Shown here: positions 1 through 64,000 of the stretch, piece after piece | Numbering within the stretch: position 1 is the first letter of the stretch | How the letters are laid out: each line of letters opens with the position of its first letter | NCBI GenBank assembly: GCA_964632215.1 | Contig: CAZWBG010000001.1 | Location: forward strand, 431,863 to 495,862 | Direction of reading: 5' to 3' | Length of the DNA stretch: 64,000 bases | Source of the DNA: an uncultured Candidatus Saccharibacteria bacterium | GTDB lineage: Bacteria > Patescibacteriota > Saccharimonadia > Saccharimonadales > UBA7683 | Notes under the pieces: model-generated | Database searches by the model: none | Told to the model about the DNA's origin: nothing | Seen by the model: the letters and a program-made list of their open reading frames with translations, nothing else | Position numbers and translations under genes: made by a program

Positions 1-418
1 CAGCCAGCTCAAGGACAAATAGATCATCATGCAAAACGGAAGCTAGGTTTAATTTTTTCCGATTTATAATGTAACCATACGAAAAGATCTGCAGAGAAGG
101 ACTGTATGACCTAGCAGATAGCCCCAAGTGGAAAGTTAGGTGGCTATAAACATATCGGGAAACAATGGCATCACAGCCAGCATACTAATGCTGCCTTATT
201 TCTATTTCTATTTCGAAACACTGACCAAAGTTGCTAGTCATTCATCCGATAGACATGTGAGGTACAACACTTAATACTGTATTTATTATGTACGGTGTCA
301 CGAAAGTAAGTGTACGAGTAGGGTTGTTATTTTGCTTATTCTTGCACTACTTCTTATAAGCTGAGAAGATATGCATATCGGAAATTCCGGTACACCAAAG
401 AAGTGGGAGTACCTTTAC

Positions 419-1963
419 ATGACCCAGAAGAGAACATTGATTTCGGTCTACGATAAGACCGGCGTTGTCGAGCTCGCTCGTGAGCTGGCCGACCTTGATT
501 GGGAGATCATTTCTTCAGGCGGCACGGCCAAGGCTATCAGCGATGCTGGTATTGCCGTGACAACTGTCGAGGAACAAACTGGCCTTCGAGCCATTTTGAA
601 CCACCGCGTGGCCACCCTGGACTACCATATCCATGGCGGCATCTTGGCAGACACCAACAAGCCAGAACATCTGGCTGACATGGAGGAGTATGGAATCCAG
701 ACCATCGATCTGGTGGTTGGCGGGTTGTATCCTTTCAGCGACACGGTAGCCTCGGGTGCTTCGTTCGCTGAGTGCATCGAGAAGATCGATGTCGGCGGAC
801 CAACGTTGCTACGAGGCGCAGCCAAGAACCATGCCCGAGTGGGCGTGGTGACCTCGCCAGAGGATTACCCTTTGGTGCTGGAAGAGCTTCGTGCCAACGG
901 TGAGCTCTCCGACCAGACCCGCCAGTATCTGGCGAAGAAGGCGTTTGCTCACACAGCGGCATACGATGCAGCAATTGCCAGCTGGATGCAACAAGGTGAG
1001 CTCTTGCCTGAAACGCTACACATGAGCCTGACTAGGGCTCCTCTGGCGCTGCGTTACGGTGAGAACCCACATCAGCAGGCAGCGTTGTACACGCTGGATG
1101 GCACAGATCCCTGGTGGAACGACATCATCCAACACAGTGGTATCGCTTCGTCGTATCTCAACATGTACGACGCAGATGCCGCTTGGCGACTCGTGCACGA
1201 ACCAGCGCTTGATGATGGCACTCCAAAATGTGCCATCATCAAGCACGCCAACCCTTGCGGGTTCGCCACGGCACCGACACTTGCCGAGGCCTACCGACGA
1301 GCATTTGAGTGCGATCCGATGTCCGCCTTTGGCGGCATTGTGGCAGTCAATCAGATCATCGACAACAAAACAGTCGTCGAGATGGTGGCAGCGGCCCAGG
1401 CCGATGTCGTGATTGCTCCTGGCTATGCCCCTGGCGTAGTCGAGCAGTTGATTGCCAAGCGCAAGAACACTCGTCTGCTCGAAGCTTCGGCACCGTCTTT
1501 TGGTGGCGTTCACCTCAGGCAGATCACAGATGGGCTGCTTGTCCAAGAAGCTCATCACTTCGTGGCCACTAATCCTTCCGAGTGGCAAGTGGTAACACAG
1601 CGTCAACCAACGGCTGAAGAGCTTCGCGACGGCTACTTGGCATTCATCTTGGGTGGCTATGTCAAATCTAACTCTATCGTCCTCACTGCGGGCGGTGTTG
1701 CCTGGGGAATCGGTGCCGGACAGCAGAATCGTCTGGAATCAGCCGAGATCGCCACCAAGAAGGCGGCCGGCCGAGCCAGGGGCGGTGCACTGGGTAGTGA
1801 TGCCTTTTTCCCGTTCTCGGACGGAATCGAGTCTGCGGCTCGCGCCGAGGTCTCGCTTATCGTCCAGCCAGGTGGTTCAGTCAGAGATGATGAGTGCATC
1901 GCCAAAGCTGATGAGCTTGGTATTGCCATGGTCTTCACTGGTGAACGCCATTTCATCCACTAA
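419..1963 (+). CDS. purH: Bifunctional AICAR formyltransferase / IMP cyclohydrolase (PurH)
   Basis: ORF 371..1963 has family-typical blocks RTLISVYDKTG, GGPTLLRGAAKNH, IIKHANPCG and GSDAFFPF. The ATG at 419 (MTQKR) is preferred as the start, with GGGAG upstream. The region is visibly G+C-rich, with many overlapping spurious ORFs on both strands. Confidence 0.9.
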   Translation: MTQKRTLISVYDKTGVVELARELADLDWEIISSGGTAKAISDAGIAVTTVEEQTGLRAILNHRVATLDYHIHGGILADTNKPEHLADMEEYGIQTIDLVVGGLYPFSDTVASGASFAECIEKIDVGGPTLLRGAAKNHARVGVVTSPEDYPLVLEELRANGELSDQTRQYLAKKAFAHTAAYDAAIASWMQQGELLPETLHMSLTRAPLALRYGENPHQQAALYTLDGTDPWWNDIIQHSGIASSYLNMYDADAAWRLVHEPALDDGTPKCAIIKHANPCGFATAPTLAEAYRRAFECDPMSAFGGIVAVNQIIDNKTVVEMVAAAQADVVIAPGYAPGVVEQLIAKRKNTRLLEASAPSFGGVHLRQITDGLLVQEAHHFVATNPSEWQVVTQRQPTAEELRDGYLAFILGGYVKSNSIVLTAGGVAWGIGAGQQNRLESAEIATKKAAGRARGGALGSDAFFPFSDGIESAARAEVSLIVQPGGSVRDDECIAKADELGIAMVFTGERHFIH

Positions 1964-1967
1964 GCCG

Positions 1968-2204
1968 ATGGAGACGCAACCAGTTCAATCAGGTCAGCGG
2001 TATCGCTGTTTTCAGTGCGGTAATCTCACGTTGTTTAGTGTGAAGAAGACCACGCGGACCCGTGAGTTCCATCACTTCACCCTAGGAGGTGAGCTCAACA
2101 TCGATGAATCAGACACCCTCCTTGAAACCATTGAGGAGGTGACCTGCATTTGGTGTGGTGACGGCAAAAGCATTGAGGTCATTGAGATTCCAAACACCAG
2201 CTAA
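1968..2204 (+). CDS. Small zinc-ribbon-like protein (CxxC...CxxC), function unknown
   Basis: ATG at 1968 lies 5 nt after the purH stop, giving a 78-aa tail of ORF 1653..2204. It has CFQC and CIWC pairs and the same G+C-rich composition as purH. Confidence 0.45.
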   Translation: METQPVQSGQRYRCFQCGNLTLFSVKKTTRTREFHHFTLGGELNIDESDTLLETIEEVTCIWCGDGKSIEVIEIPNTS

Positions 2205-2215
2205 CACTGGTGTCA

Positions 2216-2267
2216 TCCGGAGAGGGAGGGGAACGAGCGCAACAGTGCGCTCTCCCCTCTCCTTCCG
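2216..2267 (+). terminator. Long imperfect GC-rich hairpin closing the purH islet
   Basis: The core stem is GAGCGCA-acag-TGCGCTC. It is extended by GGGGAGGG/CCCCTCTCC and outer CCGG/CCGG pairing. It sits directly after the stop at 2204. The T-run is weak. Confidence 0.5.
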
Positions 2268-2407
2268 GTAATTATTAAAGTTTATTACTAATCACGGTAG
2301 TAGGTTTTGATAATTGAAGATCGACGAGTACTCGAGATACTACCAATCTGTAGGCTCTCCTTTTAAGTTGGGTTTTCGTTGACTTTTATCTGTAAAACTA
2401 AAGTTTA

Positions 2408-2695
2408 TTACAGATTTATCTTTACACCACTCGAGAAAGCATCGTCGTGTAATTGAGCGGTGACTGGTATCTGATCTTTTGGTATATCGAACACGATAAT
2501 GCCTTCCACGGAATTACCGGGATTTACATCGCTATACCAACTGCTACTATTTGGAGAAGCATACATTGTGGCCATATCATCAGCGGAATACCTTTGACCT
2601 TGAGCATTCAATAGATACTGGTTGCTAGAAAATAGGCTCTGCGCCCCATCACCTATATTCGTAACCTTCACTAAAGAATATCGAAAAGCTCGCAA
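2408..2695 (-). pseudogene. N-terminally truncated DUF4352-like domain fragment
   Basis: This 95-aa ORF starts at TTG with an in-frame stop 4 codons upstream. It has the block VTNIGDGAQ...GNSVEGIIVFDIP typical of the C-terminal part of DUF4352. It lacks the signal/TM region that the full-length paralogs at 44406 and 63175 have. Confidence 0.4.
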
Positions 2696-2781
2696 AAGCC
2701 TTGTGTATTAAAACTCGTGAGTTAATTTAGCCCGCCAAACAAGTTATTCTTCTTAGCTGACTTTACGAGATTAGCTACTAG

Positions 2782-3447
2782 CTAGGTGACTGTCGTGTTA
2801 CGTAGTTCCCGCTGGCGAGCGAAGACCTGGAGTCGCGGGACTGCCAATTCGAGTGTTTGCTGAGCATTACCACTGGCATCTATGGATGCATGGGCTCTTC
2901 GCATACCCTGCCAAGCAACTAATTCGTAGCCAACACTCACCTCTGATCTTGCTTGTTCCCACGACTGAAGCCGTAAGGCTGCCGCATCTACAGACACGCT
3001 CGATTCCAATGCATCAGGGCCAACCACCTCATGATGTTTTTCGTCAAAGGTGTCAGCTATGTATCGTTCTTTACAGACAGCTTCATCAGCCTCCATATAA
3101 AGCACAGATCCGCCTAGCTGCTGAGTAAAGTATTCTACGTCTCGCAAATGTCGCAGTGCATCAACAATAATAATGCCGCCATTCAGGCGGCGTAGCTGAT
3201 CTAGAACCTGCTGATCTTCACCTACTTCACGTAAACCAGCATGGTATTCTTGCATTCCAGTTAACGATGGCGGACCGTTGTAACCGTACCAAGACAGTAG
3301 TTGACGCATCGGTACAGCGTGTATTTCGGAATCTGTTATATCAATGTCATCAAGGAGTAAGCTGTCGAGACCTCGTGCCAGAGAAGTTTTTCCGACTCCA
3401 GGTAAGCCCATAAGTGCTACCAGAGTGGATTCAGTATATTCTGCCAC
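2782..3447 (-). CDS. P-loop NTPase / kinase-like protein
   Basis: Walker A motif GLPGVGKTS lies near the N-terminus. The GTG start has TATACT exactly 6 nt upstream, the leaderless-type arrangement. Confidence 0.55.
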   Translation of the reverse strand: MAEYTESTLVALMGLPGVGKTSLARGLDSLLLDDIDITDSEIHAVPMRQLLSWYGYNGPPSLTGMQEYHAGLREVGEDQQVLDQLRRLNGGIIIVDALRHLRDVEYFTQQLGGSVLYMEADEAVCKERYIADTFDEKHHEVVGPDALESSVSVDAAALRLQSWEQARSEVSVGYELVAWQGMRRAHASIDASGNAQQTLELAVPRLQVFARQRELRNTTVT

Positions 3448-3485
3448 TCTTCTAGTATACCTTATAACCCAGGCTTGGGCTCATC

Positions 3486-3514
3486 TTGACATGCAAGACT
3501 GATTGTGCTAGTAT
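3486..3514 (+). promoter_or_regulatory. Sigma70-like promoter for the DEAD-box helicase gene
   Basis: TTGACA (3486-3491), a 17-nt spacer, then TAGTAT (3509-3514). This would give a leader of about 125 nt before the ATG at 3644. Confidence 0.45.
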
Positions 3515-3643
3515 TATTACATTGTTTTGATGAATCCAGGTCTGTTTAGTAAAAAATACTTTGGTTTCATTCTAGAATCTACATTCGTAGGAATCTCTGA
3601 ACAATCAAGGTAATACTAAATAAACAGAAAAGGATTCTTTTTT

Positions 3644-4849
3644 ATGCCTTATAATTCACGCGTCAAACGACGTACTTCATACGGTGGTCAAAACCGCCGT
3701 CCAAATAATAACAACCGCACCCGTAACCGTTCTGGTATGCGTGGTCAATATATTGATCCTGCACGCTTCGTACAAGCTGCTAAGGTTACCGAAGTTGAAG
3801 CATATGTGCCAAAGCACAACTTTGCTGACTTTGAAGTAGCCGAGCTTCTAAAGCAAAACATGATCGACAAAGGTTATGTAACACCTTCACCTATTCAAGA
3901 TCAGACGATCCCACTGGGTATTGAAGGTCGTGATGTGATTGGTATAGCCAACACCGGTACTGGTAAAACTGCCGCTTTTTGTGTACCTGTACTTGATAAG
4001 CTCATCAATAACCCTCACAGCAAAGTGCTCATTATTGCCCCAACTCGTGAGCTTGCTCAACAGATTGAGGAAGAATGCCGTTCTATTGCCAAAGGTAGTG
4101 GTCTCTTCGGTGTATTACTGATTGGTGGAACGCCAATGGGTCCTCAACTTCGTGACCTCCGCTCTAAGCCACGTGTCGTAATTGGTACACCAGGACGTGT
4201 AAAAGATCACCTTGAGCGCGGTACTTTACACCTACAAACCTTTAACCTCGTTGTTTTAGACGAAGTTGACCGAATGCTCGACATGGGCTTCTTGCCAGAT
4301 ATGCGCTTTATTCTTGATAGTCTTAATGAAAAACGTCAGTCGTTCTTCTTCTCGGCTACTATGGATGCCCGCGTTAGCCAGTTGATTGAATCATTTGCGA
4401 ATGATCCTGTCACGGTTTCTGTAAAGACGAGTGCTGCGAGTGAAAACGTACATCAAGATGTCGTTCACTACATCTCAAGAGAAGATAAGATTGAAAAACT
4501 ACACGAAGTCTTACTACAAGATGCTGTTGAAAAAGTTATCATCTTCGACGAAACACAGCGCAGCGTAGAACGCCTGAGTAAAGAACTGCTCGACCGTGGT
4601 TTTGCAACAGATGCCATTCATGGTGGTAAATCTCAAGGCCAACGTCAGCGTGCCCTTAAGCGCTTTAAGCAAACTGATATCGATATTCTGGTTGCTACTG
4701 ATGTAGCCGCTCGTGGTATTGACGTAGTTGATATCACCCACGTGATTAACTACGCCCTACCTCAGTCTTACGAAGACTACACCCACCGTGTTGGTCGCGC
4801 AGGACGAGCCGGACGTACTGGTCACGCCCTAACCTTCGTTACGAAATAG
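3644..4849 (+). CDS. DEAD-box ATP-dependent RNA helicase
   Basis: Q motif/PTPIQ-like SPIQ, ANTGTGKTAAF (motif I), PTRELA, VLDEVD (motif II variant), SAT, and HRVGRAGRAGR (motif VI). There is a basic N-terminal tail. Confidence 0.9.
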   Translation: MPYNSRVKRRTSYGGQNRRPNNNNRTRNRSGMRGQYIDPARFVQAAKVTEVEAYVPKHNFADFEVAELLKQNMIDKGYVTPSPIQDQTIPLGIEGRDVIGIANTGTGKTAAFCVPVLDKLINNPHSKVLIIAPTRELAQQIEEECRSIAKGSGLFGVLLIGGTPMGPQLRDLRSKPRVVIGTPGRVKDHLERGTLHLQTFNLVVLDEVDRMLDMGFLPDMRFILDSLNEKRQSFFFSATMDARVSQLIESFANDPVTVSVKTSAASENVHQDVVHYISREDKIEKLHEVLLQDAVEKVIIFDETQRSVERLSKELLDRGFATDAIHGGKSQGQRQRALKRFKQTDIDILVATDVAARGIDVVDITHVINYALPQSYEDYTHRVGRAGRAGRTGHALTFVTK

Positions 4850-4858
4850 CTTTACGAG

Positions 4859-4886
4859 CACTTCATAAATAGACTACCCTTAAACA
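4859..4886 (+). terminator. Hairpin terminator after the helicase gene
   Basis: Stem ATAGACTACC and GGTAGTCTAT around an 8-nt loop, followed by TTTAATT. Confidence 0.55.
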
Positions 4887-4890
4887 GGTA

Positions 4891-4919
4891 GTCTATTTAA
4901 TTGACTTTTAGGTTTATTT
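4891..4919 (+). promoter_or_regulatory. Sigma70-like promoter for the 5017 gene
   Basis: TTGACT (4891-4896), a 17-nt spacer, then TAATAT (4914-4919). Confidence 0.4.
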
Positions 4920-5016
4920 GTTTTAATATAAATTTGTTCTACTACTGAACAACTGTCCACGGTTTTCGTGGATGTTCTTTTCTTTGTTGGTACAAGCAAA
5001 CCTAAAAAGGAGAATT

Positions 5017-5397
5017 GTGGATTATACCACTATGCTGCGTAGGCTTCCCAAAGGTACAGCTTTCAAGATCACGCTACACGGCACGGAAGGTAGGAGATGG
5101 GACATCTATGAGTGTGTCTGGATGAAGAACGACTGCTTCCGCATCATTTCCATCAACGGAATCAGGAATCATGACCCGCTCATGAAGCTCACTGGTATTG
5201 CACCGACCAAATCACTGGAAGATATCCGAAGGGATGTTCTGGTTGCACAAGGTCAGCACTTCGTCACATCGATACGTGGACGAGAAAAGCTTTCCACAGG
5301 TACCGTCTATGGAGTGATGGTGCATAAGCAGCCAGCCGAGGAATCAACCAAGGGGCTGAAGCCGATTCTCAGAAATCGGCTCGTCCGAAACCGTTAA
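5017..5397 (+). CDS. Hypothetical protein (G+C-richer orphan)
   Basis: This is part of ORF 4972..5397. The GTG at 5017 is preceded by AAGGAG at proper spacing. I recognise no motif. Confidence 0.45.
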   Translation: MDYTTMLRRLPKGTAFKITLHGTEGRRWDIYECVWMKNDCFRIISINGIRNHDPLMKLTGIAPTKSLEDIRRDVLVAQGQHFVTSIRGREKLSTGTVYGVMVHKQPAEESTKGLKPILRNRLVRNR

Positions 5398-5410
5398 CAC
5401 CACAAAGAGG

Positions 5411-5440
5411 TGGCCAGGGGTGTAGATACACCCCTGGCCA
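5411..5440. terminator. GC-rich hairpin between convergent genes
   Basis: TGGCCAGGGGTG-tagata-CACCCCTGGCCA, a perfect 12-bp stem. It lies between the stop at 5397 (+) and the stop at 5499 (-). Confidence 0.55.
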
Positions 5441-5498
5441 AGCGTCTAGGCGCGGAATTGAGCTCATGATATTTATCTGAAGCCCTTCCGCGCTTTTT

Positions 5499-6326
5499 TC
5501 ATGCCTGTATTTTAATAACTCGGTACAGTTGATACCACTGTTCAAGCGTTAATTCTTGAGCTCTAGCCTCAGGGCTAATCTCAGCCCTGATAAGTAAACT
5601 ATCTACTACTGATTTTTCTAGATGCAAAGCCCCACTCAGCGATGAACGGAGCTTTTTTCGTTTTTCAGAAAAACCAGCTTTGACCACTTTAAAGAATTGT
5701 TTAGTGTCTACATCTGGAAACAGTGGTTCCTGGCGCCGAGTCAGCTTAATAATCTGGGAGTCTACCTTGGGTGGTGGCGTAAATAATGCGGCTGGCACCA
5801 GATCTAACGCTTCAGCCTGAGCATAAAATTGCACACTGACGGCTAAAATGCTCATCTGGCCAGGCTTAGCTACAATTCGCTCAGCTACCTCTTTTTGTAC
5901 CAAAAGTGCCATAATACTCGGTGGATTTTTAGCCTCGAGCAGTGTACGAATAAGGTTAGAGGTTAAGTAGTACGGAATATTAGCGACTACCTTGTAATTT
6001 GGAGTGATTTGAGAAAAGTCGTATTCCAGTATATTCGCTCGTACAACCTCAAGTCTACTATCTACATCATTTTTTATGCTCTCTGGCAACCCCAGAGCCT
6101 CCACACGGCCTTTTAACCCATGAGCAAGCTCATCATCGAGTTCAATAGCAATCACCTTCTTAGCGGCTTCTAAAAGCTTAACTGTTAACGTGCCTAGCCC
6201 TGGCCCTACCTCTACTACGGTGTCATCAGGGGTGATCGCCCCGGCTTGCACCATGGCATCTAAAGAAGCTTCGTCATGCAGCCAGTGCTGTCCAAGTGAT
6301 TTTCGCGCATACGGAATATCAGACAT
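5499..6326 (-). CDS. rsmA: 16S rRNA (adenine1518/1519-N6)-dimethyltransferase RsmA/KsgA
   Basis: N-terminal KSLGQHWL, SAM-binding VVEVGPGLGTLT, and NIPYYLTS. The length is typical for the family. Confidence 0.9.
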   Translation of the reverse strand: MSDIPYARKSLGQHWLHDEASLDAMVQAGAITPDDTVVEVGPGLGTLTVKLLEAAKKVIAIELDDELAHGLKGRVEALGLPESIKNDVDSRLEVVRANILEYDFSQITPNYKVVANIPYYLTSNLIRTLLEAKNPPSIMALLVQKEVAERIVAKPGQMSILAVSVQFYAQAEALDLVPAALFTPPPKVDSQIIKLTRRQEPLFPDVDTKQFFKVVKAGFSEKRKKLRSSLSGALHLEKSVVDSLLIRAEISPEARAQELTLEQWYQLYRVIKIQA

Positions 6327-6505
6327 AGACCGCTCGGCACGTAGTAGTAAGATGAATCATTGTCTGTATTGTAACAAAGCTTTATCTTATGTGTCAGAGT
6401 TTTCTTACTTCTGGCAGATGAGATACGGCTTTGTGCGAAACTTTGTATGAAATATTTGCGAAGTAGCGGAGTTATCTTGAAGAGAAAGAGGAAAAATGGG
6501 GGGGA

Positions 6506-6539
6506 GGCGGAAATGGCACTGTTACGCACCATTCCCGCC
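6506..6539 (-). terminator. Hairpin downstream of the 6556 gene
   Basis: GGCGGAAATGGCAC / GCACCATTCCCGCC arms around a 6-nt loop. Mismatches become G-U pairs on the minus strand. Confidence 0.4.
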
Positions 6540-6555
6540 CGACACTGCAAGAGCA

Positions 6556-6984
6556 TTAGAGCTCCTGAAATGAAAGAATCATAACCACACGGCCATCTCC
6601 CAGGTAATCAAACTGACCATAGAGCTGCACTTCGTGGAACTCTTCATTCGGAAAAAACGATCTGACAAGGTTGAAGTTGTTGGCATGAATCTCATCATTA
6701 CCACTACTGCAAGACACGACTACGCGAATCTTGCCTTCTTCGTAGCTCGTCTCCATGGCCATTTCTAGCCATTTACCCTCATGACACGCCATGAACTCCG
6801 CATGTATAGCCGGCAGCTCATCCTCAATCGGAAGTATGCCGTCCGCTCCTACAAACCTGAAGCTCTCGTGTGGCGCCACAAGCTGCGCAAGAAGCGCTAT
6901 GCCTTCCTTCAACTCTTGATAAGCATCACGTGACATATTGGTGGGCATTGAGCAGGCAAGCTTCTCCGCTGGTGCTGTTTCCAT
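6556..6984 (-). CDS. Hypothetical protein (G+C-richer orphan)
   Basis: 142-aa ORF with no recognisable motif. Its composition differs visibly from its neighbours. Confidence 0.45.
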   Translation of the reverse strand: METAPAEKLACSMPTNMSRDAYQELKEGIALLAQLVAPHESFRFVGADGILPIEDELPAIHAEFMACHEGKWLEMAMETSYEEGKIRVVVSCSSGNDEIHANNFNLVRSFFPNEEFHEVQLYGQFDYLGDGRVVMILSFQEL

Positions 6985-7167
6985 TATTCTTACTCCAATG
7001 TGACTCGGCCATCTTCTGGTCGAGCAGCTATATACACCACTGATATATACAGAAGCTCAACCGGAAGTGGCATCAAACGCCACTTCGCAAAGGTACGCGA
7101 CCAAGATTATCTCCCTATCGCTACTACTTTTATATCATAAAACTGATCTTAATACAAGTATCTTTAG

Positions 7168-7674
7168 CTAAGCAGCCAGTTTTAGAAAGGTTTTCAGCCG
7201 GCGAATAATCTCATCCTCTTCTTTAGGATTAGGCTTACCAAGCAGCTTCTCGGCCTCGTCAATAGATACCCACACCTTACCGTCGTGCTCATCATCCATA
7301 GAAATAAGGTCAGCTTGCCATAATCCTGCAAAGTAATGAACTGTCTTTTCCACAGATATACCGTTTTTTGGGCTTGTTATGGCCGCCCAGTAACGAGTAC
7401 CGAGATAGCCCTGGAGACGAACCTCACAGCCAGCTTCCTCTCGGGTCTCTCTAAGAGCGGCTTGCTCCAAGGATTCGCCCAGCTCCACATGACCTTTTGG
7501 CAGATGATAACTCTCTGCATTAGTACCAGCAGATCCAGGGTCAGTTGCCTGAAGTCGCCTTAGTAGTAGCACCTCCGTCGCCTCACCCACCTGGCGATAT
7601 ACCACCGTACCAGCACTAATAGCATAAGGCCAATCTTCGGTGGCTCTAAATTCCCCAGAATCATATAATTTCAT
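7168..7674 (-). CDS. Nudix hydrolase
   Basis: Nudix box GHVELGESLEQAALRETREEAGCEV. TACACT lies 6 nt upstream of the ATG. Confidence 0.8.
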   Translation of the reverse strand: MKLYDSGEFRATEDWPYAISAGTVVYRQVGEATEVLLLRRLQATDPGSAGTNAESYHLPKGHVELGESLEQAALRETREEAGCEVRLQGYLGTRYWAAITSPKNGISVEKTVHYFAGLWQADLISMDDEHDGKVWVSIDEAEKLLGKPNPKEEDEIIRRLKTFLKLAA

Positions 7675-7707
7675 CTTACTAGTGTAGCAGACTAGATATA
7701 TCCACCA

Positions 7708-8856
7708 TCACTTACAGGACCAATGCGACCAACCGCCACCAGCCATCATGCCCGTTGCCACTATAATCTGTGCTTCAACATCAAAGATTGACGCACCAGC
7801 CACCCCAAACGTTGCAGCACGCTTTGGCCAATAATCTGGGTCTTGTTGGAAAAGTCCCTTATGATGCCCATTGTCTGCGTTCGGATTAAAGGTACTCTCA
7901 CATTTTGCAATACGAGCTACTCGGTTCCCGTCAATACCTCGGACATCAGACCAATAATTGATACGTTCGATGATCTCAGCAGGCCCAACAACTAGCGGAG
8001 CCTTAGTACCGACTACAACTACTTGTTTTACTGGTTCCTGAGTAATGACCTCTTTTACGGAGTTCTTTACAGCCTCAATACCGTTATGGGTTACGATTTC
8101 ATAGGTTACGAGCTTCTTGCCGTTTTGACCGACTTCTTTTACCTGACGATAACTAGTCGGCTGGTTGACATCTTGAATCTTCTCTTCAGAGAAAGCAATC
8201 TCTTCTTCAACCGTCTTCACCTCTTTACCAACCTTAATAATCTTAACGAGCATACCTTCGGTAATCCGTGCTTCTTTTGGTACATTTAACTCATCACCTG
8301 CATCAAGCGCGATATCACGTTCAGTTAACAGATCACCTACGGTAATTTCGTGGGTTCGTAGTGGTGAAGCTGTGCCGTACAGATCGAAAGTGATGGCTTT
8401 AGCGCGCTTGATCACCATTTGAGTACCAGGAGCACCCTCAAAAGGGTCGTCAGAGCGCTCAAAAGCAAATTGATCTTCTTGTTGGGTCGTAAAACCAGCA
8501 TCTTCGGCAATCTTCTTAGGAGATCGCTCGGCAGTCATAGCAGTATAGCTATTAGGGCCGTCTACTACTGTAATAGGGCGTGCTCGATAAAGGTTAACGG
8601 TGAAATCAGAGCCCGCGACTGGAGTATTAAGAGATGGCTCGGTTTTATCATGCTCCGCAAGATTTACTTTCAAGCGGGCCAATACCTCACCTACCGTAAC
8701 GGCGTTGGTCGCGACGGTCTTGGTTTCACCATCTACATGAACGGTCACCATACGAGTATCTTCGGCATGAACATTACTGCTCATCTGGGGACGAGCAAAA
8801 ATGCCAAGACCCACAATGGCGACGATCGCAAAGATAAAAATAAATCGTTTTTTCAT
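7708..8856 (-). CDS. RpfB-like secreted wall hydrolase (DUF348 repeats + G5 + C-terminal transglycosylase-like domain)
   Basis: N-terminal signal/TM followed by repeated VTV..DG..........TVGE/DLL blocks. A G5-like stretch (EEIAFSEEKIQD..) follows. The C-terminus reads IAKCESTFNPNADNG..GLFQ...W. Confidence 0.7.
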   Translation of the reverse strand: MKKRFIFIFAIVAIVGLGIFARPQMSSNVHAEDTRMVTVHVDGETKTVATNAVTVGEVLARLKVNLAEHDKTEPSLNTPVAGSDFTVNLYRARPITVVDGPNSYTAMTAERSPKKIAEDAGFTTQQEDQFAFERSDDPFEGAPGTQMVIKRAKAITFDLYGTASPLRTHEITVGDLLTERDIALDAGDELNVPKEARITEGMLVKIIKVGKEVKTVEEEIAFSEEKIQDVNQPTSYRQVKEVGQNGKKLVTYEIVTHNGIEAVKNSVKEVITQEPVKQVVVVGTKAPLVVGPAEIIERINYWSDVRGIDGNRVARIAKCESTFNPNADNGHHKGLFQQDPDYWPKRAATFGVAGASIFDVEAQIIVATGMMAGGGWSHWSCK

Positions 8857-9018
8857 AAATAAATCGGGTAAGTACAGGATCTAACTGAGGCAACCACCTC
8901 TGTTGCATCTACAAGTATATCATAGCCCATTAGGAGTTAGTGATTGTTGTGGTGAGTTTTTGCTTTTGACTTATGATTATAGCATAAGCACTACAATAAA
9001 TCAAGTATTGTGTCAACT

Positions 9019-9504
9019 CTACTTACTACCGGCTTCATCTTGGGCGTTACTGAATGCAAGGGCGGTATCAATAGTATCGCTGTGGTCTTCAGGGAGTTCG
9101 CTAAGTGGAAACCACTGAACGTCTAGTATCTCTAGTGGTCGAGTAACACGAGGTTTCACAGTCTTGCCAAGAGTGGTTTTGAAAAACACCATATTCACCT
9201 GTGGCCATTTTACTTCTTTGGGCAAACGAGCCTCACCAAGGCGTATTAAATGCTTGTCATTAAGAACAATACTGGTTTCCTCGTGAGTCTCACGCACGGC
9301 AGCCTCAATATCCGATTCTTTGGTCTCAATACCACCGCCCGGGAGACTCCACCGCTGTTTACCGAACGAACTGCGTTGCAACAAGATCTTTTCCTCCGCA
9401 AGTATGAGCACACGGACCCGTCGGGAATTATGCAAAACAAGCCCAGAAAATGGCTGGGTCATAAAATGGAGGGCTCTGAGGCTTGTGCTGTATAGACGAT
9501 TCAT
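9019..9504 (-). CDS. Nudix hydrolase
   Basis: Nudix box LPGGGIETKESDIEAAVRETHEETSI. Confidence 0.8.
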   Translation of the reverse strand: MNRLYSTSLRALHFMTQPFSGLVLHNSRRVRVLILAEEKILLQRSSFGKQRWSLPGGGIETKESDIEAAVRETHEETSIVLNDKHLIRLGEARLPKEVKWPQVNMVFFKTTLGKTVKPRVTRPLEILDVQWFPLSELPEDHSDTIDTALAFSNAQDEAGSK

Positions 9505-9525
9505 ACCCTAACTACTTTACCTTAT

Positions 9526-11679
9526 TTATGTATTAGCTAGCAGTGTTAAGGGTGCAAAAGAAGCGTTAAGCTTCTTAACACCGCGGCCACTAAAGGCGAT
9601 GGAAAGCATGTCGCCGTCTATTTCCACCACTGTACCGATGCCGAAGAGTTGGTGCTGTACTCGGCTGCCAATTTCTACATCAATATCTGGCTCAGGCACA
9701 ACTTGCGGCTCACTCGACATAACCCGTGGCTGAAAATATGGCTCCATGGTTGTTTGGGTATCAAGTAAGGTACTGTCAATATCGCTCAAGAAACGTGAGG
9801 GTGGATTATGCAGCGTATTACCGTAAAGCATACGAGCGTTAGCATGGTATAAAAAGAGTTCTTCGCGGGCTCGTGTCATACCAACATAACAAAGTCGCCG
9901 TTCTTCTTCCATTTCGGTAGCATCAAACAAAGCACGAGAATGCGGGAAGATTGATTCTTCCATGCCAGCCAGGAAAACCACTGGGAATTCAAGCCCTTTA
10001 GCAGCATGTAGTGTCATCAGCGTTACGGCATCTGAGTTGGCATCAAGACCATCTAAATCTGATATCAGTGCTACTTCTTCTAAGAATCCATCCAGACCAA
10101 CACCGTCATATTCACGAGCGACACTGATGAGCTCTTTAGTGTTTTCTATCTTCTCACCAGCCTGCACAGTGCCGTCGTCTAGCCATTCTTGGTAGCCACT
10201 GCGGCGAATCACGGCTTCTACAAACTGTGAAACTGGCAAGGTGTCTTTTTGGGCACGCAGATCAATTAACAAGTTACTGAGGTCGGTTAAGCCCTTGAAA
10301 GCCTTACCACTGACTTCGGTACAAGCCTGCACCTGGTTTAGGGCATGTTCCAGAGTTAAGTCTTGCTGAGCTTGCCAAGTAAAAAACTTCTCGAGACTGC
10401 GGGCACCAACACCGCGAGTTGGTGTATTAACAATGCGCAGAAAACTGGTGCGATCATTTGGCTGGTAGATCAATCGTATGTAGCCAAGTAGGTCTTTAAT
10501 TTCTTTACGATCGTAAAAACGTACACCGCCAACTACCCGATACGGTACCCCATAACGAAGGAAGGCTTCTTCCAGACTTCGGCTTTGGGCATTCGTACGA
10601 TACAAAATTGCGAAATCATTATACGAACGAACACGTAGATCTACCTGAGATTTAATCTTGGTAATAATACTCTCACCCTCGTGATGCTCGCTCTGCACAC
10701 TCACAATTTGCACAGGAGCACCAGCACCGCTTTCGGTCCAGAGGGCTTTGTCGGAGCGCTGTTCATTTTTGGTAATAACCATATGCGAGGCATCAAGAAT
10801 ATTCTTTGTGCTACGGTAATTTTGCTCTAACTTAATAATTTTGGCGCCCGGGAAATCTCGTTCAAAGTTTAAAATATTACGAAAATCAGCTCCACGCCAT
10901 GAATAAATCGACTGCCAATCGTCTCCCACGACACATAAGTTCTGTGATTCATTCAAAAGTAATTTAATAAGTTTATACTGCGCCGCATTGGTGTCTTGGT
11001 ATTCGTCTACCATGATGTGGCTAAACTGCTGCTGCCACTTTTCACGAATCTCAGTATGGTTAACAAGCATCGCCACTGTTCGACCAATTAGATCATCAAA
11101 ATCCAGCGCTCCAGCCTCACGCAGACTGCGTTCGTAGAGTGGAAATATTTGGGCCGCAACCTTTTGGGCTGGTAGAGTTGCCGTACCCGCATAGGATTCG
11201 GGTGAAATAAGCTCATTTTTAGCACCGCTAATCATATTGCCGATACTACTAGGCTTAAATTGCTTTTCGTCTATAAAAAGGGTCTTGCAGGCTTGTTTTA
11301 TAGCACTTTGGCGATCAGATTCGTCAAAAATCACGAAGTTTTTAGGTATACCAATACTCTCGCCGTCTTGGCGTAAAATCCGCACACAAATACCGTGAAA
11401 GGTACCCATGTAGGGCATGAAGCTACGGTGGATATCTCCACTCGAGCCTTCCTGAGTGAGTTCCCACACCCGCTGACGCATTTCTTTAGCCGCCTTATTG
11501 GTAAACGTCACCGCCAAAACACTGTATGGGCTCACGCCCTGAGCTAAGAGATGCGCAATACGATGCGTAAGCGTCTTGGTTTTACCACTACCAGCTCCAG
11601 CCAGAATAAGTACCGGTCCGGTGGTTTGTTCAACTGCTGCTTGTTGGTTTTTGTTTAAGCCTTCTAATAAGTTCTTCAC
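9526..11679 (-). CDS. pcrA: UvrD/PcrA-type ATP-dependent DNA helicase
   Basis: LILAGAGSGKTKTLTHR (motif I), VDEYQDTN (motif II), TLHAAKGLEF, and CYVGMTRARE. The GTG start has TATACT 6 nt upstream. Confidence 0.9.
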   Translation of the reverse strand: MKNLLEGLNKNQQAAVEQTTGPVLILAGAGSGKTKTLTHRIAHLLAQGVSPYSVLAVTFTNKAAKEMRQRVWELTQEGSSGDIHRSFMPYMGTFHGICVRILRQDGESIGIPKNFVIFDESDRQSAIKQACKTLFIDEKQFKPSSIGNMISGAKNELISPESYAGTATLPAQKVAAQIFPLYERSLREAGALDFDDLIGRTVAMLVNHTEIREKWQQQFSHIMVDEYQDTNAAQYKLIKLLLNESQNLCVVGDDWQSIYSWRGADFRNILNFERDFPGAKIIKLEQNYRSTKNILDASHMVITKNEQRSDKALWTESGAGAPVQIVSVQSEHHEGESIITKIKSQVDLRVRSYNDFAILYRTNAQSRSLEEAFLRYGVPYRVVGGVRFYDRKEIKDLLGYIRLIYQPNDRTSFLRIVNTPTRGVGARSLEKFFTWQAQQDLTLEHALNQVQACTEVSGKAFKGLTDLSNLLIDLRAQKDTLPVSQFVEAVIRRSGYQEWLDDGTVQAGEKIENTKELISVAREYDGVGLDGFLEEVALISDLDGLDANSDAVTLMTLHAAKGLEFPVVFLAGMEESIFPHSRALFDATEMEEERRLCYVGMTRAREELFLYHANARMLYGNTLHNPPSRFLSDIDSTLLDTQTTMEPYFQPRVMSSEPQVVPEPDIDVEIGSRVQHQLFGIGTVVEIDGDMLSIAFSGRGVKKLNASFAPLTLLANT

Positions 11680-11712
11680 TTGTCTAGTATAGCAAAAACC
11701 TTGTGCTCCAGC

Positions 11713-12645
11713 CTAGAAAGAAAGTGCAACTGAGTCGTGTGTTAGCACGAAGTAAATTCCACCAGCCGCAATACCCACGAGCAGCAATAAGACGATCCAT
11801 GTCCAGCGCTTCTTGCGGCCAAGAGTTGACCAGTCATGCAAAGCCGGATGATACTCGTTTGTATCAAAAACTGTTGGCTTTTGTGGAGTGGCCGATACTT
11901 TACGGTCTTCTGGTACTGTATCTTTTGCTAAACTGTTAGCCCACGAGTCAGGAGACTGCTCAGCTTCTTGAGTAGCAGGCGCATCAACCGCAACACTATG
12001 CGCCTGTATCGACTGTTGTTCTTTTTTATCAGGTACTACTGACTCTACGGCATCTTCATCTGACGGTGCAGCAGGCAAAGGCTCTTGTTGGTAATCTTTA
12101 AAACTTAAAGCTGCGTGCGAAGCAGGTATCACCTCTTGAGAATCTTTAGCAGTAGGCTCTTTGCTCGGTACAGCATTAGTTTCTTTTTCTGCAACAGATG
12201 AAACCTCGGTTTCTGGTACATCTACCTCTTCCTCAAGTGCCTTAGCTCGTAGCGTACCTGCGCTATGAGCAGTAATAATAGCTGGTGCACTGGCAGCACG
12301 TGAAGGCTCATCCTTGGTATCAGCAGGGAGGCGTTTATCCGCAGGGGCAGAAAGTAGCTGGATCGGCTCCTGACTCTTATGGGTGGCTGTTGGCGCAGCC
12401 GTTTCTCTCATGAGAGGCTTTAAGCTGCCTGCTTTGTGCCCGGGGTGGATAATATCGAAACTTCTACCCTTAGTAATGTGAGTGGTGGATTTTTTAGCGT
12501 TTTTCTTGGGAAGTACTGGTTTCTTTTTTTGAGAATTTGCACTACCAAGCAAGGCTTCAGTTTGCTGGGCTAACTCACTAACAGCCTGGTCGAGTGTCGT
12601 AAAATCTGTGGGCTTTGGTTTCTTACTTTTTCTCGTCAATTTCAT
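11713..12645 (-). CDS. Low-complexity protein with C-terminal membrane anchor
   Basis: 310-aa ORF, basic and Pro/Ala/Glu-rich, with a single C-terminal hydrophobic helix (WIVLLLLVGIAAGGIYFVL). It lies 10 nt downstream of tpiA. Confidence 0.5.
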   Translation of the reverse strand: MKLTRKSKKPKPTDFTTLDQAVSELAQQTEALLGSANSQKKKPVLPKKNAKKSTTHITKGRSFDIIHPGHKAGSLKPLMRETAAPTATHKSQEPIQLLSAPADKRLPADTKDEPSRAASAPAIITAHSAGTLRAKALEEEVDVPETEVSSVAEKETNAVPSKEPTAKDSQEVIPASHAALSFKDYQQEPLPAAPSDEDAVESVVPDKKEQQSIQAHSVAVDAPATQEAEQSPDSWANSLAKDTVPEDRKVSATPQKPTVFDTNEYHPALHDWSTLGRKKRWTWIVLLLLVGIAAGGIYFVLTHDSVALSF

Positions 12646-12655
12646 GCTGTTCTTT

Positions 12656-13444
12656 CTATGCCTTTACCTTGATCTTTTTTGGCACAATCTGCCCCGCCTT
12701 CTGGGCTATATCCCAAAAAGCAGTTGCGTTCAATGATGCCCCGCCAATAAGTAGGCCGTCAACATCAGCAACGCTCAAGTAGGCCATGGCATTTTCTTTT
12801 GAAACACTGCCACCATACAAAATACGTACCGCTTGGGCGGTCTTTAGTCCGTATAGGCTGGCAATATTGCTACGAATATTCTTAACGGCTGGTTCAACTT
12901 GTTCGGGTTTAGCAAACTCACCAGTACCAATAGCCCACACGGGTTCGTAGGCTATTACCGTCTTCGCAACTTCTTCCGAGGTTAAATTTGTTAGACCCAA
13001 AGTTAACTGGTCATTTAATATTTGGTTTGTGTAGCCACTACGATGCTCGAGGAGAGTTTCGCCTATACAAAGAATTGGGGTGATACCACTACGAGTTGCT
13101 GAGGACACCTTTTGGGCAATGTCTTTGTTATTTTCATGAAAAATTGTCCGCCGTTCGCTGTGGCCGATAATGACATATTTGGCGACGCCTCGAAGCATTG
13201 GCATACTAATCTCACCCGTAAAAGCGCCCTCATCTTGAAAATAGGCATTCTGGGCAGCCACCTTAATACCAGTTCTATCTAACTTTTGAGCGACCTCACT
13301 CAGGGCTAATGTTGGAGGTGCCACAACAATCGTTATTCCCTCGGGTATCGTCTTCTGGGCAAGCTTACTTGCAAAGCTCACCGCTTGCCGTATGGTGAAA
13401 TTCATCTTCCAATTGCCGATAATTACTTTAGTTCGCCCACTCAT
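12656..13444 (-). CDS. tpiA: Triosephosphate isomerase
   Basis: IIGNWKMN, IIGHSERR, YEPVWAIGTG, and GGASL. Confidence 0.92.
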   Translation of the reverse strand: MSGRTKVIIGNWKMNFTIRQAVSFASKLAQKTIPEGITIVVAPPTLALSEVAQKLDRTGIKVAAQNAYFQDEGAFTGEISMPMLRGVAKYVIIGHSERRTIFHENNKDIAQKVSSATRSGITPILCIGETLLEHRSGYTNQILNDQLTLGLTNLTSEEVAKTVIAYEPVWAIGTGEFAKPEQVEPAVKNIRSNIASLYGLKTAQAVRILYGGSVSKENAMAYLSVADVDGLLIGGASLNATAFWDIAQKAGQIVPKKIKVKA

Positions 13445-13520
13445 AATTGTATCTATAGATTATATACTACTTGTGCTTATTCTAGCATATCGGTATGTTG
13501 AACAGGTTTATTTTGCAGAA

Positions 13521-13540
13521 ATAAAAAAGGCCCGAAGGCC
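13521..13540 (-). terminator. Rho-independent terminator of the G+C-rich inserted gene
   Basis: The minus strand reads GGCCTTCGGGCC followed by TTTTTTATTT. Confidence 0.6.
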
Positions 13541-13649
13541 ATGGAGCACCAAAGTGTGCATCAACATGTACTTCGGGCCCGAGTGTCTCGGAGATCCAAG
13601 GACAAAAGTCCAAGAAACCCCGAGACACAAGGAACCAAACTCCGAAGAA

Positions 13650-14465
13650 CTACAACTCCCGGACAGACGGAGCCGCCCAGTCGACATTCAGGAAGTCCGC
13701 CCAATGGGCGTGCAGCTCCACCTGACGGCCACCGGCCCACCGGTGGAGGCAAGGGCAGTGCGTCCACGCTTCGTCGGCGCCGTCCCAGTTGAACTGGTAA
13801 CCAGCAAGGTCGAAGTGTGGAATCTTCTGCCCATCCATGTCGGCAACCAGGTCTGGGAACATGACTGCAGCCCACAGGGCTTCAGATGCGGCCAAGGTGG
13901 CAGCGATGTCCTCATGCTGCCACAGATCCTTGACCCGCCGACCGTTCTGGGGTTCCCAGTTGGCAAATGGGTCGAACCCGACCCAGCGCAGCCCTGGCTT
14001 GGGCTGCTTGCCCGGTACCAACCGCAGATGCTTGGCGTCCGACCTAAGGTCGGGCCAGCGCCAGTTCGGCTGGTGATCAGCTGGAGTCTGAATTAGGCTC
14101 CACGCTTCGTCAAAGGTGCGCTGGACGCTCCCGAGCTTGCCCTTCTTGGGCAGCTCGGCAACCAGTAGCAACACCTCAGTCGACGTCGCCGGAGCGAAGT
14201 CGTCCGGGACGACCGGAATGTCCGCTGTGGTGAAGCCCCATCCGGGGTGGGAATGGATCAGGTCGGCCATTCTGGCTACCTGATCGGTTGGGGTGATGTA
14301 CCACCCAGTAGGATGGCTAGACACCACAGGTGGAGCGAACTTCCCCGTGATGATGTCCTGAAGTGCCCGTCGGACACTCTCAGGCTCAAGCGTGCCACCA
14401 TTGACCCGCTTGAGAATCTCGTTGTGCTGACCTGACAAACGGACCAACTCATCTGCAAGAGTCAT
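13650..14465 (-). CDS. Hypothetical protein, strongly G+C-rich, inserted between pgk and tpiA
   Basis: The ATG at 14465 (MTLADEL) is preceded by AAGGA. It belongs to ORF 13650..14579. About ten overlapping spurious ORFs on both strands mark the composition shift. No motif recognised. Confidence 0.55.
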   Translation of the reverse strand: MTLADELVRLSGQHNEILKRVNGGTLEPESVRRALQDIITGKFAPPVVSSHPTGWYITPTDQVARMADLIHSHPGWGFTTADIPVVPDDFAPATSTEVLLLVAELPKKGKLGSVQRTFDEAWSLIQTPADHQPNWRWPDLRSDAKHLRLVPGKQPKPGLRWVGFDPFANWEPQNGRRVKDLWQHEDIAATLAASEALWAAVMFPDLVADMDGQKIPHFDLAGYQFNWDGADEAWTHCPCLHRWAGGRQVELHAHWADFLNVDWAAPSVREL

Positions 14466-14687
14466 TGTTTTTTCCTTTTGCCGTGAAACGCACTGACCCG
14501 CATTGTTACGGAGCAATGATCTCAACTTACATTGAGAACGGCACACTATACCAAAATTGGTACAGAATGCCATTCTCAACAGAGGAGAATTGTAGTTTTC
14601 GAAAGTTATTAAGGTACCTTTTAATCTATACTATAGCTCATACGAAATTAGCATGAGTCTATCTTCTGATTATATCATAATATGTAG

Positions 14688-15905
14688 CTATTTGTCAAGT
14701 AGCGCTTCTATTCCCGGGAGGTTTTTACCACTCATAAGTTCTAGGCTGGCGCCACCACCGGTAGATATGTGACTAAAATGGGTATCTGGATGCTTAATTT
14801 GCCAATTGAGTACAAAATCAGCGGTATCACCACCACCAATAATACTCACGAGGCTGCCGTGTTGGTCACTCAGACTCTGGGCCAAGACTGCTGAGCACTG
14901 AGCAAACTGGGGTAACTCAGCATAACCAAGGGTACCGTTCCAGATGACAGTTGCGGCATCTTTGAGGTATCCGTTAAATAACCGCATGGTCTCAAAACCA
15001 AGATCAAGAATATAATCGTCTTTTTGTACCTCTCCGAGGCTACAATCACGTCGCTTGGCTTCTGGCTCTATTTCGGTTGCTACAGCCACATCTACAGGTA
15101 ACACAATTTGACCCTTCGCAGCTTTTTGGAAAATCTTTTTAATATGCGGTTCTTGACCCTCTTCGTAAATGCTTCTACCGATGTCGTGACCCTGATACTT
15201 CAAGAAAGTGTTTGCCATAGCGCCACCAATTAGAATAGTGTCAGCAACACTCAAGAATTTCTCAATCAGTTCAATTTTGTCTGATATTTTAGCGCCACCG
15301 ATAATTGCTACCAAGGGGTGGTGCGGATGCGTAATGGCTGTTTCTAGCGAGATAACTTCATTTTCAAGCAATAGACCAGCTACGGCGGGTACTAAATGGT
15401 CAATGGCTTCGGTACTGGCATGTGCTCGGTGAACAACCCCAAAGCCATCTTGTACAATGTAGTCTGGCCTGATCGCTTGCTGTAGTGCTTGAGCAAATTC
15501 GAGATCATTCGCCTCTTCACCGGCATGAAAACGAAGGTTTTCAAGCAACGTTACTCGGCCAGGGATAAAACGCTTAAGAGCCTGGTGAACACCGTCACCA
15601 ATACAATCTTCAAGAAAAGTTACTTTCCTGCCTAAGAGATCTTCGAGCACCGATGCAATCGGAGCTAGGCTATCACTGGCTACTTGCTTACCACCTGGCC
15701 GCCCAAGGTGAGTCATAATTACAACCTCGCAGCCACGCTCGAGAAGATATGTAATTGTCGGGATTGTCTGAACAATACGGTAATCACTGGTAATATTGCC
15801 TTTTTCATCCATCGGTACGTTAAAATCAGCGCGCAGTAAAATACGTTTACCGTGCACGTCGATATCCCGAATGGTCTTCTTCGGAAACTGATAACGTACT
15901 GCCAT
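14688..15905 (-). CDS. pgk: Phosphoglycerate kinase
   Basis: RADFNVP, THLGRPGG, GGAKISDKI, and STGGGASLE. Confidence 0.92.
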   Translation of the reverse strand: MAVRYQFPKKTIRDIDVHGKRILLRADFNVPMDEKGNITSDYRIVQTIPTITYLLERGCEVVIMTHLGRPGGKQVASDSLAPIASVLEDLLGRKVTFLEDCIGDGVHQALKRFIPGRVTLLENLRFHAGEEANDLEFAQALQQAIRPDYIVQDGFGVVHRAHASTEAIDHLVPAVAGLLLENEVISLETAITHPHHPLVAIIGGAKISDKIELIEKFLSVADTILIGGAMANTFLKYQGHDIGRSIYEEGQEPHIKKIFQKAAKGQIVLPVDVAVATEIEPEAKRRDCSLGEVQKDDYILDLGFETMRLFNGYLKDAATVIWNGTLGYAELPQFAQCSAVLAQSLSDQHGSLVSIIGGGDTADFVLNWQIKHPDTHFSHISTGGGASLELMSGKNLPGIEALLDK

Positions 15906-15911
15906 AGACGA

Positions 15912-17345
15912 TTACTCCAGTATGCGAACTTTAATAGTATCGGTGCCGCCGCCAAGACCTGGATACTTACCAGAGGCGGTAACAATTTTATCGCCTGTCT
16001 GAAAGATATGTTGCAAGCGTAACCAATCGGTTAGTTTAGTAGCTGCAAATTTATCAACTGGGCGGATGAAAGTCTGGGCACCATAGAGCAAGGCAAGTTG
16101 CTGAGCTATGCGCGTCTCGGAAGTTACTACAATTAGGGGTAAATTCGGGCGCCACGAACTCATAGAAATAGCCGTTGAACCAGTTTGCGTCTCAGCGACT
16201 AAAGCCGTAGCGTTCACCTTGCCAGCTAAATCAATAATAGTTGCTGCGATAGCCTCAGTCACGCTATATTCATGATGGGTTGTAAACTGAGCGCGAACCG
16301 TGCTGTTCTCCTGTGTGTAGAGAATGATACGCTTCATAATATCGATGGCTTCAATTGGATACCGTCCATTAGCTGTTTCATCTGAGAGCATCACAGCGTC
16401 GGCACCAACAATAACAGCCGTTGCCACGTCTGAAACCTCAGCTCGAGTTGGTTCTGGCTGCTCCATCATACTAACCAACATTTGGGTGGCAACAATGCTG
16501 AGCTTTTCATACTGTAAACAGAGGCCAATAATTTTACGCTGTAAAACTGGCACACTCTCTGGTAAGGTCTCAACTGCAAGATCACCACGAGCCACCATAA
16601 CGGCATCACTCTCACGCACAATTTCTTCAATGTTGTCTATGGCTGATTTAGTCTCAACTTTGGTAATAACGCGGGCGTCCGACTTAAGATTTTTTAGAAG
16701 TTTGCGTAGTGCCCGAATATCATCAGCAGTCTGCACAAAACTAAGTGCTACGAAATCGATATCTTGGTCAGAACCAAAAACAATATCTTCACGATCTTTC
16801 TTGGTAATAATATCACCGCCGAAGTCAGTATCTGGCAAATTGATACCTTTGCGCTTGGTCATGATACCTTCGTTTTCTATACGCACATGTACTATACCCT
16901 CACGCACACTGGTTACGGTGCTACGGATTTTACCATCATAAATAAAGAGTCTGTCCCCACGTTTTACCTTTTTAGAAAGATCATATTGCACCGGCACCGG
17001 ACCACCAGGTTCGTACTGAATCCTGTAGCCAAGACGTAGTTCATCACCCGCCTGGACACTAATGACACCGTCGAAATCCCCGAGCCGAATTTTTGGCCCT
17101 TGCAGATCTTGCACGATCGCAACGTGTTCGTCTAGCTCTTTACTTGCTTTTCGAATCCACTTAATTTGCTCGAGGCGTTCTTCGTGAGAGCCATGGCTGA
17201 AATTTAGGCGAAAACCGTTTACCCCAGCTTTAACCATAGCGAAAATAGACTCGTAGCTATTAGTAGCAGGGCCAACAGTAGCGAGGATCTTTGTCCGTTT
17301 AATTACGTCCAAAGAAGTGATAGGAGCACGTTCTTTTTTGTTCAT
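15912..17345 (-). CDS. pyk: Pyruvate kinase
   Basis: TKILATVGPA, FRLNFSHG, MVARGDL, and ATQML.SM. It ends 6 nt upstream of pgk. Confidence 0.92.
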   Translation of the reverse strand: MNKKERAPITSLDVIKRTKILATVGPATNSYESIFAMVKAGVNGFRLNFSHGSHEERLEQIKWIRKASKELDEHVAIVQDLQGPKIRLGDFDGVISVQAGDELRLGYRIQYEPGGPVPVQYDLSKKVKRGDRLFIYDGKIRSTVTSVREGIVHVRIENEGIMTKRKGINLPDTDFGGDIITKKDREDIVFGSDQDIDFVALSFVQTADDIRALRKLLKNLKSDARVITKVETKSAIDNIEEIVRESDAVMVARGDLAVETLPESVPVLQRKIIGLCLQYEKLSIVATQMLVSMMEQPEPTRAEVSDVATAVIVGADAVMLSDETANGRYPIEAIDIMKRIILYTQENSTVRAQFTTHHEYSVTEAIAATIIDLAGKVNATALVAETQTGSTAISMSSWRPNLPLIVVTSETRIAQQLALLYGAQTFIRPVDKFAATKLTDWLRLQHIFQTGDKIVTASGKYPGLGGGTDTIKVRILE

Positions 17346-17427
17346 CTTACCTACTAGTGTAGCAAAGCATAAGGAATATATGAAAGGTAAATTTTATAAT
17401 AAGTTCAAATAATACATTGGTGAGGGT

Positions 17428-17468
17428 GCTGGGAGAATGCGCGCATAGTATCTGCGCATTCTCCCAGC
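17428..17468 (-). terminator. 15-bp perfect hairpin after purC
   Basis: GCTGGGAGAATGCGC-gcatagtatct-GCGCATTCTCCCAGC, located 50 nt past the purC stop. Confidence 0.6.
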
Positions 17469-17517
17469 AGGAACCCTAGAGTTTCACCTCCTCTATTTTT
17501 TGGGGTTCTTGAACCGT

Positions 17518-18327
17518 TCAGACGAAACCGTCGGTGAGTGCAGCCACCTCGTCAAACCGCTTCTTGATTTCTGGCAACCCAGCAGTGCCGTCGCGGTAAG
17601 CCTGCTTGGACATATCCACTTCGCCAAAACGCAGTCGGCCAGAGTCGCTGTCGATGACATCAGCCACCAACAGCTCACCAGTCTCCCGATCGATACCGCA
17701 CTCGATCTTGAAATCGATGTAGACACCACCGACTTTGGCCCAAGCCTTCTCGATGATCTTGAAGGTCCGAAGCGTGAGGGTATGCAGCTGCTCGTACAGA
17801 TCAGCGGTGATATCGGCATACCTCAAATCCAGCGGCTCTTCCCTGAAGAGGTCACCCGCTTTCGCGATGCCACTATATTCCTTAGCTGCCTTGCTGTTGG
17901 GTACATACTCCCGCAGCCTGTTGTTCTCGAAGTCAAATTCCAGTAGCGGATCGTGCATGATGTCGTCCTTCTCGAAGACCTCAAACACGAGATCTTCGAA
18001 CAACATACCATCGGGCAAGTCCGGGAATCGATCCCGATAGCTGCCTGTGGCGTAGCGCCGAGCGATAAGCTCGAGTGGAATCATCTGCACGTTGCGTGCT
18101 CGGAAGGTGGTGTCGTCGACACGCTCCACGAAGTGTGTGCGTACCCCATGCTGCTCGAGCAACTCGAAGATATTGCAGGTAGTCCGCGTAGACGCGGCCG
18201 CCTTACCTTCGAGTACGTCATGCTTGGCCCCATCACCAGCGGTGATGTCGTCTTTGCTGACCACCAACACGGTACCGTCACCGGCATCACGGATGATCTT
18301 TGTCTTACCTTCGATGATAACTGACAT
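17518..18327 (-). CDS. purC: SAICAR synthetase (PurC)
   Basis: N-terminal EGKTK.I, LIARRYATGS, and IDFK.E.G with VADVI..DS.R. It is G+C-rich. Confidence 0.8.
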   Translation of the reverse strand: MSVIIEGKTKIIRDAGDGTVLVVSKDDITAGDGAKHDVLEGKAAASTRTTCNIFELLEQHGVRTHFVERVDDTTFRARNVQMIPLELIARRYATGSYRDRFPDLPDGMLFEDLVFEVFEKDDIMHDPLLEFDFENNRLREYVPNSKAAKEYSGIAKAGDLFREEPLDLRYADITADLYEQLHTLTLRTFKIIEKAWAKVGGVYIDFKIECGIDRETGELLVADVIDSDSGRLRFGEVDMSKQAYRDGTAGLPEIKKRFDEVAALTDGFV

Positions 18328-18328
18328 G

Positions 18329-18811
18329 TCAGTCCTCCACTGGTGGAAGTTGGGGTTGTTTGTTGTTCTCTCTTAGGTATTGCTGGAGACTCTGCGAGAG
18401 CTGCCTGTTGTTGACACTCAAGGCAGTAGCCAGAGCGAGTGCTGCTTGCTTCAGGCCACGTTCGCCATTAGCAAAACACGGAACCGGAACCCCGGGTGCA
18501 GTCTGCATGATGGAATCCGCACCAAAATTGTCCAAGGGAACCCCGAAAACAGGCTTGGGGATGGAATTTCCAGTATTCAGGTGACCAGCGATGGCCCCGG
18601 GAAGTGCAGCGGCCAAACCGGCAGTACCGATAAAACCGTCAAAGTCATCGGCGTGGTCATCCAGCCACTGGCTGAGTTCACGGCCGTTACGATGAGCTGA
18701 CACGAAGCCAACATACACCGTGATACCGACTGCCTCAAGTAGGGCTTGTACCCCACTTCCGTCGATGAACTTTTGATCACTCGGGCTACCAGCAAGAATT
18801 GCAACACGCAT
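18329..18811 (-). CDS. purE: PurE-family (N5-)carboxyaminoimidazole ribonucleotide mutase
   Basis: The start at MRVAILAGSPSD is internal to ORF 18329..18877. Motifs include SAHRNGRE and GTAGLAAALPG..AG followed by PV.GVP. Its stop is 1 nt from the purC start. It is G+C-rich. Confidence 0.75.
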   Translation of the reverse strand: MRVAILAGSPSDQKFIDGSGVQALLEAVGITVYVGFVSAHRNGRELSQWLDDHADDFDGFIGTAGLAAALPGAIAGHLNTGNSIPKPVFGVPLDNFGADSIMQTAPGVPVPCFANGERGLKQAALALATALSVNNRQLSQSLQQYLRENNKQPQLPPVED

Positions 18812-18971
18812 GTGTCCACTCTCTCTCAGTTTCGTCGAATAATAGGTGAAAAGGTTCGGCAGCAAATCAACCACCAAGCCTAAGCCCTGGATTGATAACT
18901 ACTGGCTAAATCTTGACATAACGAGTTATTTATTACAAGCACAAGCAATAAGAACTTGCCCAAAAAGTACT

Positions 18972-19403
18972 TTAAGACACTGCATTTGAAGAATCACGAA
19001 TGTCATGTTCGGATGTAAAGCGTAAATAGTAGCCAGCAGGGTCAACAATCCTGAAATCCCATAGTCCCCAAGGTTGCTCAATGAGTGGCTCAACAATCTC
19101 TGCCACTCCCTTTACGCTGTCATAGTAGCCACCTATATCTTCAACCACAACAACAATCTCTACACCATAACCACGTGGTGTATCTGATGGGAAACGACTA
19201 AAATATGTCTGGTCATACACATACTGGTTCCCACCCCAAAAACATAAAGTATTTCCTTCAAGTTCTATAACTAAATAACCTTTGGTCTTTTCTGGCTTAC
19301 GTTCCCAGAGTACTTTAAATCCAAGATTAAGATAGTACTCTTTAATAGGTTCAAAGTTATCTACGTGCAGTTCAAGTTGGAGCTTATTCGAAGATTTATC
19401 CAT
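18972..19403 (-). CDS. VOC / glyoxalase-bleomycin-resistance fold protein
   Basis: Size and paired beta-alpha-beta-beta-beta style blocks (HVDNFEPIKEYY..LGF; VVVEDIGGYY; FRIVDPAGYYLRF). TATTAT lies 6 nt upstream of the ATG. Confidence 0.6.
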   Translation of the reverse strand: MDKSSNKLQLELHVDNFEPIKEYYLNLGFKVLWERKPEKTKGYLVIELEGNTLCFWGGNQYVYDQTYFSRFPSDTPRGYGVEIVVVVEDIGGYYDSVKGVAEIVEPLIEQPWGLWDFRIVDPAGYYLRFTSEHDIRDSSNAVS

Positions 19404-19607
19404 ACTATCATAATAGCAAAAAGCCTCTATGTAGAGACTTTTATGTATAACGAAAATGTGACCCCCTCCCCACCCGATTTTTAACTCTATAGTGGCGGAG
19501 ATAGTTCGTTGGAACGATACAATTCGTAATGTAGGTGTTCAGCTATCCCCTATGGAGACAATATGATGTGTACTCGTCATATTCCTTAATAGAGTAGAAC
19601 CTTCATA

Positions 19608-20156
19608 CTATTTGCCAAGAATCCTTTTTCGGTATTCATCAGCCATCATAAACGAAGTTGTGTCGCTAACATGGTCGACAAATAACACGCCGTTAATATG
19701 GTCGGTTTCATGTTGAACAACTTGTGCAACAAAACCACCGATTACCTCTTCCCTACTTTTTGCATGTTCATCGAGCCAGGTAACTTTTACTTGTTCATAA
19801 CGAGGGAGTTGAGCGAAAAGAATGTCATCTTCCGTCCCACAACTCACACAACCTTCCCACATATCTATGAGTTCACCGAACGTTTCAACAATCTCAGGAT
19901 TAATAAGAACCGTGTAGAATGGTTCAAGCTCAGGGCGATTAGGTGTTGGCTTAATGCCTATAACGCTCAGGGCTATGCTTTCACCGACTTGAGGCGCAGC
20001 AATGCCAACGCCATACTTCTTCTCGATAAGCGTGTAGCGCATATTTTTAATGAGTGATTGAGTATCACTTGATAGGATTTCATCTTCGCTTAAGCGTCGA
20101 GCTGTTTCACGAAGTACGGGATTACCGAACCGAATAATGGGAAGGATTTCAGTCAT
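19608..20156 (-). CDS. def: Peptide deformylase
   Basis: GVGIAAPQVG, EGCVSC, and QHETDHINGVLF. TGCTATGAT lies 6 nt upstream of the ATG. Confidence 0.9.
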   Translation of the reverse strand: MTEILPIIRFGNPVLRETARRLSEDEILSSDTQSLIKNMRYTLIEKKYGVGIAAPQVGESIALSVIGIKPTPNRPELEPFYTVLINPEIVETFGELIDMWEGCVSCGTEDDILFAQLPRYEQVKVTWLDEHAKSREEVIGGFVAQVVQHETDHINGVLFVDHVSDTTSFMMADEYRKRILGK

Positions 20157-20171
20157 ATCCCTATCATAGCA

Positions 20172-20206
20172 AAAAAAGAATCGAACTTATTATCAGATGA
20201 GAAAAA
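20172..20206 (-). repeat. Decayed copy of the tRNA-Glu 3' half (candidate distal att scar of the island)
   Basis: aaaaagaatcgaact--tattatcag-atgagaaaa aligns by eye with aaggagaatcgaactcctattgccaggatgaaaac of tRNA-Glu (26031-26066). AGAATCGAACT is an exact 11-mer. The rest is degenerate with two small gaps. Confidence 0.35.
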
Positions 20207-20403
20207 GCGCCTAACTTTCAAAGGTGAAAATAAGACGCTCGTTCTAATCTGTAATTCTCCTCTGGTGAACTATGTGAAGTCGAAATTGAACGCAATCTGT
20301 ACTGAACTACTAGAGGTATACAGCTACATGAGAGCTATAACAGCGACAGAATACATTCTCTCTTAGAGTAGAACTATATGTAAAATACCTTATACAATAA
20401 GGT

Positions 20404-21621
20404 ATGCCTGATTTCAAATACAATCACTACGTGCCAGAATGGTATCAAAAGAATTTTGTTCTACCTGACTCTCCTCAAGGCAAGTATCACTATTTGAGAT
20501 TAAAGCCCGAAGAGTTTCGTGATTCTAAAGGCAGAATCCATTATGCAAACCCCTTAAAGAAACGCCACCCTAGCAGATGTTTTGCTGAGGATGATTTGTA
20601 TACAACTCGATTTAGCGGGTTAGAATCACGTGATATTGAGCGGATATTCTTCGGTGCCATAGATACCAAAGGCAAAGAAGCGGTAGAGCACTTCGCAAAT
20701 TATGAGTGGCCTAACTGGGAGGGAGACCCACTTTACGCCTTGATGAAGTATATGACTACACAGCGTATCAGAACTAAAAAGGGCTTAGACTGGCTTGCTG
20801 ACCAGATTCAAGCAAATAGCACTAATGAGCTACTGATGAAAATGGTTCAGCTCCAAGATGTTTTCAGTGCGATATGGACAGAATGTATTTGGCAGATAGT
20901 AGATGCTTCAGAGTCAAATACAAAATTTATCGTTTCAGACCACCCAATAACAATCTATAATCGTGAACTTGGTCCTAACCAACCGACTTGGTGCAAGGGC
21001 TTCAGAGACCCAGATATTCGCATGGCTGGATCGCATACTATATTTCCGTTAAACCTTGATAAAGCCCTCATCTTTACCAATCTTAACTGGGTAAGAAATC
21101 CTTACCAGTCAGCTAAGAATTTTCGTCCAAATCCTGGTTTTTATCGTGATACCGTGTTTGACTTCCATAGACTTCAACTGGACAGAAAGCTATCTGAGCT
21201 AGAAGTGAAGCAACTAAACTTCATCATAAAAAGCAGAGCTTATCAGTTCATTGCGGCAGGTAAAGAAGAGTGGCTTTACCCTGAGCGTGAAATATCTAAA
21301 TCAGACTGGAATAGATTTGGTGCGGGACTACTATGTATGCCTGATCCTAGGTCTCTACACTACGGTGGAGAAGTTTTTGCTGGCAGTAAGAGCGGTCCAA
21401 GTTGGGCATTCGATGCTTATGGCAGAAAGCCAGGCGACCCCATGTTTGGAAAAGACGATGCACCCACGGACTTGAGCAAAAGTCCGCTCTATCGTTTTCA
21501 GGGTGACTTTGCACGTAAGTTCGGTAAGCAAAGACGTGGTGTATCTATGGAAATGGGCGACTTACATTCTGGCGAAGATTCAGACTCTATGCACGAGTAT
21601 CATCTTACTCTCGGACTATAA
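20404..21621 (+). CDS. DUF4238-family protein (candidate single-gene anti-phage factor)
   Basis: N-terminal HYVPEWYQKNF matches the DUF4238 signature (HyvPqfyLrnF). The protein is 405 aa. TACAAT lies just upstream of the ATG. Confidence 0.6.
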   Translation: MPDFKYNHYVPEWYQKNFVLPDSPQGKYHYLRLKPEEFRDSKGRIHYANPLKKRHPSRCFAEDDLYTTRFSGLESRDIERIFFGAIDTKGKEAVEHFANYEWPNWEGDPLYALMKYMTTQRIRTKKGLDWLADQIQANSTNELLMKMVQLQDVFSAIWTECIWQIVDASESNTKFIVSDHPITIYNRELGPNQPTWCKGFRDPDIRMAGSHTIFPLNLDKALIFTNLNWVRNPYQSAKNFRPNPGFYRDTVFDFHRLQLDRKLSELEVKQLNFIIKSRAYQFIAAGKEEWLYPEREISKSDWNRFGAGLLCMPDPRSLHYGGEVFAGSKSGPSWAFDAYGRKPGDPMFGKDDAPTDLSKSPLYRFQGDFARKFGKQRRGVSMEMGDLHSGEDSDSMHEYHLTLGL

Positions 21622-22113
21622 TTACTTAGCCAACAAATCTCGAATAGTGTCGAGTGAAATCTCCACCCGAAAGTCCTTGATAAAAACGCCATCTGTAACT
21701 TCTGCGTCATTCATCCAGACTTTTTCAGGCACAGCCTTGTACATGTAGCGGATAGACTCACCCAGAAAAGTATCAGGCGACTGTTCAAAGTGAGAACCTT
21801 TTTTGATTCGCCTAACTTTTAGAATTTCTTCAGGGTCGCTTACTTGTTCTACGTTTGCCTGAATATAGACTCCTTCGCCATCACCCTCTGGAACTGTTGA
21901 GTCGTATATAACGATAAATACCCTTTTTTTCGCCGTAACATTTTTAGAGTGTTGTCCTTCTTTATCTGAAACCCAATAGATATTCAGGTCATTATCGTAC
22001 TCGTGAGCAACTGGGCTATTCCAAGGTAAGCCTTCGGGAGTAACGGTTGCTAAAGTTGCATATCTAATTTGCTTAATCATCTCTGATGCTCGTTTGTCGT
22101 GATATTCGCTCAT
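21622..22113 (-). CDS. Pyridoxamine 5'-phosphate oxidase-like FMN-binding protein
   Basis: ATLATV..G.PW.SPV...D..L.IYW.S....HSKN pattern of the PNPOx/general-stress-26 fold. Confidence 0.6.
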   Translation of the reverse strand: MSEYHDKRASEMIKQIRYATLATVTPEGLPWNSPVAHEYDNDLNIYWVSDKEGQHSKNVTAKKRVFIVIYDSTVPEGDGEGVYIQANVEQVSDPEEILKVRRIKKGSHFEQSPDTFLGESIRYMYKAVPEKVWMNDAEVTDGVFIKDFRVEISLDTIRDLLAK

Positions 22114-22547
22114 GCCTCGTAGACCTGTTTTGGTGCGTCTGGGAAATTAACTTCATCCCAAAGTGAGATTTTGGTTGGCTTGAATATCCAATAAGCACGA
22201 CCTGTTGGCTTGTGTTCTTTTATCTCATCTAGGTTGTAATCTTTGGCTCCAAACTTACCCTGGTATAGCTCATGTGCACGCTCTAGCTCTTCGTCTGAAA
22301 CTTCATAGGCATTGCCAATTACCTGTAGTGCTTGTTTGCGTTCAGTATCACGTACTACCGTTACAGCTACTTTTGAGTCGCTTGCAATTTCTACCGAGTG
22401 TTGGCGTTCACGAGCCGACATCCAGTACAGGTTAAAATCATCATCGGCTACAAAATATACTGTACAAATCCAAGGTTGCCCGTTATGAACAGTAGCGAGT
22501 TGCATGTGCTTGTTTTCGGTTAGGTATTGTTGGATTAAATCTTTCAT
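22110..22547 (-). CDS. Pyridoxamine 5'-phosphate oxidase-like FMN-binding protein (paralog)
   Basis: MQLATVHNGQPWICTVYFV.D.DFNLYWMS....HS. The start at MKDL forms an ATGA overlap with the RidA stop. Confidence 0.6.
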   Translation of the reverse strand: MKDLIQQYLTENKHMQLATVHNGQPWICTVYFVADDDFNLYWMSARERQHSVEIASDSKVAVTVVRDTERKQALQVIGNAYEVSDEELERAHELYQGKFGAKDYNLDEIKEHKPTGRAYWIFKPTKISLWDEVNFPDAPKQVYEA

Positions 22548-22915
22548 TTTTCGGCGACCACACTTATTTCTATTGTTGCTCCAAGTGGTAAGGCTTGAAC
22601 ACAAACAGCTTCACGTACTGGGAATGGTTCATTGAAGTATGTAGGGTAAACTTCATTGAGTTCTGGCATTTGTGCCATATCGGTAACGTATATAACAACC
22701 TTAACAATATCGTCTAAAGTAGCGTCAGCAGACTTCAAGATTTCAGAGATGTTTTGCATTATTTGTTCTACTTTTTCTTTTACAGTACCGTCAACAACCG
22801 TGCCATCTGGCTTACCATGTATTTGTCCTGAAACATAGATTGTACCGTTACTAATAATTGCTTGTGAGAGAAACGGAGCGTCTGGTGCATTAGGTGTAGT
22901 AGCTTGGGTTTTCAT
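22544..22915 (-). CDS. RidA/YjgF/TdcF-family reactive-intermediate deaminase
   Basis: SQAIISNGTIYVSGQI, LDDIVKVVIYVTDM, PVREAVCVQALPLGA.IEI. The start at MKTQ is internal to ORF 22544..22969. Confidence 0.75.
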   Translation of the reverse strand: MKTQATTPNAPDAPFLSQAIISNGTIYVSGQIHGKPDGTVVDGTVKEKVEQIMQNISEILKSADATLDDIVKVVIYVTDMAQMPELNEVYPTYFNEPFPVREAVCVQALPLGATIEISVVAEK

Positions 22916-23170
22916 AACAATATAATAACAGGGATAAAAAGCAAAATCCACAGGGATAGGTATTTGCACATTAAAGTTCCGAAAACCCGTCCTAGACGCT
23001 CTCTGAACGTTACAGAGGGTATCCTAAACGGTTCACTATTTCTATGAGGCGTTACCCTAGTTACCGTTCACAAGATTTTTCCTGAACTATTTACCCTCAA
23101 CGCCATTTTTCCGCCTACAATGTTCCTGCTTTATCTGACACTAAAACTCTTAAAAACAAAGCGAAAGCGA

Positions 23171-23416
23171 CTAGTTAATTTGAAAGGGTGTCAGAAAACT
23201 AAACACCACTTTATTCTGGTTGTTATGAGCTTCTTCCATCTTTTCTGCGAATACTTCGTTCCCTAAATAGCGATAGTAAGTATCCCTTGAAATTCCTGCA
23301 TATCTACAGGCTTCGGTAATAGTAGCGTTGTGCTGGATCGAGTCAGCTAACTTAATCATGGTTGAATAGCTTATTTTAGTTGGTCTTCCAATGGCTTTAG
23401 TGATTACCATATTCAC
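23171..23416 (-). CDS. Small helix-turn-helix DNA-binding protein
   Basis: GRPTKISY...ATITEACRYAGISRDTYYRYL is a resolvase/terminase-small-type HTH. It is divergent from the 23451 gene. Confidence 0.55.
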   Translation of the reverse strand: MNMVITKAIGRPTKISYSTMIKLADSIQHNATITEACRYAGISRDTYYRYLGNEVFAEKMEEAHNNQNKVVFSFLTPFQIN

Positions 23417-23450
23417 TCCTTTTTATTTTGGCATTACCTCTATTACTAGT

Positions 23451-24176
23451 ATGACAGACGCACTCCTTACCAACATTGGTGGATGCCTATGGGATAATGT
23501 TGAAATGGACTTCGTATATCAACAAATTGGTCTTAGTGATGACCCCCTACAAGAGACTGTCAGCAACCTTACCCTTGAAGTTCTGAATGAACTGCACGGC
23601 TACGCAGATAATCGCCCAATTAACATCAGTAGCGAATCGTATGATATGAACGAACTATCACGAGCATTGAAGTTACTTAAGCAAAACAAAATAATTTTGT
23701 ATAAGCAGCATGATAGTGAGTCATTTTATGGTTACAGAGTCGTTGTTATTAACAGATACAAATTTGAACTACTTTCAGCAGAATTAACATGGCTTGAAAG
23801 CCCGCAAGAAGAAAAAGACATCGACAATACCGCACCTTTTGCAGACTATGTTGTGTACTACGATGTAAACACTGGGGATATGCTCTTCAACGGTGTCCAC
23901 AAACGCCTCAAAAAAACCAACAAAGCATTATTTGATGCACTATTTTTAGCCTCTCCAAATTATGTAGACCGAAAGAAACTACTATCTATTCTTGGTACTA
24001 CTAAGAAAGATAAATCATCGAAGATTATTCTTAATGAAGCGGTCACAAATCTTCGTAAATTGTGTGGTGTCAAGAAGCATGTCATTCAATTGAGAAGCGA
24101 GGGTGGAAGACTTCGTAATGTGGAAACGCACCCATTATCTGCCCAAACGCCACCCCCTTCTTTTTTAACAGATTAA
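23451..24176 (+). CDS. Hypothetical protein with a possible C-terminal winged-helix (OmpR-like) DNA-binding region
   Basis: The C-terminal K.NKALFDALFLASPNYVDRKKLL..........EAVTNLRKL resembles the trans_reg_C pattern. The start is ambiguous (23391, 23451 or 23505). Confidence 0.35.
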   Translation: MTDALLTNIGGCLWDNVEMDFVYQQIGLSDDPLQETVSNLTLEVLNELHGYADNRPINISSESYDMNELSRALKLLKQNKIILYKQHDSESFYGYRVVVINRYKFELLSAELTWLESPQEEKDIDNTAPFADYVVYYDVNTGDMLFNGVHKRLKKTNKALFDALFLASPNYVDRKKLLSILGTTKKDKSSKIILNEAVTNLRKLCGVKKHVIQLRSEGGRLRNVETHPLSAQTPPPSFLTD

Positions 24177-24335
24177 ATTCCCGAAAAATACAGCCTTCAC
24201 CTCTGTTATATACTGCTTTTCTCCCGTGAGTAAAAACCTATTATTTAAGATAATTAGACTCAGGACAAGCACATAATTTTGAGGGTAACTGACATTTAGC
24301 TTGACCCGTCAGATACTCTCTGTCCGAGGTAAATA

Positions 24336-24530
24336 ATGGTAAAAGATACCATAACAGTCAAAGAAGCTAAAAAGCTCTTAGGGCAAAAAGCTAAAAACCT
24401 AACCAACGAAGAACTAATAGCGTTAGTTCAAGCTACTGAAACAGTAGTGAGAGTTTCCATTCGCTCTTACATTCGTTCGAAAAACGTCAATAATAATGCT
24501 AACATAACAAGTACAAGGACAATACTATGA
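24336..24530 (+). CDS. Small protein upstream of the recombinase (possible directionality/accessory factor)
   Basis: 64-aa ORF with GAGG SD. Its stop overlaps the recombinase start (ATGA). Confidence 0.4.
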   Translation: MVKDTITVKEAKKLLGQKAKNLTNEELIALVQATETVVRVSIRSYIRSKNVNNNANITSTRTIL

Positions 24531-26062
24531 AAAAAGCGGTCATTTATCTTCGTGTATCTACTACTAAACAAACAGAAGGAGCAAGCCTCGACACACAACA
24601 AAAGCTGTGTCAGGACTGGGCATCACGTAACGATGTGCTGGTTAAAGAAATCTACCACGATGACGGTGTATCAGCTAAAACCCTAGACCGTCCTGCTATG
24701 AAAGAAATGCTTGCATATTTAGAAGCAAACAAAGGGAGCATACAATATCTCATTACTTACCAAACTGACCGCTTGTCTCGCAATGCTACTGACTTTTTCG
24801 CACTACGAACTCTCTTGTCACAATTAGGTGTTGAGTATAAGAATGTCAACTCAAGCCTAGAAGATAGTGTTAATGAAGAGCTTATACAGAACATTGAAGC
24901 CGTTCTTGCTCAACACGACAACAAGATTAAATCTACTCGTGTAAGAGACAACATGAAAGCCCACGCAAAAGAGGGCTGGCGTATGAGTAAAGCACCTCAT
25001 GGTCTAAAAAACGTTAGAGACGTTCTAGAGAAGTCTACACTAGCACCAATAGAGGGGGTTGCTGATAAAGTAGCCACTATACTTGAAGCATACGCAACAG
25101 GTACGCACACCATAGCTGGCTTAATTAAAATGTGTGAGAGCATTGGTCTGAAATCTGCGAAAGGTAAACCTATACAGATACAAGCTATCAGTAAGATGTT
25201 GCGTAACCCAATTTATGCAGGGCTTGAACAGAGTAGTCATACGGAGGGTCAACTTGTACCCTCCAAATTTAAGGGGATCATTACCCCTGCGGTTTTCCAT
25301 CGTAATCAAGAACTACTGAAAAGCAATAAGAACACGGCTGCTACATATATGAAAAACAACCCTGAATTTCCTCTGAGACGCTTTATGTTGTGTGCGAATT
25401 GCAATAAACCCCTTACAGGCAGTAGCCCAGTTGGTGGCTCAGGCAAACGCTCTCCACGCTACCACTGTTCGAGGTGCCATATCCCATCCGTGCAATCAGG
25501 AGAGCTTCATGAACAATTCCTACATCTGCTTGCTTCGCTTGCTCCTGATCCAGATATGGAGAAGTTCCTTAAGGAGATAATAGTACGTGTCTGGCGTGAT
25601 GAAACACAAGCACTAGGCAATAAGCAGAAGAAGCTCCATAAGGTCCTAGAACAGCTCACAAAGAAAAGGAATAAAGTGGTCGAGATGCTTGTTGCTGGCG
25701 ATATAACAGTAGACGATAAGAAAGAGCTTGTTGCGAAGATAAAGAAAGAGGCTGACGCAATACGGGAAGACCTTGCGAGTATCGGGTCATTATCTGAACT
25801 AAAAACTGATGCAATCGACTATGCAATGCGTTTTATGTCGAACGCACCAAGAATATGGAGCAACGCCTCGATTGAACATCAAATAATCTACCAACGTCTA
25901 GTGTTTCCAGAAGGCATAGAATACGACCTGACTACAAATAAATTTCGAACGCCCAGATTAAGTGCACTTTACACCTTAGCAAGCATGAAAAAAGACCCAT
26001 CCATGACGAATGAGTCTCTTTTGGTGACCCCAAGGAGAATCGAACTCCTATTGCCAGGATGA
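24527..26062 (+). CDS. Large serine recombinase (resolvase N-domain + recombinase domain + zinc ribbon + coiled coil)
   Basis: VIYLRVSTTKQ carries the catalytic Ser. Other marks are QTDRLSRN, CANCNKPLTG...RYHCSRC and a C-terminal K/E-rich helix. The last 41 nt are tRNA-Glu sequence (..VTPRRIELLLPG*). Confidence 0.88.
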   Translation: MKKAVIYLRVSTTKQTEGASLDTQQKLCQDWASRNDVLVKEIYHDDGVSAKTLDRPAMKEMLAYLEANKGSIQYLITYQTDRLSRNATDFFALRTLLSQLGVEYKNVNSSLEDSVNEELIQNIEAVLAQHDNKIKSTRVRDNMKAHAKEGWRMSKAPHGLKNVRDVLEKSTLAPIEGVADKVATILEAYATGTHTIAGLIKMCESIGLKSAKGKPIQIQAISKMLRNPIYAGLEQSSHTEGQLVPSKFKGIITPAVFHRNQELLKSNKNTAATYMKNNPEFPLRRFMLCANCNKPLTGSSPVGGSGKRSPRYHCSRCHIPSVQSGELHEQFLHLLASLAPDPDMEKFLKEIIVRVWRDETQALGNKQKKLHKVLEQLTKKRNKVVEMLVAGDITVDDKKELVAKIKKEADAIREDLASIGSLSELKTDAIDYAMRFMSNAPRIWSNASIEHQIIYQRLVFPEGIEYDLTTNKFRTPRLSALYTLASMKKDPSMTNESLLVTPRRIELLLPG

Positions 26063-26096
26063 AAACCTGGTGTCCTAACCGTTAGACGATGGGGCC
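26022..26096 (-). tRNA. tRNA-Glu (anticodon UUC), CCA encoded
   Basis: Cloverleaf by eye: GGCCCCA tc GTCT aacggtta GGAC a CCAGG ttTTCat CCTGG caat AGGAG ttcgatt CTCCT TGGGGTC a CCA. Confidence 0.9.
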
Positions 26097-26186
26097 TTGT
26101 CACTTCGCTCCATTTTTCAGTTTACAAATGGATACTTAGACTAGAAAACTATAGCACAACAGAGGCGAAATGCCAAATGCTTACCG

Positions 26187-27461
26187 CTACTTTGCAGGAT
26201 AGACTAGCGGAATATCTGACCAGCTGGTCGTGTAGTCTGGGCTTTTATATTGGCGCAGTGCATGCCACTGCCGAGCCTGGACATCAATAGTAGCCACGTG
26301 GACCGTTTCACTACCAAAACGCTTATTAATACTGTCCAGAGCACGCATGAGATCTTTTCTTTTATCTTTTTGAGCCGGTGTCTTTTCATCAAAAAATGAA
26401 AGTTGGGAAAGCGCATCACTTTGCAGGCGGTAAGCAAATACACCAGCTTTTTTGTACCCACATGTTGCATCATACATATCGTGCAAACACGTAAGCGCAG
26501 CTGAGACAAGCTCACTCGTGTCATTTGTAGGGTTAGATAATGCGCTAACCCGTGATTGACTCTTAGTTTCACCACTTGGTGTACGAAACCGTAGATACAC
26601 GCCAAACAGCGAGGTTGTTTGGTGATGTGCCCGAAGCCGAAAGGCAGCTTGTGAGGCAAAACTAGCTACCGCGGTCTCCAGTTCGTGTGGTGTATAGATG
26701 GTGGCACCAAAAGATCGAGAAGCTACAAGACTTTTTTGTGGAACCTTTATTTCTTCAAAGGCATACGCCACCTTGCCATTCAACTCTTGGTGCATCCGCA
26801 GGCCAGTAACGCCAAGTTGACCACGCAGCCACTGCTGTTTGACTTGTGAGAGTTGCCAGGCGTTATGGATACCAACTTGCGTGAATCTGACTTTCAAGCG
26901 TCGGCCCACACCCCAAACCTCTCCAACTGGAGTAGCCTCAAGTACTTTTTTGAAGAAAGCAGGATCCTTTTGAGGCTCAAGAACACAGCTTGTCTGCTGC
27001 TTTTTTGCATAGTGGCTCGCCAGCTTTGCGAGTGTCTTACTCGGTGCAATACCAATTGAAACTGGGATACCAATTACTTGTTTTACACGCTGCTCAAGAT
27101 TCCTACCCCACTCCTGAAAATCAGCAACAGCCAACGATTCAAGATTTAAAAAAGCCTCATCAATAGAATAGACTTCAACCTGTGGCGCTGATTCACAAAG
27201 GAGTGTTAGAATCCGCTGAGATATGTTGCTATATAGAGAAAAATTTGCGGAAAAGAGTGCGGCATTATGCTGAGTCAGCATATCTTTGACTTGAAAATAT
27301 GGCGCGCCCATAGTCACGCCAAGCGCCTTTACCTCGTTACTGCGAGCGATGATACAGCCGTCATTATTAGATAAAACAGCCACTGGCTTTTCTCTCAGAT
27401 CAGGGCGAAAGAGCCGTTCACAACTTGCGAAGAAATTATCGCAGTCTACCAGAGCAATCAT
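26187..27461 (-). CDS. umuC: Y-family translesion DNA polymerase (UmuC/ImpB-like)
   Basis: MIALVDCDNFFASCE, SNNDGC.IARS and SIDEAFL. The length is 424 aa. Its start overlaps the upstream umuD-like stop. Confidence 0.85.
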   Translation of the reverse strand: MIALVDCDNFFASCERLFRPDLREKPVAVLSNNDGCIIARSNEVKALGVTMGAPYFQVKDMLTQHNAALFSANFSLYSNISQRILTLLCESAPQVEVYSIDEAFLNLESLAVADFQEWGRNLEQRVKQVIGIPVSIGIAPSKTLAKLASHYAKKQQTSCVLEPQKDPAFFKKVLEATPVGEVWGVGRRLKVRFTQVGIHNAWQLSQVKQQWLRGQLGVTGLRMHQELNGKVAYAFEEIKVPQKSLVASRSFGATIYTPHELETAVASFASQAAFRLRAHHQTTSLFGVYLRFRTPSGETKSQSRVSALSNPTNDTSELVSAALTCLHDMYDATCGYKKAGVFAYRLQSDALSQLSFFDEKTPAQKDKRKDLMRALDSINKRFGSETVHVATIDVQARQWHALRQYKSPDYTTSWSDIPLVYPAK

Positions 27462-27760
27462 GTTCGTACCCTACGAATAAGGTGCACTACCACGCCCCAT
27501 ATCTCAAATGGAGAGCCTTTTTTATGGCGAATAATCTTAAGTTGTGGATCATCTTCATCTATAGCAACTAGCAGGTCCTGCGCTTTTGGTGATGCAGCTC
27601 GGTCGATAATTAATATATCCTCTGCGAGTAAACCAAACTCTGGCATATCAGTTGCCACTCGCATAAAGTAGTTACTAGCAGGGTGTGCCAGTAGAAGTTT
27701 ATTCAAATCAGCCCCCTGAACAGAAGCTGAAATCCCAAATCGAAAATCCTCTTGTACCAT
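27458..27760 (-). CDS. umuD: UmuD'-like S24-fold accessory protein lacking the nucleophile Ser
   Basis: By-eye alignment to E. coli UmuD: DLN.LL..HP...YF, ..GDLLIVD -> EDILIID, FGVV.HV -> WGVVVHL. GDSM is replaced by TDMP. The ATG at 27760 has TATACT exactly 6 nt upstream, so it is preferred over the GTG at 27790. Confidence 0.6.
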   Translation of the reverse strand: MVQEDFRFGISASVQGADLNKLLLAHPASNYFMRVATDMPEFGLLAEDILIIDRAASPKAQDLLVAIDEDDPQLKIIRHKKGSPFEIWGVVVHLIRRVRT

Positions 27761-27972
27761 ACTACTAGTATAGGCTACTCGGCGGGCCACTAATATAGTC
27801 TGGCCTTAACTGCTATTATTCAGTGGTAGAGCACGTCCATTGTATGAGCCACCCTCTAGTAACTCGGTGCAAAACCTAAACATCCAAAGATAGTTTCGAT
27901 ACTTAGGTTGAGGGCAGACGCTTCTGGGGCGTCTGCCAAAATAGTTATGGTACCCAGAATACCGTTGTGCCA

Positions 27973-28782
27973 TCAGCCGAGGCTGATCTTTTCGTCCGGA
28001 GCAACCATCATCCAAGCCTTCTCAAGTTCAGTCGGCCAATGATTGATAACATCATCGATCATGTCCAAGGCTGTAGTGAGTTCGGCTCGAACTGACTGAA
28101 TACCAATTCCGAGTGCAAGCGGATCACCATCTTCACAGATGAAAGTAAGACTGTGCTCCTCTTCATCATTTGAGCTGGGTCGTGCAAGCGTGAAGAGCTG
28201 TCGGCCCGCTATGTAGTAGGTCCGCATAGTAGTCTGACCAAACTCGCCACTCATACCACGCTCCGGCGTATCTTCGATGAATTTGCCCAAGCCTTTAGTG
28301 AAGACCCTGACAACAAACAAATAGAGACGCTGTTGAAGCAAGTACCTCGCGGCGCTAAAGACCTGATCAATCTGACTAGTAATCTGGGGAAGCCCAGTTA
28401 CTGGCGCAAAGATACTGCCCAATTGATGTGCAGTCAAGGATTGAATGACTCCGTCACCCGATATATCTGTGAGATCTGGCATCTCACGCTCCGTGCTCCG
28501 CTCGTAAGCCTCACGCAGTGCGCTGACCTCAGGGTCACTCGAAGTACGGAACTCTTCAATAGCTCCCACAAGTAGTTGCGGGATACTATTATCAATCTGC
28601 CAGTGGTCCCACTTGGTATCTGCTGGTATATCCAGCCCCTGAAAGTAGAGAACAAAGAAGAGAATCAGCTCGTGTTGACCCCTCCATCGCCTACATTCCG
28701 ACGTCTGAGAGTAGCCAACGAGTGCGGTAATCAGCTCTGCCTTTTTCACAGTTACCCCTATCAAGGTGGTTGATGGACACAT
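27973..28782 (-). CDS. Hypothetical protein
   Basis: 269-aa ORF, somewhat G+C-richer, with no motif recognised. It is followed by the hairpin GGCAGACGC..GCGTCTGCC at 27911-27938. Confidence 0.45.
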   Translation of the reverse strand: MCPSTTLIGVTVKKAELITALVGYSQTSECRRWRGQHELILFFVLYFQGLDIPADTKWDHWQIDNSIPQLLVGAIEEFRTSSDPEVSALREAYERSTEREMPDLTDISGDGVIQSLTAHQLGSIFAPVTGLPQITSQIDQVFSAARYLLQQRLYLFVVRVFTKGLGKFIEDTPERGMSGEFGQTTMRTYYIAGRQLFTLARPSSNDEEEHSLTFICEDGDPLALGIGIQSVRAELTTALDMIDDVINHWPTELEKAWMMVAPDEKISLG

Positions 28783-28893
28783 TAAGATTCGGCACCAAAG
28801 ACTAATCCTTGGTACATATCTATCATTATATCATTTATCTATATTTTAGTCAATTCATCTTCTCTTACTAGATCTGTTGGGTATTGCGCTGAG

Positions 28894-31029
28894 TCACGAG
28901 GCTTTGATTCTTGCGAGTGGGAAACGGAAGCCAAAAGTACTACCCCTGCCTTCAACGCTCTCAAAAATTACCGCTCCACCCTGAGCCACCACAATCTTTT
29001 GAGCCATAAACAAGCCTAAGCCCGTACCATCAGGTCGAGCTTTGCGAGCATTACCAGCTCGAAAGAACTTACTGAAGAGTTTGCGCTGTTCAGCCTTAGG
29101 TACGCCAATACCGGTATCAACAACTTTAAAGAATATATCTTTATTCACGGTGTAGAGTTGTACGGTAACCGTTCCACCAGAGAGCGTGTAGTAGATGGCG
29201 TTATCTATCATATTCATCATAACCTGGCGAGTTTTGTTGTCATCAAGCATAACTTTCGGAAAGTTATGCGGTGCATCGTATTGTAGTGTAATAGATTTTG
29301 CCTCAGCCATCTCTTTGAGTTGAATCAACTCTTCACTCACCATAAGCGACAAGTCTATCTCTTTTGGCTCAATCACGAACCTACCCGTCTTAATACGAGA
29401 GACATTGAGAAAATCTGAGATCAAAAAGACCATACGCTGTGAGCTGGTGAATGCCTCTTTAAGTGCCTGCTTTTGTTGGGGTGATGTCTTCCCAAGGTCA
29501 CCCTCAAGCATCATTGAGATATAACCCTTAATAGAAGTGAGCGGCGTGCGAAGTTGATGTGATGCCATGCTAATAAACTCGTCCTTGGCATCATCTAGGG
29601 CAATCAGTTTCTTATTGGTCTGCTTGAGCTCTCGTGTCGCCTCTTCAACCTTATGTTGTAAAGTAATATTGAAAGCCTGAATTTCTTCAAAACGCTGTGC
29701 ATTCTGCAAAGCCACCGCCAACTCATTCGCAATAATTTTTAGAAGCTTTTTGTCTTGGTCGTTATATATACTACCGCTTTTCTTGGGTCCCGCAACAAAA
29801 TAGCCTATTATTTCATTTTTTGTGATTAAAGGCATAATTAGGCTTATATTTTCAGCCCGCATTGTTTGTGCAAGTTGTGTGGCTGTATGCTCTATTTCAT
29901 CATACAATACCTCTTGCTTTTTAGATTTTTCAATAATCTTAGTTAGTAAGACTTCATTAAAGGATGGGGTCTCACCAATAAAATCTTTTACCCTTATTTC
30001 GCTACCTTCCTTCAAGATAAAACCACAATATGTAGATCTGAAAGTACGAGACAAAACCTTAAGAGAACTCTCTTGGATTTTATGTAGATCAATACTCCCC
30101 ACTATAATCTTACCGACTTGATCCAACACTTCTTGAGTATCATAAGCATCTTGGTAAAAAAGTTTGTTTGTATACTTGTTGAAGAAACGTATGATTGGTG
30201 CATAGGTTGTCGCCACCACAAGTGCAAATATAATGAAAAAGCTCGCTTGTAGATAAGAGATATTCGACATATCTATAAACAACGCACCCAGACCAAAAAC
30301 TACTGCACCATATAGCAAGCCTATAGTTGCAATCGACAACAAGTATATTAAAGCTCTTGCTACCACAAGCCTGATATCGAATAACTTGTGTTTGATTATG
30401 GCGTAGCCAACCATACATACAAAAAAGGCACCGTATACAGGGCTCAGAAAGATAAGGTTCGGATTTTTGAACAAAATAGGCATGACAAAGCCCGTAATAG
30501 GGCTGATCGCAAATATTGGGATCATCCCGACAATAAGCATCTGTAGTTGTGATCGCTTCTGTGGTGAAGACTTCTGTAAACTCTTTACGAGCTTCAGGAA
30601 CGTAAGTGCCACCAAGCAAATGAAGAAAATGATAAATACCGGTGCCAAGATATTTGGAACTGGTACCGGACTTACGTCGTCACTCAAACCACTAAATACA
30701 AGTGGGGTCAGACTAAGTAACGATAAGATGAAGGCCCCTGAAAAAAGTATGAGCTGTCGTTTCTTATTGAAACTATCTACTAAGATACATATAAGTAAGT
30801 ACTGAAAATATACGGCCAAGAGGGCGAACATAACAACCATACGTATGAGCAGTAATCTATCTGCTGTCTGAAGTGAGAAGTAATTGAAGACTGAGTAGAG
30901 AACAATGAACGTAGTGAGAGCGGAGTAGGCCTGGCTCACTGCACTGCGTGGGTTTTTGGCAAACACGAACAAACCAACTACAATACTGATCAGTGTGCTA
31001 ATCACCAAAATAAAGAGCTCTACGTGCAT
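28894..31029 (-). CDS. Multi-pass membrane sensor histidine kinase
   Basis: About 8 N-terminal TM helices, then the H-box SHQLRTPLTSIKGY, N-box DNAIYYT, and G-boxes DTGIGV and GTGLGL. Confidence 0.88.
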   Translation of the reverse strand: MHVELFILVISTLISIVVGLFVFAKNPRSAVSQAYSALTTFIVLYSVFNYFSLQTADRLLLIRMVVMFALLAVYFQYLLICILVDSFNKKRQLILFSGAFILSLLSLTPLVFSGLSDDVSPVPVPNILAPVFIIFFICLVALTFLKLVKSLQKSSPQKRSQLQMLIVGMIPIFAISPITGFVMPILFKNPNLIFLSPVYGAFFVCMVGYAIIKHKLFDIRLVVARALIYLLSIATIGLLYGAVVFGLGALFIDMSNISYLQASFFIIFALVVATTYAPIIRFFNKYTNKLFYQDAYDTQEVLDQVGKIIVGSIDLHKIQESSLKVLSRTFRSTYCGFILKEGSEIRVKDFIGETPSFNEVLLTKIIEKSKKQEVLYDEIEHTATQLAQTMRAENISLIMPLITKNEIIGYFVAGPKKSGSIYNDQDKKLLKIIANELAVALQNAQRFEEIQAFNITLQHKVEEATRELKQTNKKLIALDDAKDEFISMASHQLRTPLTSIKGYISMMLEGDLGKTSPQQKQALKEAFTSSQRMVFLISDFLNVSRIKTGRFVIEPKEIDLSLMVSEELIQLKEMAEAKSITLQYDAPHNFPKVMLDDNKTRQVMMNMIDNAIYYTLSGGTVTVQLYTVNKDIFFKVVDTGIGVPKAEQRKLFSKFFRAGNARKARPDGTGLGLFMAQKIVVAQGGAVIFESVEGRGSTFGFRFPLARIKAS

Positions 31030-31069
31030 ACACCACAGTATAAAGCAAAAGCGCTATGGTGTGAAAATA

Positions 31070-32209
31070 CTAATCTCTCTTTAGTAGATCATCTGTGTCG
31101 ATATAAGATCTACCAGAAGTAACTTCATTACCTAAAAGTATCTCTCTTGCTATGCGCTCAATAGCAACACCACCAATGGTGGCAGTAGCGCCAAGTTGCG
31201 GTAAACCAGGTAGTTCTCCGCTGAAAACAGCCATCACAGAGTTTAGCATTCTCTCGGAGGCATTTTCCACTCCCACTAAATCAAACATGAATCCTTTGGT
31301 CTCATCTTCTGTTGCAGTACCAGATAATAGTTTCTGATAGTTTTCTTCGGACAGCCTACCGTTGAAGGGTGTTACCTCTTCTTTACCATACATTTCAATA
31401 TCCAACAGTGATCTATCTCCAATATCTGTAGCCATAAGCACTGGCACCCCATACTCTTTGCCTGTAGCGCGAATTAGAGCCTTAATTGGTAAGGCATCTA
31501 CTGCATCAACCATAAAATCAGGGCGAGCGTCCGACATCACTTCTTTGATATTTTTTGAGTCTACTCCGTCTCGAAGTAGTATTTGCACTATGTAGGGATC
31601 GAGAACAGATATATATTTAGCGAGTACATCTATCTTCTTTTGTCCAAGATCTAATTGTGTTGCCTCGAGTCGGTTTGTGTTTGCTGGGCTGATGACATCC
31701 ATATCTGCCGTAATGAGTGTTCCAGCGACACCCCCTAGGGCAAGCTGCCGAACCACGCTACCACCTACGCTAAGGCCAAAGACTGCCGCCACGCCCTCGT
31801 AAAGCTTACTTTGCTCTTCTTGAGTAATGAGATCTCTGTTTCTGGAGGTTCTCAACGCCCGATGAACATCTTGATGGGCGTAGCGGACAAGAGATTGTGA
31901 CCAAGAAAAATAGAACCACTCTCCATAGCCAACACCTTTCCCAACAATGTCGTCAACAAACTCTTCACGTAATGTCAGATCATCCTTTTCTTGCGGATAA
32001 GTATACTCGAATAAATCTTCCGCGATCTCACGCACAGGATCAATTACATCGATAACTTGATTAGAATCAAACAATCTTTCAACCACTGCAATATCACCTC
32101 TATCAGTAAGATCAAAACTTGTGGGCTTGGTCCACTCAGTAGCCGAATGTGTAGAGTCGGAGATTAACTGCGTTACATTCTCTAGTGATATATTGTGCGC
32201 CTCTGCCAT
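31070..32209 (-). CDS. ThiF/MoeB/TcdA-family E1-like adenylyltransferase with ~130-aa N-terminal extension
   Basis: Rossmann block VFGLSVGGSVVRQLALGGVG.L...D.D......N.NR, then DAVD....K, then a TDIGD region. There are no Zn-binding Cys pairs. Confidence 0.6.
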   Translation of the reverse strand: MAEAHNISLENVTQLISDSTHSATEWTKPTSFDLTDRGDIAVVERLFDSNQVIDVIDPVREIAEDLFEYTYPQEKDDLTLREEFVDDIVGKGVGYGEWFYFSWSQSLVRYAHQDVHRALRTSRNRDLITQEEQSKLYEGVAAVFGLSVGGSVVRQLALGGVAGTLITADMDVISPANTNRLEATQLDLGQKKIDVLAKYISVLDPYIVQILLRDGVDSKNIKEVMSDARPDFMVDAVDALPIKALIRATGKEYGVPVLMATDIGDRSLLDIEMYGKEEVTPFNGRLSEENYQKLLSGTATEDETKGFMFDLVGVENASERMLNSVMAVFSGELPGLPQLGATATIGGVAIERIAREILLGNEVTSGRSYIDTDDLLKRD

Positions 32210-32226
32210 ATGCTATACCTCTCTAT

Positions 32227-33075
32227 TTACCTTACTGCGCTGGACCCAAGGGGCCTGAGTATGTCTTCTCGCCACTGCATCACCTCTCCACTCATCTTAG
32301 CTTCAGCAATTCCGTCAGTAAAGAAGAGTAGGCTACCTGCTACATGCCGTCTCGTGCGCTCATTAGCTTCCTCGGGCGTAGGGTTTGTTACAATATTATG
32401 CATTGTGTCAAAAAATTCGTCAGGACGAAATGCAATCGGACGAAGTTTTACTTGAGACTCATCAACACGATCATCTATAATCGCTACATCCTCCCCGAGG
32501 ATTGTAAATACACGATGTCCTAACCTTCGGGCAAGTGATTCATAAGTATTCGATACGATTGCAAAAAACCAAGTCTCATCTTTACCAATAGACTCTTGTG
32601 TTGTTTTACGAAGAATCTCGAATAACCCTACAGATGCACGCTTATTGCTCTTGGCCAATGCTGCAATCTCTTTTAATTTAAGTCCTTCTACTGCTTTCAG
32701 TAGCACCCTGCCATGCTCGGTAAGCGTAGGTCCAGTAAGGCCATAGGCTGGAAGGTCTTCAACTGATTGACCCTCGGCAAGACTAATCACTCTCATCGTT
32801 GCCCTATTCAACGGACCAATAGGATCGGTTGCAAGATGGTATTCAACATTCGAACCTCGAGCCTTATCTATCTCCGGTAGTATATATCCATCACTCCCGA
32901 TTGCACCACGGTTAACGAATCCCATATCTTGATTATAGCCAACAGCATGGGTCTGTAGCGCTAGGTCAACTATCTCTGGATCGGTGGACTCAAATCCGCT
33001 CTGATGCAAATAGCTGTCATTCCTACTGGGCGGAGAGCTGTCGACGGGGGTTTCGTGTGATAATACTAATGACAT
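32227..33075 (-). CDS. Possible GNAT-fold N-acyl amino acid synthase / autoinducer-synthase-like protein
   Basis: The pattern ..GY...MGFV......DGY..PE.D.....EYHLA.D....NRATMRVI plus later ..FFAIV resembles Acetyltransf_5 (FeeM-like). This is a by-eye call only. Confidence 0.35.
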   Translation of the reverse strand: MSLVLSHETPVDSSPPSRNDSYLHQSGFESTDPEIVDLALQTHAVGYNQDMGFVNRGAIGSDGYILPEIDKARGSNVEYHLATDPIGPLNRATMRVISLAEGQSVEDLPAYGLTGPTLTEHGRVLLKAVEGLKLKEIAALAKSNKRASVGLFEILRKTTQESIGKDETWFFAIVSNTYESLARRLGHRVFTILGEDVAIIDDRVDESQVKLRPIAFRPDEFFDTMHNIVTNPTPEEANERTRRHVAGSLLFFTDGIAEAKMSGEVMQWREDILRPLGSSAVR

Positions 33076-33097
33076 CTAATTTACCTTATCCGTACAA

Positions 33098-33150
33098 AAA
33101 TAGGCGTAAGCCCCTCACTAATTTTATTAGTAAAGTGCTTACGCCTATTT
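33098..33150. promoter_or_regulatory. Perfect 14-bp inverted repeat in the divergent control region
   Basis: AAATAGGCGTAAGC (33098-33111) and GCTTACGCCTATTT (33137-33150) are separated by 25 nt. They lie between the GNAT-like operon start (33075) and the receiver gene (33261). Confidence 0.45.
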
Positions 33151-33260
33151 GTAAATAATTTCTAAACTAAGTCAAACTATAGCATATGTCTTATAAAAGT
33201 GCAAGTATTTTTACTTAGATTACTGTTCTGGTATGCTAGGAGTAATAGGGGAAAATAGAC

Positions 33261-33635
33261 ATGACTAAGATAACTATTGTTGAGGATGATGCCACTATTT
33301 GCAATATGTATGCACTGAAGTTTCGGCATGCTGAATTTATTGTGAGTACAGCTAAAGATGGCTACGAGGGCTTGAAGGTCATCAAGAAAGAAGCGCCAGA
33401 CATGATTTTGCTTGATCTTCGTATGCCCCGTATGGGCGGTGATGAAATGCTCAGGGAGCTACGCGGTAGTGAATGGGGTCAAGAGATACCCGTTATAATC
33501 CTTACTAATATCAGTAAAGATGAGGCACCCCGTACTTTGTGGCACCTAGGTATTAGCGATTTCATTGTGAAGTCGCACAGTACTCCCCAGAAAGTACTAG
33601 ATTGTGTACAGAAAGTACTTGCGAGTAACGTATAA
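33261..33635 (+). CDS. Stand-alone response-regulator receiver domain protein
   Basis: IVEDD, phospho-acceptor context ILLDLRMP, ILTN and FIVKS. There is no output domain. Confidence 0.85.
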   Translation: MTKITIVEDDATICNMYALKFRHAEFIVSTAKDGYEGLKVIKKEAPDMILLDLRMPRMGGDEMLRELRGSEWGQEIPVIILTNISKDEAPRTLWHLGISDFIVKSHSTPQKVLDCVQKVLASNV

Positions 33636-33694
33636 ATACGGTCTTATTTTGTTTTGTGGTTGCGCTTAAGGGGTTTTTTGCTTAAAGTTAGTAT

Positions 33695-34069
33695 ATGTCG
33701 GCCATAAAAATTGCAATTGTTGAAGACGATCTAGCTATTTCCCAAATGTACCGCCTCAAATTTGAGTCTGAGGGGTATGAAGTTCAGACTGCTGAAAACG
33801 GCAAGCTTGGGCTTGAGCTCGCTGAAGTATTCAAGCCAGATATTATTTTACTTGATCTTATGATGCCAGAAATGACTGGTGACGAAATGCTCATAGAGCT
33901 CCGGAAGAAAACCTGGGGCAAGAAAACTACGGTCATTATTTTGACAAACCTTGGTGAAGAAGAATCACCAAAAGTTTTACGAGGCCTGGGTGTTCACTCC
34001 TTTATCGTCAAAGCCGAGATGACACCACGACAAGTTGCCGAACGTGTTAAACAAGCTCTAGCAGCCTAG
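33695..34069 (+). CDS. Stand-alone response-regulator receiver domain protein (paralog)
   Basis: IVEDD, ILLDLMMP, ILTN and FIVKA. Length and layout match the upstream paralog. Confidence 0.85.
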   Translation: MSAIKIAIVEDDLAISQMYRLKFESEGYEVQTAENGKLGLELAEVFKPDIILLDLMMPEMTGDEMLIELRKKTWGKKTTVIILTNLGEEESPKVLRGLGVHSFIVKAEMTPRQVAERVKQALAA

Positions 34070-34884
34070 CCAGCGATGCCAGCGGCACGCTTGGCGGAAC
34101 GAATAACATTTTCAAATAGTGCGCAGACCGTAAGTGGGCCAACGCCACCTTTCTTTGGTGTAATCTTCAGATCATCTCGTTCATAGACATCATCAGCTAA
34201 GTCGCCCACTGCTCTGCCAGATTCCATGGCTACACCAGCATCTACCACCACACAACCCTTAGGAATCATCGCGCTCGTTAGTAGGCCTGGTACGCCCGTG
34301 GCAGTGATAATAACATCTGCCGTGGCAGTTTCCTTTGCAATATCGTCAGAAGAATCACAAACCACTACATTTACTCCTGAATTTTTAAGGAGAATCTCCA
34401 GTGGCTGCCCAACCAATTTGCCATGTCCAATAATTACAACTTTGCGGCCGTTTTTTATATCTATATTATAGCCCGCCAGAAGCCAGAGAATTGCCGTAGC
34501 TGTGGCTGGGTCGAGTATTGCATGAGCACCAAGGGCATCAATGTCTTTTTCTGGCGCAACTAAATCGCAAATCTTTTGTGTTTCGGAAACATCAGCCAAT
34601 GGCAACTGCACAATAATTCCATGTACAGAATCATCTTGGTTCAGTACAGTAATTAACTCGGCTGCTTCACTTTGTGCAATACGATGAATTTCTACCTCAA
34701 TAAGAATATCGCTACCGTAGCGCTCTTTCAGGCGCATGTATATTTCAATAATTGGCTGTTCAACGGTCACGATAATAGCTAATTTTGGCACTACACCATA
34801 AGCTTGTCGTAAACCACGGACAGCTTTAATTTGGCGTTCTTTTACGAAGTCGGCAAGGTCAGCGCCGTTTAAGAGTCTCATCAC
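34066..34884 (-). CDS. folD: Bifunctional methylene-THF dehydrogenase / methenyl-THF cyclohydrolase FolD
   Basis: HGIIVQLPL, KDIDAL, VVIIGHGKLVGQPL, and GGVGPLTV. Confidence 0.88.
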   Translation of the reverse strand: MMRLLNGADLADFVKERQIKAVRGLRQAYGVVPKLAIIVTVEQPIIEIYMRLKERYGSDILIEVEIHRIAQSEAAELITVLNQDDSVHGIIVQLPLADVSETQKICDLVAPEKDIDALGAHAILDPATATAILWLLAGYNIDIKNGRKVVIIGHGKLVGQPLEILLKNSGVNVVVCDSSDDIAKETATADVIITATGVPGLLTSAMIPKGCVVVDAGVAMESGRAVGDLADDVYERDDLKITPKKGGVGPLTVCALFENVIRSAKRAAGIAG

Positions 34885-34990
34885 TCTATGCTAACAGAGG
34901 TAACGTAAAAACAAAAGGTTCAAAGATGTATTTCGTTGCCTATACAACTCATCAGCGGAACTCTTACTTTCCGGATACATCCGCGCAGGA

Positions 34991-35036
34991 GGGCAGAGCG
35001 AGCTTGCTACGGAAAACCGCGCTACTCGCTCCGCCC
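34991..35036 (-). terminator. 12-bp GC-rich stem-loop after the LemA-like gene
   Basis: On the minus strand, GGGCGGAGCGAG pairs with CTCGCTCTGCCC. One pair is G-U on the minus strand and an A-C mismatch on the plus strand. The loop is 22 nt. Confidence 0.45.
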
Positions 35037-35061
35037 CAACTACGCGCTAAAACGCGTTCAT

Positions 35062-35736
35062 TCAGCCTGGCTTAGACCCAAACGGATCCTCCGCCTCCAA
35101 CGTGCCCGTCTCGTAAGCTGTATTAGCCTCTTCAACAACCACAATGGTCTTCATCTGGATTAGGGCTTGCTTGCCCTCGAGAATCTGATCGCCCTTCTTG
35201 GCATTGAGATTCGCAGAAGGAAACTCACTGCCAAATGTACGCACGGTCCAACTGCCAGTACGCCAAGTGTCGTACTCACGAATCATGTCGAGCAGCTTGT
35301 TCTGCATACCACGATAGTCCGTGCGACACCCGTTCACCACCGAGAGAACCTTGTCATACCCTCCAGTCACACCGGAGAGATCAGGATAAGCCTCGGTGAT
35401 AGCACTAAAGAGGGTTCCTCCGCCAACCTGAGCCGATGAACCTTCGTCATATCGACCCTTGACCGCATCTGTCATGATGCGATCAAAAGCTTCAGTTTGA
35501 CCCTGCACGACACCAGCACTCTCACGAATCCGAATGATGCAATCACTCAGCGTATTGATATTGACGCTGTACTGCGCATTGAGCCCCGCTTCCTTGGTGT
35601 TGCCATTATTCTTGACGCCGTTGTTGACGAAGAACAGAATGCCACCGATTACAACCACCAGAGCCACAACAGCCCCAATAATAATCGTTGACCTATACTG
35701 CTTGAGCAGACTTCCGAAGTCGTTTGATTCTTGCAT
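35062..35736 (-). CDS. LemA-like membrane protein
   Basis: N-terminal TM, with EAYPDLSG.....K.L......R.DY......L...I.EY.. resembling LemA blocks (EaYPdLka...YN). It is G+C-richer than the backbone. Confidence 0.5.
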   Translation of the reverse strand: MQESNDFGSLLKQYRSTIIIGAVVALVVVIGGILFFVNNGVKNNGNTKEAGLNAQYSVNINTLSDCIIRIRESAGVVQGQTEAFDRIMTDAVKGRYDEGSSAQVGGGTLFSAITEAYPDLSGVTGGYDKVLSVVNGCRTDYRGMQNKLLDMIREYDTWRTGSWTVRTFGSEFPSANLNAKKGDQILEGKQALIQMKTIVVVEEANTAYETGTLEAEDPFGSKPG

Positions 35737-35742
35737 GGTTTT

Positions 35743-37233
35743 CTACCACCTCATCTTGTTGGAAGTTGGTGTCTTGTGAGTAGACTCTGCCGAGTGGAAT
35801 CCTCGGAAGGGGTCGAGGTATAGCACCCCACCCCACCCTACGAGCGAAATCAACAAGACAATGAAGAACATCAGTATATTCGCACCTGTAGAAACTGGAA
35901 TAGAATCTCTCAGGTACACGTAACCTGTTCCGCTATCTCCTTCGTCCTGACATGACATGCACGCACGCAAAAAAGGAAAATCTTGGAACATCACTCGCGC
36001 AAGTATGCCATCACCGAAGTGATAACGAACACTGGGCTCGCCGTTTTCGTCGACGTAGGGCTCGGCTCGTACAGAACCAAACACTGCATCAGGATCAAAC
36101 GGTTTATCCTGCAATTCGAATTGCATAGCTGCAAGCATCTCGCCGTTGCCCTCTGGCATGCCCGTTTTGGCACGAGACCATTCGATAGTAGTAGCATCAT
36201 CGCTAATGCCAAACACCAGAACAATCCCGTTTTTGGGGAGACCCCATTTACCAAGCTTGCTTTGCCAATAGGCAGTGAGTGCCCCAATGTACTCATCGGG
36301 ATTATCAATAGCTGCTGCCGGTACTACCACGACATGTAGATCGCCTTGATGCTCGCTGCCCAGGGCAGCGTTAAAACGCATTAGGTGATCATGCCACGTA
36401 GAGAGGTCCGGCTCATTACCACCAACAGCTTGGATCTTTGTCGCCTGCATGCCCGAATCAAACAGCACTCCATTTTTCAGGTTGGCTGTGTGTTCAGGAA
36501 GCAATTCTGCAGATTCATAAGAGTCGATGCTCTCGCTGTACTGCTTGAGCAGCGTCCTCTCTGAGGGCAGAATGAAGTTGATGTACTCATTGACCTTTGT
36601 CACAGGCTCAGCATCACCGGCTTCAAGCCGAGCTTTGCTTACTAGCCACCGCTCAGGAACTCCACGACTCACATCACCCGGAAAACCCTTGCCACCTCTC
36701 CATTCTTGAGGACTCTCGGCAAAGATATTCTGAGCAATCGTAATTGTTCGCCCCAGGTTATCGGCCAGGAAGTAGCTATGTTCTGCTGTCGCGTAGGGAC
36801 ACCTGTGATAGCGTGTCTCATACTCAACATACGTCTCGCTACGCGTACCTCCTTTGCCATCTGATACGGAACGGCTCTTCGTAACTGCGACCTGGTATGG
36901 ATCACAGTTGTAAACACGAATGCAAGAGCCATCGCGAGTACAGGGTGTTTCGCTTGAAGTAGCCGATACAATCGAACCATTCCAAAACTCCTGATATCCA
37001 GCAGTAGCTTGGGCTCGAGCAGCGTTTGGCCCAAAGACCACTGTCACCACTACCGCCATAAATACCACCAAGATACTTACCACACCGTATTCAATCCAAG
37101 TAACACGAAGTGGGTTGTCGTAACGATCACCCACCTTGAATCGCCAGGCAAGAGCCATGACAATAAGTCCCACTAGTAGCGGGACCACCACACTCATTAC
37201 AAGAAGCACTGCGCCTCCTTGGTTAGGGGTCAC
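35743..37233 (-). CDS. Membrane protein with TPM-like domain
   Basis: Two N-terminal TMs and one C-terminal TM. HVVVVPAAAIDNPDEYIGALTAYWQSKLGKWGLPKNGIVLVFG resembles the TPM (DUF477) core. This matches the classical LemA-TPM pairing. Confidence 0.4.
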   Translation of the reverse strand: MTPNQGGAVLLVMSVVVPLLVGLIVMALAWRFKVGDRYDNPLRVTWIEYGVVSILVVFMAVVVTVVFGPNAARAQATAGYQEFWNGSIVSATSSETPCTRDGSCIRVYNCDPYQVAVTKSRSVSDGKGGTRSETYVEYETRYHRCPYATAEHSYFLADNLGRTITIAQNIFAESPQEWRGGKGFPGDVSRGVPERWLVSKARLEAGDAEPVTKVNEYINFILPSERTLLKQYSESIDSYESAELLPEHTANLKNGVLFDSGMQATKIQAVGGNEPDLSTWHDHLMRFNAALGSEHQGDLHVVVVPAAAIDNPDEYIGALTAYWQSKLGKWGLPKNGIVLVFGISDDATTIEWSRAKTGMPEGNGEMLAAMQFELQDKPFDPDAVFGSVRAEPYVDENGEPSVRYHFGDGILARVMFQDFPFLRACMSCQDEGDSGTGYVYLRDSIPVSTGANILMFFIVLLISLVGWGGVLYLDPFRGFHSAESTHKTPTSNKMRW

Positions 37234-37353
37234 ATTCGGCTGAATATAACACGTTAAGGTTCACTTCTTACCGTTGCCCACCTTCAGACAAGTAGTTTGT
37301 ATATTTTAACACTTTATTAAAAATAATTCAAATATAGTGAGCGGTTTTCGCAG

Positions 37354-37893
37354 CTATCCAACTACAGGTGGTTGAGGCGCTGTTGGTGATACAGGTGGAG
37401 TAGGTGTAGCAGGAGTTTGACCCTCGGGACCAGCAGGACCCTGATATTGTGCACCGCCAAATGCAAGCATTGGAAAGCCAATAATAGGAACTACTATTAG
37501 TAGTACTGCGTACCAAACATCTTTACCAAACGATTTGGCTACATCAATTAGAGCAATAATAGACACTATTAGGCCAATGAGTGAACCTAGCCCTGGAATA
37601 AGAACAAGTAACGCCCACCATCCAGGTCGGCCAGCAAGTTCGTATAGAACCCAGTTGTTATAAATTGGAATAAAAGCTGCCCAGGTATTTTGAACTTTAG
37701 CTTTTTTGAAAATCTTGTAATAACACAGTGCGAAGAACAAGTAAGCAAGTAGGCTCACAAAAAGTGCTACAAGAAAGATCACCAACACCACACCAGCTGA
37801 TATGCTATCTGATGTTGTACTAGCCGGCGTGTAGTCGTAGCTCGATGTGTAGTAGCGGCTACTTTGCGCAACCGCTGTTAATATTGAAAGCAT
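37354..37893 (-). CDS. DUF5684-like small multi-pass membrane protein with Pro-rich tail
   Basis: YYKIFKKAKVQNTWAAFIPIYNNWVLYELAGRPGWWALL...AKSFGK pattern. Confidence 0.6.
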   Translation of the reverse strand: MLSILTAVAQSSRYYTSSYDYTPASTTSDSISAGVVLVIFLVALFVSLLAYLFFALCYYKIFKKAKVQNTWAAFIPIYNNWVLYELAGRPGWWALLVLIPGLGSLIGLIVSIIALIDVAKSFGKDVWYAVLLIVVPIIGFPMLAFGGAQYQGPAGPEGQTPATPTPPVSPTAPQPPVVG

Positions 37894-37983
37894 ATATAAA
37901 ACCCTTCTATTTGTTGATTATGAATTGATTATAGCAGATCTTTACATCAAGGTTATGTTACTCAAAAATGCTACTATTAAACT

Positions 37984-38508
37984 ATGAACTACATCTATCA
38001 CGGCGTACCCGACCAAATGATTGGCACGGAACTGAAGCCGCTCACACAGATATACGAGACAAACTCTGAGCTGCACAAGAAGTACTCAGAAAAATATAAA
38101 GGACGTGAAGAGCTTTTGGAGCGTAGGATACCTCTGCTCAACTGCCTATGGAATGCTGTTGTTCATCTCTCGCCGCTCCACCCTCGCAAAGTATTTGAAC
38201 TTCAAAAAGAGCTGGGACTAATCTTAGATTTGCCCTCATGTGAGTATTTCGAGATTGATCTCACAACACTTGATCCTGGAAAAACGGTTGTTTATTTCAA
38301 AACCGGGCCTGGCGAAGAAAATACCGAAACCAAATGGTTGAAAGATATTGATTTTGCTACTCTTCGAGAGATCCCGCCAGCTACAATAGCTTATTACAAA
38401 TCACTCGTCGGAACTGGTGAACAACCATTTAACTATCAGTTCATTCCCCACATACTGTACAAAGGTAGCCTTGATATATCATCAGCACACAAAGTGCGTC
38501 TAGGGTAG
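37984..38508 (+). CDS. Hypothetical protein
   Basis: 174-aa ORF with TGCTACTAT -10 exactly 6 nt upstream of the ATG. No motif recognised. Confidence 0.5.
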   Translation: MNYIYHGVPDQMIGTELKPLTQIYETNSELHKKYSEKYKGREELLERRIPLLNCLWNAVVHLSPLHPRKVFELQKELGLILDLPSCEYFEIDLTTLDPGKTVVYFKTGPGEENTETKWLKDIDFATLREIPPATIAYYKSLVGTGEQPFNYQFIPHILYKGSLDISSAHKVRLG

Positions 38509-38553
38509 CGGGACAAAAGATTAACCGAACTACGGCATACCCCAGACCAAGGG

Positions 38554-39123
38554 CTAGTGTATTTTTTCGTTAGCTTCAAGCATTGCTAGTATTTTGTCTT
38601 GTCGTCTTTTGCGAGTTTCATCGGTTTTAGCTGTCTGCAAACGCCAAGCAATCGCATACCTATTAGTTTTATTAAGTGTTTCAAAGAATTCTTTTGCTTT
38701 AGGATTTTTATGCAACTCTGCTAAGAAGTAATCTGGAACTACCATGTCACTTGGCTTGTCGTATGCTGCACTCCATCGGCCATCATCCTTTGCACGCTCT
38801 ACTTCTGTAATACCTGTAGGCATCATTAAGTCCGCATCAGTAAGCCGTTGAATGTGTTCAATATTACGTTTTGACCACAAGCTATTCTTGCGCCTTGGTG
38901 TAAACTTTTGTAAATATGAGAGTTCATCACTTTTCTTCCTCTGGCCGTCAATCCATCCAAAGCATAATGCACTATCCAAAGCCTCGGCATGGGTAATCGA
39001 AGCAAGCCCAGACGATTTTTTGTACAGCCGTAACCATACTCCATCGGTTTTGGAGTGATGTTCGGCGAGCCACTGTCGCCACTCCTGAATATTCTTAAAA
39101 GCAATAGTCTCGTAATCTTTCAT
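38554..39123 (-). CDS. YdeI/OmpD-associated (OmdA) family protein
   Basis: F....EWR.WL..H......VWL..YKK.SG..S......AL..ALCFGWIDG, plus a C-terminal RLQTAKTDETRKRR. This is cassette 1. Confidence 0.65.
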   Translation of the reverse strand: MKDYETIAFKNIQEWRQWLAEHHSKTDGVWLRLYKKSSGLASITHAEALDSALCFGWIDGQRKKSDELSYLQKFTPRRKNSLWSKRNIEHIQRLTDADLMMPTGITEVERAKDDGRWSAAYDKPSDMVVPDYFLAELHKNPKAKEFFETLNKTNRYAIAWRLQTAKTDETRKRRQDKILAMLEANEKIH

Positions 39124-39200
39124 TATCCAATCATAACAAAAAAGACGCCCTAATAGGGAGTCTCTCCTAGTACTTATATCTGGAGGACTATAGTAGGCGC
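39124..39200 (-). repeat. Cassette junction unit R1
   Basis: Minus strand reads GCCTACTATAGTCCTCCA, then a spacer, then hairpin GAC.CCCT/AGGG.GTC with T6. TGTTATGAT follows, then 6 nt, then the ATG at 39123. Confidence 0.6.
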
Positions 39201-39210
39201 TATCGCAACT

Positions 39211-39531
39211 TTATTGAGAGCCCCAACTCATCAGGGCGCTAACAAACCACAAAACCAATAAACCCACGATTCCTGTTATTACACTAACCGTCAAAGCTGG
39301 GACGAAAATTACCTTCTTTCCCCTGTGTGCGAGAGCAAAGCCAAACAGCCCAGATGCTACTACGCACCCCAAGACAAACAGTAACGCTACCGTTTGAGGA
39401 GAGCCGTAAAAAGGCTTTGTTGAAGAGTAAATTTTACTCCAAATAACCGTCAAGCTAACGGTTGCTAAGTAAACTAACGTGCCGCAGTACGCAAGGACCT
39501 CTAGTTGTTTACTGGTGACTATTTTTTTCAT
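39211..39531 (-). CDS. Small membrane protein (3 predicted TM helices)
   Basis: 106-aa hydrophobic ORF. This is cassette 2. Confidence 0.5.
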   Translation of the reverse strand: MKKIVTSKQLEVLAYCGTLVYLATVSLTVIWSKIYSSTKPFYGSPQTVALLFVLGCVVASGLFGFALAHRGKKVIFVPALTVSVITGIVGLLVLWFVSALMSWGSQ

Positions 39532-39621
39532 TAGTATTAACTATAGCAAAAAAGACGCCTCAAATTAAGAAGTCTTTCATGGTGCCTATGCCTGGAAGGA
39601 CATAGTAGAGTTTATCAGGAT
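39532..39621 (-). repeat. Cassette junction unit R2
   Basis: Minus strand reads TCCTGATAAACTCTACTATGTCCTTCCA, then GGCATAGGCACCATG. AAAGAC..GTCTTTTTT follows, then TGCTATAGT, then 8 nt, then the ATG at 39531. Confidence 0.6.
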
Positions 39622-39637
39622 AAAATTGTGATGAGTG

Positions 39638-40087
39638 CTACAAATATCCGAGGTTTTGCAGAGTTGTCTTAATTGGAGGGGTTAGGGTCAGTTTTGTAAG
39701 TCTCGATATAGGATGCCAGGCTGCTTCGACAATATCGTCATCGCAACTTATGGCTATTTCGGTTGCTGGCTTGTTAGCATACACAGTAAAATCATAGAAC
39801 GTCATAGCCACCATTACTCTTTCATTTGTATCTCGTAAAACCTTTTCGCTTTCACCAGTTAGTACGGTATTTAGCAATTTTACTTTGTAGGGCGTGATAT
39901 CAATTCCAACTTCTTCGATCGTTTCTCGAATGGCAGCCTGAAGCTTTGTTTCACCTTCTTCAATACCACCACCTGGAATTATCCACGAATCTTTGTAGAC
40001 TCCACCTTTGCGGCTTTTTCCAAGCAGGAGTTGATTATCGTTAGAGAAAATAAAGGTACCAACTATATCTCGATGAATTGTTCGCAT
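39638..40087 (-). CDS. Nudix hydrolase
   Basis: Nudix box GGGIEEGETKLQAAIRETIEEVGIDI. This is cassette 3. Confidence 0.8.
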   Translation of the reverse strand: MRTIHRDIVGTFIFSNDNQLLLGKSRKGGVYKDSWIIPGGGIEEGETKLQAAIRETIEEVGIDITPYKVKLLNTVLTGESEKVLRDTNERVMVAMTFYDFTVYANKPATEIAISCDDDIVEAAWHPISRLTKLTLTPPIKTTLQNLGYL

Positions 40088-40177
40088 TAGCTTATTATAC
40101 CAAACAAAAAAGTCTCTCTGATGAGAAGTCTTTCATAGTGCTTATGTTTGGAGGGACACGGTGGAACTTATCAGGAC
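40088..40177 (-). repeat. Cassette junction unit R3
   Basis: Minus strand reads GTCCTGATAAGTTCCACCGTGTCCCTCCA, then AACATAAGCACTATG. A weak hairpin with T6 follows, then TGGTATAAT, then 6 nt, then the ATG at 40087. Confidence 0.65.
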
Positions 40178-40194
40178 AAAGCTAATCGCAATGC

Positions 40195-40842
40195 CTAGGC
40201 CCGCAGTTTTATATCAAGTTGTTCCAGAAGAAATACATGAAACTCAGTCATGAATGGATTCCAGAGCATATGGGGGCGTTTGTGTTTTACGATGGTTTCA
40301 ATTATTTTATCTGGCTCAATGCCTACATATTCTTTATATCGCCACTTAGTAATTTCAGGTGGCATTAAGTAGTCAATAATATCTGGGTTGATTTTATCAA
40401 TTGATTTTGCGAATTTTGCCGATTTACTAGACTTTGTTTCGGCATCATCGTAAATATCATGGTATATAGGATTAAGGAGCCCGAGAGCCGCTTCTCGCTC
40501 TGTTATATGAGAGTCGACTTTTTTAGTAAATACCATTTCATCACCTGTGATTAGCTCTCCGATGTCATGAATCGCCATCATTATTAACGACTGACCCAAG
40601 TCAACATCCGAATCCTTAACGTAAGGATATAATGCAGTACCAAGCATAGGTAATGAGCCGACATGCTCTATGAGTGTTTCCCGCACTATGTCATCGTCAG
40701 GATGGTAATTGTATCCTTTGAGCTGTTCTTGTGCGACTTTCAGTAGGTACGGCTGTGTAGTGGCTCGTCGTTCAAGCGAGTAGTGCTCGAACAAGAATTC
40801 AATCTGATCTAGTATCTCTTGCATGCTTGGTACTTTGGGCAT
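40195..40842 (-). CDS. HD-domain phosphohydrolase (YfbR-like 5'-nucleotidase type)
   Basis: E.LIEHV......G...... followed by AIHDIGELITGDE. This is cassette 4. Confidence 0.65.
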   Translation of the reverse strand: MPKVPSMQEILDQIEFLFEHYSLERRATTQPYLLKVAQEQLKGYNYHPDDDIVRETLIEHVGSLPMLGTALYPYVKDSDVDLGQSLIMMAIHDIGELITGDEMVFTKKVDSHITEREAALGLLNPIYHDIYDDAETKSSKSAKFAKSIDKINPDIIDYLMPPEITKWRYKEYVGIEPDKIIETIVKHKRPHMLWNPFMTEFHVFLLEQLDIKLRA

Positions 40843-40932
40843 GCATTAATCATACCAAACAAAAAGACCTCTCGGATGAGAAGTCTTTCATGGTGCTTAT
40901 GTTTGGAGGGACACAGTGGAACCTATCAGGAC
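40843..40932 (-). repeat. Cassette junction unit R4
   Basis: Minus strand reads GTCCTGATAGGTTCCACTGTGTCCCTCCA, then AACATAAGCACCATG. AAAGACTTCTC-atcc-GAGAGGTCTTT with a T-run follows, then TGGTATGAT, then 6 nt, then the ATG at 40842. Confidence 0.65.
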
Positions 40933-40950
40933 TAGTATTATGCGATCTTG

Positions 40951-41376
40951 TTACAATTCAGAACGTATTTTCATCCATAATTTGCCGAGTTGATTTTCGC
41001 CGCCTCCATCCTTACCTCGACCCCAAAATTCATCAACAGGCGAATCCTCGGCAATTTCTTCGTCACCGCTTTTAACCAATGCATCACGGACTTCCTGGTG
41101 TTGATCAAGCTTTGCCCGAAGGATGGATTCCATTACTGACAGCTTTTTTGCACTCCAGTCAGAATCTTTTGCTGACTCATACTTCTGGTTACTAACTTCT
41201 TTGGCAAGCAACGGACTCTTTGCTGCTATTATTTCTCGTTTTCCGTCAGGATCAGTGCATTTAGCAGCTTGAAACGCGTGCTCACTCGTTGGATACAGAA
41301 CTCCATTAATTTCTACCGCATTAGCCGAGAAATTATTCAGAACATCGTACCACTGGCCGTAGAAATAAATAGGCAT
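40951..41376 (-). CDS. NADAR (YbiA/DUF1768) domain protein
   Basis: IYFYGQ...LNNFSA..VEINGVLYPTSEHAFQAAK plus a C-terminal ENQLGKLWMKIR. This is cassette 5. Confidence 0.75.
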   Translation of the reverse strand: MPIYFYGQWYDVLNNFSANAVEINGVLYPTSEHAFQAAKCTDPDGKREIIAAKSPLLAKEVSNQKYESAKDSDWSAKKLSVMESILRAKLDQHQEVRDALVKSGDEEIAEDSPVDEFWGRGKDGGGENQLGKLWMKIRSEL

Positions 41377-41451
41377 AAATTTATTATAACAAAAAAGACG
41401 CCTCTGATGAGAAGTCTTTCATGGTGCTTATGCTTTGGAGGTCCATCGTGC
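41377..41451 (-). repeat. Cassette junction unit R5
   Basis: Minus strand reads GCACGATGGACCTCCA, then AAGCATAAGCACCATG. AAAGAC..GTCTTTTTT follows, then TGTTATAAT, then 6 nt, then the ATG at 41376. Confidence 0.6.
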
Positions 41452-42086
41452 TAGCTATCGCAACTTTGCGTTAAAAGAAGTTCTACTCGTTGCTGATGTG
41501 GAACTTCAACCTCCTCATGATGCGCATTCACCGCATCAGTTGACAGGCCTATTGCGGCCGAAACCACAGCAGGCATTCTCAAGTCGTAAGGCGAAAGATA
41601 TCTAATTATATTACCCATATAGTTTGGCGTAAGCATGACATCTAAGACGCTTCCGCAAGTGTCAGCAGTTTCAATATCTTGTTCGGCCAGAGCTGCCTGT
41701 CCGTGACTAGCAATATCCATCACGTATCGAGCCGTTTGTGGGTGCATGACAGCGATAGCATTAAAGTGTGTCACCTCATCATGACGACGCCAGTCATTAA
41801 ATATAAACTCTTCATATGGTGCTACCAACTGGTCTTTAATAGCATCATAATATTGTGAAACAAGGTATTCACCCTTAGTAAGACTTCCGAGATATGCAGC
41901 CGTTGGTGTCCGTCCATAGGTGTCTATAAAAACTTCTTCACTTTCTACGATACGAATTGCTGGCTCATCTCCCATACCGAGTTTTTGGCGAAGCATAGCA
42001 GCCTCGGCATTATAGGCATCAAGGTCTTCAAGTTGTTCATATACAGGGTATCGTTTTAATAGTTCAAATTGCTCTACTTTTCCCAT
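41451..42086 (-). CDS. Hypothetical protein
   Basis: 211-aa ORF with GGAG SD 9 nt upstream. No motif recognised. This is cassette 6. Confidence 0.5.
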   Translation of the reverse strand: MGKVEQFELLKRYPVYEQLEDLDAYNAEAAMLRQKLGMGDEPAIRIVESEEVFIDTYGRTPTAAYLGSLTKGEYLVSQYYDAIKDQLVAPYEEFIFNDWRRHDEVTHFNAIAVMHPQTARYVMDIASHGQAALAEQDIETADTCGSVLDVMLTPNYMGNIIRYLSPYDLRMPAVVSAAIGLSTDAVNAHHEEVEVPHQQRVELLLTQSCDS

Positions 42087-42143
42087 TGCCTAACTCCGTA
42101 CTTAGTAATTACAGCTAGTTATATCCTTATTGAGGTGAGTATG

Positions 42144-42219
42144 CAAGCACAAGCAAAAAGGCTCCTCTAGCCAAGAAGTCTTTCATAGTGCTTATGTTTG
42201 GAGGGTCAGGAGGGACTAC
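42144..42219 (-). repeat. Cassette junction unit R6 (best tRNA-Lys 3'-end copy)
   Basis: tggagggtcaggagggact (42199-42217) matches tggagggccaggagggact of the intact tRNA at 18 of 19 positions. It is followed in the gene direction by AACATAAGCACTATGAAAGACTTC... and a T-run. Confidence 0.7.
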
Positions 42220-42273
42220 TTTGTATAATCTGCAAGCTTTCTCGAAGCGAGCTTCTGCGAGAGCTCTTGATTA
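42220..42273 (-). repeat. Family-1 hairpin insert splitting a pseudo-tRNA-Lys 3' half in the T-loop
   Basis: It is flanked by the tRNA-Lys 3'-end copy (42199-42219) and tcgaaccctcgacac (42274-42288, 15/15 identical to the tRNA). It is homologous to the insert at 48934-48991 and contains TTCTGCGA at 42253-42260. Confidence 0.6.
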
Positions 42274-42333
42274 TCGAACCCTCGACACTAAATCTGCTTC
42301 GCATATTTGTCTAGGGTTCAAGCCCTAAACATT

Positions 42334-42387
42334 CCAAAACAAAAACTCCCGAGATGGGAGTTCTTATTTTGGAGGGCTATAGTGGAC
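42334..42387 (-). repeat. Cassette junction unit R7
   Basis: Minus strand reads GTCCACTATAGCCCTCCA, then AAATAAG. The hairpin AACTCCC-atctc-GGGAGTT follows, then TTTTGTTTTGG. Confidence 0.55.
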
Positions 42388-42464
42388 ATTATCGTAACTG
42401 AAATAACAATTTGTAATTCTTGAACGTCTCTGTAGTGTTCCAAGAAACTTGTCTAAATGTAATT

Positions 42465-42488
42465 GGGCCGCGCAGAAATGCGCGGCCC
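42465..42488 (-). terminator. Perfect 10-bp GC hairpin after the G+C-rich cassette gene
   Basis: GGGCCGCGCA-gaaa-TGCGCGGCCC, located 65 nt past the stop at 42553. Confidence 0.5.
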
Positions 42489-42552
42489 GAGATCGGTTGC
42501 CCGTACGTTAATCTGCGAAGATCTCATTTACGCAGCGTATATGGATGGGCGG

Positions 42553-42879
42553 CTACCCGATGACCACCTGGCCGTTCACGGTCACCCGCTCGATGTCCCC
42601 GGTGTGGGAACCTCTGCTGCCGAAGTAGATCGGCGCTCCCAGCCGGAGGTAGCGGTCCATGACCACATTCTCCGGGAGGGGCGGGTAGTGCTTCCGGTTG
42701 GTGGTGGTGATCGACACTCCCTGGATGGTCGTGCGCTGGGCACGGGTCCCTTGGATGGTGACGAAGCACCAGGTGGAGCTACGGGTCGAGACCCGCACCA
42801 CCTGGCCCGGCAAGGCCCGACTCATGTCGTACTCCCGAGTGGGAGTGCGACGGTCCTGGTTTGCAAGCTCGGTTGCCAT
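42553..42879 (-). CDS. Hypothetical protein, strongly G+C-rich (cassette 7)
   Basis: AGGAGG lies 8 nt upstream of the ATG at 42879. Three overlapping alternative ORFs in other frames are judged spurious. No motif recognised. Confidence 0.55.
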   Translation of the reverse strand: MATELANQDRRTPTREYDMSRALPGQVVRVSTRSSTWCFVTIQGTRAQRTTIQGVSITTTNRKHYPPLPENVVMDRYLRLGAPIYFGSRGSHTGDIERVTVNGQVVIG

Positions 42880-42956
42880 AATGTTGGGCCTCCTATTGGC
42901 TCAACTAACCCCTAGCCTGTGCTAGGGTAACCTTCATCCTGTATGTAGGTTATGTT

Positions 42957-42985
42957 AATAATAAACTATGTTTCGATATTTGTCA
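42957..42985 (-). promoter_or_regulatory. Sigma70-like promoter of the G+C-rich cassette gene
   Basis: Minus strand reads TTGACA (42980-42985), a 17-nt spacer, then TATTAT (42957-42962). Confidence 0.5.
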
Positions 42986-43085
42986 ATACCTGAATTAAAT
43001 TATACGGGGATTATTTCACTAAAGAACAAACTTTTTTTAATGTAAATTTCCCAACCGACGACTATATCAAAGTTCGAGAGTATAT

Positions 43086-43134
43086 AAAAAGACCTCTAGA
43101 GAAGTCTTTTAAGAACAGTTAATGGAGGGACTCG
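43086..43134 (-). repeat. Cassette junction unit R8 (shortened tRNA-Lys 3' end + hairpin)
   Basis: tggagggactcg equals the tRNA-Lys 3' end with an internal deletion between its two GAGGG repeats. In the gene direction, the 9-bp hairpin AAAGACTTC/GAGGTCTTT and TTTTTATATAC follow. Confidence 0.55.
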
Positions 43135-43223
43135 GTCACATTCTGCGACCCCGAAACTTTCATACTTATGGCATAGCCACAAATCTGAAAGGTTTCCTTG
43201 CGAAATACCACTGGCATTTCTCA
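43135..43223 (-). repeat. Family-2 hairpin insert next to tRNA-Lys
   Basis: It shares two hairpins with 60752-60838: GGTCrC-attct-GCGACC, and GAAATrCC-nnn-GGCATTTCTC. TTCTGCGA lies at 43141-43148. Confidence 0.6.
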
Positions 43224-43290
43224 CCCTATCGGGTTCGAGCACGCCGCTAAATTTCCAATTTAAAAATCCACATAAAGTGGATTCATAAAT

Positions 43291-43367
43291 TGGAGGGCCA
43301 GGAGGGACTCGAACCCTCGACACCCTGCTTAAGAGGCAGGTGCTCTAACCAGCTGAGCTACTGGCCC
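43291..43367 (-). tRNA. tRNA-Lys (anticodon CUU), CCA encoded
   Basis: GGGCCAG ta GCTC agctggtta GAGC a CCTGC ctCTTaa GCAGG gtgtc GAGGG ttcgagt CCCTC CTGGCCC t CCA. Confidence 0.9.
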
Positions 43368-43483
43368 GTATTTAGTTTTGGAATGTACAAACTCAGTTTA
43401 TTTATAGCCGATACATAGGTGAGATTTAGTTAGAACACTTGGTGCTACATAACGCTACTCGACAACAAGTGTCTCGGACAGGG

Positions 43484-43505
43484 CAGCTGAGCTACTGGCC
43501 GTATC
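43484..43505 (-). repeat. Duplicate of the tRNA-Lys 5' end plus upstream flank
   Basis: cagctgagctactggcc-gtat repeats 43350-43372 (cagctgagctactggcccgtat) with one deletion, 117 nt upstream of the gene. Confidence 0.5.
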
Positions 43506-43590
43506 TAAAACGAAGATGCGCTTCAGAACAACTGGCTACTATAACAGATTGAACGCTTGATGTAAATCATGCTTAGGTTAAGATAAAGAT

Positions 43591-44349
43591 ATGCAATTAC
43601 TACAAAGTCACAAAGTTTTAGTAATTATCTTATGCATCAGCGTTCCGTTGGTGGCCATCGTTGTCTTAAATATGGCTTTTATTTTCTACAATGGTACCGT
43701 GACATCGCCGCCAAATATACCACAAAATATACAAAAATTAGGTCAGGGCAAACCACTTACCTACGCTGTACTAGGTGACAGCACGGCCGTTGGACAAGGT
43801 GGTGAATATAGCAAAGGTATTGCGGTTGCTACGGCCGCTCATATAGCAAAAAATTACTCCGTTGAATTCAAGAATTTTGGCAGCTCTGGTGCTCGAATAT
43901 CGGATGTTGCCAATATACAAGTCTCGCAAGCTACAGGCCTCAAGCCTGATTTGGTATTGATTTCCGCTGGAGCGAACGATGTCACTCACTTCACTGCCCT
44001 GTCGAAGATTGAAGATGATGTTAACGTAATTATCGACCGCTTACGTGCGAATAACCCTAAGGTTAAAATTATCTTTATCGGCTCGCCCGAGATGAGCTCA
44101 ATTCCACGTTTCATACAACCTACAAAATACATCCTCGGGCTCCGATCGACTCAAGTGAATAGAGTTTTTCAGAAGGTGATATCTGCTCATGAGGAAGCCC
44201 TCTTCTCACCTATTGCCCAGCGGACAGGGAGTATGTTCGCACAAGATCCAGCTCTTTTTGCACAAGATAAGTTTCACCCCAATACCGCGGGCTATGATGT
44301 TTGGATACCAGTATTGATTGAATCTATCGACACCGCCCTAGCTAGATAA
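43591..44349 (+). CDS. SGNH/GDSL-family hydrolase with N-terminal membrane anchor
   Basis: VLGDSTAVGQG (block I), GSSGARI, ISAGANDV, and DKFHPNTAGY (block V DxxH). Confidence 0.8.
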   Translation: MQLLQSHKVLVIILCISVPLVAIVVLNMAFIFYNGTVTSPPNIPQNIQKLGQGKPLTYAVLGDSTAVGQGGEYSKGIAVATAAHIAKNYSVEFKNFGSSGARISDVANIQVSQATGLKPDLVLISAGANDVTHFTALSKIEDDVNVIIDRLRANNPKVKIIFIGSPEMSSIPRFIQPTKYILGLRSTQVNRVFQKVISAHEEALFSPIAQRTGSMFAQDPALFAQDKFHPNTAGYDVWIPVLIESIDTALAR

Positions 44350-44405
44350 ATATGTGGTGATATACTATAACCATAAGTAATTAGATAAAAGATAAGGAGT
44401 TACGC

Positions 44406-45179
44406 ATGGAGCAACCAACAACAGTACCAACATCGGAGTCAACTCCACCACAACAAGCGACAAACCCTAGTGCGAACCCCACCAACGGTCTAGCGGTGGC
44501 CTCATTAGTAACTGGTATTATATCTTTCTTAGGAGGCTTCTTCTTAGTAGGTGGGCTATTCGGAATAGCGGCTATTGTACTGGGTATTATTGGCCTTAAA
44601 CGAGGTGGTGGTAAAGGCCTTAGTATTGCCGGCATTATTCTTGGTGCTCTTGGTATTATTGGTTCAATTTTAGGAATTCTCTTCTGGGTTCTGGTATTCG
44701 GTAAAGCTGCTCACGATGTTTCTAATAATGTGAACGACTTTAACCAAGAACAGCGTGCGGCACTAACAAGCCAGAAAGAGTTTACTAAGGGTGAGGCAGC
44801 TCAATTTGGTAATATCCAAGTTACGGCTACTAGTGTCACTAGAGGTTATATACCTGCAGATAGCTTCTTCAAACCTGCCGAAGGCAAAGAGTTCGTTGTT
44901 GTTGGACTGACGCTCAAGAATACCGGAACTGAATCAGAAATGATCTCTCCGTACACCTTCAAACTTGAATCAGGTGGTGTTGCCTACGGACCCAGCTTTG
45001 TTACTGGCCCAGGCACTGGGCTCAGCTCAATAACACTGAATCCGGGCGCGAGTACAAGTGGTGAAGTAGTCTTTGAGGTAGACAAGACTGCAACCGACCT
45101 CAGACTCACCGCAGATGATTACGCTTACAACCCTGATACGTACAAATCTGAGACCGTAAAATATACGCTTGCGCTGTAG
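44406..45179 (+). CDS. DUF4190 (N-terminal membrane) + DUF4352 (C-terminal Ig-like) surface protein
   Basis: NGLAVASLVTGIISFLGG...GIAAIVLGIIGLKR, then VVVGLTLKNTG......F.L......Y......L.PG....G.VVFEV. AAGGAG SD. Confidence 0.7.
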   Translation: MEQPTTVPTSESTPPQQATNPSANPTNGLAVASLVTGIISFLGGFFLVGGLFGIAAIVLGIIGLKRGGGKGLSIAGIILGALGIIGSILGILFWVLVFGKAAHDVSNNVNDFNQEQRAALTSQKEFTKGEAAQFGNIQVTATSVTRGYIPADSFFKPAEGKEFVVVGLTLKNTGTESEMISPYTFKLESGGVAYGPSFVTGPGTGLSSITLNPGASTSGEVVFEVDKTATDLRLTADDYAYNPDTYKSETVKYTLAL

Positions 45180-45199
45180 GCAACTACTTAATACGTAAC

Positions 45200-45230
45200 A
45201 AAAAGAGCTGGCGTAGGCCAGCTCTTTTTG
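45200..45230. terminator. Bidirectional hairpin terminator between convergent genes
   Basis: AAAAGAGCTGGC-gtag-GCCAGCTCTTTT, flanked by A-run and T-run. Confidence 0.7.
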
Positions 45231-45245
45231 TGTAACTACCCACAC

Positions 45246-45962
45246 CTATCGATATTCAGGGTTCTGAAAATCAAAACGCGCGCCTGCATCCCATTCGGAA
45301 CGGACATTGCCATAAGGTGGAAGACCCCCAGCATTTTTTAGTAACTGTGCCATATGCATAAGGTTCCAGGTCATAAAGGTAGTATTACGATTAGTGAAAT
45401 CATTTTGCGGGCCACCAGAGCCCTTTTCAAGATAACTAGGTCCAGGGCCAGCTTCGCCCACCCAACCTGCATCAGCCTGCGGAGGAATAGTGCAACCAAT
45501 ATGCTGCAGACTATAGAGAATATTCATAGCACAATGTTTGATGCCATCTTCGTTACCCGTAATCAGACAACCGCCTACTTTACCATAAAACGCATACTGT
45601 CCTTGCTTGTTTAGCTCAGCTGAATTTCCATACAACCGCTCAATAATCTTTTTAGTAACAGAACTATTGTCACCCAACCAAATTGGGCCAGCGACCACCA
45701 AGATATCGGCTGCTTGTACTTTTTTGTAAAGTTCGGGCCATTCGTCGGTTGCCCAACCTTGCTTAGTCATATCTGGATAGACGCCCGTGGCAATATCGTG
45801 GTCGATCGGCCGAATAACCTCTGTCTTGACGCCATGTTTTTGCATAATTGCTATGCTCACGTCTATTAAGCCTTCGGTGTTACTCACTTCTGGGCTCTTT
45901 TTGAGCGTACAGTTAAAATACAGCGCTCGTAATTGGCTAAAATCCCACTGTTTTTCTACCAT
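45246..45962 (-). CDS. Flavodoxin-fold NAD(P)H-dependent FMN reductase-like oxidoreductase
   Basis: ALYFNCTLKKSP..SNT and ADILVVAGPIWLGDNSS..K..IERL. AAGGGGG SD. Confidence 0.6.
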   Translation of the reverse strand: MVEKQWDFSQLRALYFNCTLKKSPEVSNTEGLIDVSIAIMQKHGVKTEVIRPIDHDIATGVYPDMTKQGWATDEWPELYKKVQAADILVVAGPIWLGDNSSVTKKIIERLYGNSAELNKQGQYAFYGKVGGCLITGNEDGIKHCAMNILYSLQHIGCTIPPQADAGWVGEAGPGPSYLEKGSGGPQNDFTNRNTTFMTWNLMHMAQLLKNAGGLPPYGNVRSEWDAGARFDFQNPEYR

Positions 45963-46062
45963 AATGTACCCCCTTATATCTACCTTTTATTATACGCTCA
46001 GCGTCAACTGTATTTGCTCAAAAATAGCAGATAACGGTGGTAGTGATACCTTGAGGACAAGA

Positions 46063-46701
46063 TTAGATTAATGAGAGTAGTTCAGTAAAATCGCTGATGG
46101 TGGCCGTAGGCTTTAATTTTTGAAGTTCTTTCAAATCGTAGAATTTTTCATGTTCTGGTGGATAAAAAAGTACGGCGTCTATATTAGCGTTATGTGCAGA
46201 TTTTATATCTTTTTCAGAATCTCCAATCATTATAGATTCTTCTGGTAGTGCATCCAGTTGCTTCAAAGCTTTTAGAATTGGTTCCGCGTCTGGTTTTATA
46301 TTGCGCACATCATCTCCGCAGACCACCGTATCGAATAGTGTTTCAATATCGAAGCTTATTAAAAGTGGGTCGATTTGAGAGTGTACAGAGGTAGTAACTA
46401 GTGCGGTCTTCTTTCCAGCCTGTTTTAATTTTTTCAAAACAAACACACTGTTGGCATATGCCTGAACAAGTGGCAGATCATTTTCCGACAAGGCCGCTGC
46501 TTCGCTTATTATCACTTCAGGATTCTCGTGGCCTAGCTTTTTTAAACGATGTGATAACAGTTCAAAGTTTGCTCCTATTTCTTTGTCAGACAGAAAATAG
46601 TCGTGCCTCTCAAGAGCAGATTTTAGTGAACTATGCCATATGTCTAGCGTTCTTACGATGCTACCATCCCAATCAAAAAGCAGATATTTATATTTCTTCA
46701 T
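46063..46701 (-). CDS. HAD-superfamily hydrolase (phosphatase, PGP-like)
   Basis: Motif I LFDWDGSIV, motif II VTTS, and motif III/IV K....GDSEKD. Confidence 0.75.
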   Translation of the reverse strand: MKKYKYLLFDWDGSIVRTLDIWHSSLKSALERHDYFLSDKEIGANFELLSHRLKKLGHENPEVIISEAAALSENDLPLVQAYANSVFVLKKLKQAGKKTALVTTSVHSQIDPLLISFDIETLFDTVVCGDDVRNIKPDAEPILKALKQLDALPEESIMIGDSEKDIKSAHNANIDAVLFYPPEHEKFYDLKELQKLKPTATISDFTELLSLI

Positions 46702-46787
46702 TGCTATATAGCTTAGCAGATCCCAATACTACGCACACTACAGCCATAGACTACATACCTACCTGGAATACCGAGGTGGAGCTAGAT

Positions 46788-47099
46788 CTAACCGAGTGTC
46801 TGGTCAATCCACTCAGCTAGCTTTGAATTAACTACTACTGGAATAAGACGTATCATGGGAACTTCTTCTGAAGTAACAGTTTCAACATCGTGGACTAGTG
46901 CTTCTTTTTTCGCTGCTGTGGTAAGTGAAGTAATGGTCACGTAGTTCATTTCCTCAATTTTGCCCTTCCACAAAAAACGAGCTGGTGACTTCAAAAATTG
47001 CCCACCGGTAGTTAACTTCTTTTCAAGCAATGAATTAAGAATACTGTCTGCTTGTTCCTGGGTTTCTGCTGAAATAAATACTTCATAATAGTCTTGCAT
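46788..47099 (-). CDS. CutA1-like divalent-cation tolerance protein
   Basis: About 100 aa, with RFLWKGKIEE......T and EEVPMI......L.EWI resembling the CutA blocks. Confidence 0.5.
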   Translation of the reverse strand: MQDYYEVFISAETQEQADSILNSLLEKKLTTGGQFLKSPARFLWKGKIEEMNYVTITSLTTAAKKEALVHDVETVTSEEVPMIRLIPVVVNSKLAEWIDQTLG

Positions 47100-47241
47100 G
47101 GCTTATGGCATCAGTATAACAAAAAATTAAATATTAAGGCTGAGAAAGCATACAGCTCTTTTGATATCAGATCGTTTGGTCAGAAAAGATGCAACTTATT
47201 GACAATTATGATATAATATAGATATAAAGGTTGAGGTTGCT

Positions 47242-48207
47242 ATGGAATTATTTGGTGAAAAATCGGGCGAAACTGCTCAAACATATGCTGGTCAGATATA
47301 TACAATTATAGATCAGGTAGGCCTGTCGGCAGAAACCATCTCTCCTGAGGCAATTATTGGTGGCTCAGAGATCCTGCTGGATATACATGCTAGATGTGGT
47401 GACCCCAATAGTGAAACATACGAACCATACCATAATGACCAACACGCCCTACAAGTACTAAGTCGCAGCTGGCGTCTGCTGCAACTTTTACAAAAGATCA
47501 TGCCTGAAAAATTCAGTGGCTCCGATTACGAGGCATTACTCTGGGCTTCGCTTGGTCATGATGTAGTACGTGGCACAGGTGGAACGCTCGGTGAAGATGA
47601 ACGACAGAGCGCACAGCTTATCGCAGCACGGATGCAAGAAGCTGGGTGCGAAGATACTATGTGCGAGCAGGTAGCCGATATTATTCTTACTACTATTGTT
47701 GAGCACGATGAACAGGGCCGAATAAAACAGACTAACATCCGCTCGGGTAACAAAGATCCTCTGAGATTAATCTTAGCTACTGCCGATATTAACGGTGTCG
47801 CCATGGAGGGCATCCCCACCATGATTAATGATGTGTTTAATCTCTACATGGAGGTACGACACAGAACGGTTGCAGACATGGTTGCAAACCCTGAAGAGGT
47901 GATTGAATTCTTTTTTAGCCAAGCGCAGTTTTTAGAGAGCCGACTTGAAACACTTTCTGGAGATTTTGCGTACTACTTCACTCAAGAGGAAGTAGCGATT
48001 GTACAAGCTGCTTATGAGGAAGAATTCACGCAAGCGACTCGAGACGGCATTGGAGCGGCTAATGTATTGTTCCGTTTTCCGCACCTTGGAGAACTTGCAA
48101 TCACCGACGCCCTGCAAACTTCTCACCAATCTGTTCCTGATATCGAAACAATAAAGCAACGACTCGCCACCCTCCTAACTCGCCGCTCCAAGCATACGGA
48201 TGGGTAG
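47242..48207 (+). CDS. Hypothetical protein with possible HD-type metal-binding motif
   Basis: YHNDQHALQV...LWASLGHDVV gives an H...HD spacing. This is a weak by-eye call. Confidence 0.35.
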   Translation: MELFGEKSGETAQTYAGQIYTIIDQVGLSAETISPEAIIGGSEILLDIHARCGDPNSETYEPYHNDQHALQVLSRSWRLLQLLQKIMPEKFSGSDYEALLWASLGHDVVRGTGGTLGEDERQSAQLIAARMQEAGCEDTMCEQVADIILTTIVEHDEQGRIKQTNIRSGNKDPLRLILATADINGVAMEGIPTMINDVFNLYMEVRHRTVADMVANPEEVIEFFFSQAQFLESRLETLSGDFAYYFTQEEVAIVQAAYEEEFTQATRDGIGAANVLFRFPHLGELAITDALQTSHQSVPDIETIKQRLATLLTRRSKHTDG

Positions 48208-48257
48208 GATACCCGAGACTGTAGGGGTCGGCTTTAACAGTTATGAGCACCTTACTA

Positions 48258-48704
48258 CTATAGGTCAGTTTTCAGTGGCTGCTTGGTCCTCGATGAGAAC
48301 CTCGTTGCAATGAATCTAGCTAAACCAGGGTACACGATAAGCCACAGGGTCGTGAGTCCTACTTCATGATTAAGTGTATTAGCGAAGTAGAAGATAAAAG
48401 GAGTACAAATACTTAATCCAAAAATACTGATCACTGTTGAAATTCTAGCTGGATATTTTTTCAAAAATAAAAAAGCTAGTAAAGGTGCAGCTACTAGGAC
48501 GATAAGTACCCACAGAATACCCACAGCAAAGAAGGCAAAAAACAGAAAACCAAGATCTGACAGGTCGTTCTTCTCAGCGCCCATAAAGGATACGAGCGCC
48601 ATTACTCCTAACGCTGAGGTGGGGACTACCGCCATAGCATAACCAAGCAATACCGCTAGGTAGGTGTAGAGGTAGCCTTTGTTTGCTAGGGATATTGTTA
48701 TCAT
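48258..48704 (-). CDS. Multi-pass membrane protein
   Basis: 148-aa ORF with about 4 hydrophobic helices. Confidence 0.5.
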   Translation of the reverse strand: MITISLANKGYLYTYLAVLLGYAMAVVPTSALGVMALVSFMGAEKNDLSDLGFLFFAFFAVGILWVLIVLVAAPLLAFLFLKKYPARISTVISIFGLSICTPFIFYFANTLNHEVGLTTLWLIVYPGLARFIATRFSSRTKQPLKTDL

Positions 48705-48875
48705 TACTTAGTCTTAATCATACCTCATACGACACGCGACTGTCACCACTTTGGTATTGAGAACCATGCAATCATAAAGGTCGGACCTTTAACAGATGAG
48801 GAAAATACAAGCTACAGAATGCCTCATATATTTACTAAAGTAAATATGGTCGACAGGCCGAGTTCATCGAAACAG

Positions 48876-48918
48876 ACCATGAAAAAAGCCAGGTACAAGA
48901 TCTGGCTTTTTTCATGGT
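48876..48918. terminator. Perfect 17-bp palindrome (bidirectional hairpin) abutting the pseudo-tRNA-Arg end
   Basis: ACCATGAAAAAAGCCAG-gtacaagat-CTGGCTTTTTTCATGGT. The right arm overlaps the first 4 nt of the tRNA-Arg 3'-end copy. Confidence 0.6.
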
Positions 48919-48997
48919 ACACCCGGACGGATTACTAAGGTATAGCCTGCAAGCTTTCTCGAAGTAAACTTCTGCGAGAGCTTTTGGTTATCGAACC
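48915..48997 (-). repeat. Pseudo-tRNA-Arg 3' half split in the T-loop by a family-1 insert
   Basis: tggtacacccggacggatt is 19/19 identical to 49064-49082. A 58-nt insert follows (48934-48991, with TTCTGCGA at 48970-48977), then cgaacc. Confidence 0.65.
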
Positions 48998-49063
48998 TAC
49001 GGTTCGTATTCGCTTCGCGAATATAACCAAACAAAAAATCCACCGCAGGGTAGATTCTTTGTT

Positions 49064-49140
49064 TGGTACACCCGGACGGATTCGAACCGCCGACCCTCTG
49101 TTCCGAAGACAGATGCTCTATCCAGCTGAGCTACGGGTGC
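49064..49140 (-). tRNA. tRNA-Arg (anticodon UCG), CCA encoded
   Basis: GCACCCG ta GCTC agctggata GAGC a TCTGT ctTCGga ACAGA gggtc GGCGG ttcgaat CCGTC CGGGTGT a CCA. Confidence 0.9.
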
Positions 49141-49230
49141 ATATAAACGCTTAGTTAGTATATCATCTGTTATGAGTTTTGGGCACTTCTTAGGCGCCTC
49201 GAGCCTCACGTTTGCTATACTATGGAGTAA

Positions 49231-50277
49231 ATGAAAGTTCAAGACCAGGTTACCCTTGCACCTTATACTTCCCTGCACTGCGGTGGGATAGCTGAGAGAG
49301 TTATATTCTGTACCTCACTTGCAGATGTCAGAGAGGTGCTGTCTAGTGTAAATTCTACGCCACTCTGGATTCTCGGCTATGGTACAAATGTTCTTATCTC
49401 TGACAAAGGACTACCCGGCACTACACTACTACTGCATGGTGGTGAGATAAATCGCGAGAATGATATGCTCATAGCAGATGCTGGGGCTTGGTGGGATGAC
49501 GTAGTGCGTACGAGTATTGAGCACGAGCTTTGGGGCATAGAACTTATGAGCGGTATTCCCGGAAGCGTTGGCGCGGCCGTAAGTGGCAATATTGCTGCCT
49601 ACGGTCAACAAGCTGCCTCAACCCTTGCCTGGATAGAGATTTTGGATACTAGCCTCAAAACACTTCGCAAAATGTCTGTTGCTGAAATTATGTTTGATTA
49701 TCGCAGCAGTTCTTTACAAGACAACCCGGAGCTCATCATTACTCGAGCTGCTTTCAAGCTCTCGCGAGCAGAGACCACGCCGTTAACCTACGAATCAGCT
49801 CGCGTAGCAGCAGTAAAATTAAACCTAAATGTAGAGGATCTTACAGATAGACGGGAGATTATTCTTGAGGCTCGTCGTCGAGCAGGCTCCCTTTATCTTC
49901 CAACTGATCCAACCGCTCAGTACACAGCAGGTTCTTTCTTCAAGAACCCACTCGTTTCGGCCGAACAGGCTCTGCAACTTGCCTCTTTCGACGAAACCGG
50001 TAAATCACTGGAGCGAATTATGAAGCAAAACCAAGTACATGGTGGTACTAGCAAGCGCGTCTCGGCTGCTCACGTACTACTGGCTGCAGGCTTTAGCCGT
50101 GGCCAGACCTGGGGCAACGTTCGCTTACACCCTAAGCACGTGCTAAAACTTGAAAATACAGGGGGAGCAACCGCCCAAGAAATCTATACGGTTGCTCAGG
50201 AAATCATACAGACAGTCAAACAAAAACTTGAGATTACACTCGAGCCTGAAGTGAAGTTTCTCGGTGATTTTAAATGA
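49231..50277 (+). CDS. murB: UDP-N-acetylenolpyruvoylglucosamine reductase MurB
   Basis: LAPYTSLHCGGIAE, ILGYGTNVLISD, GIPGSVGAAVSGNIAAYG, and SFFKNP. Confidence 0.85.
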   Translation: MKVQDQVTLAPYTSLHCGGIAERVIFCTSLADVREVLSSVNSTPLWILGYGTNVLISDKGLPGTTLLLHGGEINRENDMLIADAGAWWDDVVRTSIEHELWGIELMSGIPGSVGAAVSGNIAAYGQQAASTLAWIEILDTSLKTLRKMSVAEIMFDYRSSSLQDNPELIITRAAFKLSRAETTPLTYESARVAAVKLNLNVEDLTDRREIILEARRRAGSLYLPTDPTAQYTAGSFFKNPLVSAEQALQLASFDETGKSLERIMKQNQVHGGTSKRVSAAHVLLAAGFSRGQTWGNVRLHPKHVLKLENTGGATAQEIYTVAQEIIQTVKQKLEITLEPEVKFLGDFK

Positions 50278-50289
50278 TACAATTGATAC

Positions 50290-50949
50290 ATGTCGTCTGA
50301 TATTATCATCTTATTAATCTATGCGATCCCCGCCCTCGTTATAAGCATCAGTCTGCACGAGATGATGCACAGCGTAGTTGGCTATTGGCTAGGAGATGAC
50401 ACCGCCAAAATGCTCGGACGCATTAGCCTGAATCCGCTCAAGCATATCGACCCAGTCACCACGATTGGCCTACCACTCATACTCGTCGTGATGGGTCTAC
50501 CACCTTTTGCGGCCGCTAAGCCTGTGCCAATTCAGATGCACCGACTAAAATTTGAAGAATTTGGTATGGCTCTAGTCGGGCTTGCTGGACCGCTAACCAA
50601 CCTCTTGCTGGCAATTATCTCAGGGTTGCTATTAAAGTTCGTCGAGCCGAGTGCACTTGATCTTCTTGCAAATGGACAGATCATTATTAACCAACCATTG
50701 GTTGGTTTCTTGAGCTACATGGTAATGATGAATGTGGGATTATTTGTCTTTAATATGATCCCCTTTCCGCCGCTTGACGGTTCCCGTGTCTTATACGCAC
50801 TCGCGCCTGAGGCTGTACAAAAAGTAATGATGCAGATCGAACAACTTGGCTTTACAGCTATCTTGATCTTCATGTTCGTAGGATTCCCACTCATTAGCCC
50901 ACTGATTCTTGGCGTACAGCGGCTCATACTGACATTTCTTGCGAGCTAA
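50290..50949 (+). CDS. M50-family (site-2 protease-like) membrane metalloprotease
   Basis: HEMMH zinc motif, LNPLKHIDP, and a late PFPPLDGS motif. TACAAT lies 6 nt upstream of the ATG. Confidence 0.8.
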   Translation: MSSDIIILLIYAIPALVISISLHEMMHSVVGYWLGDDTAKMLGRISLNPLKHIDPVTTIGLPLILVVMGLPPFAAAKPVPIQMHRLKFEEFGMALVGLAGPLTNLLLAIISGLLLKFVEPSALDLLANGQIIINQPLVGFLSYMVMMNVGLFVFNMIPFPPLDGSRVLYALAPEAVQKVMMQIEQLGFTAILIFMFVGFPLISPLILGVQRLILTFLAS

Positions 50950-50952
50950 TCT

Positions 50953-52236
50953 TTAGTTATCACTTGGCAAAGGGAACTGCTTGGAAAAAGCGATGACTTC
51001 TTGGTGTAAGTGTTGCAGTTTCTTCTCGTCAGTTCGTGAAATAATTGCTTGGTGCATCCAACTCGCTACTGTTTCCATATCTGCTTCTTTTAGTCCACGA
51101 GTGGTAATGGCTGGCGTACCAAGACGTAGGCCGCTTGGACGAAACGGTGGTAGTGTATCGTTCGGAATAGCGTTACAGTTGGCACTCAAACCAATTTTAT
51201 CGAGGATAATCTGCGCCTCACGGCCATCAATACCAAAGCTGGTCATCATGTCTATTTGTATAAGATGGTTGTCAGTGCCATTCGTTACTAACTTAAACCC
51301 TTTTTTTATAAGTTCATCGGCCAGACGCTTGGCATTTTTGAGGATCTGCTGAGCATATAGTTTAAAATCTGGCTGAGCTGCTTCACGAAAAGCCACAGCC
51401 TTGGCCGCAATCGTGTGCATATGTGGACCACCCTGGAAACCCGGGAAAACTTCTCGGTCAATTAAGGTAGGGAGGTTGTCAACAGTCTTCTCTGGTGCCT
51501 TTAGCGGGTTACCCGCCGTGCCCTTTGTTAAAATCAGGCCACCGCGTGGACCACGCAGAGTCTTGTGAGTTGTGGTGGTAATAATATGAAAGCCAAAATC
51601 AAAAGGATTTGGTAATACCTTCGCAGCTATGAGACCCGCGATGTGAGCCATATCTGCCATCAATACGGCATTCACCTCAGCCGCTATCTCTGCAAATTTT
51701 GCGTAATCGAGGCTTCGTGGATAGCCGCTAAAGCCTGCCAGAATAATCTTTGGCCTCTCAGCAAGTGCAACTGCGCGCATTTGTTCATAATCAATCTCAC
51801 CGGTTTCTATATCTTTCATACCATAACGGACAAAATTGTAGAGTTTAGCACTACTTGTAATAGGCTGCCCATGAGTGAGATGCCCACCTTGGTCAAGCTT
51901 CATAGCCATAACCGTATCTCCCGGTTCTAACCATGCCTGATAAACGGCAATATTAGCTGGAGCACCACTATGGGGTTGTACATTGGCGTGGTCAGCACTA
52001 AACAGCTCTTTAGCTCGGTCAATTGCCAGTTGTTCAATTTTATCGGTATTCTCTTGCCCACCGTAGTAACGTCGGCCTGGATAGCCTTCAGCATACTTAT
52101 TAGTTAGAACACTACCCATCGCCTCAAGTACATCTCGTGAGACATAGTTTTCTGAAGGAATTAACTCAAGCCCTTCTCGTTGACGTTTTTCTTCAGCTGC
52201 CAATAATTTCAGTATTACCTCGTCATGTTGTGCCAT
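50953..52236 (-). CDS. glyA: Serine hydroxymethyltransferase
   Basis: LELIPSENY, YAEGYPGRRYYGG, TTTTHKTLRGPRGG (PLP Lys), and a C-terminal RLGTPA.TTRG. Confidence 0.93.
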   Translation of the reverse strand: MAQHDEVILKLLAAEEKRQREGLELIPSENYVSRDVLEAMGSVLTNKYAEGYPGRRYYGGQENTDKIEQLAIDRAKELFSADHANVQPHSGAPANIAVYQAWLEPGDTVMAMKLDQGGHLTHGQPITSSAKLYNFVRYGMKDIETGEIDYEQMRAVALAERPKIILAGFSGYPRSLDYAKFAEIAAEVNAVLMADMAHIAGLIAAKVLPNPFDFGFHIITTTTHKTLRGPRGGLILTKGTAGNPLKAPEKTVDNLPTLIDREVFPGFQGGPHMHTIAAKAVAFREAAQPDFKLYAQQILKNAKRLADELIKKGFKLVTNGTDNHLIQIDMMTSFGIDGREAQIILDKIGLSANCNAIPNDTLPPFRPSGLRLGTPAITTRGLKEADMETVASWMHQAIISRTDEKKLQHLHQEVIAFSKQFPLPSDN

Positions 52237-52331
52237 ATCTGCCCCTTTCGCGTATATACTATCTTTTCATAATACTACAGCATGCTATACTTGTAATACT
52301 TATTTCTTCTCTTGATTCTTACAAATAGCAC

Positions 52332-52360
52332 TTGATATATCATATGTGATATGTTATAGT
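52332..52360 (+). promoter_or_regulatory. Promoter of the HTH::MurA gene with an embedded palindrome (candidate operator)
   Basis: TTGATA (52332-52337), a 17-nt spacer, then TGTTATAGT (-10 at 52355-52360). The spacer contains ATATCA-tatg-TGATAT (52337-52352). Confidence 0.5.
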
Positions 52361-52364
52361 GCTT

Positions 52365-53891
52365 ATGATGCAAGAATATCAACAGAAAATCGGGGAACTT
52401 ATTTCCCGAATTCGTAATCAACAGGGCTTAACGCAAAAAGAGTTAGCCCAGCGACTTAGTACAAGTCAGAGTGCTGTTAACCGTATTGAAGCCGGGCGAC
52501 AGAACGTCACACTTGAGATGCTCGCTCGTATCAGTGATGTACTTAATAAAGATCTTATCAGTCTTGGCACTGGTTCAGTGAATCTACGTGTAGAAGGCGG
52601 TCATAAACTAAGTGGTGCGGTAGAAGTAAAAGTAAGCAAGAATGCCACCGTGGGCTTACTCTGCGCTGCACTACTCAACAAGGGTACTACTACCCTCAAG
52701 AAAGCTCCTCATATTGAAGAGGTCTTTCGGTTAATCGAGGTATTAACAAGTATTGGCGTACGAGCCACCTGGTTAGATAATGGAGATTTAGAGATAAAGC
52801 CTCCAAAAAAGCTCCAGCTTGAGAAGATGGATGTCAGTGCTGCTCGCAGAACCCGAAGCATTATCATGTACCTTGGTGCACTCATGCATACATATAAGAC
52901 GTTTAAGCTCCCTTATGCTGGTGGCTGCAAGTTAGGCAAACGTACCGTAGCGCCCCATTTGCACGCGCTTGCCGAATTTGGCGTAAAGGTTGCAACTCGA
53001 GACAATTACTACGAAGTTAAAGTAAGTAAACGAGCCCCTGCTAAACAAGTTGTGCTGTATGAAATGGGTGATACGGTAAGTGAAAATGTCTTGATGGCAG
53101 CTGCCCTAACCGAGGGCATAACTGAAATCCGCAATATTAGCAGCAACTACATGGTGCAAGATATGTGCTTCTTCTTAGAGGCCGTAGGCGTCACTATAGA
53201 GGGTGTCGGTACAAACGCTCTACGAGTACACGGAGTGAAAGAGATTGATGCTAATGTTACTTTTGCTCCAACCGAAGACCCTATCGAAGCAATGAGTTTT
53301 TTGGCCGCTGCATTTACAACCAATTCTAAAATTACCGTTAAACGCTGCCCGATAGATTTTCTACAAGTTGAACTACTCCGATTAGAAAAGATGGGTTGTA
53401 AGTTTAAGGTTTCCAAAAGCTATAAAGCTGAAAATGGCCGAGGCAACTTGGTTGATATTACGACGCTCGATTCACCGAAACTTATTGCCCCAGAAGACAA
53501 ACTACTAGCCCTTCCCCATCCTGGTATTAATATGGACAACCTGCCCTTCTTCGCACCGATCGTAGCACGTGCCAAAGGTACCACATTAATACACGACTGG
53601 AGCTATGAGGATCGTGCTCTATATATGACAGACCTCCGCAAACTAGGTGTAGATGTCAAACTCGCTGATCCTCACCGCGCGTTCATCACAGGGCCAAGCA
53701 CTTTTGTTGCAGCAGATGTTAACTCGCCACCTGCGCTTCGTCCAGCTGTTATTATCCTTATTACCATGCTGGCCACTCCTGGCACAAGCATTCTTCGTAA
53801 CACGTATTCAATTGCTCGTGGTTACGAGGATTTCGCAGAACGCCTTAATAGTCTTGGTGCACATATCACCACTATGCGTGGTGATATTTAG
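52365..53891 (+). CDS. murA: XRE-family HTH domain fused to UDP-N-acetylglucosamine 1-carboxyvinyltransferase (MurA)
   Basis: The N-terminal ~70 aa read GLTQKELAQRLSTSQSAVNRIEAGRQNVTLEML (HTH_3). MurA blocks follow: VEGGHKLSGAVEVKVSKNA, and the active-site loop AGGCKLGKR. The start is ambiguous (GTG 52359, ATG 52365, ATG 52368). Confidence 0.8.
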   Translation: MMQEYQQKIGELISRIRNQQGLTQKELAQRLSTSQSAVNRIEAGRQNVTLEMLARISDVLNKDLISLGTGSVNLRVEGGHKLSGAVEVKVSKNATVGLLCAALLNKGTTTLKKAPHIEEVFRLIEVLTSIGVRATWLDNGDLEIKPPKKLQLEKMDVSAARRTRSIIMYLGALMHTYKTFKLPYAGGCKLGKRTVAPHLHALAEFGVKVATRDNYYEVKVSKRAPAKQVVLYEMGDTVSENVLMAAALTEGITEIRNISSNYMVQDMCFFLEAVGVTIEGVGTNALRVHGVKEIDANVTFAPTEDPIEAMSFLAAAFTTNSKITVKRCPIDFLQVELLRLEKMGCKFKVSKSYKAENGRGNLVDITTLDSPKLIAPEDKLLALPHPGINMDNLPFFAPIVARAKGTTLIHDWSYEDRALYMTDLRKLGVDVKLADPHRAFITGPSTFVAADVNSPPALRPAVIILITMLATPGTSILRNTYSIARGYEDFAERLNSLGAHITTMRGDI

Positions 53892-53897
53892 CTCAAG

Positions 53898-54530
53898 CTA
53901 AGGCCTAGCAACCAAGCCGTCTTCGGTAACTTCGCCCAGCGGCTTGGCCACAAAGACTTCTCGTCCGTCTGACTCACCCTTCAAGGTGCAGGTGTAGAGC
54001 GTTAACCTGGCAGTATCACTCTTCTGCTCAATCTCAACCTGATCGGGCTTTACTTCGTAAGATTTTTCAACCTCGTAACCGTAGCGCTTTCCCTGAAAAT
54101 CTACCAAGATTTGGTCACCAATGACTAATTTATCAATGTGGTAAAAAGGTGATTTCTGACGTGTTTGGCCAGGTGTTAAGCCCATACTAAAACGGTGGGC
54201 ACTCACAATAAAGTTACCACCAATAGTTGGGTCACCCCGTTCTGGAAAGCGGTGCCAGGCACCTTTTTCCAGAGCTTCAGCCCCACCGGTCACCAGTGGT
54301 ACGCTGACGCCAATTTTAGGTATATAGACCATATCACCGGCTGGCTGTGACAAGCTTTTGGCATCAATTTGCTGCACTGGGTAAAACACGGGAATATTTG
54401 GCGTCATAACAAGTAGCAGAATATACATACCTGCTGCCATTGTACTGAGCGAAACAAAGAGTAGTAGCGCAGAGAGGACTGGTCGTTTTTTTCCAGACTT
54501 TATAAGACCTTCTTTATGCTTAAAATACAT
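53898..54530 (-). CDS. Sortase-family transpeptidase
   Basis: N-terminal TM, VSAHR (His) and TLYTCT (TLxTC Cys motif). Confidence 0.8.
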   Translation of the reverse strand: MYFKHKEGLIKSGKKRPVLSALLLFVSLSTMAAGMYILLLVMTPNIPVFYPVQQIDAKSLSQPAGDMVYIPKIGVSVPLVTGGAEALEKGAWHRFPERGDPTIGGNFIVSAHRFSMGLTPGQTRQKSPFYHIDKLVIGDQILVDFQGKRYGYEVEKSYEVKPDQVEIEQKSDTARLTLYTCTLKGESDGREVFVAKPLGEVTEDGLVARP

Positions 54531-54562
54531 ACCTTTGCTACTATCCTACTCTTAGTTAATTA

Positions 54563-54988
54563 TTATTGTGCGTGATGCTCAGCCTCAGCGGCTTCAGCTT
54601 CCTCAAATGTTTCGTGAATTGTACCCTTAGGATGCTCGGCTGGAGCGTAGATTGAATAAAGCTTCAGTGGCACATCACCAGTATTGATAATGTTGTGCCA
54701 AGTACCTGCTGGTACGAAGATAGCAAAATCATCCTCAGCTTCTTTTTCAAAGCTCAAATCATCTTTAGCTGGACCCATAACCACCTTGGCTGTCCCTTCT
54801 TCGATACGCAGAAACTGGTCGTGGTCGTCATGTACCTCAAGACCGACTTCTCCAGCGACTGGAATTGCCATAACGGTCATTTGTAAGTTTCTGCCCGTCC
54901 ATTTTGCAACACGAAACTTATCATTACTAACTGTTAGCTCTTCAATATTAACCACGTAAGGTTGTTGACCATAGTCTGTTGTATCCAT
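54563..54988 (-). CDS. Cupin-domain protein
   Basis: G.EVH.DHDQF..I.EG and FVPAGTWHNI.N.G are the two cupin motifs. The start at MDTT is internal to ORF 54563..55003. Confidence 0.7.
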   Translation of the reverse strand: MDTTDYGQQPYVVNIEELTVSNDKFRVAKWTGRNLQMTVMAIPVAGEVGLEVHDDHDQFLRIEEGTAKVVMGPAKDDLSFEKEAEDDFAIFVPAGTWHNIINTGDVPLKLYSIYAPAEHPKGTIHETFEEAEAAEAEHHAQ

Positions 54989-55072
54989 ACACCCTCTTTT
55001 CATAGTTTATTAATCGGTACCTTCTATTATAACACTAGCGTCACCCCTTCGTCGTGCTAGATGTGCAATCCA

Positions 55073-55351
55073 CTACGTCTTTATAAGGTCACCGTTGCAA
55101 GTTTCAAGTAAGAACGGTCTCTCGCCCCAACCAATCGCATAAGGATAATCTGGATGTACGCGGTACTCGAGATCACACAGTGAACATATCATTTGCCCAC
55201 TAGCTCGATGAAGCTCATCGATTCTTGCAAGCTCCTCTTTTGGCACATCTTCCTCTTCGAGGTTTTGGCCCAATTCACGCGCTAAGTAAAGTGAATGACG
55301 AACAAGTTTTGTCCGATACCGTACAAGTTCTGGGTTTCCCTGCCATCTCAT
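55073..55351 (-). CDS. Hypothetical small protein
   Basis: 92-aa ORF. No motif recognised. Confidence 0.4.
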   Translation of the reverse strand: MRWQGNPELVRYRTKLVRHSLYLARELGQNLEEEDVPKEELARIDELHRASGQMICSLCDLEYRVHPDYPYAIGWGERPFLLETCNGDLIKT

Positions 55352-55385
55352 AATGTATTTAGTATACTCAATTAGCTCCTACATT

Positions 55386-55394
55386 TGCTATAAT
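55386..55394 (+). promoter_or_regulatory. Extended -10 promoter for the tRNA-Gly/tRNA-Arg pair
   Basis: TGCTATAAT ends 10 nt before the first tRNA nucleotide (55405). The -35 is weak. Confidence 0.5.
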
Positions 55395-55404
55395 CATCAG
55401 GTAT

Positions 55405-55479
55405 GCGGGTGTCGTACAACGGCTAGTATATGAGTTTTCCAAACTCAGGACCAGGGTTCGATTCCCTGCACCCGCACCA
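55405..55479 (+). tRNA. tRNA-Gly (anticodon UCC), CCA encoded
   Basis: GCGGGTG tc GTAC aacggcta GTAT a TGAGT ttTCCaa ACTCA ggac CAGGG ttcgatt CCCTG CACCCGC a CCA. Confidence 0.9.
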
Positions 55480-55482
55480 CAT

Positions 55483-55559
55483 GCCCCGGTAGCTCAGAGG
55501 ATTAGAGCAATGGGCTTCTATCCCACAGGCCGTAGGTTCGATTCCTACCCGGGGTACCA
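55483..55559 (+). tRNA. tRNA-Arg (anticodon UCU), CCA encoded
   Basis: GCCCCGG ta GCTC agaggatta GAGC a ATGGG ctTCTat CCCAC aggcc GTAGG ttcgatt CCTAC CCGGGGT a CCA. It lies 3 nt after tRNA-Gly. Confidence 0.88.
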
Positions 55560-55622
55560 TTTCTAAGCGACTGGTATAGTTCAGTTCTAATTTTTATATA
55601 TCACGCCCACTAAACCAAAGAT

Positions 55623-58034
55623 TTAGCTACGCTTATCGAGGGCAGCTTGGAGTTCGGGAGCATCTAGCAGTAGTGTTGAGCCAGCGGCAGCACTATTAGT
55701 AAGTAGTTTCTGAGCTACTACATTTTCTACACTGCGCTGCGTAACGCGTCTTAGCGGCCGAGCACCGAGCCGTGGATCGTAGCCAACATCTACTAAAATT
55801 TGCTTGGCAGAATCTGTTAGCTGCACCGAGACTTTTTGGGAAGCAAGTGTTTTATTGATACCAATCAGAATTAGATCAACAACCTGCATCAACTCTTGCT
55901 TAGAAAGAGGCCTGAAGAGCACGATCTCATCAAAACGGTTAAGGAACTCTGGGCGGAAGATGTTGGCATCTATCAGCTCATTGACAAAAGATTCCTCAAA
56001 CTGCTCAAGCGCCTCACCGCTATCAATATGCGCGCGTATTTTATCTGCCCCCGCGTTACTGGTAGCAATAATAATCGCATCACGAAAGCTAACGGGTTTA
56101 TTGTCACTATCGCGCAGCATTCCTTCGTCTAGCATTTGCAGCAACACATTCAGTACATTGGGGTGAGCTTTTTCAATCTCGTCTAGCAGCACGACACTAA
56201 AAGGCTGCTTGGCAATTTGAGCAGTTAGACTATTAGTATTTTGTGAACCAATTTCGAGTAGCCGTGTTACATCGGTAGCCTGCGAATACTCATTGAGATC
56301 TACTCGTATAAGATGGTCTTCTCCTCCGAAGTAAACTGCAGCCAGAGCCTTAGAAAGCTCAGTCTTACCAACACCCGTAGGACCAAGAAATAGAAAAGTA
56401 CCAATTGGCTTAGATTGGTTACGCACCCCAGCTCGTGCACGACGCAGTGCATCACTAACTACCTGCACGGCATGAGTTTGGTTAATCATCCGTTCGTGAA
56501 TTTTGCCCTCTAGGTTCATGAGCATGTCTCGCTCTTCGGTTGTTGAGGCTGTCTGCACTTTTACATCAAAAGATTTCTCCACCGCTTCCTGTACAGATTT
56601 TTCGGTAATAAATACCTTTTGCTCAGGAAAACCTGCCGCAGCCTCAAGCAACCGTATGGCCTTACCTGGAAATGCTTGGTCACGAATAAAGCGTTCTGCT
56701 AGTTTGTAGGCTTCTTGCAGACTCTGATACATATAGGTTACTTTGTGCTGCGCTTCCAGCAGGAGAATCTGGTCTTCTACAACGCTCATAGTATCGGCTT
56801 GGTCAAGTGGATTCACTACGACCCTGTTCATTAATTGGCTGAGACCTGGGTTCGTCTGCGAGAGCGCCAGCCACTGTTGATCACTCATGGCTAGAATTAA
56901 GCGAATACCACCGCCTTCTAGTACTGGTAATAAGATGTTAGAAAGATCGACTGATCCAGTCTTATCTTGCAAAAAGAGTTGTGCCTCATCTAAAAATAGA
57001 ATGACATTCTTAGACGAAGCTGCTTCATTCAGGAGACGGATCAAAAGCTCCTCAAGATCTCCTCGCCCCTTAGCTTGAGCGATCAAACTTGAGGCATCGA
57101 GTGAGATAATTTGCTGATATTTTATACCTCGCGGCACAGCCTTATCGCCAAGCATCTTTTGTGCTAAGGCGTAGACGAGGGTAGTCTTACCAACTCCAAC
57201 TTCACCAACCAAGACCGCGTTTCTACGCCCAGGTTGTGTCAGTAGGTGAATAATCTGACTTATGATTTCTTCATGTCCTCCAATCGCTCGGTGCAACAAC
57301 CCCCCCGATTCAATACTCTCAGTAATGTTTTGACCAATCCGATTCAAGAGCGGTGCCCAACCAAAGCTTAGGTCTCGCCCCAAGCCGCCGTGGGATCCTT
57401 TCTGCTGGAAGTTCCGAACAACTACTTGAATGTGTGCGTACCACTTTACTCCAGCCGTAATATCATCACCATCAAGATTTAACTGCGCTAAATATAAATT
57501 ATAGTCTGGTAAGGTAAAGATGATAGCAGCAACTACAGTCGCACTATTGATAAGTGTTTGGTCAGTCTGCCCAGTCAGCTCCATAGCGTATTGCCACACC
57601 TTTTGAGCATCTTCTGGTACGGCGCTGGTCAGCTGTGTGAGCAACTCAGAAGATATTGCAAAACGGGCCGCAAAAAACCTACCGCCCGTATCTTTTGTAG
57701 AAATTCGTGCAATATCTTGAATTGTCGGGCTTGCTGGTAGCCTACCTAATATTTTTCTATCTAGTGCGTCGTCTATGGAAGTTATTGATTTTGCAGCTGG
57801 TAGGTTTTTTAGCTCACCTTCGTACCATGCAATCGGTACTAGAAAGACAGCTACGAATATCAGCAGCAGATGCGCAATGGCCAACTGTTCAAATAATGCT
57901 AAGAATCCCCAGCCAATGAGGCTTACAAGGGCTAGAAAAATACCTATACGTCGCAACCAGATGCTATCAAACACTATACTAAGCCGTGCCTTACGAGCTC
58001 GGCTACTTGTATAGTTGAATGTTATCGGGTTCAT
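55623..58034 (-). CDS. Membrane-anchored ClpA/ClpB/ClpC-like double AAA+ ATPase
   Basis: Two N-terminal TM helices come first. D1 has GHEEIISQIIHLL.....NAVLVGEVGVGKT and ILFLDEAQ. D2 has FLFLGPTGVGKTELSKALA, VVLLDEIEKAHP and PEFLNRFDEIV.F. Confidence 0.8.
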   Translation of the reverse strand: MNPITFNYTSSRARKARLSIVFDSIWLRRIGIFLALVSLIGWGFLALFEQLAIAHLLLIFVAVFLVPIAWYEGELKNLPAAKSITSIDDALDRKILGRLPASPTIQDIARISTKDTGGRFFAARFAISSELLTQLTSAVPEDAQKVWQYAMELTGQTDQTLINSATVVAAIIFTLPDYNLYLAQLNLDGDDITAGVKWYAHIQVVVRNFQQKGSHGGLGRDLSFGWAPLLNRIGQNITESIESGGLLHRAIGGHEEIISQIIHLLTQPGRRNAVLVGEVGVGKTTLVYALAQKMLGDKAVPRGIKYQQIISLDASSLIAQAKGRGDLEELLIRLLNEAASSKNVILFLDEAQLFLQDKTGSVDLSNILLPVLEGGGIRLILAMSDQQWLALSQTNPGLSQLMNRVVVNPLDQADTMSVVEDQILLLEAQHKVTYMYQSLQEAYKLAERFIRDQAFPGKAIRLLEAAAGFPEQKVFITEKSVQEAVEKSFDVKVQTASTTEERDMLMNLEGKIHERMINQTHAVQVVSDALRRARAGVRNQSKPIGTFLFLGPTGVGKTELSKALAAVYFGGEDHLIRVDLNEYSQATDVTRLLEIGSQNTNSLTAQIAKQPFSVVLLDEIEKAHPNVLNVLLQMLDEGMLRDSDNKPVSFRDAIIIATSNAGADKIRAHIDSGEALEQFEESFVNELIDANIFRPEFLNRFDEIVLFRPLSKQELMQVVDLILIGINKTLASQKVSVQLTDSAKQILVDVGYDPRLGARPLRRVTQRSVENVVAQKLLTNSAAAGSTLLLDAPELQAALDKRS

Positions 58035-58408
58035 AAGCTAAATCCCGTGCTCATTAGTACAATAGCAATAATTGGTAGTAGCGGTAGTAGCGGCCAGATT
58101 ACAAGACTTAGTAGACCAAAAACAGTAGCCAACATCGCCGCTACCACTCCGGCAATAATTAGCATGCTACGAATCAATAAGCCAAAGAATCGAGAGATAA
58201 GATTATTACCTAAAATGACAAGTTTAGCCTCAAGTGTTCTACCTTTACCAGATACAACATCTTGTCGAAATGGTGCGAAAAGAGTTTTAAGTAATTCTGT
58301 AACAGAAAAGAATTCCATGACACGAATGACCCGAGAGAGAAGAAATTCATGGGCGGCCCACAACCAACCTGCCGTATACCACCACCGTATACCAAGTAGA
58401 AAAATCAT
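58031..58408 (-). CDS. Small membrane protein translationally coupled to the Clp-like ATPase
   Basis: 125-aa ORF with hydrophobic N- and C-terminal segments. Its stop overlaps the ATPase start (ATGA at 58031-58034). Confidence 0.5.
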   Translation of the reverse strand: MIFLLGIRWWYTAGWLWAAHEFLLSRVIRVMEFFSVTELLKTLFAPFRQDVVSGKGRTLEAKLVILGNNLISRFFGLLIRSMLIIAGVVAAMLATVFGLLSLVIWPLLPLLPIIAIVLMSTGFSL

Positions 58409-58463
58409 AAGCTTATTGTACCATTTCTACACCTGGGGTACACCCCCAGATACTCGACCCACG

Positions 58464-58979
58464 CTAGGTAAGTAGCTTCTCCAAAAAGAAGCCGAGGTAG
58501 TATGCGAGTACTGCGGCAATAGCACCCAGCGTTACCGTCTCGGCAACAGTGCGAAGCGGATGAGACTTAGCTACGGTAGCCTTGAGTACACCAATACCCA
58601 CAAAACCACAAGCAGTAAGAATTGATGCGTAAAGAAACAGATGGGTGAACTGTACATTTGTCACAAGCTCTACTATGTAAACCAAGAGTGGTATCAGCCC
58701 CACAAGTATGAATGAGATGAAGGTAACTAAACCTTTAGTAAGAGCGCTTCCTGTCTGCTTTGTAGGGGTAATGTCATCTTTTGATTTATTAGAAAGGTAG
58801 GCACTAACCCCCATAGAAAAGCCATCTGCCACTAAATTGGCAGCACCCAATATAAGGGTGACTCTCGTACCGAGGTTTGCTCCGGCGGAACTTGCTACTA
58901 CCGCAAAAGTAGTCACAATACCATCGATTCCACCGTACACAAATTCACCAAAGTATTTTTTAAAAAGCTTCATGCTCAT
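58464..58979 (-). CDS. VIT1/CCC1-family membrane protein (Fe/Mn transporter-like)
   Basis: [20 protein letters not shown]...GANL, then [11 protein letters not shown]...Y. Confidence 0.65.
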
Positions 58980-59012
58980 TATTGTAGCTGATTTATTCTT
59001 TTAATTCTGGGT

Positions 59013-59357
59013 TTATTCTTCACCCAGGATGATATTCTCAGGAATGTGCGGGATCTTTTCTGGTTGCGGCAAACGGCTTGCCTCAAGACTCCGGTTACCC
59101 AAGATACTACTCACGCGGCCAATCACAACAGCTCCAATGAAGCGAGCTTCCGGCGCAGTCCCAATCAGCGATCCATCTGTCGCGATGTCCACAAATGCCT
59201 CTGCGGCCAAAACATAACTCACACTCGTAACATAAGCTGCTACCACTGCCCACTTAAATGATCTACTGTGTCGATTAAAGCGCCAGCCTGGCGGCACGCC
59301 GTAGTATTCTTTAATGTTCATAGCGTCTAATGTGTCATGAGACGCCCTAAACTGCAA
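59013..59357 (-). CDS. Hypothetical protein (G+C-richer)
   Basis: 114-aa ORF with an alternative start at MNIKEYYG (59321). No motif recognised. Confidence 0.35.
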   Translation of the reverse strand: MQFRASHDTLDAMNIKEYYGVPPGWRFNRHSRSFKWAVVAAYVTSVSYVLAAEAFVDIATDGSLIGTAPEARFIGAVVIGRVSSILGNRSLEASRLPQPEKIPHIPENIILGEE

Positions 59358-59495
59358 GCATAAACAGTATCTTATTACCCCTATTTGGTTGACTAGTCTA
59401 GGTTAGGTGATTGGATATATTGGTATTTAATGCTATAACAATATTATGACAGCGTGAAATCCACGCTGTTTGACCCATCATGGGAGATTAACATT

Positions 59496-60620
59496 ATGAC
59501 ATTGCAGCGAGTGATCTGGCGAGCTCAAGATGCCTGCAAATTTAGTGTCGTCGACGAAGGAGAGCCCTTTGCTATCAAAGCGACTCCTACCATCACCAGT
59601 TACTCATTCGGTATAACAGTTGGTCTGTTTTTCCGAAATCAGGATACCTTCGGCTACTGGTACTCATCGAACACGTGTGATCTAATCACAGCCTGGCGGG
59701 TTGCCCAGATCCTCTCAAGGATCAAGACAATGCGTAATCGTGGTGGCTACGACTCAACCATGTGTGGCCTTGTTATCGCTATGAACGGTGATCACAATAA
59801 GGACCGAATGCGCGAGCGAGCCAAAGATCTCGGCATGAGTATCCAGGAACTAGACGTCGAGCTCAAGCGACTGAACCAACTGTGGCCCACGCAGAGCGAT
59901 CTCTGTCCTATGTGGGATAAGTTATCTACAAATGAACAAGACAAATTGGCAGGGGTGCTTCGTGACGCGATAGCATCTAACAAGATCGAGGCAAATCAGG
60001 AACTAATTAACCGGATTGAGGTTGCCGAGCTTCGGCTTCGAGACTACGCCCAACAAAAAGAGTATGAGGAGCTACTTATCGCAACGGGTCTCGAACCCGA
60101 AGCGAGCTTGCGACAGCTCTTGTTGGACATCGGGGTTACGAACCTTATCTACACTGTTGGTTTCGGTGGGATAGGGGATCAAACCCACTTTGAGTTCGAT
60201 GATCTCGATCGAGTAATCATGCGATGGTTGATCGGTAGTTTTGGATCCCGTGAGAGAGTTATGCTCGTCACGACAGCGAAGCAACCCGACGACCCATCGA
60301 CTCACTTTAGTGAAGGTGGTGGTGGAATAACGGTACACTGGAATGACTTCGGTGATTTCGGCCATCCTCGCATTATGCTCGGTAGCGAATCTAAGGAGTT
60401 GGTCTCTGTACGCTGGGATCGTGTCACTGAACGATTCCTCTTGACGTTACGTCCCACCGACTTGAGTGAGCGGGACAATAGTCAGGACGTGGAAATGTCA
60501 ATTATCCAACTGCGTACCGATATTGGTAGTACGGACGGGATGCTCAATCCTGGTCAACCCGCTCCGTGGTGTAAGCAACCTAGATCAAGTAGGTCGGGAT
60601 TGCTCCGCAGAAGAACATAA
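59496..60620 (+). CDS. Hypothetical protein (G+C-richer orphan)
   Basis: ATG at 59496 with GGGAG 9 nt upstream, part of ORF 59454..60620. No motif recognised. Confidence 0.5.
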   Translation: MTLQRVIWRAQDACKFSVVDEGEPFAIKATPTITSYSFGITVGLFFRNQDTFGYWYSSNTCDLITAWRVAQILSRIKTMRNRGGYDSTMCGLVIAMNGDHNKDRMRERAKDLGMSIQELDVELKRLNQLWPTQSDLCPMWDKLSTNEQDKLAGVLRDAIASNKIEANQELINRIEVAELRLRDYAQQKEYEELLIATGLEPEASLRQLLLDIGVTNLIYTVGFGGIGDQTHFEFDDLDRVIMRWLIGSFGSRERVMLVTTAKQPDDPSTHFSEGGGGITVHWNDFGDFGHPRIMLGSESKELVSVRWDRVTERFLLTLRPTDLSERDNSQDVEMSIIQLRTDIGSTDGMLNPGQPAPWCKQPRSSRSGLLRRRT

Positions 60621-60633
60621 ACCATGGTGGGTA

Positions 60634-60662
60634 CTGGACTCCGGATTATATCCGGAGTCCAG
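60634..60662 (+). terminator. Perfect 13-bp hairpin after the 59496 gene
   Basis: CTGGACTCCGGAT-tat-ATCCGGAGTCCAG. Confidence 0.6.
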
Positions 60663-60732
60663 TCTCAACCAAAGCTTTAAATACAAATTTAGACTTTTGG
60701 TTGAGAAAAGGTATAGCGAGCTTCTGAAGTAA

Positions 60733-60849
60733 AGTCGGGGTAAAAGGACTCGGTCGCATTCTGCGACCCCGAAGCTACATCTTTCAAAACAAGTTTTGAA
60801 GAGTAGATTTCCTTGAGAAATGCCACAGGCATTTCTCCCCCTTCGACCT
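60733..60849 (-). repeat. Pseudo-tRNA-Pro 3' half split in the T-loop by a family-2 insert
   Basis: gtcggggtaaaaggactcg is 18/19 identical to 60926-60944. An 87-nt insert follows (60752-60838, with TTCTGCGA at 60758-60765). Then comes ccttcgacctc, 11/11 identical to the tRNA T-stem/variable region. Confidence 0.65.
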
Positions 60850-60923
60850 CGTCGTGAATTCGAAGTTTCAGAATCATGACTCAAAACCAAGTAAAAAGCC
60901 TATCCGAAGATAGACTCTTTACT

Positions 60924-61000
60924 TGGTCGGGGTGAAAGGACTCGAACCTTCGACCTCACGGTCCCAAACCGCGCGCGCTAGCCAACTGCGCCACACCCCG
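60924..61000 (-). tRNA. tRNA-Pro (anticodon UGG), CCA encoded
   Basis: CGGGGTG tg GCGC agttggcta GCGC g CGCGG ttTGGga CCGTG aggtc GAAGG ttcgagt CCTTT CACCCCG a CCA. Confidence 0.9.
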
Positions 61001-61088
61001 ATGCTGAAAGCTTAAGCATATAGTTCTCTATTAGGTACTTAAGGACCTGGTTATTGTAGCGCACCAACAGAGAAAAATCTAGTGACGA

Positions 61089-61117
61089 TTGACTTATTGT
61101 AAAATATTTGCTATAAT
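61089..61117 (+). promoter_or_regulatory. Near-consensus sigma70 promoter
   Basis: TTGACT (61089-61094), a 17-nt spacer, then TGCTATAAT (-10 at 61112-61117). Confidence 0.6.
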
Positions 61118-61151
61118 AGTGCAAAGTAATGTTAGGTGCACATACAGTTTT

Positions 61152-61313
61152 ATGAAATACGCTTCAATCTTTATTACCATCTTATTTGTCTGGATCGCCG
61201 TCATACTCATGGCCTTTGTCGTGAAAGACCCAGCGGACATGTTTAAACTGTATATAGCCCTAACCGTCTTCACCCTAACGCTCTTCATTATCGGTTTTGG
61301 CAAAGGTAAGTAA
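61152..61313 (+). CDS. Small two-helix membrane protein
   Basis: The 53-aa hydrophobic ORF starts at MKYASIF, internal to ORF 61089..61313. It lies 6 nt upstream of the UbiB-like gene. Confidence 0.4.
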   Translation: MKYASIFITILFVWIAVILMAFVVKDPADMFKLYIALTVFTLTLFIIGFGKGK

Positions 61314-61319
61314 GACCCT

Positions 61320-62909
61320 ATGGCTCAAGATCCTGTAGCCCACCGCGTTAAACAAATCAAACGCTACCGGACAAAGACACTCATGAGTCTCGTGACTCGT
61401 TCTTACGTATTACACCGTAAAGGCCTCGATGCGGAAATGCACAATATTATTTGTGATGAGTTTACGAAGCTTGGCGGTGTCTACATTAAGTTCTTACAAG
61501 GCGTACTCTTAAAGAGTTCACTGATGAAAAATTGGCGCAGTCCAAATCGGCTTAACATTTTTGAGAACTTAGAATCTGAGCCTATTAATATTCATCAGCT
61601 CGTACAAAAAGAATTATCCAGCACTAAGGTAGCGCAGATTTCTGGTATCAGCCCAGAACCATTTGCTGCCGGTAGTTTTGGTCAGGTCTATTTTGGGCAA
61701 CACATAGATGGTACGCCCATAGTTCTCAAGGTACTGCGCCCTATGGTGCGAGAGACGCTAGTCTTCGACCTTAAGTTGCTTGGCATATTTATGAAGAGCT
61801 TTAAGAGCAAACTTTACAACAATATGCAACTCAACATCAATCAGGCCATTGATGACTTCAAGCGAGCAACGTTACGCGAAACTGACTACATTGAAGAGGC
61901 TAGATTCGCAGACGAACTGTATCGTGCTTACAAAGACCATCCAAACTTTATTATTCCTAAAACATATTTAGAACTTTGTACACCAAATATTATCGTACAA
62001 GAATACTTAGGTGGTATATCAGTTGCCCAGCTGATTAAATTTCAGGAGCAAGGTGTAGATATTCGGGCTTACGTACAAGAACAGTTTCAGTCCGATCTTA
62101 ATACGCAGCTTAAAACGATTGGAAGTGAGCTAATTTATGGTATATTTGCTCTGCCGCGAGTCCAAGGTGATCCGCACCCAGGCAACATCAAGATTCTAGA
62201 AAACAACAGGGTTGGAATGATCGATTTTGGTATCTCAGCAAAATCACCACAAGAGAAGGCGGCTTTTTATGCCCTACTCCAACAATACGAAAAGCTCTTA
62301 CGCGGTGATGTTGACGTCCCGGCTTTATTTGGTCAATTCTTGCGCTTTTTTGTGAGTGATCTCTACCGAGCACTTAAAAAAATAACCACCCTCCTACCCG
62401 GAGATGATCGGACAAATGATCTAACCAGGCAAATGGGACTTGTGGCAGAGCGTAACTTTCATAAAGAAATGGGTAGCAGTGATGTGCAGAATATTATTGA
62501 AAACGGCAATATCTTAAGCATGGTTAACCAAGTAGTGAACAAAGGTAATCGCTTTGGGCTCGTTATGAAGATTGAAGATAGTGAAATGCTCCGTGCTGCT
62601 CAGAGCTATATCACCTTAGTAGAAAGCGTTGGTGGCCGCACGAGTGTACTGCCAGAAGTTTTTAACGAAGCTCTCTCTCGAGTTGCCCATGATTTTCCAG
62701 AATACACCCAAGATAGCCCGACCCTACCGAGCGTTAACCGAGCTATGGAGACCGTGAGTAAATGGCTTGAGCGAGTAGCCGACCGCGACCCAGCACTTTT
62801 TAAAAGTTTTATGGAGAAGATTAATGCGAGTAGTGCAGCTAAAAAGACTAAGCCTATCGTACCCAAAAAGCCTGTAGCCAGAGCTGCGGTACCAGATAGA
62901 AAAGCCTAA
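61320..62909 (+). CDS. ABC1/UbiB (AarF) family atypical protein kinase
   Basis: AAGSFGQVY.G......VLKVLRP, DY..EA, GDPHPGNI, and GMIDFG. Confidence 0.8.
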   Translation: MAQDPVAHRVKQIKRYRTKTLMSLVTRSYVLHRKGLDAEMHNIICDEFTKLGGVYIKFLQGVLLKSSLMKNWRSPNRLNIFENLESEPINIHQLVQKELSSTKVAQISGISPEPFAAGSFGQVYFGQHIDGTPIVLKVLRPMVRETLVFDLKLLGIFMKSFKSKLYNNMQLNINQAIDDFKRATLRETDYIEEARFADELYRAYKDHPNFIIPKTYLELCTPNIIVQEYLGGISVAQLIKFQEQGVDIRAYVQEQFQSDLNTQLKTIGSELIYGIFALPRVQGDPHPGNIKILENNRVGMIDFGISAKSPQEKAAFYALLQQYEKLLRGDVDVPALFGQFLRFFVSDLYRALKKITTLLPGDDRTNDLTRQMGLVAERNFHKEMGSSDVQNIIENGNILSMVNQVVNKGNRFGLVMKIEDSEMLRAAQSYITLVESVGGRTSVLPEVFNEALSRVAHDFPEYTQDSPTLPSVNRAMETVSKWLERVADRDPALFKSFMEKINASSAAKKTKPIVPKKPVARAAVPDRKA

Positions 62910-62949
62910 AACTCGTAAATTTTGTTAAAATATGATATACTAGCTAATT

Positions 62950-63138
62950 ATGTTCAAAGATATCATACTTTTTGTAAAATACCCTTACACCGCCGGAGTA
63001 ATTGCCACCATGTGGCTCGGTACGGCTATTCTGCTAGCTATCAATAGTGAGCTAGATGTTATCAACGTTGTACTCATTAACCTTGCGGCAAGCTGCGTAG
63101 TGGCCCTGCTTGGCTTTCGTGGTGGACAAGAAGCCTGA
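62950..63138 (+). CDS. Small two-helix membrane protein
   Basis: 62-aa hydrophobic ORF. Coding status is uncertain. Confidence 0.3.
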   Translation: MFKDIILFVKYPYTAGVIATMWLGTAILLAINSELDVINVVLINLAASCVVALLGFRGGQEA

Positions 63139-63174
63139 GTCTTGGTAGGTATCTAAGCTGATTTTCGAATCTCG

Positions 63175-63975
63175 TTACGGCTTTGCAACAAGTACTATGA
63201 TTTTTTGAGTCACTTCACGATTCTGACTTGTAATTCTATACCGTTGTTCTCGAATAAATTTAAGTGGCTTTTCATCCTTCTTCACAGAGTAGACAATTGA
63301 GCCCTTGGCTTGTGAACCTGGATCTAATTTAACAGTATCAAACTTCCCTTCATAGTCTGCTAGATTCTCAGGAACAAGCTGCCCTCCAGCAGCGTTTTCA
63401 AGACGGAAACTAAAAGCACCTACATCACTTGGCTTATCTTTTGCAGTATTACCCATTAAGAAATTGATCTTGACGAGTTCTTTTGTAGGATCTGCTTTAA
63501 AGTTTGGGTCATTTGGCTGGAAGTTACGTTCAACATTTGTCACCTTCAATACAAACCCGTCGGCATTCGCAAGCTGCTGACCAACTTCGCCTTCAGTTGT
63601 TTGATCTATATACTCAGGTGCTTTGAGTGTTGCTACGTCGAGGGTTTGAGTCTCAGGCTGTGGAGTCTCATCCTCAACAACTGGAGCTTCTTCTGCCTGA
63701 AGCTGAGCCTGCTGGGCTTGAAATGCAGCTGCTGCGGCATTTTTACCAGCACTTTGACCACTGGTATAACCCATAAACCATGCTCCACCTGCAAGTGCTA
63801 TAGCCACTACAATACCCAGGCCGACAACCAGTACAGCCTTACCCTTACCGCCAGAAGCAGGAGGTAGCGGTGCCTGTGTCTGCATAGGATCTATCGGTTG
63901 CTGCCAACTACTCTCGACTGGGGTAGGCATACCTGGAGCGGCTGGCATTTGATATGGGTCAATCATGGGCTGCAT
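63175..63975 (-). CDS. Pro-rich, membrane-anchored DUF4352-domain surface protein
   Basis: Pro/Gln-rich N-terminus, one TM, then FVLKVTNVERN...INFLMGNT......F.L......L.PG....G.IVY. The true start may lie beyond 63975 or the window end. Confidence 0.65.
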   Translation of the reverse strand: MQPMIDPYQMPAAPGMPTPVESSWQQPIDPMQTQAPLPPASGGKGKAVLVVGLGIVVAIALAGGAWFMGYTSGQSAGKNAAAAAFQAQQAQLQAEEAPVVEDETPQPETQTLDVATLKAPEYIDQTTEGEVGQQLANADGFVLKVTNVERNFQPNDPNFKADPTKELVKINFLMGNTAKDKPSDVGAFSFRLENAAGGQLVPENLADYEGKFDTVKLDPGSQAKGSIVYSVKKDEKPLKFIREQRYRITSQNREVTQKIIVLVAKP

Positions 63976-64000
63976 ACCGGGTGCCTGCGTTGGAATTGTT

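Follow-up and report, generated by a model that had tools for sequence, protein, structure and literature searches.

Saccharibacteria have small genomes and few recognised mobile elements. Serine integrases are the main tools for large-DNA insertion, and their natural targets are believed to avoid tRNA genes, according to a survey (PMC7192596). Against this background, a locus in a 64,000-nucleotide stretch of DNA from an uncultured Candidatus Saccharibacteria bacterium (hereafter, the window) raises the question of how a large serine recombinase (LSR) gene came to end inside a tRNA gene, and where the element it belongs to begins and ends. The 511-aa LSR (24527–26062) overlaps the antisense tRNA-Glu(UUC) gene (26022–26096) by 41 nt, and its TGA stop (26060–26062) overlaps the complement of the anticodon (26061–26063). 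A preliminary description of the window gave this arrangement exactly, including the intact tRNA, and took it for one end of an integrative island at tRNA-Glu mobilised by the LSR. The island is supported by the present analysis; the proposed crossover and far boundary are not.

The integrase and its family

The protein has a resolvase-type catalytic domain with a serine nucleophile (Resolvase, PF00239, residues 4–150, E 6e-27), followed by a Recombinase domain (PF07508, E 2.5e-7) and a zinc ribbon with an inserted coiled coil, i.e., the LSR domain order. The Y7-R9-V10-S11 motif is nearly invariant across the family alignment, in which Cys289, 292, 314 and 317 are also conserved; the Pfam match of the zinc ribbon (PF13408, E 0.0014) falls short of its cut-off, and the PHROG integrase match scores 249 bits. 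The AF2 model of a relative (P0021; pLDDT 89) contains long helices at 342–389 and 395–423 and has full-length Foldseek matches to SPbeta (E ~1e-20), Bxb1 (~1e-17) and phiC31 (~1e-14). The LSR is the sole recombinase in the element, and attP x attB catalysis, with direction set by a recombination directionality factor (RDF), is predicted for it.

An antisense tRNA is found at the 3' end of the integrase gene (int) in 66 of 79 related genome loci; six tRNA identities occur (Glu, Ala, Lys, Arg, Leu and Asn). The coding overlap, previously singled out as notable, is what integration normally produces in a large family whose int ORF spans attP. The family is found mainly in Saccharibacteria and other Patescibacteria and is apparently undescribed so far. 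The locus is a new form of LSR integrative element.

Boundaries and attachment sites

In an alignment of the window with L005, L006 and L008, the sequence to the left of 20263 is host-specific and that to the right is conserved element sequence. BLAST homology begins at the same position for L001, L002, L005, L006 and L008, and a DNA profile of the P' arm of attP matches 20263–20327 (E 6e-16), the sole significant match in the whole window. The attL/attR alignments switch cleanly at TGGTGA. Long terminal direct repeats are absent; attL, attR and a joined (attP-type) contig have in common only this 6-bp sequence, i.e., the last six bases of the tRNA, CCA included. With these cores (Table 1), the element is 5,759 bp long, close to the ~5.9 kb estimated previously from a different far boundary. 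Excision is predicted to restore the empty site ...AATTCTCCTC-TGGTGA-CCCCAAGG... and to yield a circle in which 26021 is joined to 20269.

Table 1. Features of the integrated element and its flanks, in window coordinates
Feature	Position	Strand	Basis
tRNA-like stretch, outside the element, origin unexplained	20172..20206	+	alignment to tRNA-Glu
Host hairpin (B' side), originally downstream of the tRNA and left at attL by the insertion	20192..20253	-	fold -31 kcal/mol, z -4.0
attL core TGGTGA, left element boundary	20263..20268		alignments, BLAST, P'-arm profile
Displaced int ORF 3' end, 32 codons NYVKSKLNAICTELLEVYSYMRAITATEYILS and stop; also P' arm of attP	20268..20366	+	translation, HMM
Cargo, DUF4238 protein, 405 aa	20404..21621	+	Pfam PF14022, E 2.5e-16
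Cargo, PNPOx-like protein, 163 aa	21622..22113	-	Pfam PF01243, E 8e-12
Cargo, PNPOx-like protein, <=164 aa, start probably later	22110..22604	-	Pfam PF01243, E 5.5e-13
Cargo, RidA/YjgF-family protein, <=141 aa	22544..22969	-	Pfam PF01042, E 2e-31
Backbone, 81-aa HTH protein, encoded divergently from the int operon	23171..23416	-	weak HTH matches
ORF, 261 aa, element-specific	23391..24176	+	ORF only
Backbone, 64-aa ORF overlapping the int start (ATGA)	24336..24530	+	conserved position
LSR, integrated ('short') form, 511 aa	24527..26062	+	Pfam, PHROG
Antisense intrinsic-terminator-like hairpin and U6	25986..26021	-	fold -21.9 kcal/mol, z -3.3
attR core TGGTGA, tRNA nt 71-76 (TCACCA) on the minus strand	26022..26027		alignments
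tRNA-Glu(UUC), host-encoded target, left intact	26022..26096	-	ARAGORN, Rfam 62 bits

The preliminary description had placed the crossover in the anticodon loop, such that the element would supply the 3' half of the tRNA and a decayed original at 20172–20206 would mark the left end. This stretch indeed resembles the T-arm and anticodon arm in the right orientation and beyond local chance: its alignment to tRNA-Glu, which includes an exact AGAATCGAACT and two gaps, matches in 25 of 30 columns (P ~0.0002–0.0007 against shuffles, within the 106-nt spacer between def and attL). The similarity is the best among 2,402 sub-windows of the 64 kb, and the local P multiplied by that number gives ~0.5 such matches expected window-wide. 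However, the stretch lies 57 nt outside the true attL core, and Rfam calls no tRNA in 20140–20290. Four other elements and two joined-form contigs are homologous to the window from 20263 onwards; the public joined-form contig L003, which is colinear with window positions 24360–26027 and then 20256–20379, has no tRNA-like sequence past the 6-bp core. In related elements, similarity stops exactly at TGGTGA, with a constant int side and a host-dependent tRNA side, and the far end of the element (20268–20366) holds a displaced int tail, not a tRNA fragment. Finally, a tail remnant could be mapped in 30 attL/attR pairs, and in 26 of them the common core (6–12 nt) begins at the CCA end; the elements span 2.95–7.8 kb. 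The anticodon-loop model is already refuted by the boundaries, the joined contig and the displaced tail, and we give it next to no credence; the left repeat is thus a genuine local similarity but not the island boundary.

The exchanged C-terminus of the integrase

Residues 1–500 of the LSR are encoded by the element, whereas residues 501–511 (TPRRIELLLPG) come from the complementary strand of the tRNA gene, across its acceptor stem, T-arm and anticodon stem. The displaced tail at the opposite end of the element corresponds in sequence to the ends of P0078 and P0021, both long-form integrases, and is recognised by a tail HMM (E 3e-11); its DNA is 92–94% identical to the counterpart in L001, L005, L006 and L008. 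Altogether, ~100 homologues have tRNA-encoded tails and ~15 have an alternative conserved tail, with the motif VN..xS(K/N)WNxI..E(L)..(W/V)Y...R in the long form.

With the same boundaries, it is conceivable, although we tend to doubt it, that the exchange has no effect on the protein: the two integrase forms would act alike, the tail would reflect constraint on P' DNA alone, and a separate factor, perhaps the product of the 64-aa ORF, would govern direction. Several observations fit this possibility. The P' half-site is similar to the T-loop of the tRNA, with TCGAA at +12 in one arm and at +13 in the other, respectively. The first 10 tail codons show constraint at synonymous sites, and synonymous change is lower near the core (0.38 vs 0.67). 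The WN motif falls on the conserved TGGAAC of the P' arm, and 24 related loci, with int identities down to ~32%, have a conserved small ORF that ends shortly before the int start. Conversely, the tail ORF is open over 28–51 codons in all 20 of the 20 tRNA-Glu elements examined, and an amphipathic pattern (E-L, W/V-Y, R, I-P) extends 31–81 nt from the core, past the usual 25-bp half-site, and is kept in relatives at ~30% identity. Because the dN/dS of the tail is ~0.56–0.6 and the pLDDT of the modelled tail helix is a modest 54–77, values that would also suit a DNA-level constraint, we propose a role of the tail at the protein level only tentatively; the long and short forms of the integrase may differ in activity.

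A probable antisense terminator overprinted on the integrase gene

The hairpin with a U-run at the end of int is located directly 3' of the tRNA CCA, inside the last element-encoded codons (KKDPS...NESLL), and is also the P arm of attP. In 47 of 67 loci, compared with 2 of 67 shuffles, such an antisense hairpin lies within the final ~40 nt of int; the stems comprise 36 different sequences, and in 51 of 62 loci the fold is more stable on the strand of the tRNA (P 2e-8). We infer that the hairpin terminates tRNA transcription and shields int from antisense read-through. A promoter-like site for the tRNA is located at 26176–26148 (10/12 matches, with TG).

The locus L085 of a related genus has the gene order HK-UmuD-UmuC-tRNA-Glu-(NUDIX)-PK-PGK, without int and with a native terminator after the CCA. 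A terminator in the position of the host hairpin now stranded at attL is found at this empty site and in most B' arms. The host-side (B') arm of attB lacks conservation, which is unusual for LSRs and counts against the explanation preferred here.

Cargo and backbone genes

The cargo named in the preliminary description (a DUF4238 protein, two PNPOx_N proteins and a RidA-family protein) is confirmed by Pfam, and all of it lies inside the element. The DUF4238 protein has no match in PADLOC, and the RidA/YjgF protein has a domain-level match to PD-T4-2_B (E 1e-16) from the same resource. Of the divergent HTH/winged-helix pair described previously, the HTH gene stands: its product matches a PHROG terS-N-terminal-like HTH (E 2.6e-9), and it is kept in the same position in 11 related loci. 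The winged helix is not confirmed: the 261-aa ORF has no match in Pfam, NCBIfam, PHROG or PADLOC, and no relative was found in the other loci. The small ORF coupled to the recombinase is present as described; the ATGA overlap with the int start in the window is replaced elsewhere by a gap of up to ~60 nt. Its product, with no family match in Pfam, NCBIfam or PHROG, is a candidate accessory factor or RDF, given its conserved position. The nine ORFs of the element include no replication module (primase, helicase or polymerase) and no phage-packaging genes, the 81-aa terS-like HTH protein being the only related finding.

Mobility of the element

Given the compactness of patescibacterial genomes, the recombinase could be imagined as a fixed, domesticated neighbour of tRNA-Glu, its overlap a product of genome compaction, all the more as searches gave neither an excised circle nor an empty site in the same species, whose only other contigs end inside the tRNA. 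We regard this as very improbable: the related genus has the same flanks without the recombinase, left flanks vary between genomes, and the family uses several tRNA identities. Furthermore, elements with common int and tail modules differ in cargo (an R-M system in L003, ParE in L088, Mrr in L087), the cargo seen including R-M systems, toxins and small metabolic genes, and both joined junctions and tandem copies exist (arrays in L088, L029 and L087). Because the joined-form contigs are not demonstrably circular and several long-tail integrases lie within chromosomal tandem arrays, the existence of a free form is deduced indirectly; the element is probably still active.

We conclude, with considerable confidence, that 20263–26027 is one integrated copy of a small tRNA-end integrative element, a reading built on its anatomy, boundaries and core, on their recurrence across the family, and on the joined-form junctions, tandem arrays and conserved antisense hairpin. 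Under the mechanism we propose, the LSR would recombine attP with the extreme 3' end of the tRNA gene (TCACCA, the last six bases of tRNA-Glu(UUC)), crossing over within the TGGTGA core such that the tRNA stays wholly host-encoded. The 3' end of the int ORF contains attP; in the joined state, whether circular or tandem, this ORF encodes an integrase of ~532 aa with a conserved helical tail. Integration cuts it after Val500 and fuses 11 antisense tRNA codons to its upstream part, up to the TGA in the anticodon loop, and the 32-codon tail remains at the far end as part of attL. The antisense hairpin and U-run directly after the CCA would replace the tRNA's own terminator, displaced to attL.

An extension of this mechanism, which we consider unlikely, is that the left arms of the att sites are of low specificity, the host B' arm being unconserved and the P arm essentially a terminator, so that attR would be reusable. 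Integration and excision would then be the same reaction at the DNA level, with direction set by the integrase isoform: full-length tailed integrase would come only from the joined ORF and tRNA-tailed integrase from the integrated one. Through repeated insertion at a tRNA end that is always available, also of single-gene units without int that carry only terminator, core and P' arm, integron-like cassette arrays would be built, and the tRNA-Lys array at 39126–43367 would be one of these.

If the proposed tRNA-end mechanism holds, a broad LSR clade inserts at the CCA end of tRNA genes, which is universally conserved, and appears to require little from the other half of attB. With attP inside int, the change of C-terminus would provide a built-in record of the integration state and possibly a direction switch, and the terminator overprinted on the coding sequence would keep the target tRNA working. 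The locus also points to such LSR elements as a main vehicle of gene flow in Saccharibacteria.

Comparison with known systems

The element resembles phage and ICE LSR systems (phiC31, Bxb1, SPbeta SprA, A118/LI and TP901-1) in domain order and, judging from the model, in full-length structure, as well as in the short crossover core, the lack of long direct repeats and the location of int next to an att site. It differs in its target, the CCA end of a tRNA gene, and in the position of attP within the int ORF, which makes the C-terminus of the protein change on integration. In addition, the host-side attB arm is unconserved, the occupied site appears open to further insertions, leading to tandem arrays, and the elements (3–8 kb) lack phage or conjugation genes.

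Serine recombinases have been associated with tRNA targets before. In the TIGER survey, 14 of 297 S-Int islands are at t(m)RNA genes, a use that 'has not been reported previously' and for which proof is required (PMC7192596). An LSR is present in only 27 of 937 tycheposon-type elements of Prochlorococcus (bioRxiv 10.1101/2020.12.28.424599), and phiRSM, as cited in PMC7192596, is tRNA-associated and has a small serine recombinase (S-Core, without the LSR C-terminal domain). The available portions of these accounts mention neither an attP-spanning ORF nor an antisense terminator. Tycheposons are likewise small cargo-carrying elements integrated site-specifically at tRNA genes; the element described here has no replication module or phage-packaging genes.

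Islander-type tyrosine-integrase islands (Williams 2002; Hudson 2015; as cited in PMC12884075) share the tRNA target, the preserved function of the gene, the tRNA-proximal location of int and tandem accretion. Here, in contrast, the recombinase is a serine enzyme, only 6–12 bp are shared, the far end carries no displaced tRNA fragment, and the gene is preserved not by rebuilding but by an end-of-gene crossover and an imported terminator. In SSV-type (type I) archaeal integrases, attP is within the int gene (reviewed in PMC8371274), and, as here, the target is a tRNA gene and int is partitioned on integration. This likeness is one of analogy, not membership: the SSV-type enzymes are tyrosine recombinases of archaeal viruses and plasmids, whereas the integrase described here is a serine recombinase by domains and fold; it gives up no more than its last 32 residues, and its reading frame stays open over 511 aa.

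Integrase C terminus, att Sites and Element Ends

As the preliminary description had it, the reading frame of the large serine recombinase (LSR; hereafter, the integrase) overlaps the tRNA-Glu gene, by 41 nt: ARAGORN, Rfam and the ORF coordinates agree, the TGA stop overlaps the anticodon complement, and the last 11 residues, TPRRIELLLPG, are the antisense of the tRNA acceptor stem, T-arm and anticodon stem. Approximately 100 integrase homologs, down to 28% identity, also end in backwards-read tRNA T-arm peptides (e.g., ..PRRIELRLPG, ..PRGIEPLLPG and ..PTGFEPVLPP). Another group of about 15 homologs carries a different, mutually similar tail after the conserved ..ESLLV, for example ..LVNYVKSKLNAICTELLEVYSYMRAITVAEYIPA in P0078, a natural long-form integrase. 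A tail of this type is encoded in the window 5.7 kb upstream of the integrase stop, where the frame from 20262 reads LVNYVKSKLNAICTELLEVYSYMRAITATEYILS followed by a stop codon (tail HMM, E-value 3e-11).

The joined-form contig L003 is colinear with window positions 24360-26027 and then immediately with 20256-20379, and therefore carries both element ends joined. In the junction alignment of the window with three related integrated elements (L005, L006 and L008), attL reads host-specific sequence, TGGTGA, conserved element sequence, and attR reads conserved integrase end, TGGTGA, tRNA. Thus, the proposal that the element supplies the 3' part of the tRNA does not hold: attL and attR share six bases only, and L003 shows the ends joined. 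On these comparisons, the tRNA is wholly host-encoded, the element contributing nothing past the six shared bases. The element is 5,759 bp long; the predicted joined junction runs from 26021 to 20269 across TGGTGA, and the empty attB would read ...GTAATTCTCCTC-TGGTGA-CCCCAAGGAG... In the window, the core of attB is flanked by an 8-bp inverted repeat; dyad symmetry was rejected as a general feature of attB because the B' arm (the host side beyond the tRNA end) is unconserved across 20 genomes.

The attL core replaces the left boundary originally placed at 20172-20206, a stretch that lies outside the element and overlaps the 3' arm and U-run of a host hairpin. The similarity of this stretch to the tRNA that had been noticed by eye nevertheless exceeds chance expectation for the 106-nt spacer (P 0.0002-0.0007). 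A tRNA pseudogene was rejected given that Rfam makes no tRNA call there and the tRNA 5' half shows no similarity, and a T-arm duplication is impossible because the LSR crossover sits at the CCA end. A comparable relic was found in just 1 of 24 other loci, and the stretch may be left over from an earlier event of another kind, or may be due to chance.

The host, whose contig here measures 690,837 bp, is a Saccharibacterium judging from where the closest integrase homologs originate. The cargo previously listed (DUF4238, two PNPOx-like proteins and RidA) was recovered by domain search of the window ORFs. Defense annotation yielded a single, domain-level match for this cargo, between the RidA-like protein and the C-terminal part of PADLOC PD-T4-2_B (E-value 1e-16); for the 81-aa HTH protein, a PHROG match to the HTH at the N terminus of small terminase subunits (E-value 2.6e-9) is likewise a domain-level hint.

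Coordinates of features in the window
Feature	Position	Strand	Remarks
purC, purE, glyoxalase-like gene, def	17518-20156		between pyruvate kinase and attL
Native host hairpin	20192-20253		z -4.0
attL core TGGTGA	20263-20268		reverse complement of tRNA positions 71-76 (TC-A-CCA)
Tail/P' module	20269-20379		
RidA-like protein	22544-22969		
81-aa HTH protein	23171-23416		
Integrase, 511 aa	24527-26062	plus	Resolvase, Recombinase and zinc-ribbon domains
attR core TGGTGA	26022-26027		reverse complement of tRNA positions 71-76 (TC-A-CCA)
tRNA-Glu(UUC), CCA encoded	26022-26096	minus	ARAGORN and Rfam
Integrase stop TGA	26060-26062	plus	
Anticodon complement	26061-26063		
tRNA-Lys array	39126-43367		eight direct copies of att-like module and tRNA-Lys(CUU)
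tRNA-Lys array cores	39181, 39593, 40149, 40904, 41436, 42199, 42370, 43123, 43291		
GC-rich stretch in array	42440-42930		61% GC

The Displaced Tail

The tail remnant is open for 28-51 codons in all 20 tRNA-Glu elements examined, with the common pattern VN.(L/V).S(K/N)WN.I..E(L)..(W/V)Y...R......IP. Synonymous differences amount to 0.38 in the first 10 codons vs. 0.67 further out, which fits a DNA-level constraint, given that this segment doubles as the P' half-site (P and P' being the element sides of the attP core). The dN/dS ratio is ~0.56-0.6 in both parts, with synonymous sites saturated, suggesting modest purifying selection at most. The AF2 model of P0021, another natural long form, has a pLDDT of 89 and aligns full length with the integrases of SPbeta, Bxb1 and phiC31, with a predicted helix at 502-524 (pLDDT 54-77). 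We show that the tail belongs to the protein in the joined state and infer that it matters for integrase activity. Elements with integrases of just 43-80% identity share the tail/P' module (in the joined-form contig L001, 1697-1813) at 92-94% DNA identity, which suggests either module exchange at the core or a strong dual constraint on the segment.

A Proposed tRNA Terminator Overprinted on the Integrase Gene

The P arm, i.e., the last ~40 nt of the integrase gene, is an inverted repeat with a flanking A-run. Along the tRNA strand, the sequence is ACCA-AAAGAGACUCAUUCGUCAUGGAUGGGUCUUUUUU, and a 15-bp hairpin followed by U6 (25986-26021; -21.9 kcal/mol, z -3.3) starts from the tRNA 3' terminus. 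A hairpin with a U-tract follows the tRNA end, with a median start of 3 nt, in 47 of 67 loci, compared to 2 of 67 shuffled sequences and 3 of 67 integrase-internal controls. The stems of these terminator-like hairpins come in 36 distinct sequences, and lineages vary in the amino acids encoded. Of 62 distinct sequences, 51 fold more stably in the tRNA sense than in the opposite orientation (Wilcoxon P 2e-8), an asymmetry that is expected from G-U pairs if selection acts on the tRNA transcript. A native terminator is present at the matching position of an empty tRNA-Glu site in a related genus (L085) and in most host-side arms; in the window, the native hairpin now lies upstream of attL. We propose that the element swaps the tRNA terminator for one embedded in its integrase coding sequence, and that this overprinted hairpin would both allow the tRNA 3' end to form as before and keep antisense transcription out of the integrase gene.

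Distribution of the Family

A scan with the family alignment, using one genome per species, yielded 79 loci, mostly in Saccharibacteria or other Patescibacteria; a few hosts are MAGs labeled Omnitrophota, Verrucomicrobiota, Terriglobales, Smithella and Gammaproteobacteria. An antisense tRNA is found at the 3' end of the integrase gene in 66 loci (39 Glu, 12 Ala, 5 Lys, 5 Arg, 4 Leu and 1 Asn), whereas 5 loci run off the contig and 8 lack a tRNA at this position. Relatives of the integrase number at least 492. A tail-coding remnant is present 3-8 kb upstream on the same strand in ~40 loci. Of the 30 attL/attR pairs from loci where a tRNA is present and the remnant can be mapped, 26 have a common sequence that begins at the tRNA CCA end (offset 0 or -1); the respective cores read TGGTGA (Glu), ATGGTACACC (Arg), TGGTGGGCGAGA (Leu-CAA), TGGTGC (Leu) and TTGGTGGAC (Ala). 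Element sizes range from 2.95 to 7.8 kb.

Among viral contigs, distant integrase relatives alone (no more than 35% identity) were detected, so there is no sign of a phage-borne family; one of these relatives (L090) again overlaps a tRNA, here tRNA-Phe. Cargo varies among related elements: a DNA methyltransferase (DPPY motif) and a possible partner endonuclease in L003 (3-689 and 3646-4029), a ParE toxin in the tandem-array locus L088 (201-473), and an Mrr-type nuclease in another such locus, L087 (11620-12207). From the methyltransferase, ParE and Mrr genes, family cargo appears to be often defense- or addiction-related.

Site Occupancy and Tandem Arrays

The flanking histidine kinase has identical copies on three contigs only, the next relative being 67% identical. 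No same-species empty site was obtained; the contigs with the identical kinase end inside the tRNA and are for this reason uninformative on this point. A Logan contig of the same genome (L083) ends at window position 26062, an assembly break within the anticodon loop; the break is probably due to tRNA sequence in common with other Saccharibacteria in the sample and is neutral with regard to an empty site. The comparison with an island-free relative that had been called for could be made with L085, from a related genus rather than the same species (kinase 64% identical), which keeps the flanking genes around tRNA-Glu in the order HK ... UmuD-UmuC-tRNA-Glu-(NUDIX)-PK-PGK, without a recombinase.

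Pyruvate kinase adjoins attL in L006 and L008 and lies beside tRNA-Glu in L085. The purC/purE segment of the window has 54% GC vs. 45% for the window and may have inserted at this tRNA on an earlier occasion; none of the spacers examined (PK-purC, purE-glyoxalase and glyoxalase-def) yielded significant att debris.

The joined-form contigs (L001-L003) show no terminal overlaps indicative of circularity, and a metagenome scan for attP-type junctions returned a single match, L161, an integrase-less junction rather than a circle. The long-tail integrases on chromosomal contigs belong to tandem arrays. In L088, an older integrase is split in two ORFs, a probable pseudogene, and continues into the left end of a second element, the integrase of which abuts tRNA-Glu; the layout is similar in L029 and L087. 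These arrays imply that an occupied site still accepts insertions, which is unexpected under the standard LSR site rules and fits the unconserved host-side arm.

Integrase-less Units

The reverse complement of the 3' end of tRNA-Lys, TGGAGG(G), is present in all eight module copies of the array and in tRNA-Lys(CUU) itself, and on the minus strand every left arm is a hairpin with a U-run. In the best-preserved left arms, the reading frame gives TKQKDLSDEKSFMVLMFGG followed directly by TQWNLSG, i.e., the C-terminal motif of the family integrases running into the tail start, and these arms thus are attP-type junctions without the integrase body. Five units of 412-763 nt have one minus-strand gene each, and two of ~170 nt have none. 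By sequence, the array reads as an accretion of integrase-less cassettes or integrase-deleted elements, integron-like with LSR-type sites. The GC-rich stretch within it carries overlapping ORFs on the two strands and, against the 45% GC of this genome, looks foreign.

Among the related loci L011, L014, L020, L022, L028, L029 and L161, second, distal sites consisting of a terminator, TGGTGA and a P' arm occur 0.5-1.4 kb past the proximal attL, and one JGI contig has an attP-type junction with just ~40 nt of the integrase gene remaining. Integrase-less units bounded by att-like sites thus seem to recur in the family.

Comparison with Known Systems

All sequence and fold criteria tested identify the window integrase as an LSR. 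The element resembles tRNA-targeting islands in its location at a tRNA gene but lacks their tyrosine integrase as well as their rebuilt gene and displaced fragment. With the SSV-type archaeal integrases it shares an attP inside the integrase gene, although the enzyme class differs and the window integrase exchanges its last 32 residues only. The window element may excise, and the C-terminal swap may affect integrase activity. The TIGER survey assigns 14 of 297 serine-integrase islands to t(m)RNA genes and describes such use as previously unreported and in need of proof (PMC7192596); in the tycheposon study, LSRs are given for 27 of 937 elements (bioRxiv 10.1101/2020.12.28.424599). In the literature, incompletely covered here, we found no account of an LSR ORF spanning attP, of the antisense terminator or of this Patescibacteria family. 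The locus is a well-preserved copy of a large, apparently undescribed variant of serine-integrase elements.

Follow-up and report, generated by a model that had tools for sequence, protein, structure and literature searches.

Downstream of a tRNA-Lys gene in a Saccharibacteria-like genome, one-gene modules were found in a row. Every module has a terminator and a promoter to itself, and a conserved 30-base tag at its end that finishes like this tRNA. The region lies in a 64-kb window (the whole stretch of DNA that was analysed) and is probably an integron-like cassette platform with the tRNA-Lys 3' end as insertion site. Many related genomes show the design with other genes, which argues for this reading. 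It looks like a gene-capture site of a previously undescribed kind, and the unit had no match in Rfam and none in the literature searched.

The array described in the original prediction was confirmed. The tRNA-Lys(CUU) gene is located at 43291-43367 on the minus strand (ARAGORN; Rfam tRNA, 72 bits), the array is anchored on its 3' end ...CCTGGCCCTCCA as primary site, and all seven ORFs between 38554 and 42879 (106-215 aa) are on the same strand. The cargo proposed as YdeI-like, Nudix, HD and NADAR was assigned by Pfam to OmdA/YdeI, Nudix, HD_3 and NADAR, and no Pfam family was obtained for three of the seven ORFs. The ORF at 42553-42879, already noted as strongly G+C-rich, displayed a GC of 0.65 and a GC3 of 0.86, against 0.45 for the window. 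This gene is compositionally foreign, and a homologue search returned nothing besides itself. A related unit had been claimed for every junction; six are full (R1-R6) and two partial (R7, R8), found solely at 39.1-43.1 kb of the window. Independent contigs agree with the cassette order inside each of three blocks that tile the array, and the order between the blocks rests on the assembly because the sequences come mostly from metagenome assemblies, with repeats that exceed common k-mers in length.

The tRNA end, terminator and promoter, formerly read as one composite repeat, turned out to be two parts with different histories: an arm plus core, and a block designated D. The arm plus core measures 30 nt (consensus AGTCCTGATAAGTTCCACTGTGGCCCTCCA) and is separated from the gene by a spacer of 18-37 nt; the cassettes end in CCCTCCA. 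The core, TG(G/T)CCCTCCA, corresponds to the last 10 nt of tRNA-Lys, and none of the other tRNAs in the window ends in CCCTCCA. The likeness to the tRNA holds for these last 10 nt (TGGCCCTCCA, 0.85-1.0 per position) but not for the 19 nt of the arm upstream of the core, whose 29% identity is at chance level. The R6 match to the tRNA 3' end, given before as 18 of 19 nt, was found to be 19/20 nt, and a further T-arm fragment is also kept. The core length is compatible with the crossover segment of tyrosine recombinases. The core flanks displayed no inverted symmetry as in simple tyrosine-recombinase sites, and the sequence 3' of the CCA is unconserved between module types.

The D block (~75 nt) consists of a terminator and an extended -10. 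Five copies of the block AACATAAGCACYATGAAAGAC at ≤3 mismatches were detected, all within 39572-42198, with none expected in shuffles. A profile search of the 64 kb at E<1 revealed six copies (39129-39188, 39537-39602, 40083-40158, 40839-40913, 41373-41443 and 42139-42208) and no others. D-block and arm sites number six and six in the window, all of them in the array, compared with 0-1 in shuffles. The stretch at 19404-19520, which had been named as a related unit, gave no match with the D profile or with the arm matrix and shares the generic layout alone (hairpin, T-run, -10). The concern that the unit could be a genome-wide terminator-promoter module was refuted, as the exact block occurs once in each of two complete genomes, close to tRNA-Lys. 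In 28 fetched loci (~21 with duplicate contigs counted once) D adjoins the CCA of an intact tRNA-Lys, and in other loci it is displaced by 0.2-2.8 kb by inserted cassettes ending in the core. D is the sequence that natively follows tRNA-Lys in other Saccharibacteria, and it is conserved there. In other genomes, the hairpin and promoter that follow the CCA are of a different kind in many cassettes.

The arrangement of a TGnTATrAT box, 6 nt (8 in R2) and ATG, expected in each unit, is present at R1-R5 and missing at the others. The R6 gene lies 53 nt farther downstream and is preceded by a GGAG box. R7 comprises arm, core and a plain palindromic terminator, with neither the AACATAAGCAC block nor a promoter, and R8 a tRNA T-arm-like end and a hairpin alone, with no -10. 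The leaderless-type promoter is not a cassette trait: it also precedes roughly a dozen other window genes and is a genome-wide style.

A cassette spans from the base after one CCA through the next CCA and contains, in order, a hairpin terminator (usually D), a promoter (in most cases an extended -10 that precedes the ATG by 6-8 nt), a single gene, the spacer and the arm plus core. All units are given in gene direction on the minus strand. At 43484-43500, 117 nt upstream of the tRNA-Lys gene, a 17-nt copy of the tRNA-Lys 5' end (100% identity, minus strand) is a rearrangement scar. Two stretches earlier read as junction are separate non-coding cassettes. Cassette 1 (type Y, 43123-43290; fold z = -4.45) holds the present tRNA terminator (AATCCAC...GTGGATT) and a structured ~128-nt element, ends in ..GACCGAGTCCCTCCA and has a homologous copy downstream of tRNA-Pro at 60735-60885. 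Cassette 3 (type X, 42199-42369) holds the R7 palindromic terminator (42333-42373, CCA included; hairpin z = -6.1) and a copy of the tRNA-Lys 3' half whose T-loop is split by a 57-nt insert, and ends in GTCCCTCCTGACCCTCCA; a homologue of the insert lies downstream of tRNA-Arg(TCG) at 48914-49027. Between them, cassette 2 (42370-43122) has, in succession, the R8 hairpin (D-like, lacking the AACATAAGCAC block), a promoter, a Shine-Dalgarno box, ORF 42553-42879, a terminator and arm B plus core. Its promoter at 42958-42986 is of sigma-70 type (TTGACA-17-TATTAT, 11/12), the terminator at 42465-42488 is GC-rich, the arm B plus core lies at 42370-42399 (arm score 36.2), and its ORF is a foreign G+C-rich orphan.

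The remaining cassettes begin with D blocks. Cassette 4 (41436-42198; D block R6, 42139-42208) encodes a leadered 211-aa ORF without assigned function (41451-42086), whose stop codon is inside arm B (41436-41465). Cassette 5 (40904-41435) has D block R5 (41373-41443; TGTTATAAT, then 6 nt, then ATG), a NADAR gene (40951-41376) and arm A plus core (40904-40933). The same layout is displayed by cassette 6 (40149-40903), with D block R4 (40839-40913), an HD-domain gene (40195-40842) and arm A plus core (40149-40178), and by cassette 7 (39593-40148), with D block R3 (40083-40158), a Nudix gene (39638-40087) and a degenerate arm A (39593-39622; core CCTTCCA). Cassette 8 (39181-39592) combines D block R2 (39537-39602), a membrane-like 106-aa ORF (39211-39531) and arm B (39181-39210; core CCTCCA). 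The terminal unit (38554-39180) carries R1 (39129-39188), the most degenerate D block (D score 27), and a YdeI/OmdA gene (38554-39123). The arm search of the window gave no match below 39181; this unit, having no arm, thus marks the array end, and holds either the gene that resided here originally or a cassette whose arm was lost.

A set of 43 related loci (340 kb) was compared. Without exception the arms in these loci, like those in the window, share the strand of a tRNA-Lys gene (CUU or UUU) and lie downstream of it; the arrays comprise 1-7 of them. The genes after D are almost all different (37 families in ~35 loci), and the cargo is diverse and accessory: Nudix, HD, NADAR, MazG, HIT, P-loop kinases, APH, LigT-like, LMWPc, HAD, peptidases and small membrane proteins. 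For cassette pairs in different contexts, identity was 87-93% in the arm, 84-89% in D, 52-66% at third codon positions and 17-23% in the 40 nt past the CCA. Homology thus stops right after the CCA, in line with the discrete modules proposed, and the excess of arm identity over that of synonymous sites indicates that the arm sequence is under selection.

Cassette content and position differ between genomes. The HD cassette, sixth in the window, is first, directly after tRNA-Lys, in locus L040, with homology ending at the CCA on both sides. A Peptidase_S51 cassette leads the array at tRNA-Lys(UUU) in L038 but takes second place at tRNA-Lys(CUU) in L008, and the first cassette of L036 lies ~3 kb into the array in L047. 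L021 and L029 have the first cassette in common and are completely different beyond it. No circular junction, empty site, excision product or strain-level presence/absence was seen in these sequences, and same-population contigs keep an identical cassette order, with breaks within the repeats.

Serial capture of single genes by site-specific recombination, as originally proposed, is thus partly supported: the CCA-bounded cassettes, the link to tRNA-Lys and the varying content and position were observed, and from them we infer cassette mobility, the recombination step and its enzyme. Strand exchange, by a recombinase encoded at another place in the genome, would occur inside the 7-10-nt core and would join the core of the tRNA, or any core already resident, to that of a free cassette. 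On excision between its own core and that of the tRNA, a cassette would take the former flank of the tRNA (D) along, and its re-insertion at another tRNA-Lys would shift the resident D downstream, which would explain the D at each junction. The arm may be the cassette-side recognition sequence, a functional counterpart of the integron attC site. Since each cassette has its own terminator and promoter, it would be expressed independently of position. As stated in the original prediction, no recombinase gene lies inside the array; none was detected in the window or in any locus with a probe for XerD, an E. coli tyrosine recombinase, which is a weak test, complemented by Pfam assignments of neighbour genes. 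The conserved neighbours of the arrays are housekeeping genes.

Homologous recombination after natural transformation is an unlikely alternative. The tRNA-Lys gene (77 nt) and D (~75 nt) would serve as portable homology, between which RecA could insert, delete and shuffle segments; a dedicated site-specific enzyme would not be needed. Between genomes, identity of D and of the tRNA is 84-100%, sufficient for rare homologous exchange; an exact 1.96-kb tandem duplication in L001 is bounded by D blocks, and the arrays have no linked recombinase. Natural competence has been reported for Saccharibacteria, and ComEC is the DNA-uptake channel of competent cells; a putative ComEC-like ORF, judged by eye, is found near tRNA-Lys(UUU) in three loci. 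However, many cassettes have 5' modules unrelated to D, so that identity on the left is the 7-10-nt core alone, and the break is still at the CCA. A passive homology flank would not need a selected arm, and the origin of arm and core after unrelated genes is left unexplained. It is rather improbable that the array is debris of tRNA-targeting integrative elements (phage-like or tycheposon-like), each once with its own integrase, which repeatedly entered tRNA-Lys and then decayed by deletion to cargo genes and attachment-site scars. Serial tRNA integration is documented for Prochlorococcus tycheposons (10.1101/2020.12.28.424599), and the extended tRNA match and T-arm fragment of R6 would fit, as would junctions in L010, L020, L024 and L046 in which an 11-nt tRNA end stands alone beside an oppositely oriented gene. 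Against it, no integrase or integrase fragment was found in ~400 kb of arrays and flanks, D and the arms had no match in viral, phage and plasmid collections, and the units are uniform (one gene, 0.4-2 kb), tightly packed and nearly all co-oriented, with promoter and terminator intact. Random decay would not yield an arm under purifying selection after unrelated genes in many genomes.

An explanation without mobility is very improbable. The repeat would act in cis on expression, as a module of 3'-UTR element, terminator and promoter that spread locally by tandem duplication, the genes being replaced later; or else the array would be an assembly artefact. The genome-wide style of terminator and leaderless-type promoter is compatible with such a module, as are the terminators with CCA inside the stem after tRNA-Arg and tRNA-Pro; the D stem is conserved in sequence beyond the need of pairing, perhaps because a protein binds it in expression, and short-read contigs end at the array repeats. 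Nevertheless, D and arm sequences are missing from the other 59 kb of the window and are found once per complete genome, beside tRNA-Lys, and identical cassettes at different positions with breaks at the CCA require transfer or rearrangement beyond duplication. Dozens of contigs from separate studies show the design in independent assemblies, and the within-block agreement of contigs likewise speaks against an artefact.

Several known systems resemble the cassette platform in part. Prochlorococcus tycheposons integrate serially at tRNAs, push older elements inward and leave partial tRNAs; they measure several kb (~1 kb integration module, 2-4 kb replication module, cargo that can reach 10 kb or more) and encode a tyrosine or serine recombinase themselves, often along with replication genes (10.1101/2020.12.28.424599). 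The tRNA-Lys array resembles them in the tRNA 3' part as target, the tRNA-end direct repeat at each junction, the inward displacement by newcomers and the cargo that stays in a persistent island. In contrast, its units are small, single-gene and without recombinase, with just 7-10 nt of tRNA identity and a conserved non-tRNA arm. The Dehalococcoides islands at ssrA (the tmRNA gene) are tandem, multi-gene and equipped with integrases. Likewise found in a streamlined genome, they share repeated insertion at one small-RNA gene and a short direct repeat of the gene 3' end between units; we know of no conserved cassette arm or per-gene promoter module described for them. The pdif modules of Acinetobacter plasmids, bounded by 28-bp XerC/XerD sites in alternating orientation and moved by host Xer recombinases, are also small, with one or few genes, short recombination sites as bounds and the mover outside the module. 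The tRNA-Lys junctions differ: they are chromosomal direct repeats, located at a tRNA gene, and show no dif-like dyad (by eye, weak ATAA similarity alone).

Compared with integrons, neither an intI gene nor an attI site was found near the tRNA-Lys array, which is anchored on a tRNA 3' end in a Saccharibacteria lineage with a ~1-Mb genome. Its junctions do not follow the attC consensus RYYYAAC...GTTRRRY, and the 5' rather than the 3' foot of the hairpin marks the boundary. Each cassette is equipped with a promoter and a terminator, where integron cassettes rely on a common promoter. On the other hand, integron arrays and CALINs (integrase-less attC clusters, where the integrase is likewise not adjacent) share with it the packed, co-oriented, mostly single-gene cassettes at one chromosomal site, the cargo of small accessory enzymes and unknowns, the boundary beside an imperfect hairpin and the conserved recombination-site-like element of ~30-100 nt at the cassette 3' end.

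In the window the anatomy of the array was established as follows. ARAGORN and Rfam both placed tRNA-Lys(CUU) at 43291-43367 on the minus strand, and ORF calling gave seven ORFs (106-215 aa) between 38554 and this gene, all on the minus strand, in agreement with the original prediction. Pfam assigned OmdA/YdeI, Nudix, HD_3 and NADAR families, and none to the 106-aa membrane-like ORF, the 211-aa ORF and the G+C-rich 108-aa ORF. The cassettes are co-oriented and contain a single ORF each; five of the seven have a predicted TGnTAnnnT box of their own, 6-8 nt upstream of the start codon, and a promoter-plus-leader is predicted for the other two. Three short-read contigs tile the array, overlapping one another only in a 28-32-nt stretch common to R3 and R6; the cassette order inside each tiling block is confirmed independently, and the order between blocks is that of the source assembly alone.

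The repeat units at the junctions, which had also been predicted, proved to be real. Five copies of AACATAAGCACYATGAAAGAC were found in the window at up to three mismatches, all within 39572-42198, where the chance expectation is none, and the junctions are tied together by direct-repeat families of 55-84 nt. A profile of the D block, a stretch of ~75 nt following the CCA that comprises a terminator and an extended -10, matched the 64-kb window six times (R1-R6), with nothing else at E < 1. Of the eight units proposed, these six are full and the two nearest the tRNA are partial: R7 consists of the upstream arm, CCCTCCA and a terminator that is a plain palindrome, and R8 of a tRNA T-arm-like end and a hairpin, nothing more. 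Every junction unit (e.g. 40883-40933) also contains a direct repeat, GATAAG(TTC)CACTGTG in the arm and CATAAG-CACTATG in D, with the copies ~30 nt apart, one on either side of the core. This repeat may be a protein-binding motif.

The D block is the native 3' flank of tRNA-Lys. A scan for the pattern CATARGCACYATGAAAGACTTCT in one representative genome per species matched ten Saccharibacteria contigs, one contig labelled Dormiibacterota and one Prevotella contig, the last two without the CCTCCA context. In both complete genomes among the matches the pattern occurs once per genome. In two loci (L005 and L007) the tRNA-Lys is intact, one being CUU and the other UUU, and D starts directly after its CCA; the other loci have D 0.2-2.8 kb downstream of tRNA-Lys, behind ..TGGCCCTCCA. 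Another 34 loci came from a metagenome scan, and D adjoins an intact tRNA-Lys in 28 of the fetched loci (~21 once duplicate contigs are merged). Arrays with two to three D blocks were found in L001, L002/L030, L005, L009/L035/L041, L014, L027, L028, L034/L045, L038 and L039; with six, the window has the largest array among the loci examined. In L001 (1545-5033) a segment of two cassettes, 1.96 kb long and with D blocks at its bounds, is duplicated exactly and in tandem; the cause is unequal crossing-over between the repeats or else misassembly.

D forms a terminator hairpin whose outer stem pairs CCA(A) with ..TTGG, with a 12-nt bulge (ATAAGCACYATG), and is followed by the extended -10. Across 41 distinct copies the proposed pairing holds in 87.5% of cases, compared with 45-58% if the partner is shifted. 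There is hardly any covariation because the D sequence itself is conserved, and RNAalifold consensus folding of the 41 units predicted no pairs. A leader peptide in D (ATGAAAGAC..., MKDF...) was rejected, as several copies have ATA in place of the ATG and the position of the stop varies.

Each internal CCA is preceded by a conserved arm of one of two related types, type A being GTCCTGATAAGTTCCACTGTG(G/T)CCCTCCA and type B AGTTGCGATAGCGTCTACGGTGGCCCTCCA; the same types were found behind unrelated genes in many genomes. A weight matrix of 30 columns, built from 30 arms, recognized six sites in the window, all in the array (final A at 39181, 39593, 40149, 40904, 41436 and 42370), and on 20 shuffled windows it gave a single match in one and none in 19. 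The restriction to tRNA-Lys was established in the 43 related loci fetched from other genomes and metagenomes (340 kb), where all matches are on the same strand as the tRNA-Lys and downstream of it, with 1-7 arms per array.

The core TG(G/T)CCCTCCA is present at every junction. When the arms were compared with tRNA-Lys, each of the last ten positions showed an identity of 0.85-1.0 and the nineteen upstream positions a mean of 0.29; the junction is therefore a tRNA-identical core joined to an arm that is not derived from the tRNA. The junctions had been predicted to be tRNA-end-derived, which holds for the last 10 nt of the arm but not for the 19 nt before them. R6 is identical to the tRNA-Lys 3' end at 19 of 20 nt, and no tRNA in the window other than tRNA-Lys ends in CCCTCCA. 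Folding of the arm as a tRNA-like minihelix or otherwise was rejected, since no pairing was found to be conserved. A third junction type was observed in L010 (~3087), L020/L043, L024 and L046, where D is preceded by CTGGCCCTCCA alone and the adjoining gene runs the opposite way, its 5' end beside the core (..GGTTTCAAAAAWGTATAYSC|TGGCCCTCCA). Co-oriented, arm-bearing cassettes are not the sole kind of inserted unit.

Three units lie between tRNA-Lys and R6, the first D block. Next to the tRNA is a non-coding cassette (type Y, 43123-43290) whose terminator is of another kind and which also contains a structured element (fold z = -4.45); it is followed by the G+C-rich ORF cassette (42370-43122), with a canonical sigma-70-type promoter, a Shine-Dalgarno box, its own terminator, arm B and core, and by a second non-coding cassette (type X, 42199-42369), in which a 57-nt insert interrupts the tRNA-Lys 3' half at the T-loop. 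The strong G+C richness noted earlier for the ORF at 42553-42879 was borne out: its GC is 0.65 and its GC3 0.86 in the called frame, compared with a genome of 45% GC. Given this GC3, the ORF is therefore a genuine gene of foreign composition. It has a predicted TTGACA-17-TATTAT promoter, a Shine-Dalgarno box before the start codon, a GC-rich terminator and a cassette arm. Among 5.8 billion proteins no homologue other than itself was found; as a guess, its donor was of high GC, for example an actinobacterial host or a phage of that host.

The X and Y elements are a phenomenon separate from the cassette array. Their homologues lie 3' of tRNA-Arg(TCG) and tRNA-Pro, and each closes with the 3' segment of its cognate tRNA; these copies show tRNA 3' ends to be recombination-active in the source genome. 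Type X (42199-42335 and, at tRNA-Arg, 48914-49027) reads ..GGTTCGA, an insert of ~57 nt (TAAYCAARAGCTCTCGCAGAAG..GCTTGCAGRYTATAC..AGTA) and ~18 nt from the 3' end of the local tRNA. Over 51 nt the inserts share 90% identity, and a hairpin in them shows a compensatory change (GAAGC/GCTTC and GAAGT/ACTTC); the left T-arm half of the Arg copy is that of tRNA-Arg(TCT) (55483-55559), not of the local tRNA. Divergent relatives were observed in L003, L006 (two copies) and L034. Type Y (43123-43250 and, at tRNA-Pro, 60735-60885) lies directly behind the terminators of tRNA-Lys and tRNA-Pro, has the conserved hairpins GAGAAATGCC.GTGG.ATTTC and GGTCGCAGAATGYGACC, and ends with the T-loop-to-3'-end segment of the cognate tRNA. 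Type X had no Rfam match; only tRNAs reached the Rfam gathering threshold, and junction units and non-coding cassettes scored no better than E = 2.6 in a search to E 5.

The surroundings of the tRNA contain further repeats. An exact 17-nt copy of the tRNA-Lys 5' end (GGCCAGTAGCTCAGCTG) is found at 43484-43500, 117 nt upstream of the gene, and a 16-nt inverted repeat pairs 43371-43386 with 42329-42344. The folD gene is directly upstream of and divergent from tRNA-Lys(CUU) in most related loci (L003, L008, L014, L018, L021, L025 and L032 compared). In the window (33261-34884 compared) it is located at 34066-34884, 3.7 kb beyond the tRNA-distal end of the array, and the gene upstream of the tRNA encodes a GDSL lipase. 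This arrangement points to a rearrangement that broke at the tRNA.

Some features of the array are shared by the rest of the genome. A TGnTAnnnT box 6 nt before the ATG was found at ~12 further window genes outside the array (among others 18972-19403, 19608-20156, 34066-34884, 37984-38508 and 50290-50949), which suggests that leaderless mRNAs may be common in the source organism. Terminator stems that include the CCA are also present 3' of tRNA-Arg(TCG) and tRNA-Pro. The layout of terminator and leaderless-type promoter is therefore house style. Perfect palindromic terminators of the form CCAAnnAAAAAG...CTTTTTnnTTGG, with a stem from the CCA of the tRNA or core to TGG, follow tRNA genes and many cassettes; they occur at 49027-49064 and 60886-60924 and in L003, L006, L007, L029, L036 and L047. 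The D and arm sequences, on the other hand, are specific to tRNA-Lys arrays. The original prediction had cautioned that the unit could be genome-wide and had cited a related one at 19404-19520; no match to the D profile or to the arm matrix was obtained in that stretch, and in the window the matches to both are confined to the array.

The boundaries of the cassettes became apparent on comparison of the loci. Nearly all genes after D show a stop codon, a spacer of 18-37 nt, the arm and CCCTCCA, followed by a second D or by an unrelated hairpin and promoter. The HD cassette, sixth in the window array, is directly after tRNA-Lys in L040 (86% amino-acid identity), and the two align from CCCTCCA through D, gene and arm to the next CCCTCCA, where the alignment collapses. 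Likewise, the first cassette of L036 lies ~3 kb into the L047 array, a Peptidase_S51 cassette occupies the first position at tRNA-Lys(UUU) in L038 and the second at tRNA-Lys(CUU) in L008, and L021 and L029 have the first cassette in common and nothing past its arm. The comparison across related genomes that had been proposed thus established that cassette content and order differ between genomes. Between copies of cassettes in different contexts, identity was 87-93% in the arm, 84-89% in D, 52-66% at third codon positions and 17-23% in the 40 nt after the CCA. The high values of arm and D relative to third codon positions establish purifying selection on both, and the low value past the CCA a sharp break of homology.

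The genes after D belong to 37 families in ~35 loci. Annotated cargo includes Nudix, HD, NADAR, MazG, HIT, P-loop kinases, APH, LigT-like, LMWPc, HAD, Peptidase_S51 and M23, Asp/Glu racemase, several DUFs and small membrane proteins; defence-system and NCBIfam scans of the cargo returned generic Nudix and NADAR similarities and nothing more. Exact-protein look-ups for strain-level polymorphism retrieved contigs from one study only (SRR167979xx), with the same order and broken inside repeats.

A recombinase gene was sought in several ways. No tyrosine recombinase was found among ORFs of at least 110 aa in the window and the 43 loci (phmmer with an E. coli XerD probe, a weak test), no Xer gene in the window, and no integrase gene in any cassette or flank examined, so that its predicted absence from the array was confirmed and extended. 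Array neighbours were GDSL lipase, DUF4352, DUF5684 and similar by Pfam; by clustering, the conserved ones were FolD, response regulators and Mur enzymes. Viral contigs scanned by exact pattern contained neither D nor an arm of either type (0 matches), and BLAST of the unit against phage and plasmid collections returned nothing.

These data can be read as the work of a recombinase, encoded at another locus, that would exchange strands inside the 7-10-nt core. A cassette leaving by excision between the core of the tRNA and that of the cassette itself would carry D along, and it is proposed that D therefore multiplies in arrays. The main rival is homologous exchange in competent cells, with the tRNA gene and D as flanks. 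It could move D-type cassettes; however, it leaves unexplained the exact break at the CCA where the 5' modules are unrelated, as well as the selection on the arm. Site-specific exchange, for its part, has against it that no recombinase was found nearby in the window and loci and no free, phage-borne or plasmid-borne copy in the collections searched, that the core shows no dyad symmetry, and that no population-level polymorphism was seen in the contigs of one study. Decay of ordinary integrase-bearing islands does not fit, being at odds with uniform one-gene units and with a conserved arm. Target-site duplication by an inverted-terminal-repeat transposase was rejected, as the cassette ends are not mutual inverted repeats. 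An origin by reverse transcription or template switching at CCA ends was judged unlikely, because the cassette bounds (CCA to CCA) differ from the transcript bounds (ATG to T-run), and is also disfavoured by an arm without a tRNA-like fold.

We give an even chance to a lineage-wide, integron-like gene-capture platform of Saccharibacteria, with the tRNA-Lys 3' end (both isoacceptors) as primary site, the 30-nt arm ending in CCCTCCA as cassette site, self-expressing single genes each with a terminator and a leaderless-type promoter, and an unlinked recombinase, which may act while transforming DNA is taken up. Saccharibacteria and other ultra-small bacteria have reduced genomes with few recognised mobile elements, and how they gain and swap accessory genes is, to our knowledge, poorly understood. 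The cassette site recurs in at least 10 species-level genomes and ~20 metagenomic contigs. If real, the platform would be a main route of accessory-gene flux in episymbiont genomes of ~1 Mb, and a concrete answer on gene flux in reduced genomes. It would also represent a second, independently evolved solution to the integron problem, opening the origin of cassettes, i.e. the joining of a recombination site to an arbitrary gene, to study in a simpler system; the compositionally foreign gene that already has an arm is a case bearing on this. The tRNA-Lys flank and the ~75-nt terminator-promoter block are candidates as landing pad and expression module in the emerging genetics of these bacteria.

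Among known systems, an integron has an intI integrase gene, an attI site and a common promoter adjoining the array. Here neither intI nor attI was found, and the array could fit only the integrase-less CALIN sub-class. The attC site is an imperfect palindrome of 57-141 nt whose R'' box is RYYYAAC and whose R' box, where crossover takes place, is GTTRRRY. Compared by consensus and anatomy, the window junction (..TCCAAAC ... GTTTGGT..) has mismatches to both boxes, and most other loci read CCAAGC/GTTTGA; pairing of the outer helix is kept in 80% of cells, with no covariation, and homology ends at the hairpin's 5' foot, immediately past the CCA. Integron cassettes are promoterless, co-oriented single ORFs transcribed from the common promoter; single ORFs and co-orientation are found here too, whereas the predicted promoters of their own are a difference. 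A dif-like site (pdif/IMEX) comprises 28 bp, with two inverted arms of ~11 bp and a 6-8-bp spacer. By inspection, arm, core and D showed no such dyad, and a direct repeat, ATAAG..CACTRTG, flanks the core. IS200/IS605-type and HUH elements have subterminal hairpins at both ends and insert 3' of a fixed short target; here CCCTCCA is a fixed target-like sequence and a left-end hairpin lies 0-15 nt past the CCA, the right end, the arm, lacks a conserved hairpin, and among the ORFs no TnpA-like one was noticed. Integrative elements that target tRNA genes are flanked by direct repeats of the tRNA 3' segment (attL, attR) and contain an integrase gene beside one of these sites; the repeats are present here, and no integrase gene was found in any cassette or flank. 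The tRNA-anchored islands built by tycheposons (10.1101/2020.12.28.424599) share the target and the logic of accretion, while their integrases and size are missing. A full-text literature search on Saccharibacteria and Patescibacteria returned no such arrays, which is not proof of novelty. The array is filed as site-specific cassette accretion at a tRNA gene: it works like an integron cassette array of the integrase-less sort, yet with neither intI, attI nor the attC consensus found, and with cassettes that carry promoters, it does not qualify as an integron.

Follow-up and report, generated by a model that had tools for sequence, protein, structure and literature searches.

The stretch of DNA analysed here, referred to as the window, comprises 64,000 nucleotides of a Saccharibacteria (CPR) chromosome, in which the genes for tRNA-Lys(CTT), tRNA-Arg(TCG) and tRNA-Pro(TGG) are each followed by short units of regular composition (Table 1). 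A sequence-only reading had singled out two pseudo-tRNA 3' halves, one each of tRNA-Lys and tRNA-Arg, that are interrupted at one T-loop position by homologous hairpin inserts of 57 and 58 nt. These sequence relations are borne out. On the minus strand, 42274-42288 is identical to 43309-43323 of the intact tRNA-Lys gene (15/15 nt), the other flank agrees at 19/20 nt (42198-42217 versus 43290-43309), and the 57-nt insert 42217-42273 lies between the two; 48915-48933 is a 19/19-nt copy of the 3' end of tRNA-Arg at the described spacing of 66 nt, and the 58-nt Arg insert sits at the T-loop position, placed here at 48933-48990 with a junction that is ambiguous by one A (48933 is shared). The inserts are 88% identical over 58 nt, and the 32 specified bases of their consensus occur twice in the window, compared with 0.00 expected by chance. 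The view of a two-copy family had to be extended: both copies are real, but the family has at least 62 copies, and the hairpin belongs, with other parts, to a larger unit of regular build. This hairpin of 57 nt represents the family-1 module of an apparently undescribed family of tiny, gene-less, tRNA-anchored units.

Table 1. Features associated with tRNA-Lys, tRNA-Arg and tRNA-Pro in the window (position 1 is the first letter of the window).
Feature	Position	Strand	Basis
Displaced 5' fragment of tRNA-Lys, nt 2-18, D-loop break	43484-43500	-	
Intact tRNA-Lys(CTT), head of a tandem array of apparently inserted units	43291-43367	-	ARAGORN; Rfam tRNA, 72 bits
Lys unit 1, family 2	43123-43290	-	Sequence and coordinates
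Lys unit 1, terminator	43255-43290	-	
Lys unit 1, antisense copy, loop and T-stem 5' strand	43224-43254	-	
Lys unit 1, family-2 module, 89 nt	43135-43223	-	
Lys unit 1, displaced 3' end, collapsed, CGAGTCCCTCCA	43123-43134	-	
Lys unit 2, cargo-bearing	42370-43122	-	
Lys unit 2, terminator	43080-43122	-	
Lys unit 2, antisense/T-stem piece, degenerate	43053-43079	-	
Lys unit 2, sigma-70-type promoter	42958-42986	-	Near-consensus (11/12)
Lys unit 2, orphan ORF, GC-rich	42553-42879	-	
Lys unit 2, second terminator	42465-42488	-	
Lys unit 2, remnant 3' end, AGCCCTCCA	42370-42378	-	
Lys unit 3, terminator module (A-tract/hairpin/T-tract), TGG at its end	42334-42369	-	
Lys unit 3, antisense copy matching the 5' half of the tRNA-Lys T-arm	42309-42333	-	
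Lys unit 3, small hairpin, tip GCGAAGC	42289-42308	-	
Lys unit 3, sense copy of tRNA-Lys nt ~44-58, GTGTCGAGGGTTCGA	42274-42288	-	15/15 identity to gene
Family-1 module, Lys copy, 57 nt	42217-42273	-	Covariance model, 62.3 bits
Displaced tRNA-Lys 3' end, nt 59-76 including CCA	42199-42216	-	17/18 identity to gene
Larger island of the Lys array, integrase-less	40124-42198	-	
Intact tRNA-Arg(TCG)	49064-49140	-	ARAGORN; Rfam
Arg unit, proximal part	48991-49063	-	
Arg unit, terminator	49027-49063	-	
Arg unit, degenerate antisense segment and GCGAAGC hairpin, including palindrome CGAACC-GTA-GGTTCG	48998-49026	-	
Arg unit, GGTTCGA, 66 nt past the tRNA-Arg gene	48991-48997	-	
Family-1 module, Arg copy, 58 nt	48933-48990	-	Covariance model, 63.2 bits
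Displaced tRNA-Arg 3' end, 18-19 nt	48915-48932	-	100% identity
tRNA-Pro(TGG)	60924-61000	-	
Family-2 unit after tRNA-Pro(TGG)	60734-60923	-	
Pro unit, terminator	60887-60923	-	
Pro unit, antisense copy	60851-60886	-	
Pro unit, T-stem 5' strand	60840-60850	-	
Pro unit, family-2 module, 87 nt	60753-60839	-	
Pro unit, displaced 3' end	60734-60752	-	

The array at tRNA-Lys illustrates how such units combine with each other and with cargo. The module type of its first unit also occurs 3' of tRNA-Pro and in L051, L069, L029 and L024 (L-numbers designate fetched loci, 59 of which surround module copies). The GC-rich ORF carried by the second unit has no Pfam match, and among 5.8 billion proteins it matched only itself. 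The terminator of the third unit is homologous to the spacer after tRNA-Arg, and in the minimum free energy fold computed with DNA parameters 42289-42333 pairs with 42274-42288; the family-1 module of this unit consists of an outer helix, the covarying helix P1, the conserved core CTCTCGCAGAAG-CTCG-CTTCGAGAAAG and a 9-nt tail with a terminal AGTA. The larger island of the same array, ~2 kb in length, has ORFs for a 211-aa protein without assignment, a NADAR protein and an HD-domain protein, and a 32-nt direct repeat, CCCTCCAAACATAAGCACTATGAAAGACTTCT, marks its bounds; the repeat starts at 42206 and has its other copy at 40124-40155. On the opposite side, 134 nt upstream of the working gene, the displaced 5' fragment of tRNA-Lys forms a mirror image of the 3' units. 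Nucleotides 58-76 of the working tRNA-Lys itself would be the contribution of the latest insertion. At tRNA-Arg, the palindrome described beside the module copy is present and overlaps the CCA, but it spans 48877-48917 with 16-bp arms, not 48876-48918 with 17 bp; it looks like a bidirectional terminator and, following the displaced tRNA-Arg 3' end, is probably the original one. The similar 3' flanks that had been noticed at the intact tRNA-Lys and tRNA-Arg genes are terminators carried by the units.

Units are 130-190 nt long, contain no ORF and lie directly 3' of intact tRNA genes. Their order on the tRNA-sense strand is: (i) nt 58-76 of the working tRNA; (ii) a terminator composed of A-tract, hairpin and T-tract; (iii) a stretch antisense to the local tRNA, with the best conservation at nt 46-60; (iv) a small hairpin; (v) a sense copy of the T-stem 5' strand with TTCG; (vi) a structured module, which belongs either to family 1 (57-58 nt in the window) or to the unrelated family 2 (~90-105 nt); and (vii) the displaced original tRNA nt 58/59-76. 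The breakpoint is located in the T-loop, between nt 56/57 and 58/59 in family 1 and between nt 53-55 and 56 in family 2, and junction positions vary by 1-2 nt among module subtypes. The orientation relative to the tRNA is the same in all copies. Against the reverse complement of tRNA nt 46-59, the antisense segment scores 67-100% identity, which drops on both sides; it fits the working tRNA better than the adjoining sense copy by counts that are biased, as the segment was picked by its similarity to the tRNA, and no conclusion is therefore drawn from them. With its regenerated target and displaced fragment, this anatomy bears the signature of elements integrating into tRNA or tmRNA genes.

The same order of parts could in principle also be a mutational by-product, a direct-inverted-direct triplication of tRNA nt 46-76 for which snap-back template switches at two hairpins, that of the terminator and the second small one, would be responsible. 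The succession of sense copy, terminator palindrome, collinear antisense copy, small palindrome and sense copy corresponds to the product of two fold-back switches, and the second turn measures only 2-4 nt in L007, L028, L021 and the Arg unit of the window. Triplication leaves unexplained, however, the conserved modules at the breakpoint and their spread across tRNAs and genomes, as well as the absence of uninterrupted third copies, and it is considered extremely unlikely as the origin of the scaffold.

An exact-pattern scan located the module core in 59 contigs, nearly all of Saccharibacteria or Patescibacteria. In ~40 of them the core lies 85-120 nt downstream of an intact tRNA in the same orientation, and the tRNAs with a module cover at least 14 amino-acid kinds. 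The copies, at least 62, were detected with a covariance model in 556 kb of fetched Saccharibacteria DNA; all 62 matches adjoin tRNA fragments and none lies elsewhere, by a model (R1) that is too narrow and misses core variants spotted by eye in L002, L017-2, L034, L045-1, L061 and L065. A copy of the last 16 nt was found downstream in 42 of 90 tRNAs of the fetched loci, most of which had been chosen for containing a module. Once two of these copies, which are merely a neighbouring tRNA gene, are left out, an intact T-loop is absent from all of the ~40 displaced 3' ends so copied and a module precedes each, which indicates that the module is an integral part of the unit and not a later parasite. 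Modules also occur beside displaced 5' fragments, where they keep the same orientation: a family-2 module with the same ends lies in the D-arm of a pseudo-tRNA-Gly (L029), and a family-1 variant follows nt 37 of a pseudo-tRNA-Met (L008). ARAGORN and Rfam call the intact genes only. The interrupted copies lack the tRNA 5' half, and a tRNA intron, whether group I or protein-spliced, was rejected on these grounds. A genuine group I intron does reside in another tRNA, in L053, and is the sole Rfam match in seven further loci.

Orthologous sites differ in what they hold. At tRNA-Arg(TCG), where the window has a family-1 unit, the site in L068 is empty (with an 88% identical SHMT), L069 contains a family-2 unit and L065 another family-1 variant. 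A MurB-based metagenome scan for orthologous sites yielded eight distant loci (~50% identity), two of them useful. Two same-species contigs with identical SHMT both end inside tRNA-Arg and are thus uninformative on strain-level polymorphism. Tandem arrays of units and cargo cassettes are present in the Lys array of the window and in L051, L024, L015 and L045, and copies more distant from the tRNA are decayed; several units are preceded by remnant tRNA ends of 7-9 nt. In L035, a cargo gene ends with the same module and a displaced 3' end, and in L015 two modules stand in series in a single scaffold. ORF clustering around the 59 loci revealed one recurrent cargo gene near units, a DHFR-like gene (RibD_C), and otherwise syntenic housekeeping genes. 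The sequence-only reading had looked to further copies and to empty sites in relatives as decisive, and both exist, the former in large number. Module identity is 0.605 for pairs from the same assembly, 0.475 for the same tRNA in other assemblies and 0.41 as background. The module subtype tracks the genome, not the tRNA; the type of the small hairpin does not track the genome (L004 versus L056).

These observations bear on the possibility that the module alone is mobile, as a REP-, PATE- or MITE-like hairpin that inserts at loop-coding positions of tRNA-like DNA. Modules would then persist only beside a second, intact tRNA part, and the scaffold would stem from a separate or coupled duplication process. 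The modules at D-arm and anticodon-loop positions of displaced 5' fragments (L029, L008), the two modules in the scaffold of L015 and the different histories of module and small hairpin would fit such mobility. So would the insertion mode: no target-site duplication surrounds the module, which always follows TTC(G), and IS200/IS605- and IS91-type elements insert after a fixed short sequence without target-site duplication. Dead tRNA copies awaiting insertion seem to be absent, however, as no module-free displaced 3' copy was found among ~40, and the confinement of all 62 covariance-model matches to tRNA fragments argues in the same direction. In addition, junctions shift by 1-2 nt between subtypes, family 2 forms a four-way junction instead of a transposon-end hairpin, and no Y1/HUH transposase was seen to recur near modules in the ORF clustering of the 59 loci. 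The suggestion of a miniature element that hits T-loops, as originally put forward, is weakened by these findings and now appears unlikely, despite the D-arm and anticodon-loop insertions and the genome-specific subtypes.

The hairpin proposed for the insert is supported by comparison, but not by the fold of the lone copies. Pseudo-halves of 83-90 nt fold no better than shuffles (z from about -1.2 to -1.6), while the complete Lys unit of 171 nt reaches z = -4.45 when folded as RNA (0/200 shuffles) and z = -3.98 as DNA. Across 53 homologues, the outer helix covaries strongly, and P1 has 52 cells with both sides changed compared with 17.2 ± 3.5 in shuffles (0/500), and its covariation score is 0.201, with slid controls at 0.054 at most. 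On the tRNA-sense strand, 14 G·T pairs stand against 3 A·C pairs. Family 1 displays tandem G·A pairs and CUUG-type loops; variant cores retain CGCAG...CGAG with compensated inner stems, and a K-turn was rejected for the core, since its tandem G·A pairs lack an adjoining 3-nt bulge. In the consensus fold, family 2 forms a four-way junction in which 18 of 38 pairs are compensatory; it has a conserved G·U pair and conserved strands joining the helices. The terminators and small hairpins of the units likewise change in compensatory fashion (L005 versus L044). When a unit is folded as a single strand, the antisense segment splints both halves of the split T-arm, and the module, extruded at the breakpoint, gives rise to a three-way junction. 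The modules are under purifying selection for structure. Rfam 15 has no match to either of them at gathering score or at E ≤ 5, and both, as structured motifs that covary clearly, are new and well supported.

Such conservation raises the question of whether the units serve chiefly as structured RNAs, transcribed together with the tRNA via read-through of the terminator. Candidates would be a small RNA that mimics the tRNA end and undergoes tRNA-like 3' maturation, or a cis-acting device in which antisense segment and decoy govern how the 3' half of the tRNA folds; the origin of such RNA genes would have yielded the duplication as a by-product. Covariation, sense-strand-specific G·T wobbles, the conserved G·U and multi-helix junction of family 2, the tandem G·A pairs and CUUG-type tetraloops of family 1, compensatory changes in terminators and small hairpins, the fixed orientation relative to the tRNA and the conservation of the antisense segment against nt 46-59 of the working tRNA all fit this idea. 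On the other hand, no promoter was found for the units and a canonical terminator separates them from the tRNA, presence, absence and type vary at orthologous sites, and distal copies in tandem arrays decay. Only some tRNAs have a unit (three of six in the window, none of four in L068, one of four in L069), and Rfam remains silent even at E ≤ 5. The earlier suggestion of a small structured RNA thus holds as a property of the sequence, with its covariation, sense-strand wobbles and multi-helix family 2; a transcript may exist, but that the units are chiefly RNAs is distinctly unlikely.

Searches for an enzyme that could mobilize the units were negative. Clustering of ORFs of at least 120 aa within ±4 kb of the 59 loci disclosed no recurrent recombinase, transposase or reverse transcriptase, and the Pfam domain scan, which covered selected ORFs of the window, identified no tyrosine recombinase among them. 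A large serine recombinase gene is encoded in the window at 24527-26062, adjoining tRNA-Glu on the opposite strand, and a second one adjoins tRNA-Asp in L027, also on the opposite strand; the two are 22% identical, each is located at a different tRNA and neither is beside units. The module core had 0 matches in viral contigs, and no free or circular form of a unit was seen. Full-text literature searches on tRNA-linked hairpins of CPR bacteria or Saccharibacteria, on non-autonomous elements targeting T-loops and on palindromic repeats after tRNAs yielded nothing relevant.

Since large islands and serine-recombinase elements occur in the same arrays (L027, tRNA-Glu of the window and the 2-kb island) and remnant tRNA ends of 7-9 nt precede several units, the units might be inert att scars that integrase- or serine-recombinase islands left behind after internal deletion. 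Yet the architecture is complete and of similar length at ~40 sites, independent deletions would not end in the same 130-190 nt time and again, the modules are under purifying selection for structure, and no module is present at the ends of the larger islands observed here; inert scars are very unlikely. Among the original suggestions, att-type scars nevertheless came closest to the evidence, with displaced nt 58/59-76, polymorphic sites and tandem association with larger islands. The part that fails is their derivation from ordinary islands, as the normal state is a complete, recombinase-less unit found at no fewer than 14 tRNA species.

The units may instead be miniature, trans-dependent integrative elements that insert at the centre of the T-loop and regenerate the tRNA end, a reading that we adopt tentatively as a fair possibility still short of probable. 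Counted in its favour are the distribution, the polymorphism, the arrays and cargo, the structure, the antisense splint, the module history and precedent. In such a site-specific insertion of a small element, the attachment site would be a T-arm mimic with the module in its loop. A crossover between the module and the element-borne nt 58-76 would leave the tRNA intact and the module against the displaced fragment. As the module separates the half-sites, the site would have to be read in folded, single-stranded form, be it ssDNA or RNA, and the conserved irregular helix CGCAG/CGAG(M)A could serve as a handle for the trans-acting machinery. Lacking a recombinase, the units would depend on enzymes encoded elsewhere; alternatively, accretion may carry them along with adjacent elements, or recombination, with the tRNA and the duplicated end as homology arms, may spread them between cells. 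Homologous modules and small hairpins are found at many tRNAs, so an element bringing its own tRNA 3' end has to be retargeted in some way; a target-site-duplication mechanism may operate instead of retargeted insertion.

Several observations are in tension with insertion of a miniature element. No enzyme is linked to the units, and retargeting is unaccounted for. Double-stranded site-specific recombination works poorly on circles of 130-190 bp. Viral contigs had 0 matches, and no free or circular form was seen. The better match of the antisense segment to the working tRNA, a biased measurement, would not be predicted by a self-contained folded attP, and the conserved G·U, the tandem G·A pairs and the CUUG-type loops fit an RNA role that such insertion does not require.

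Saccharibacteria and other CPR bacteria have tiny genomes with few recognised mobile elements. If the units are what they appear to be, they constitute an undescribed form of parasitic or hitch-hiking DNA at a large share of the tRNA genes examined, and they build variable cassette arrays there. They also pose a puzzle, namely how an element without an enzyme targets many different essential genes without killing its host. On the practical side, units may break short-read assemblies, as the two same-species contigs ending inside tRNA-Arg suggest, and their resemblance to tRNA 3' halves could lead annotators to mistake them for pseudo-tRNAs.

Comparison with known systems starts from guided elements. 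The omega RNA (reRNA) of TnpB and the bridge RNA of IS110 are encoded within or beside the gene of the cognate nuclease or recombinase. Common to them and the units are a structured scaffold at the element end, after which come 18-19 nt that equal the flank of the target, and sense and antisense copies of the target around the crossover point. In contrast, a 'guide' in the units would match the cell's own working tRNA gene as well, there is no Rfam match, and no TnpB, IscB or IS110 recombinase gene accompanies units in the window or the fetched loci. Conceivably, the units represent a new kind of mobile element that is programmable and structure-guided. A folded strand, RNA or ssDNA, would hold antisense nt 46-60 together with sense nt 46-57 and 58-76 around a conserved, putatively catalytic or protein-binding module, and these segments would act as addresses for insertion at loops of tRNA genes (T-loop, D-arm, anticodon loop), upon which the gene is rebuilt. 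Such an element would be a functional analogue, made of different parts, of systems guided by bridge or omega RNA or of folded attC and CTX sites. We regard this as decidedly improbable; programmable address segments would be of interest for genome engineering.

REP and PATE repeats are dispersed intergenic hairpins tied to a Y1 HUH transposase (RAYT/TnpA). Like these and the ends of IS200/IS605 and IS91, the modules are short hairpins with mismatches and bulges in many copies per genome, positioned 3' of a fixed TTCG (in a context containing GTTC) with no target duplication around the hairpin. Unlike REP and PATE repeats, all 62 copies detected in the fetched DNA lie against tRNA fragments, with a regenerated tRNA part, and no Y1/Y2 transposase was seen to recur in the ORF clustering of the 59 loci.

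Integron attC sites carry the core sites RYYYAAC/GTTRRRY at the base of an imperfect hairpin and recombine by means of IntI and attI. The modules share with attC and the CTX attP(+) an imperfect hairpin of at least 57 nt, a conserved irregular core, covarying stems and strand-specific folding; the order of direct site, inverted copy, loop and direct hybrid site recalls the CTX prophage end, and the non-coding 'cassettes' recall integron arrays. Membership in attC was rejected: RYYYAAC...GTTRRRY is absent from the 58 copies inspected, and only AAC/GTT of CGAACC/GGTTCG, which belong to the T-arm mimic and not to the module, resemble the attC core. Nor does intI/attI accompany the units, as judged from the ORFs around the 59 loci, in which no recombinase family recurs. 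Further differences from attC and CTX are the missing sign of a Xer-type system, a target that is the tRNA T-arm and not attI or dif, and the four-way junction of family 2.

The definition of tRNA/tmRNA-gene islands used by Islander includes a T-loop 'sublocation' class (PMC4383910). As in such islands, the target of the units is split and then regenerated, the displaced 3' fragment is distal (17/18 nt for Lys, 19/19 nt for Arg), the breakpoint falls in a dyad-symmetric arm, here at the T-loop, and elements accrete in tandem. In contrast to them, the units measure 130-190 bp and not kilobases, contain no integrase and usually no gene, occur as one homologous family at 14 or more tRNA specificities, and hold a structured module in the split T-arm with an adjoining antisense T-arm copy.

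The closest analogues of the units are cis-mobilizable elements and the ssrA islands of serine recombinases. With CIMEs, the units share bounds formed by att-like repeats, the lack of recombination genes and tandem arrangement with other elements, but CIMEs derive from a known ICE or IME with shared att arms, while the units are far smaller and no parent element was identified. The ssrA islands of Dehalococcoides insert midway in the T-loop, form tandem arrays, have a 20-bp direct repeat to the 3' end with a conserved 15-bp linear motif directly upstream of each repeat, and employ a large serine recombinase of the DsiB/CcrB type, with recombinase-less members proposed to be cis-mobilizable (PMC3146451). 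They differ in using the single target ssrA, in their size of several kilobases and in having a 15-bp linear motif where the units have a covarying folded module of 57-105 nt; a large serine recombinase beside attL on the opposite strand is seen here only in separate elements (tRNA-Glu of the window, tRNA-Asp of L027), not at the units. The units nonetheless resemble them in mid-T-loop insertion, a ~20-bp direct repeat, tandem arrays, an element-side motif before the repeat and recombinase-less members, and large serine recombinase genes stand beside tRNAs in the window and in L027.

The hairpin insert that splits the displaced tRNA 3' halves is one component of a larger, regular unit. The comparisons on which the sequence-only reading based its two split halves are borne out: positions 42274-42288 equal 43309-43323 of tRNA-Lys (15/15 nt), 42198-42217 match 43290-43309 (19/20 nt), the Arg copy at 48915-48933 equals the tRNA-Arg 3' end (19/19 nt), and the two inserts are homologous, with 88% identity across 58 nt and two occurrences of their consensus in the window vs 0.00 expected by chance. 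The window belongs to a Saccharibacteria chromosome (TM7, candidate phyla radiation). Its serine hydroxymethyltransferase shares 100% identity with a protein from a 690-kb contig, and the nearest named relatives after that bear the labels Candidatus Saccharimonadales or Saccharibacteria. Six tRNA genes were found in the window by ARAGORN and Rfam, and five units: three after tRNA-Lys, one after tRNA-Arg and one after tRNA-Pro. The tandem Lys array consists of a family-2 unit (carrying an unrelated insert), a cargo unit and the family-1 unit with the hairpin studied here. Read on the tRNA-sense strand, the parts follow the same order in every unit: (i) the tRNA with its CCA end; (ii) an A-tract/hairpin/T-tract terminator; (iii) a collinear antisense copy of the local tRNA 3' part; (iv) a small hairpin, often closing with a C(GNA)G triloop; (v) a sense copy of the T-stem 5' strand and TTCG; (vi) the insert, hereafter the module; and (vii) the local tRNA from nt 58/59 to CCA. 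A second terminator usually lies 3' of the unit.

Features of the window and of related loci from other contigs (L-numbers)
Feature	Position	Strand	Basis or context
Serine recombinase gene	24527-26062	+	Pfam Resolvase and Recombinase domains
tRNA-Glu	26022-26096	-	
Integrase-less 2-kb island	40124-42206	-	continues the Lys array
ORF, 108 aa	42553-42879	-	inside tRNA-Lys array
Sigma-70-type promoter	42958-42986	-	near-consensus (11/12), ahead of the 108-aa ORF
Family-2 unit of tRNA-Lys array	43123-43290	-	
tRNA-Lys(CTT)	43291-43367	-	ARAGORN, Rfam
Displaced 5' tRNA fragment	43484-43500	-	
Probable decayed older unit	~48720-48876	-	
tRNA-Arg(TCG)	49064-49140	-	ARAGORN, Rfam
Family-2 unit after tRNA-Pro	60734-60923	-	
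DHFR-like gene, L035	3012-3611		
DHFR-like gene, L019	2394-2996		
Group I intron, L053	5449-5700	+	Rfam, 71.6 bits

Further copies, which the sequence-only reading had proposed to seek in other genomes, exist: scanning one genome per prokaryotic species for the exact pattern of the module core (TTTCTCGAAG-N3-6-CTTCTGCGAGA) returned 59 contigs, nearly all from Saccharibacteria or other Patescibacteria MAGs, and in about 40 of the 59 an intact tRNA precedes the core by 85-120 nt, both being on one strand. Units follow tRNAs for Tyr, Phe, Ser, Trp, Glu, Met, Gly, Pro, Arg, Lys, Asp, Leu, His and Ala. Downstream sequence was sufficient for 90 tRNAs, and for 42 of these the last 16 nt occur again there; two of these copies are simply the neighbouring tRNA gene, and all others are preceded by a module, none by an intact T-loop. 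It follows that the module is an inbuilt part of the unit and did not arrive later, which also speaks against the module alone being the mobile element, an unlikely alternative. A mirror image of this arrangement is found on the 5' side, where working genes are preceded, at a distance of 110-185 nt, by displaced 5' tRNA fragments that break off in the D-loop, D-arm or anticodon loop (L008, L029, L034, L042 and the window). At L029 the displaced copy carries a family-2 module in its D-arm, with unchanged ends, and at L008 a family-1 variant module comes after nt 37; relative to the tRNA, both have the orientation seen in 3' units.

Units behave as inserted DNA, mobile or recently mobile. An empty site, likewise proposed as worth seeking in relatives, is present in the closest one fetched (L068, serine hydroxymethyltransferase (SHMT) 88% identical), in which tRNA-Arg(TCG) is followed by a plain terminator and then the next gene; orthologues of this tRNA are followed by a family-2 unit at L069, by a family-1 variant with a different hairpin at L065 and by a family-1 unit in the window. 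Tandem stacks of units mixed with cargo cassettes occur in the window's Lys array and at L051, L024, L015 and L045. The variable flanks of the modules are more alike among different tRNAs of the same assembly (mean identity 0.605, n=6) than for the same tRNA in different assemblies (0.475, n=35) or in all other pairs (0.41, n=1612). At L015 (~60-200, tRNA-sense orientation), two family-1 modules of different subtypes stand in series within one scaffold, with CCGGTC between and CTGGTC after them, one core having the compensated stem GGAG/CTCC. Two short-read contigs from the window's species with identical SHMT (L071, L072) break off within tRNA-Arg, some 126-140 nt past murB; assemblies may be interrupted at tRNA loci that carry units.

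As a single-strand structure, the module is under selection. Covariation, a further check suggested by the sequence-only reading, is strong in the helix beside the invariant family-1 core: across 53 distinct copies aligned without gaps, 52 cells are changed on both sides vs 17.2 +/- 3.5 in shuffles (0/500), and the score is 0.201 vs <=0.054 with the partners slid. On the tRNA-sense strand, G·T exceeds A·C by 14 to 3 in the five core-nearest pairs; it is therefore this strand that folds. Divergent copies, picked out by eye, keep an asymmetric internal loop, CGCAG / CGAG(M)A, and compensate the enclosed stem (GAAG/CTTC, GGAG/CTCC, GGAA/TTCC, longer stems). A covariance model from the alignment found 62 good matches in 556 kb of fetched DNA, and a tRNA fragment adjoins 62/62. 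The family-2 module is a four-way-junction motif of ~87-105 nt with strong covariation, in which the T-stem closes three further helices; 18/38 predicted pairs are compensated in six copies only, with one conserved G·U pair. Neither module has an Rfam match, even at E <= 5. The 83-90-nt pseudo-halves alone fold no better than shuffles, whereas the whole 171-nt Lys unit does (z = -4.45 with RNA and -3.98 with DNA parameters; 0/200 shuffles as good).

Position by position, the reverse complement of the antisense segment is 21-33% identical to the local tRNA at positions 44-45, 67-100% at 46-59, 42-75% at 60-64 and 12-54% at 65-75. It therefore reaches across the site at which the module breaks the sense copy and can pair with both sense halves, the module being extruded between them; minimum-free-energy folds of many units have a three-way junction at this breakpoint. 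That such sense and antisense copies are a by-product of fold-back triplication is highly improbable. Downstream of the Arg unit's second terminator, a 32-nt stretch runs collinear to antisense tRNA-Arg over the latter's 3' half, with about 19/32 nt matching as judged by eye and further hairpins beyond; it is probably a decayed older unit. Immediately after the L053 intron come a T-arm and 3' end (...CCCCGGAGCCA), where ARAGORN calls no tRNA, and then a family-1 unit.

The G+C content of the 108-aa ORF is visibly above the ~44% of the surrounding DNA; it has no Pfam match and, among 5.8 billion proteins, no homologue except itself. The 2-kb island is bounded by a 32-nt repeat (tRNA-Lys end plus AACATAAGCACTATGAAAGACTTCT), encodes an unknown 211-aa, a NADAR and an HD-domain protein, and has the CATAAGCACTATGAAA terminator module in common with L035, there after a tRNA-Gly copy. 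DHFR-like (RibD_C-type) genes of ~200 aa lie near units in four loci, two of which are tabulated; since the L035 gene is flanked on both sides by module and tRNA-Gly 3' end, it is likely cassette cargo. Reading the units as scars of deleted islands is very improbable.

The account that we favour, tentatively and at somewhat below even probability, is that the units are miniature, trans-dependent integrative elements. The element's attachment site would be a mimic of the T-arm whose loop contains the module, and crossover would occur between the module and element-borne nt 58-76, leaving the tRNA intact and bringing the module up to the displaced end. Since the two half-sites are kept apart by the module, the site would have to be read folded, which would account for both the antisense splint and the strand-specific covariation. 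Several points speak against such an element. One homologous family must bear the correct 3' end for many tRNAs, to which target-site duplication or recombination by homology may be the route; double-stranded recombination would have very little DNA to work with; and the modules look RNA-like. A primarily RNA function of the units is, in our estimate, distinctly unlikely, and a new type of insertion system, guided by structure or RNA, has a similarly small chance. A further difficulty for the integrative element is that no enzyme is linked: the units contain no ORF, and across 59 loci no recombinase recurs in the surrounding ~4 kb. Large serine recombinase genes turned up twice, in the window and beside tRNA-Asp at L027; the two are only 22% identical and are not systematically adjacent to units of this family. 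Over its last ~13 codons the former is antisense to the 3' half of tRNA-Glu, and it is a probable marker of an element integrated in the low-GC stretch at ~19-26 kb; no second copy of the tRNA-Glu end was found. At L027 a 5.1-kb element lies between tRNA-Asp and an older unit.

No description of units or modules was found in Rfam or the literature searched. Several features are new: the units are small, contain no genes and occur at many different tRNAs; their split T-arm forms a three-way junction with an antisense splint; there are two covarying modules; and a mirror form exists on the 5' side. What is already known is their logic, shared with tRNA-integrating islands, which as a general rule regenerate the target and displace a fragment (PMC4383910). 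The best described analogues are the ssrA islands of Dehalococcoides, in which a large serine recombinase adjoins attL, 20-bp direct repeats occur in many tandem copies, each immediately preceded by a conserved motif, and members without a recombinase are proposed to be cis-mobilizable (PMC3146451).
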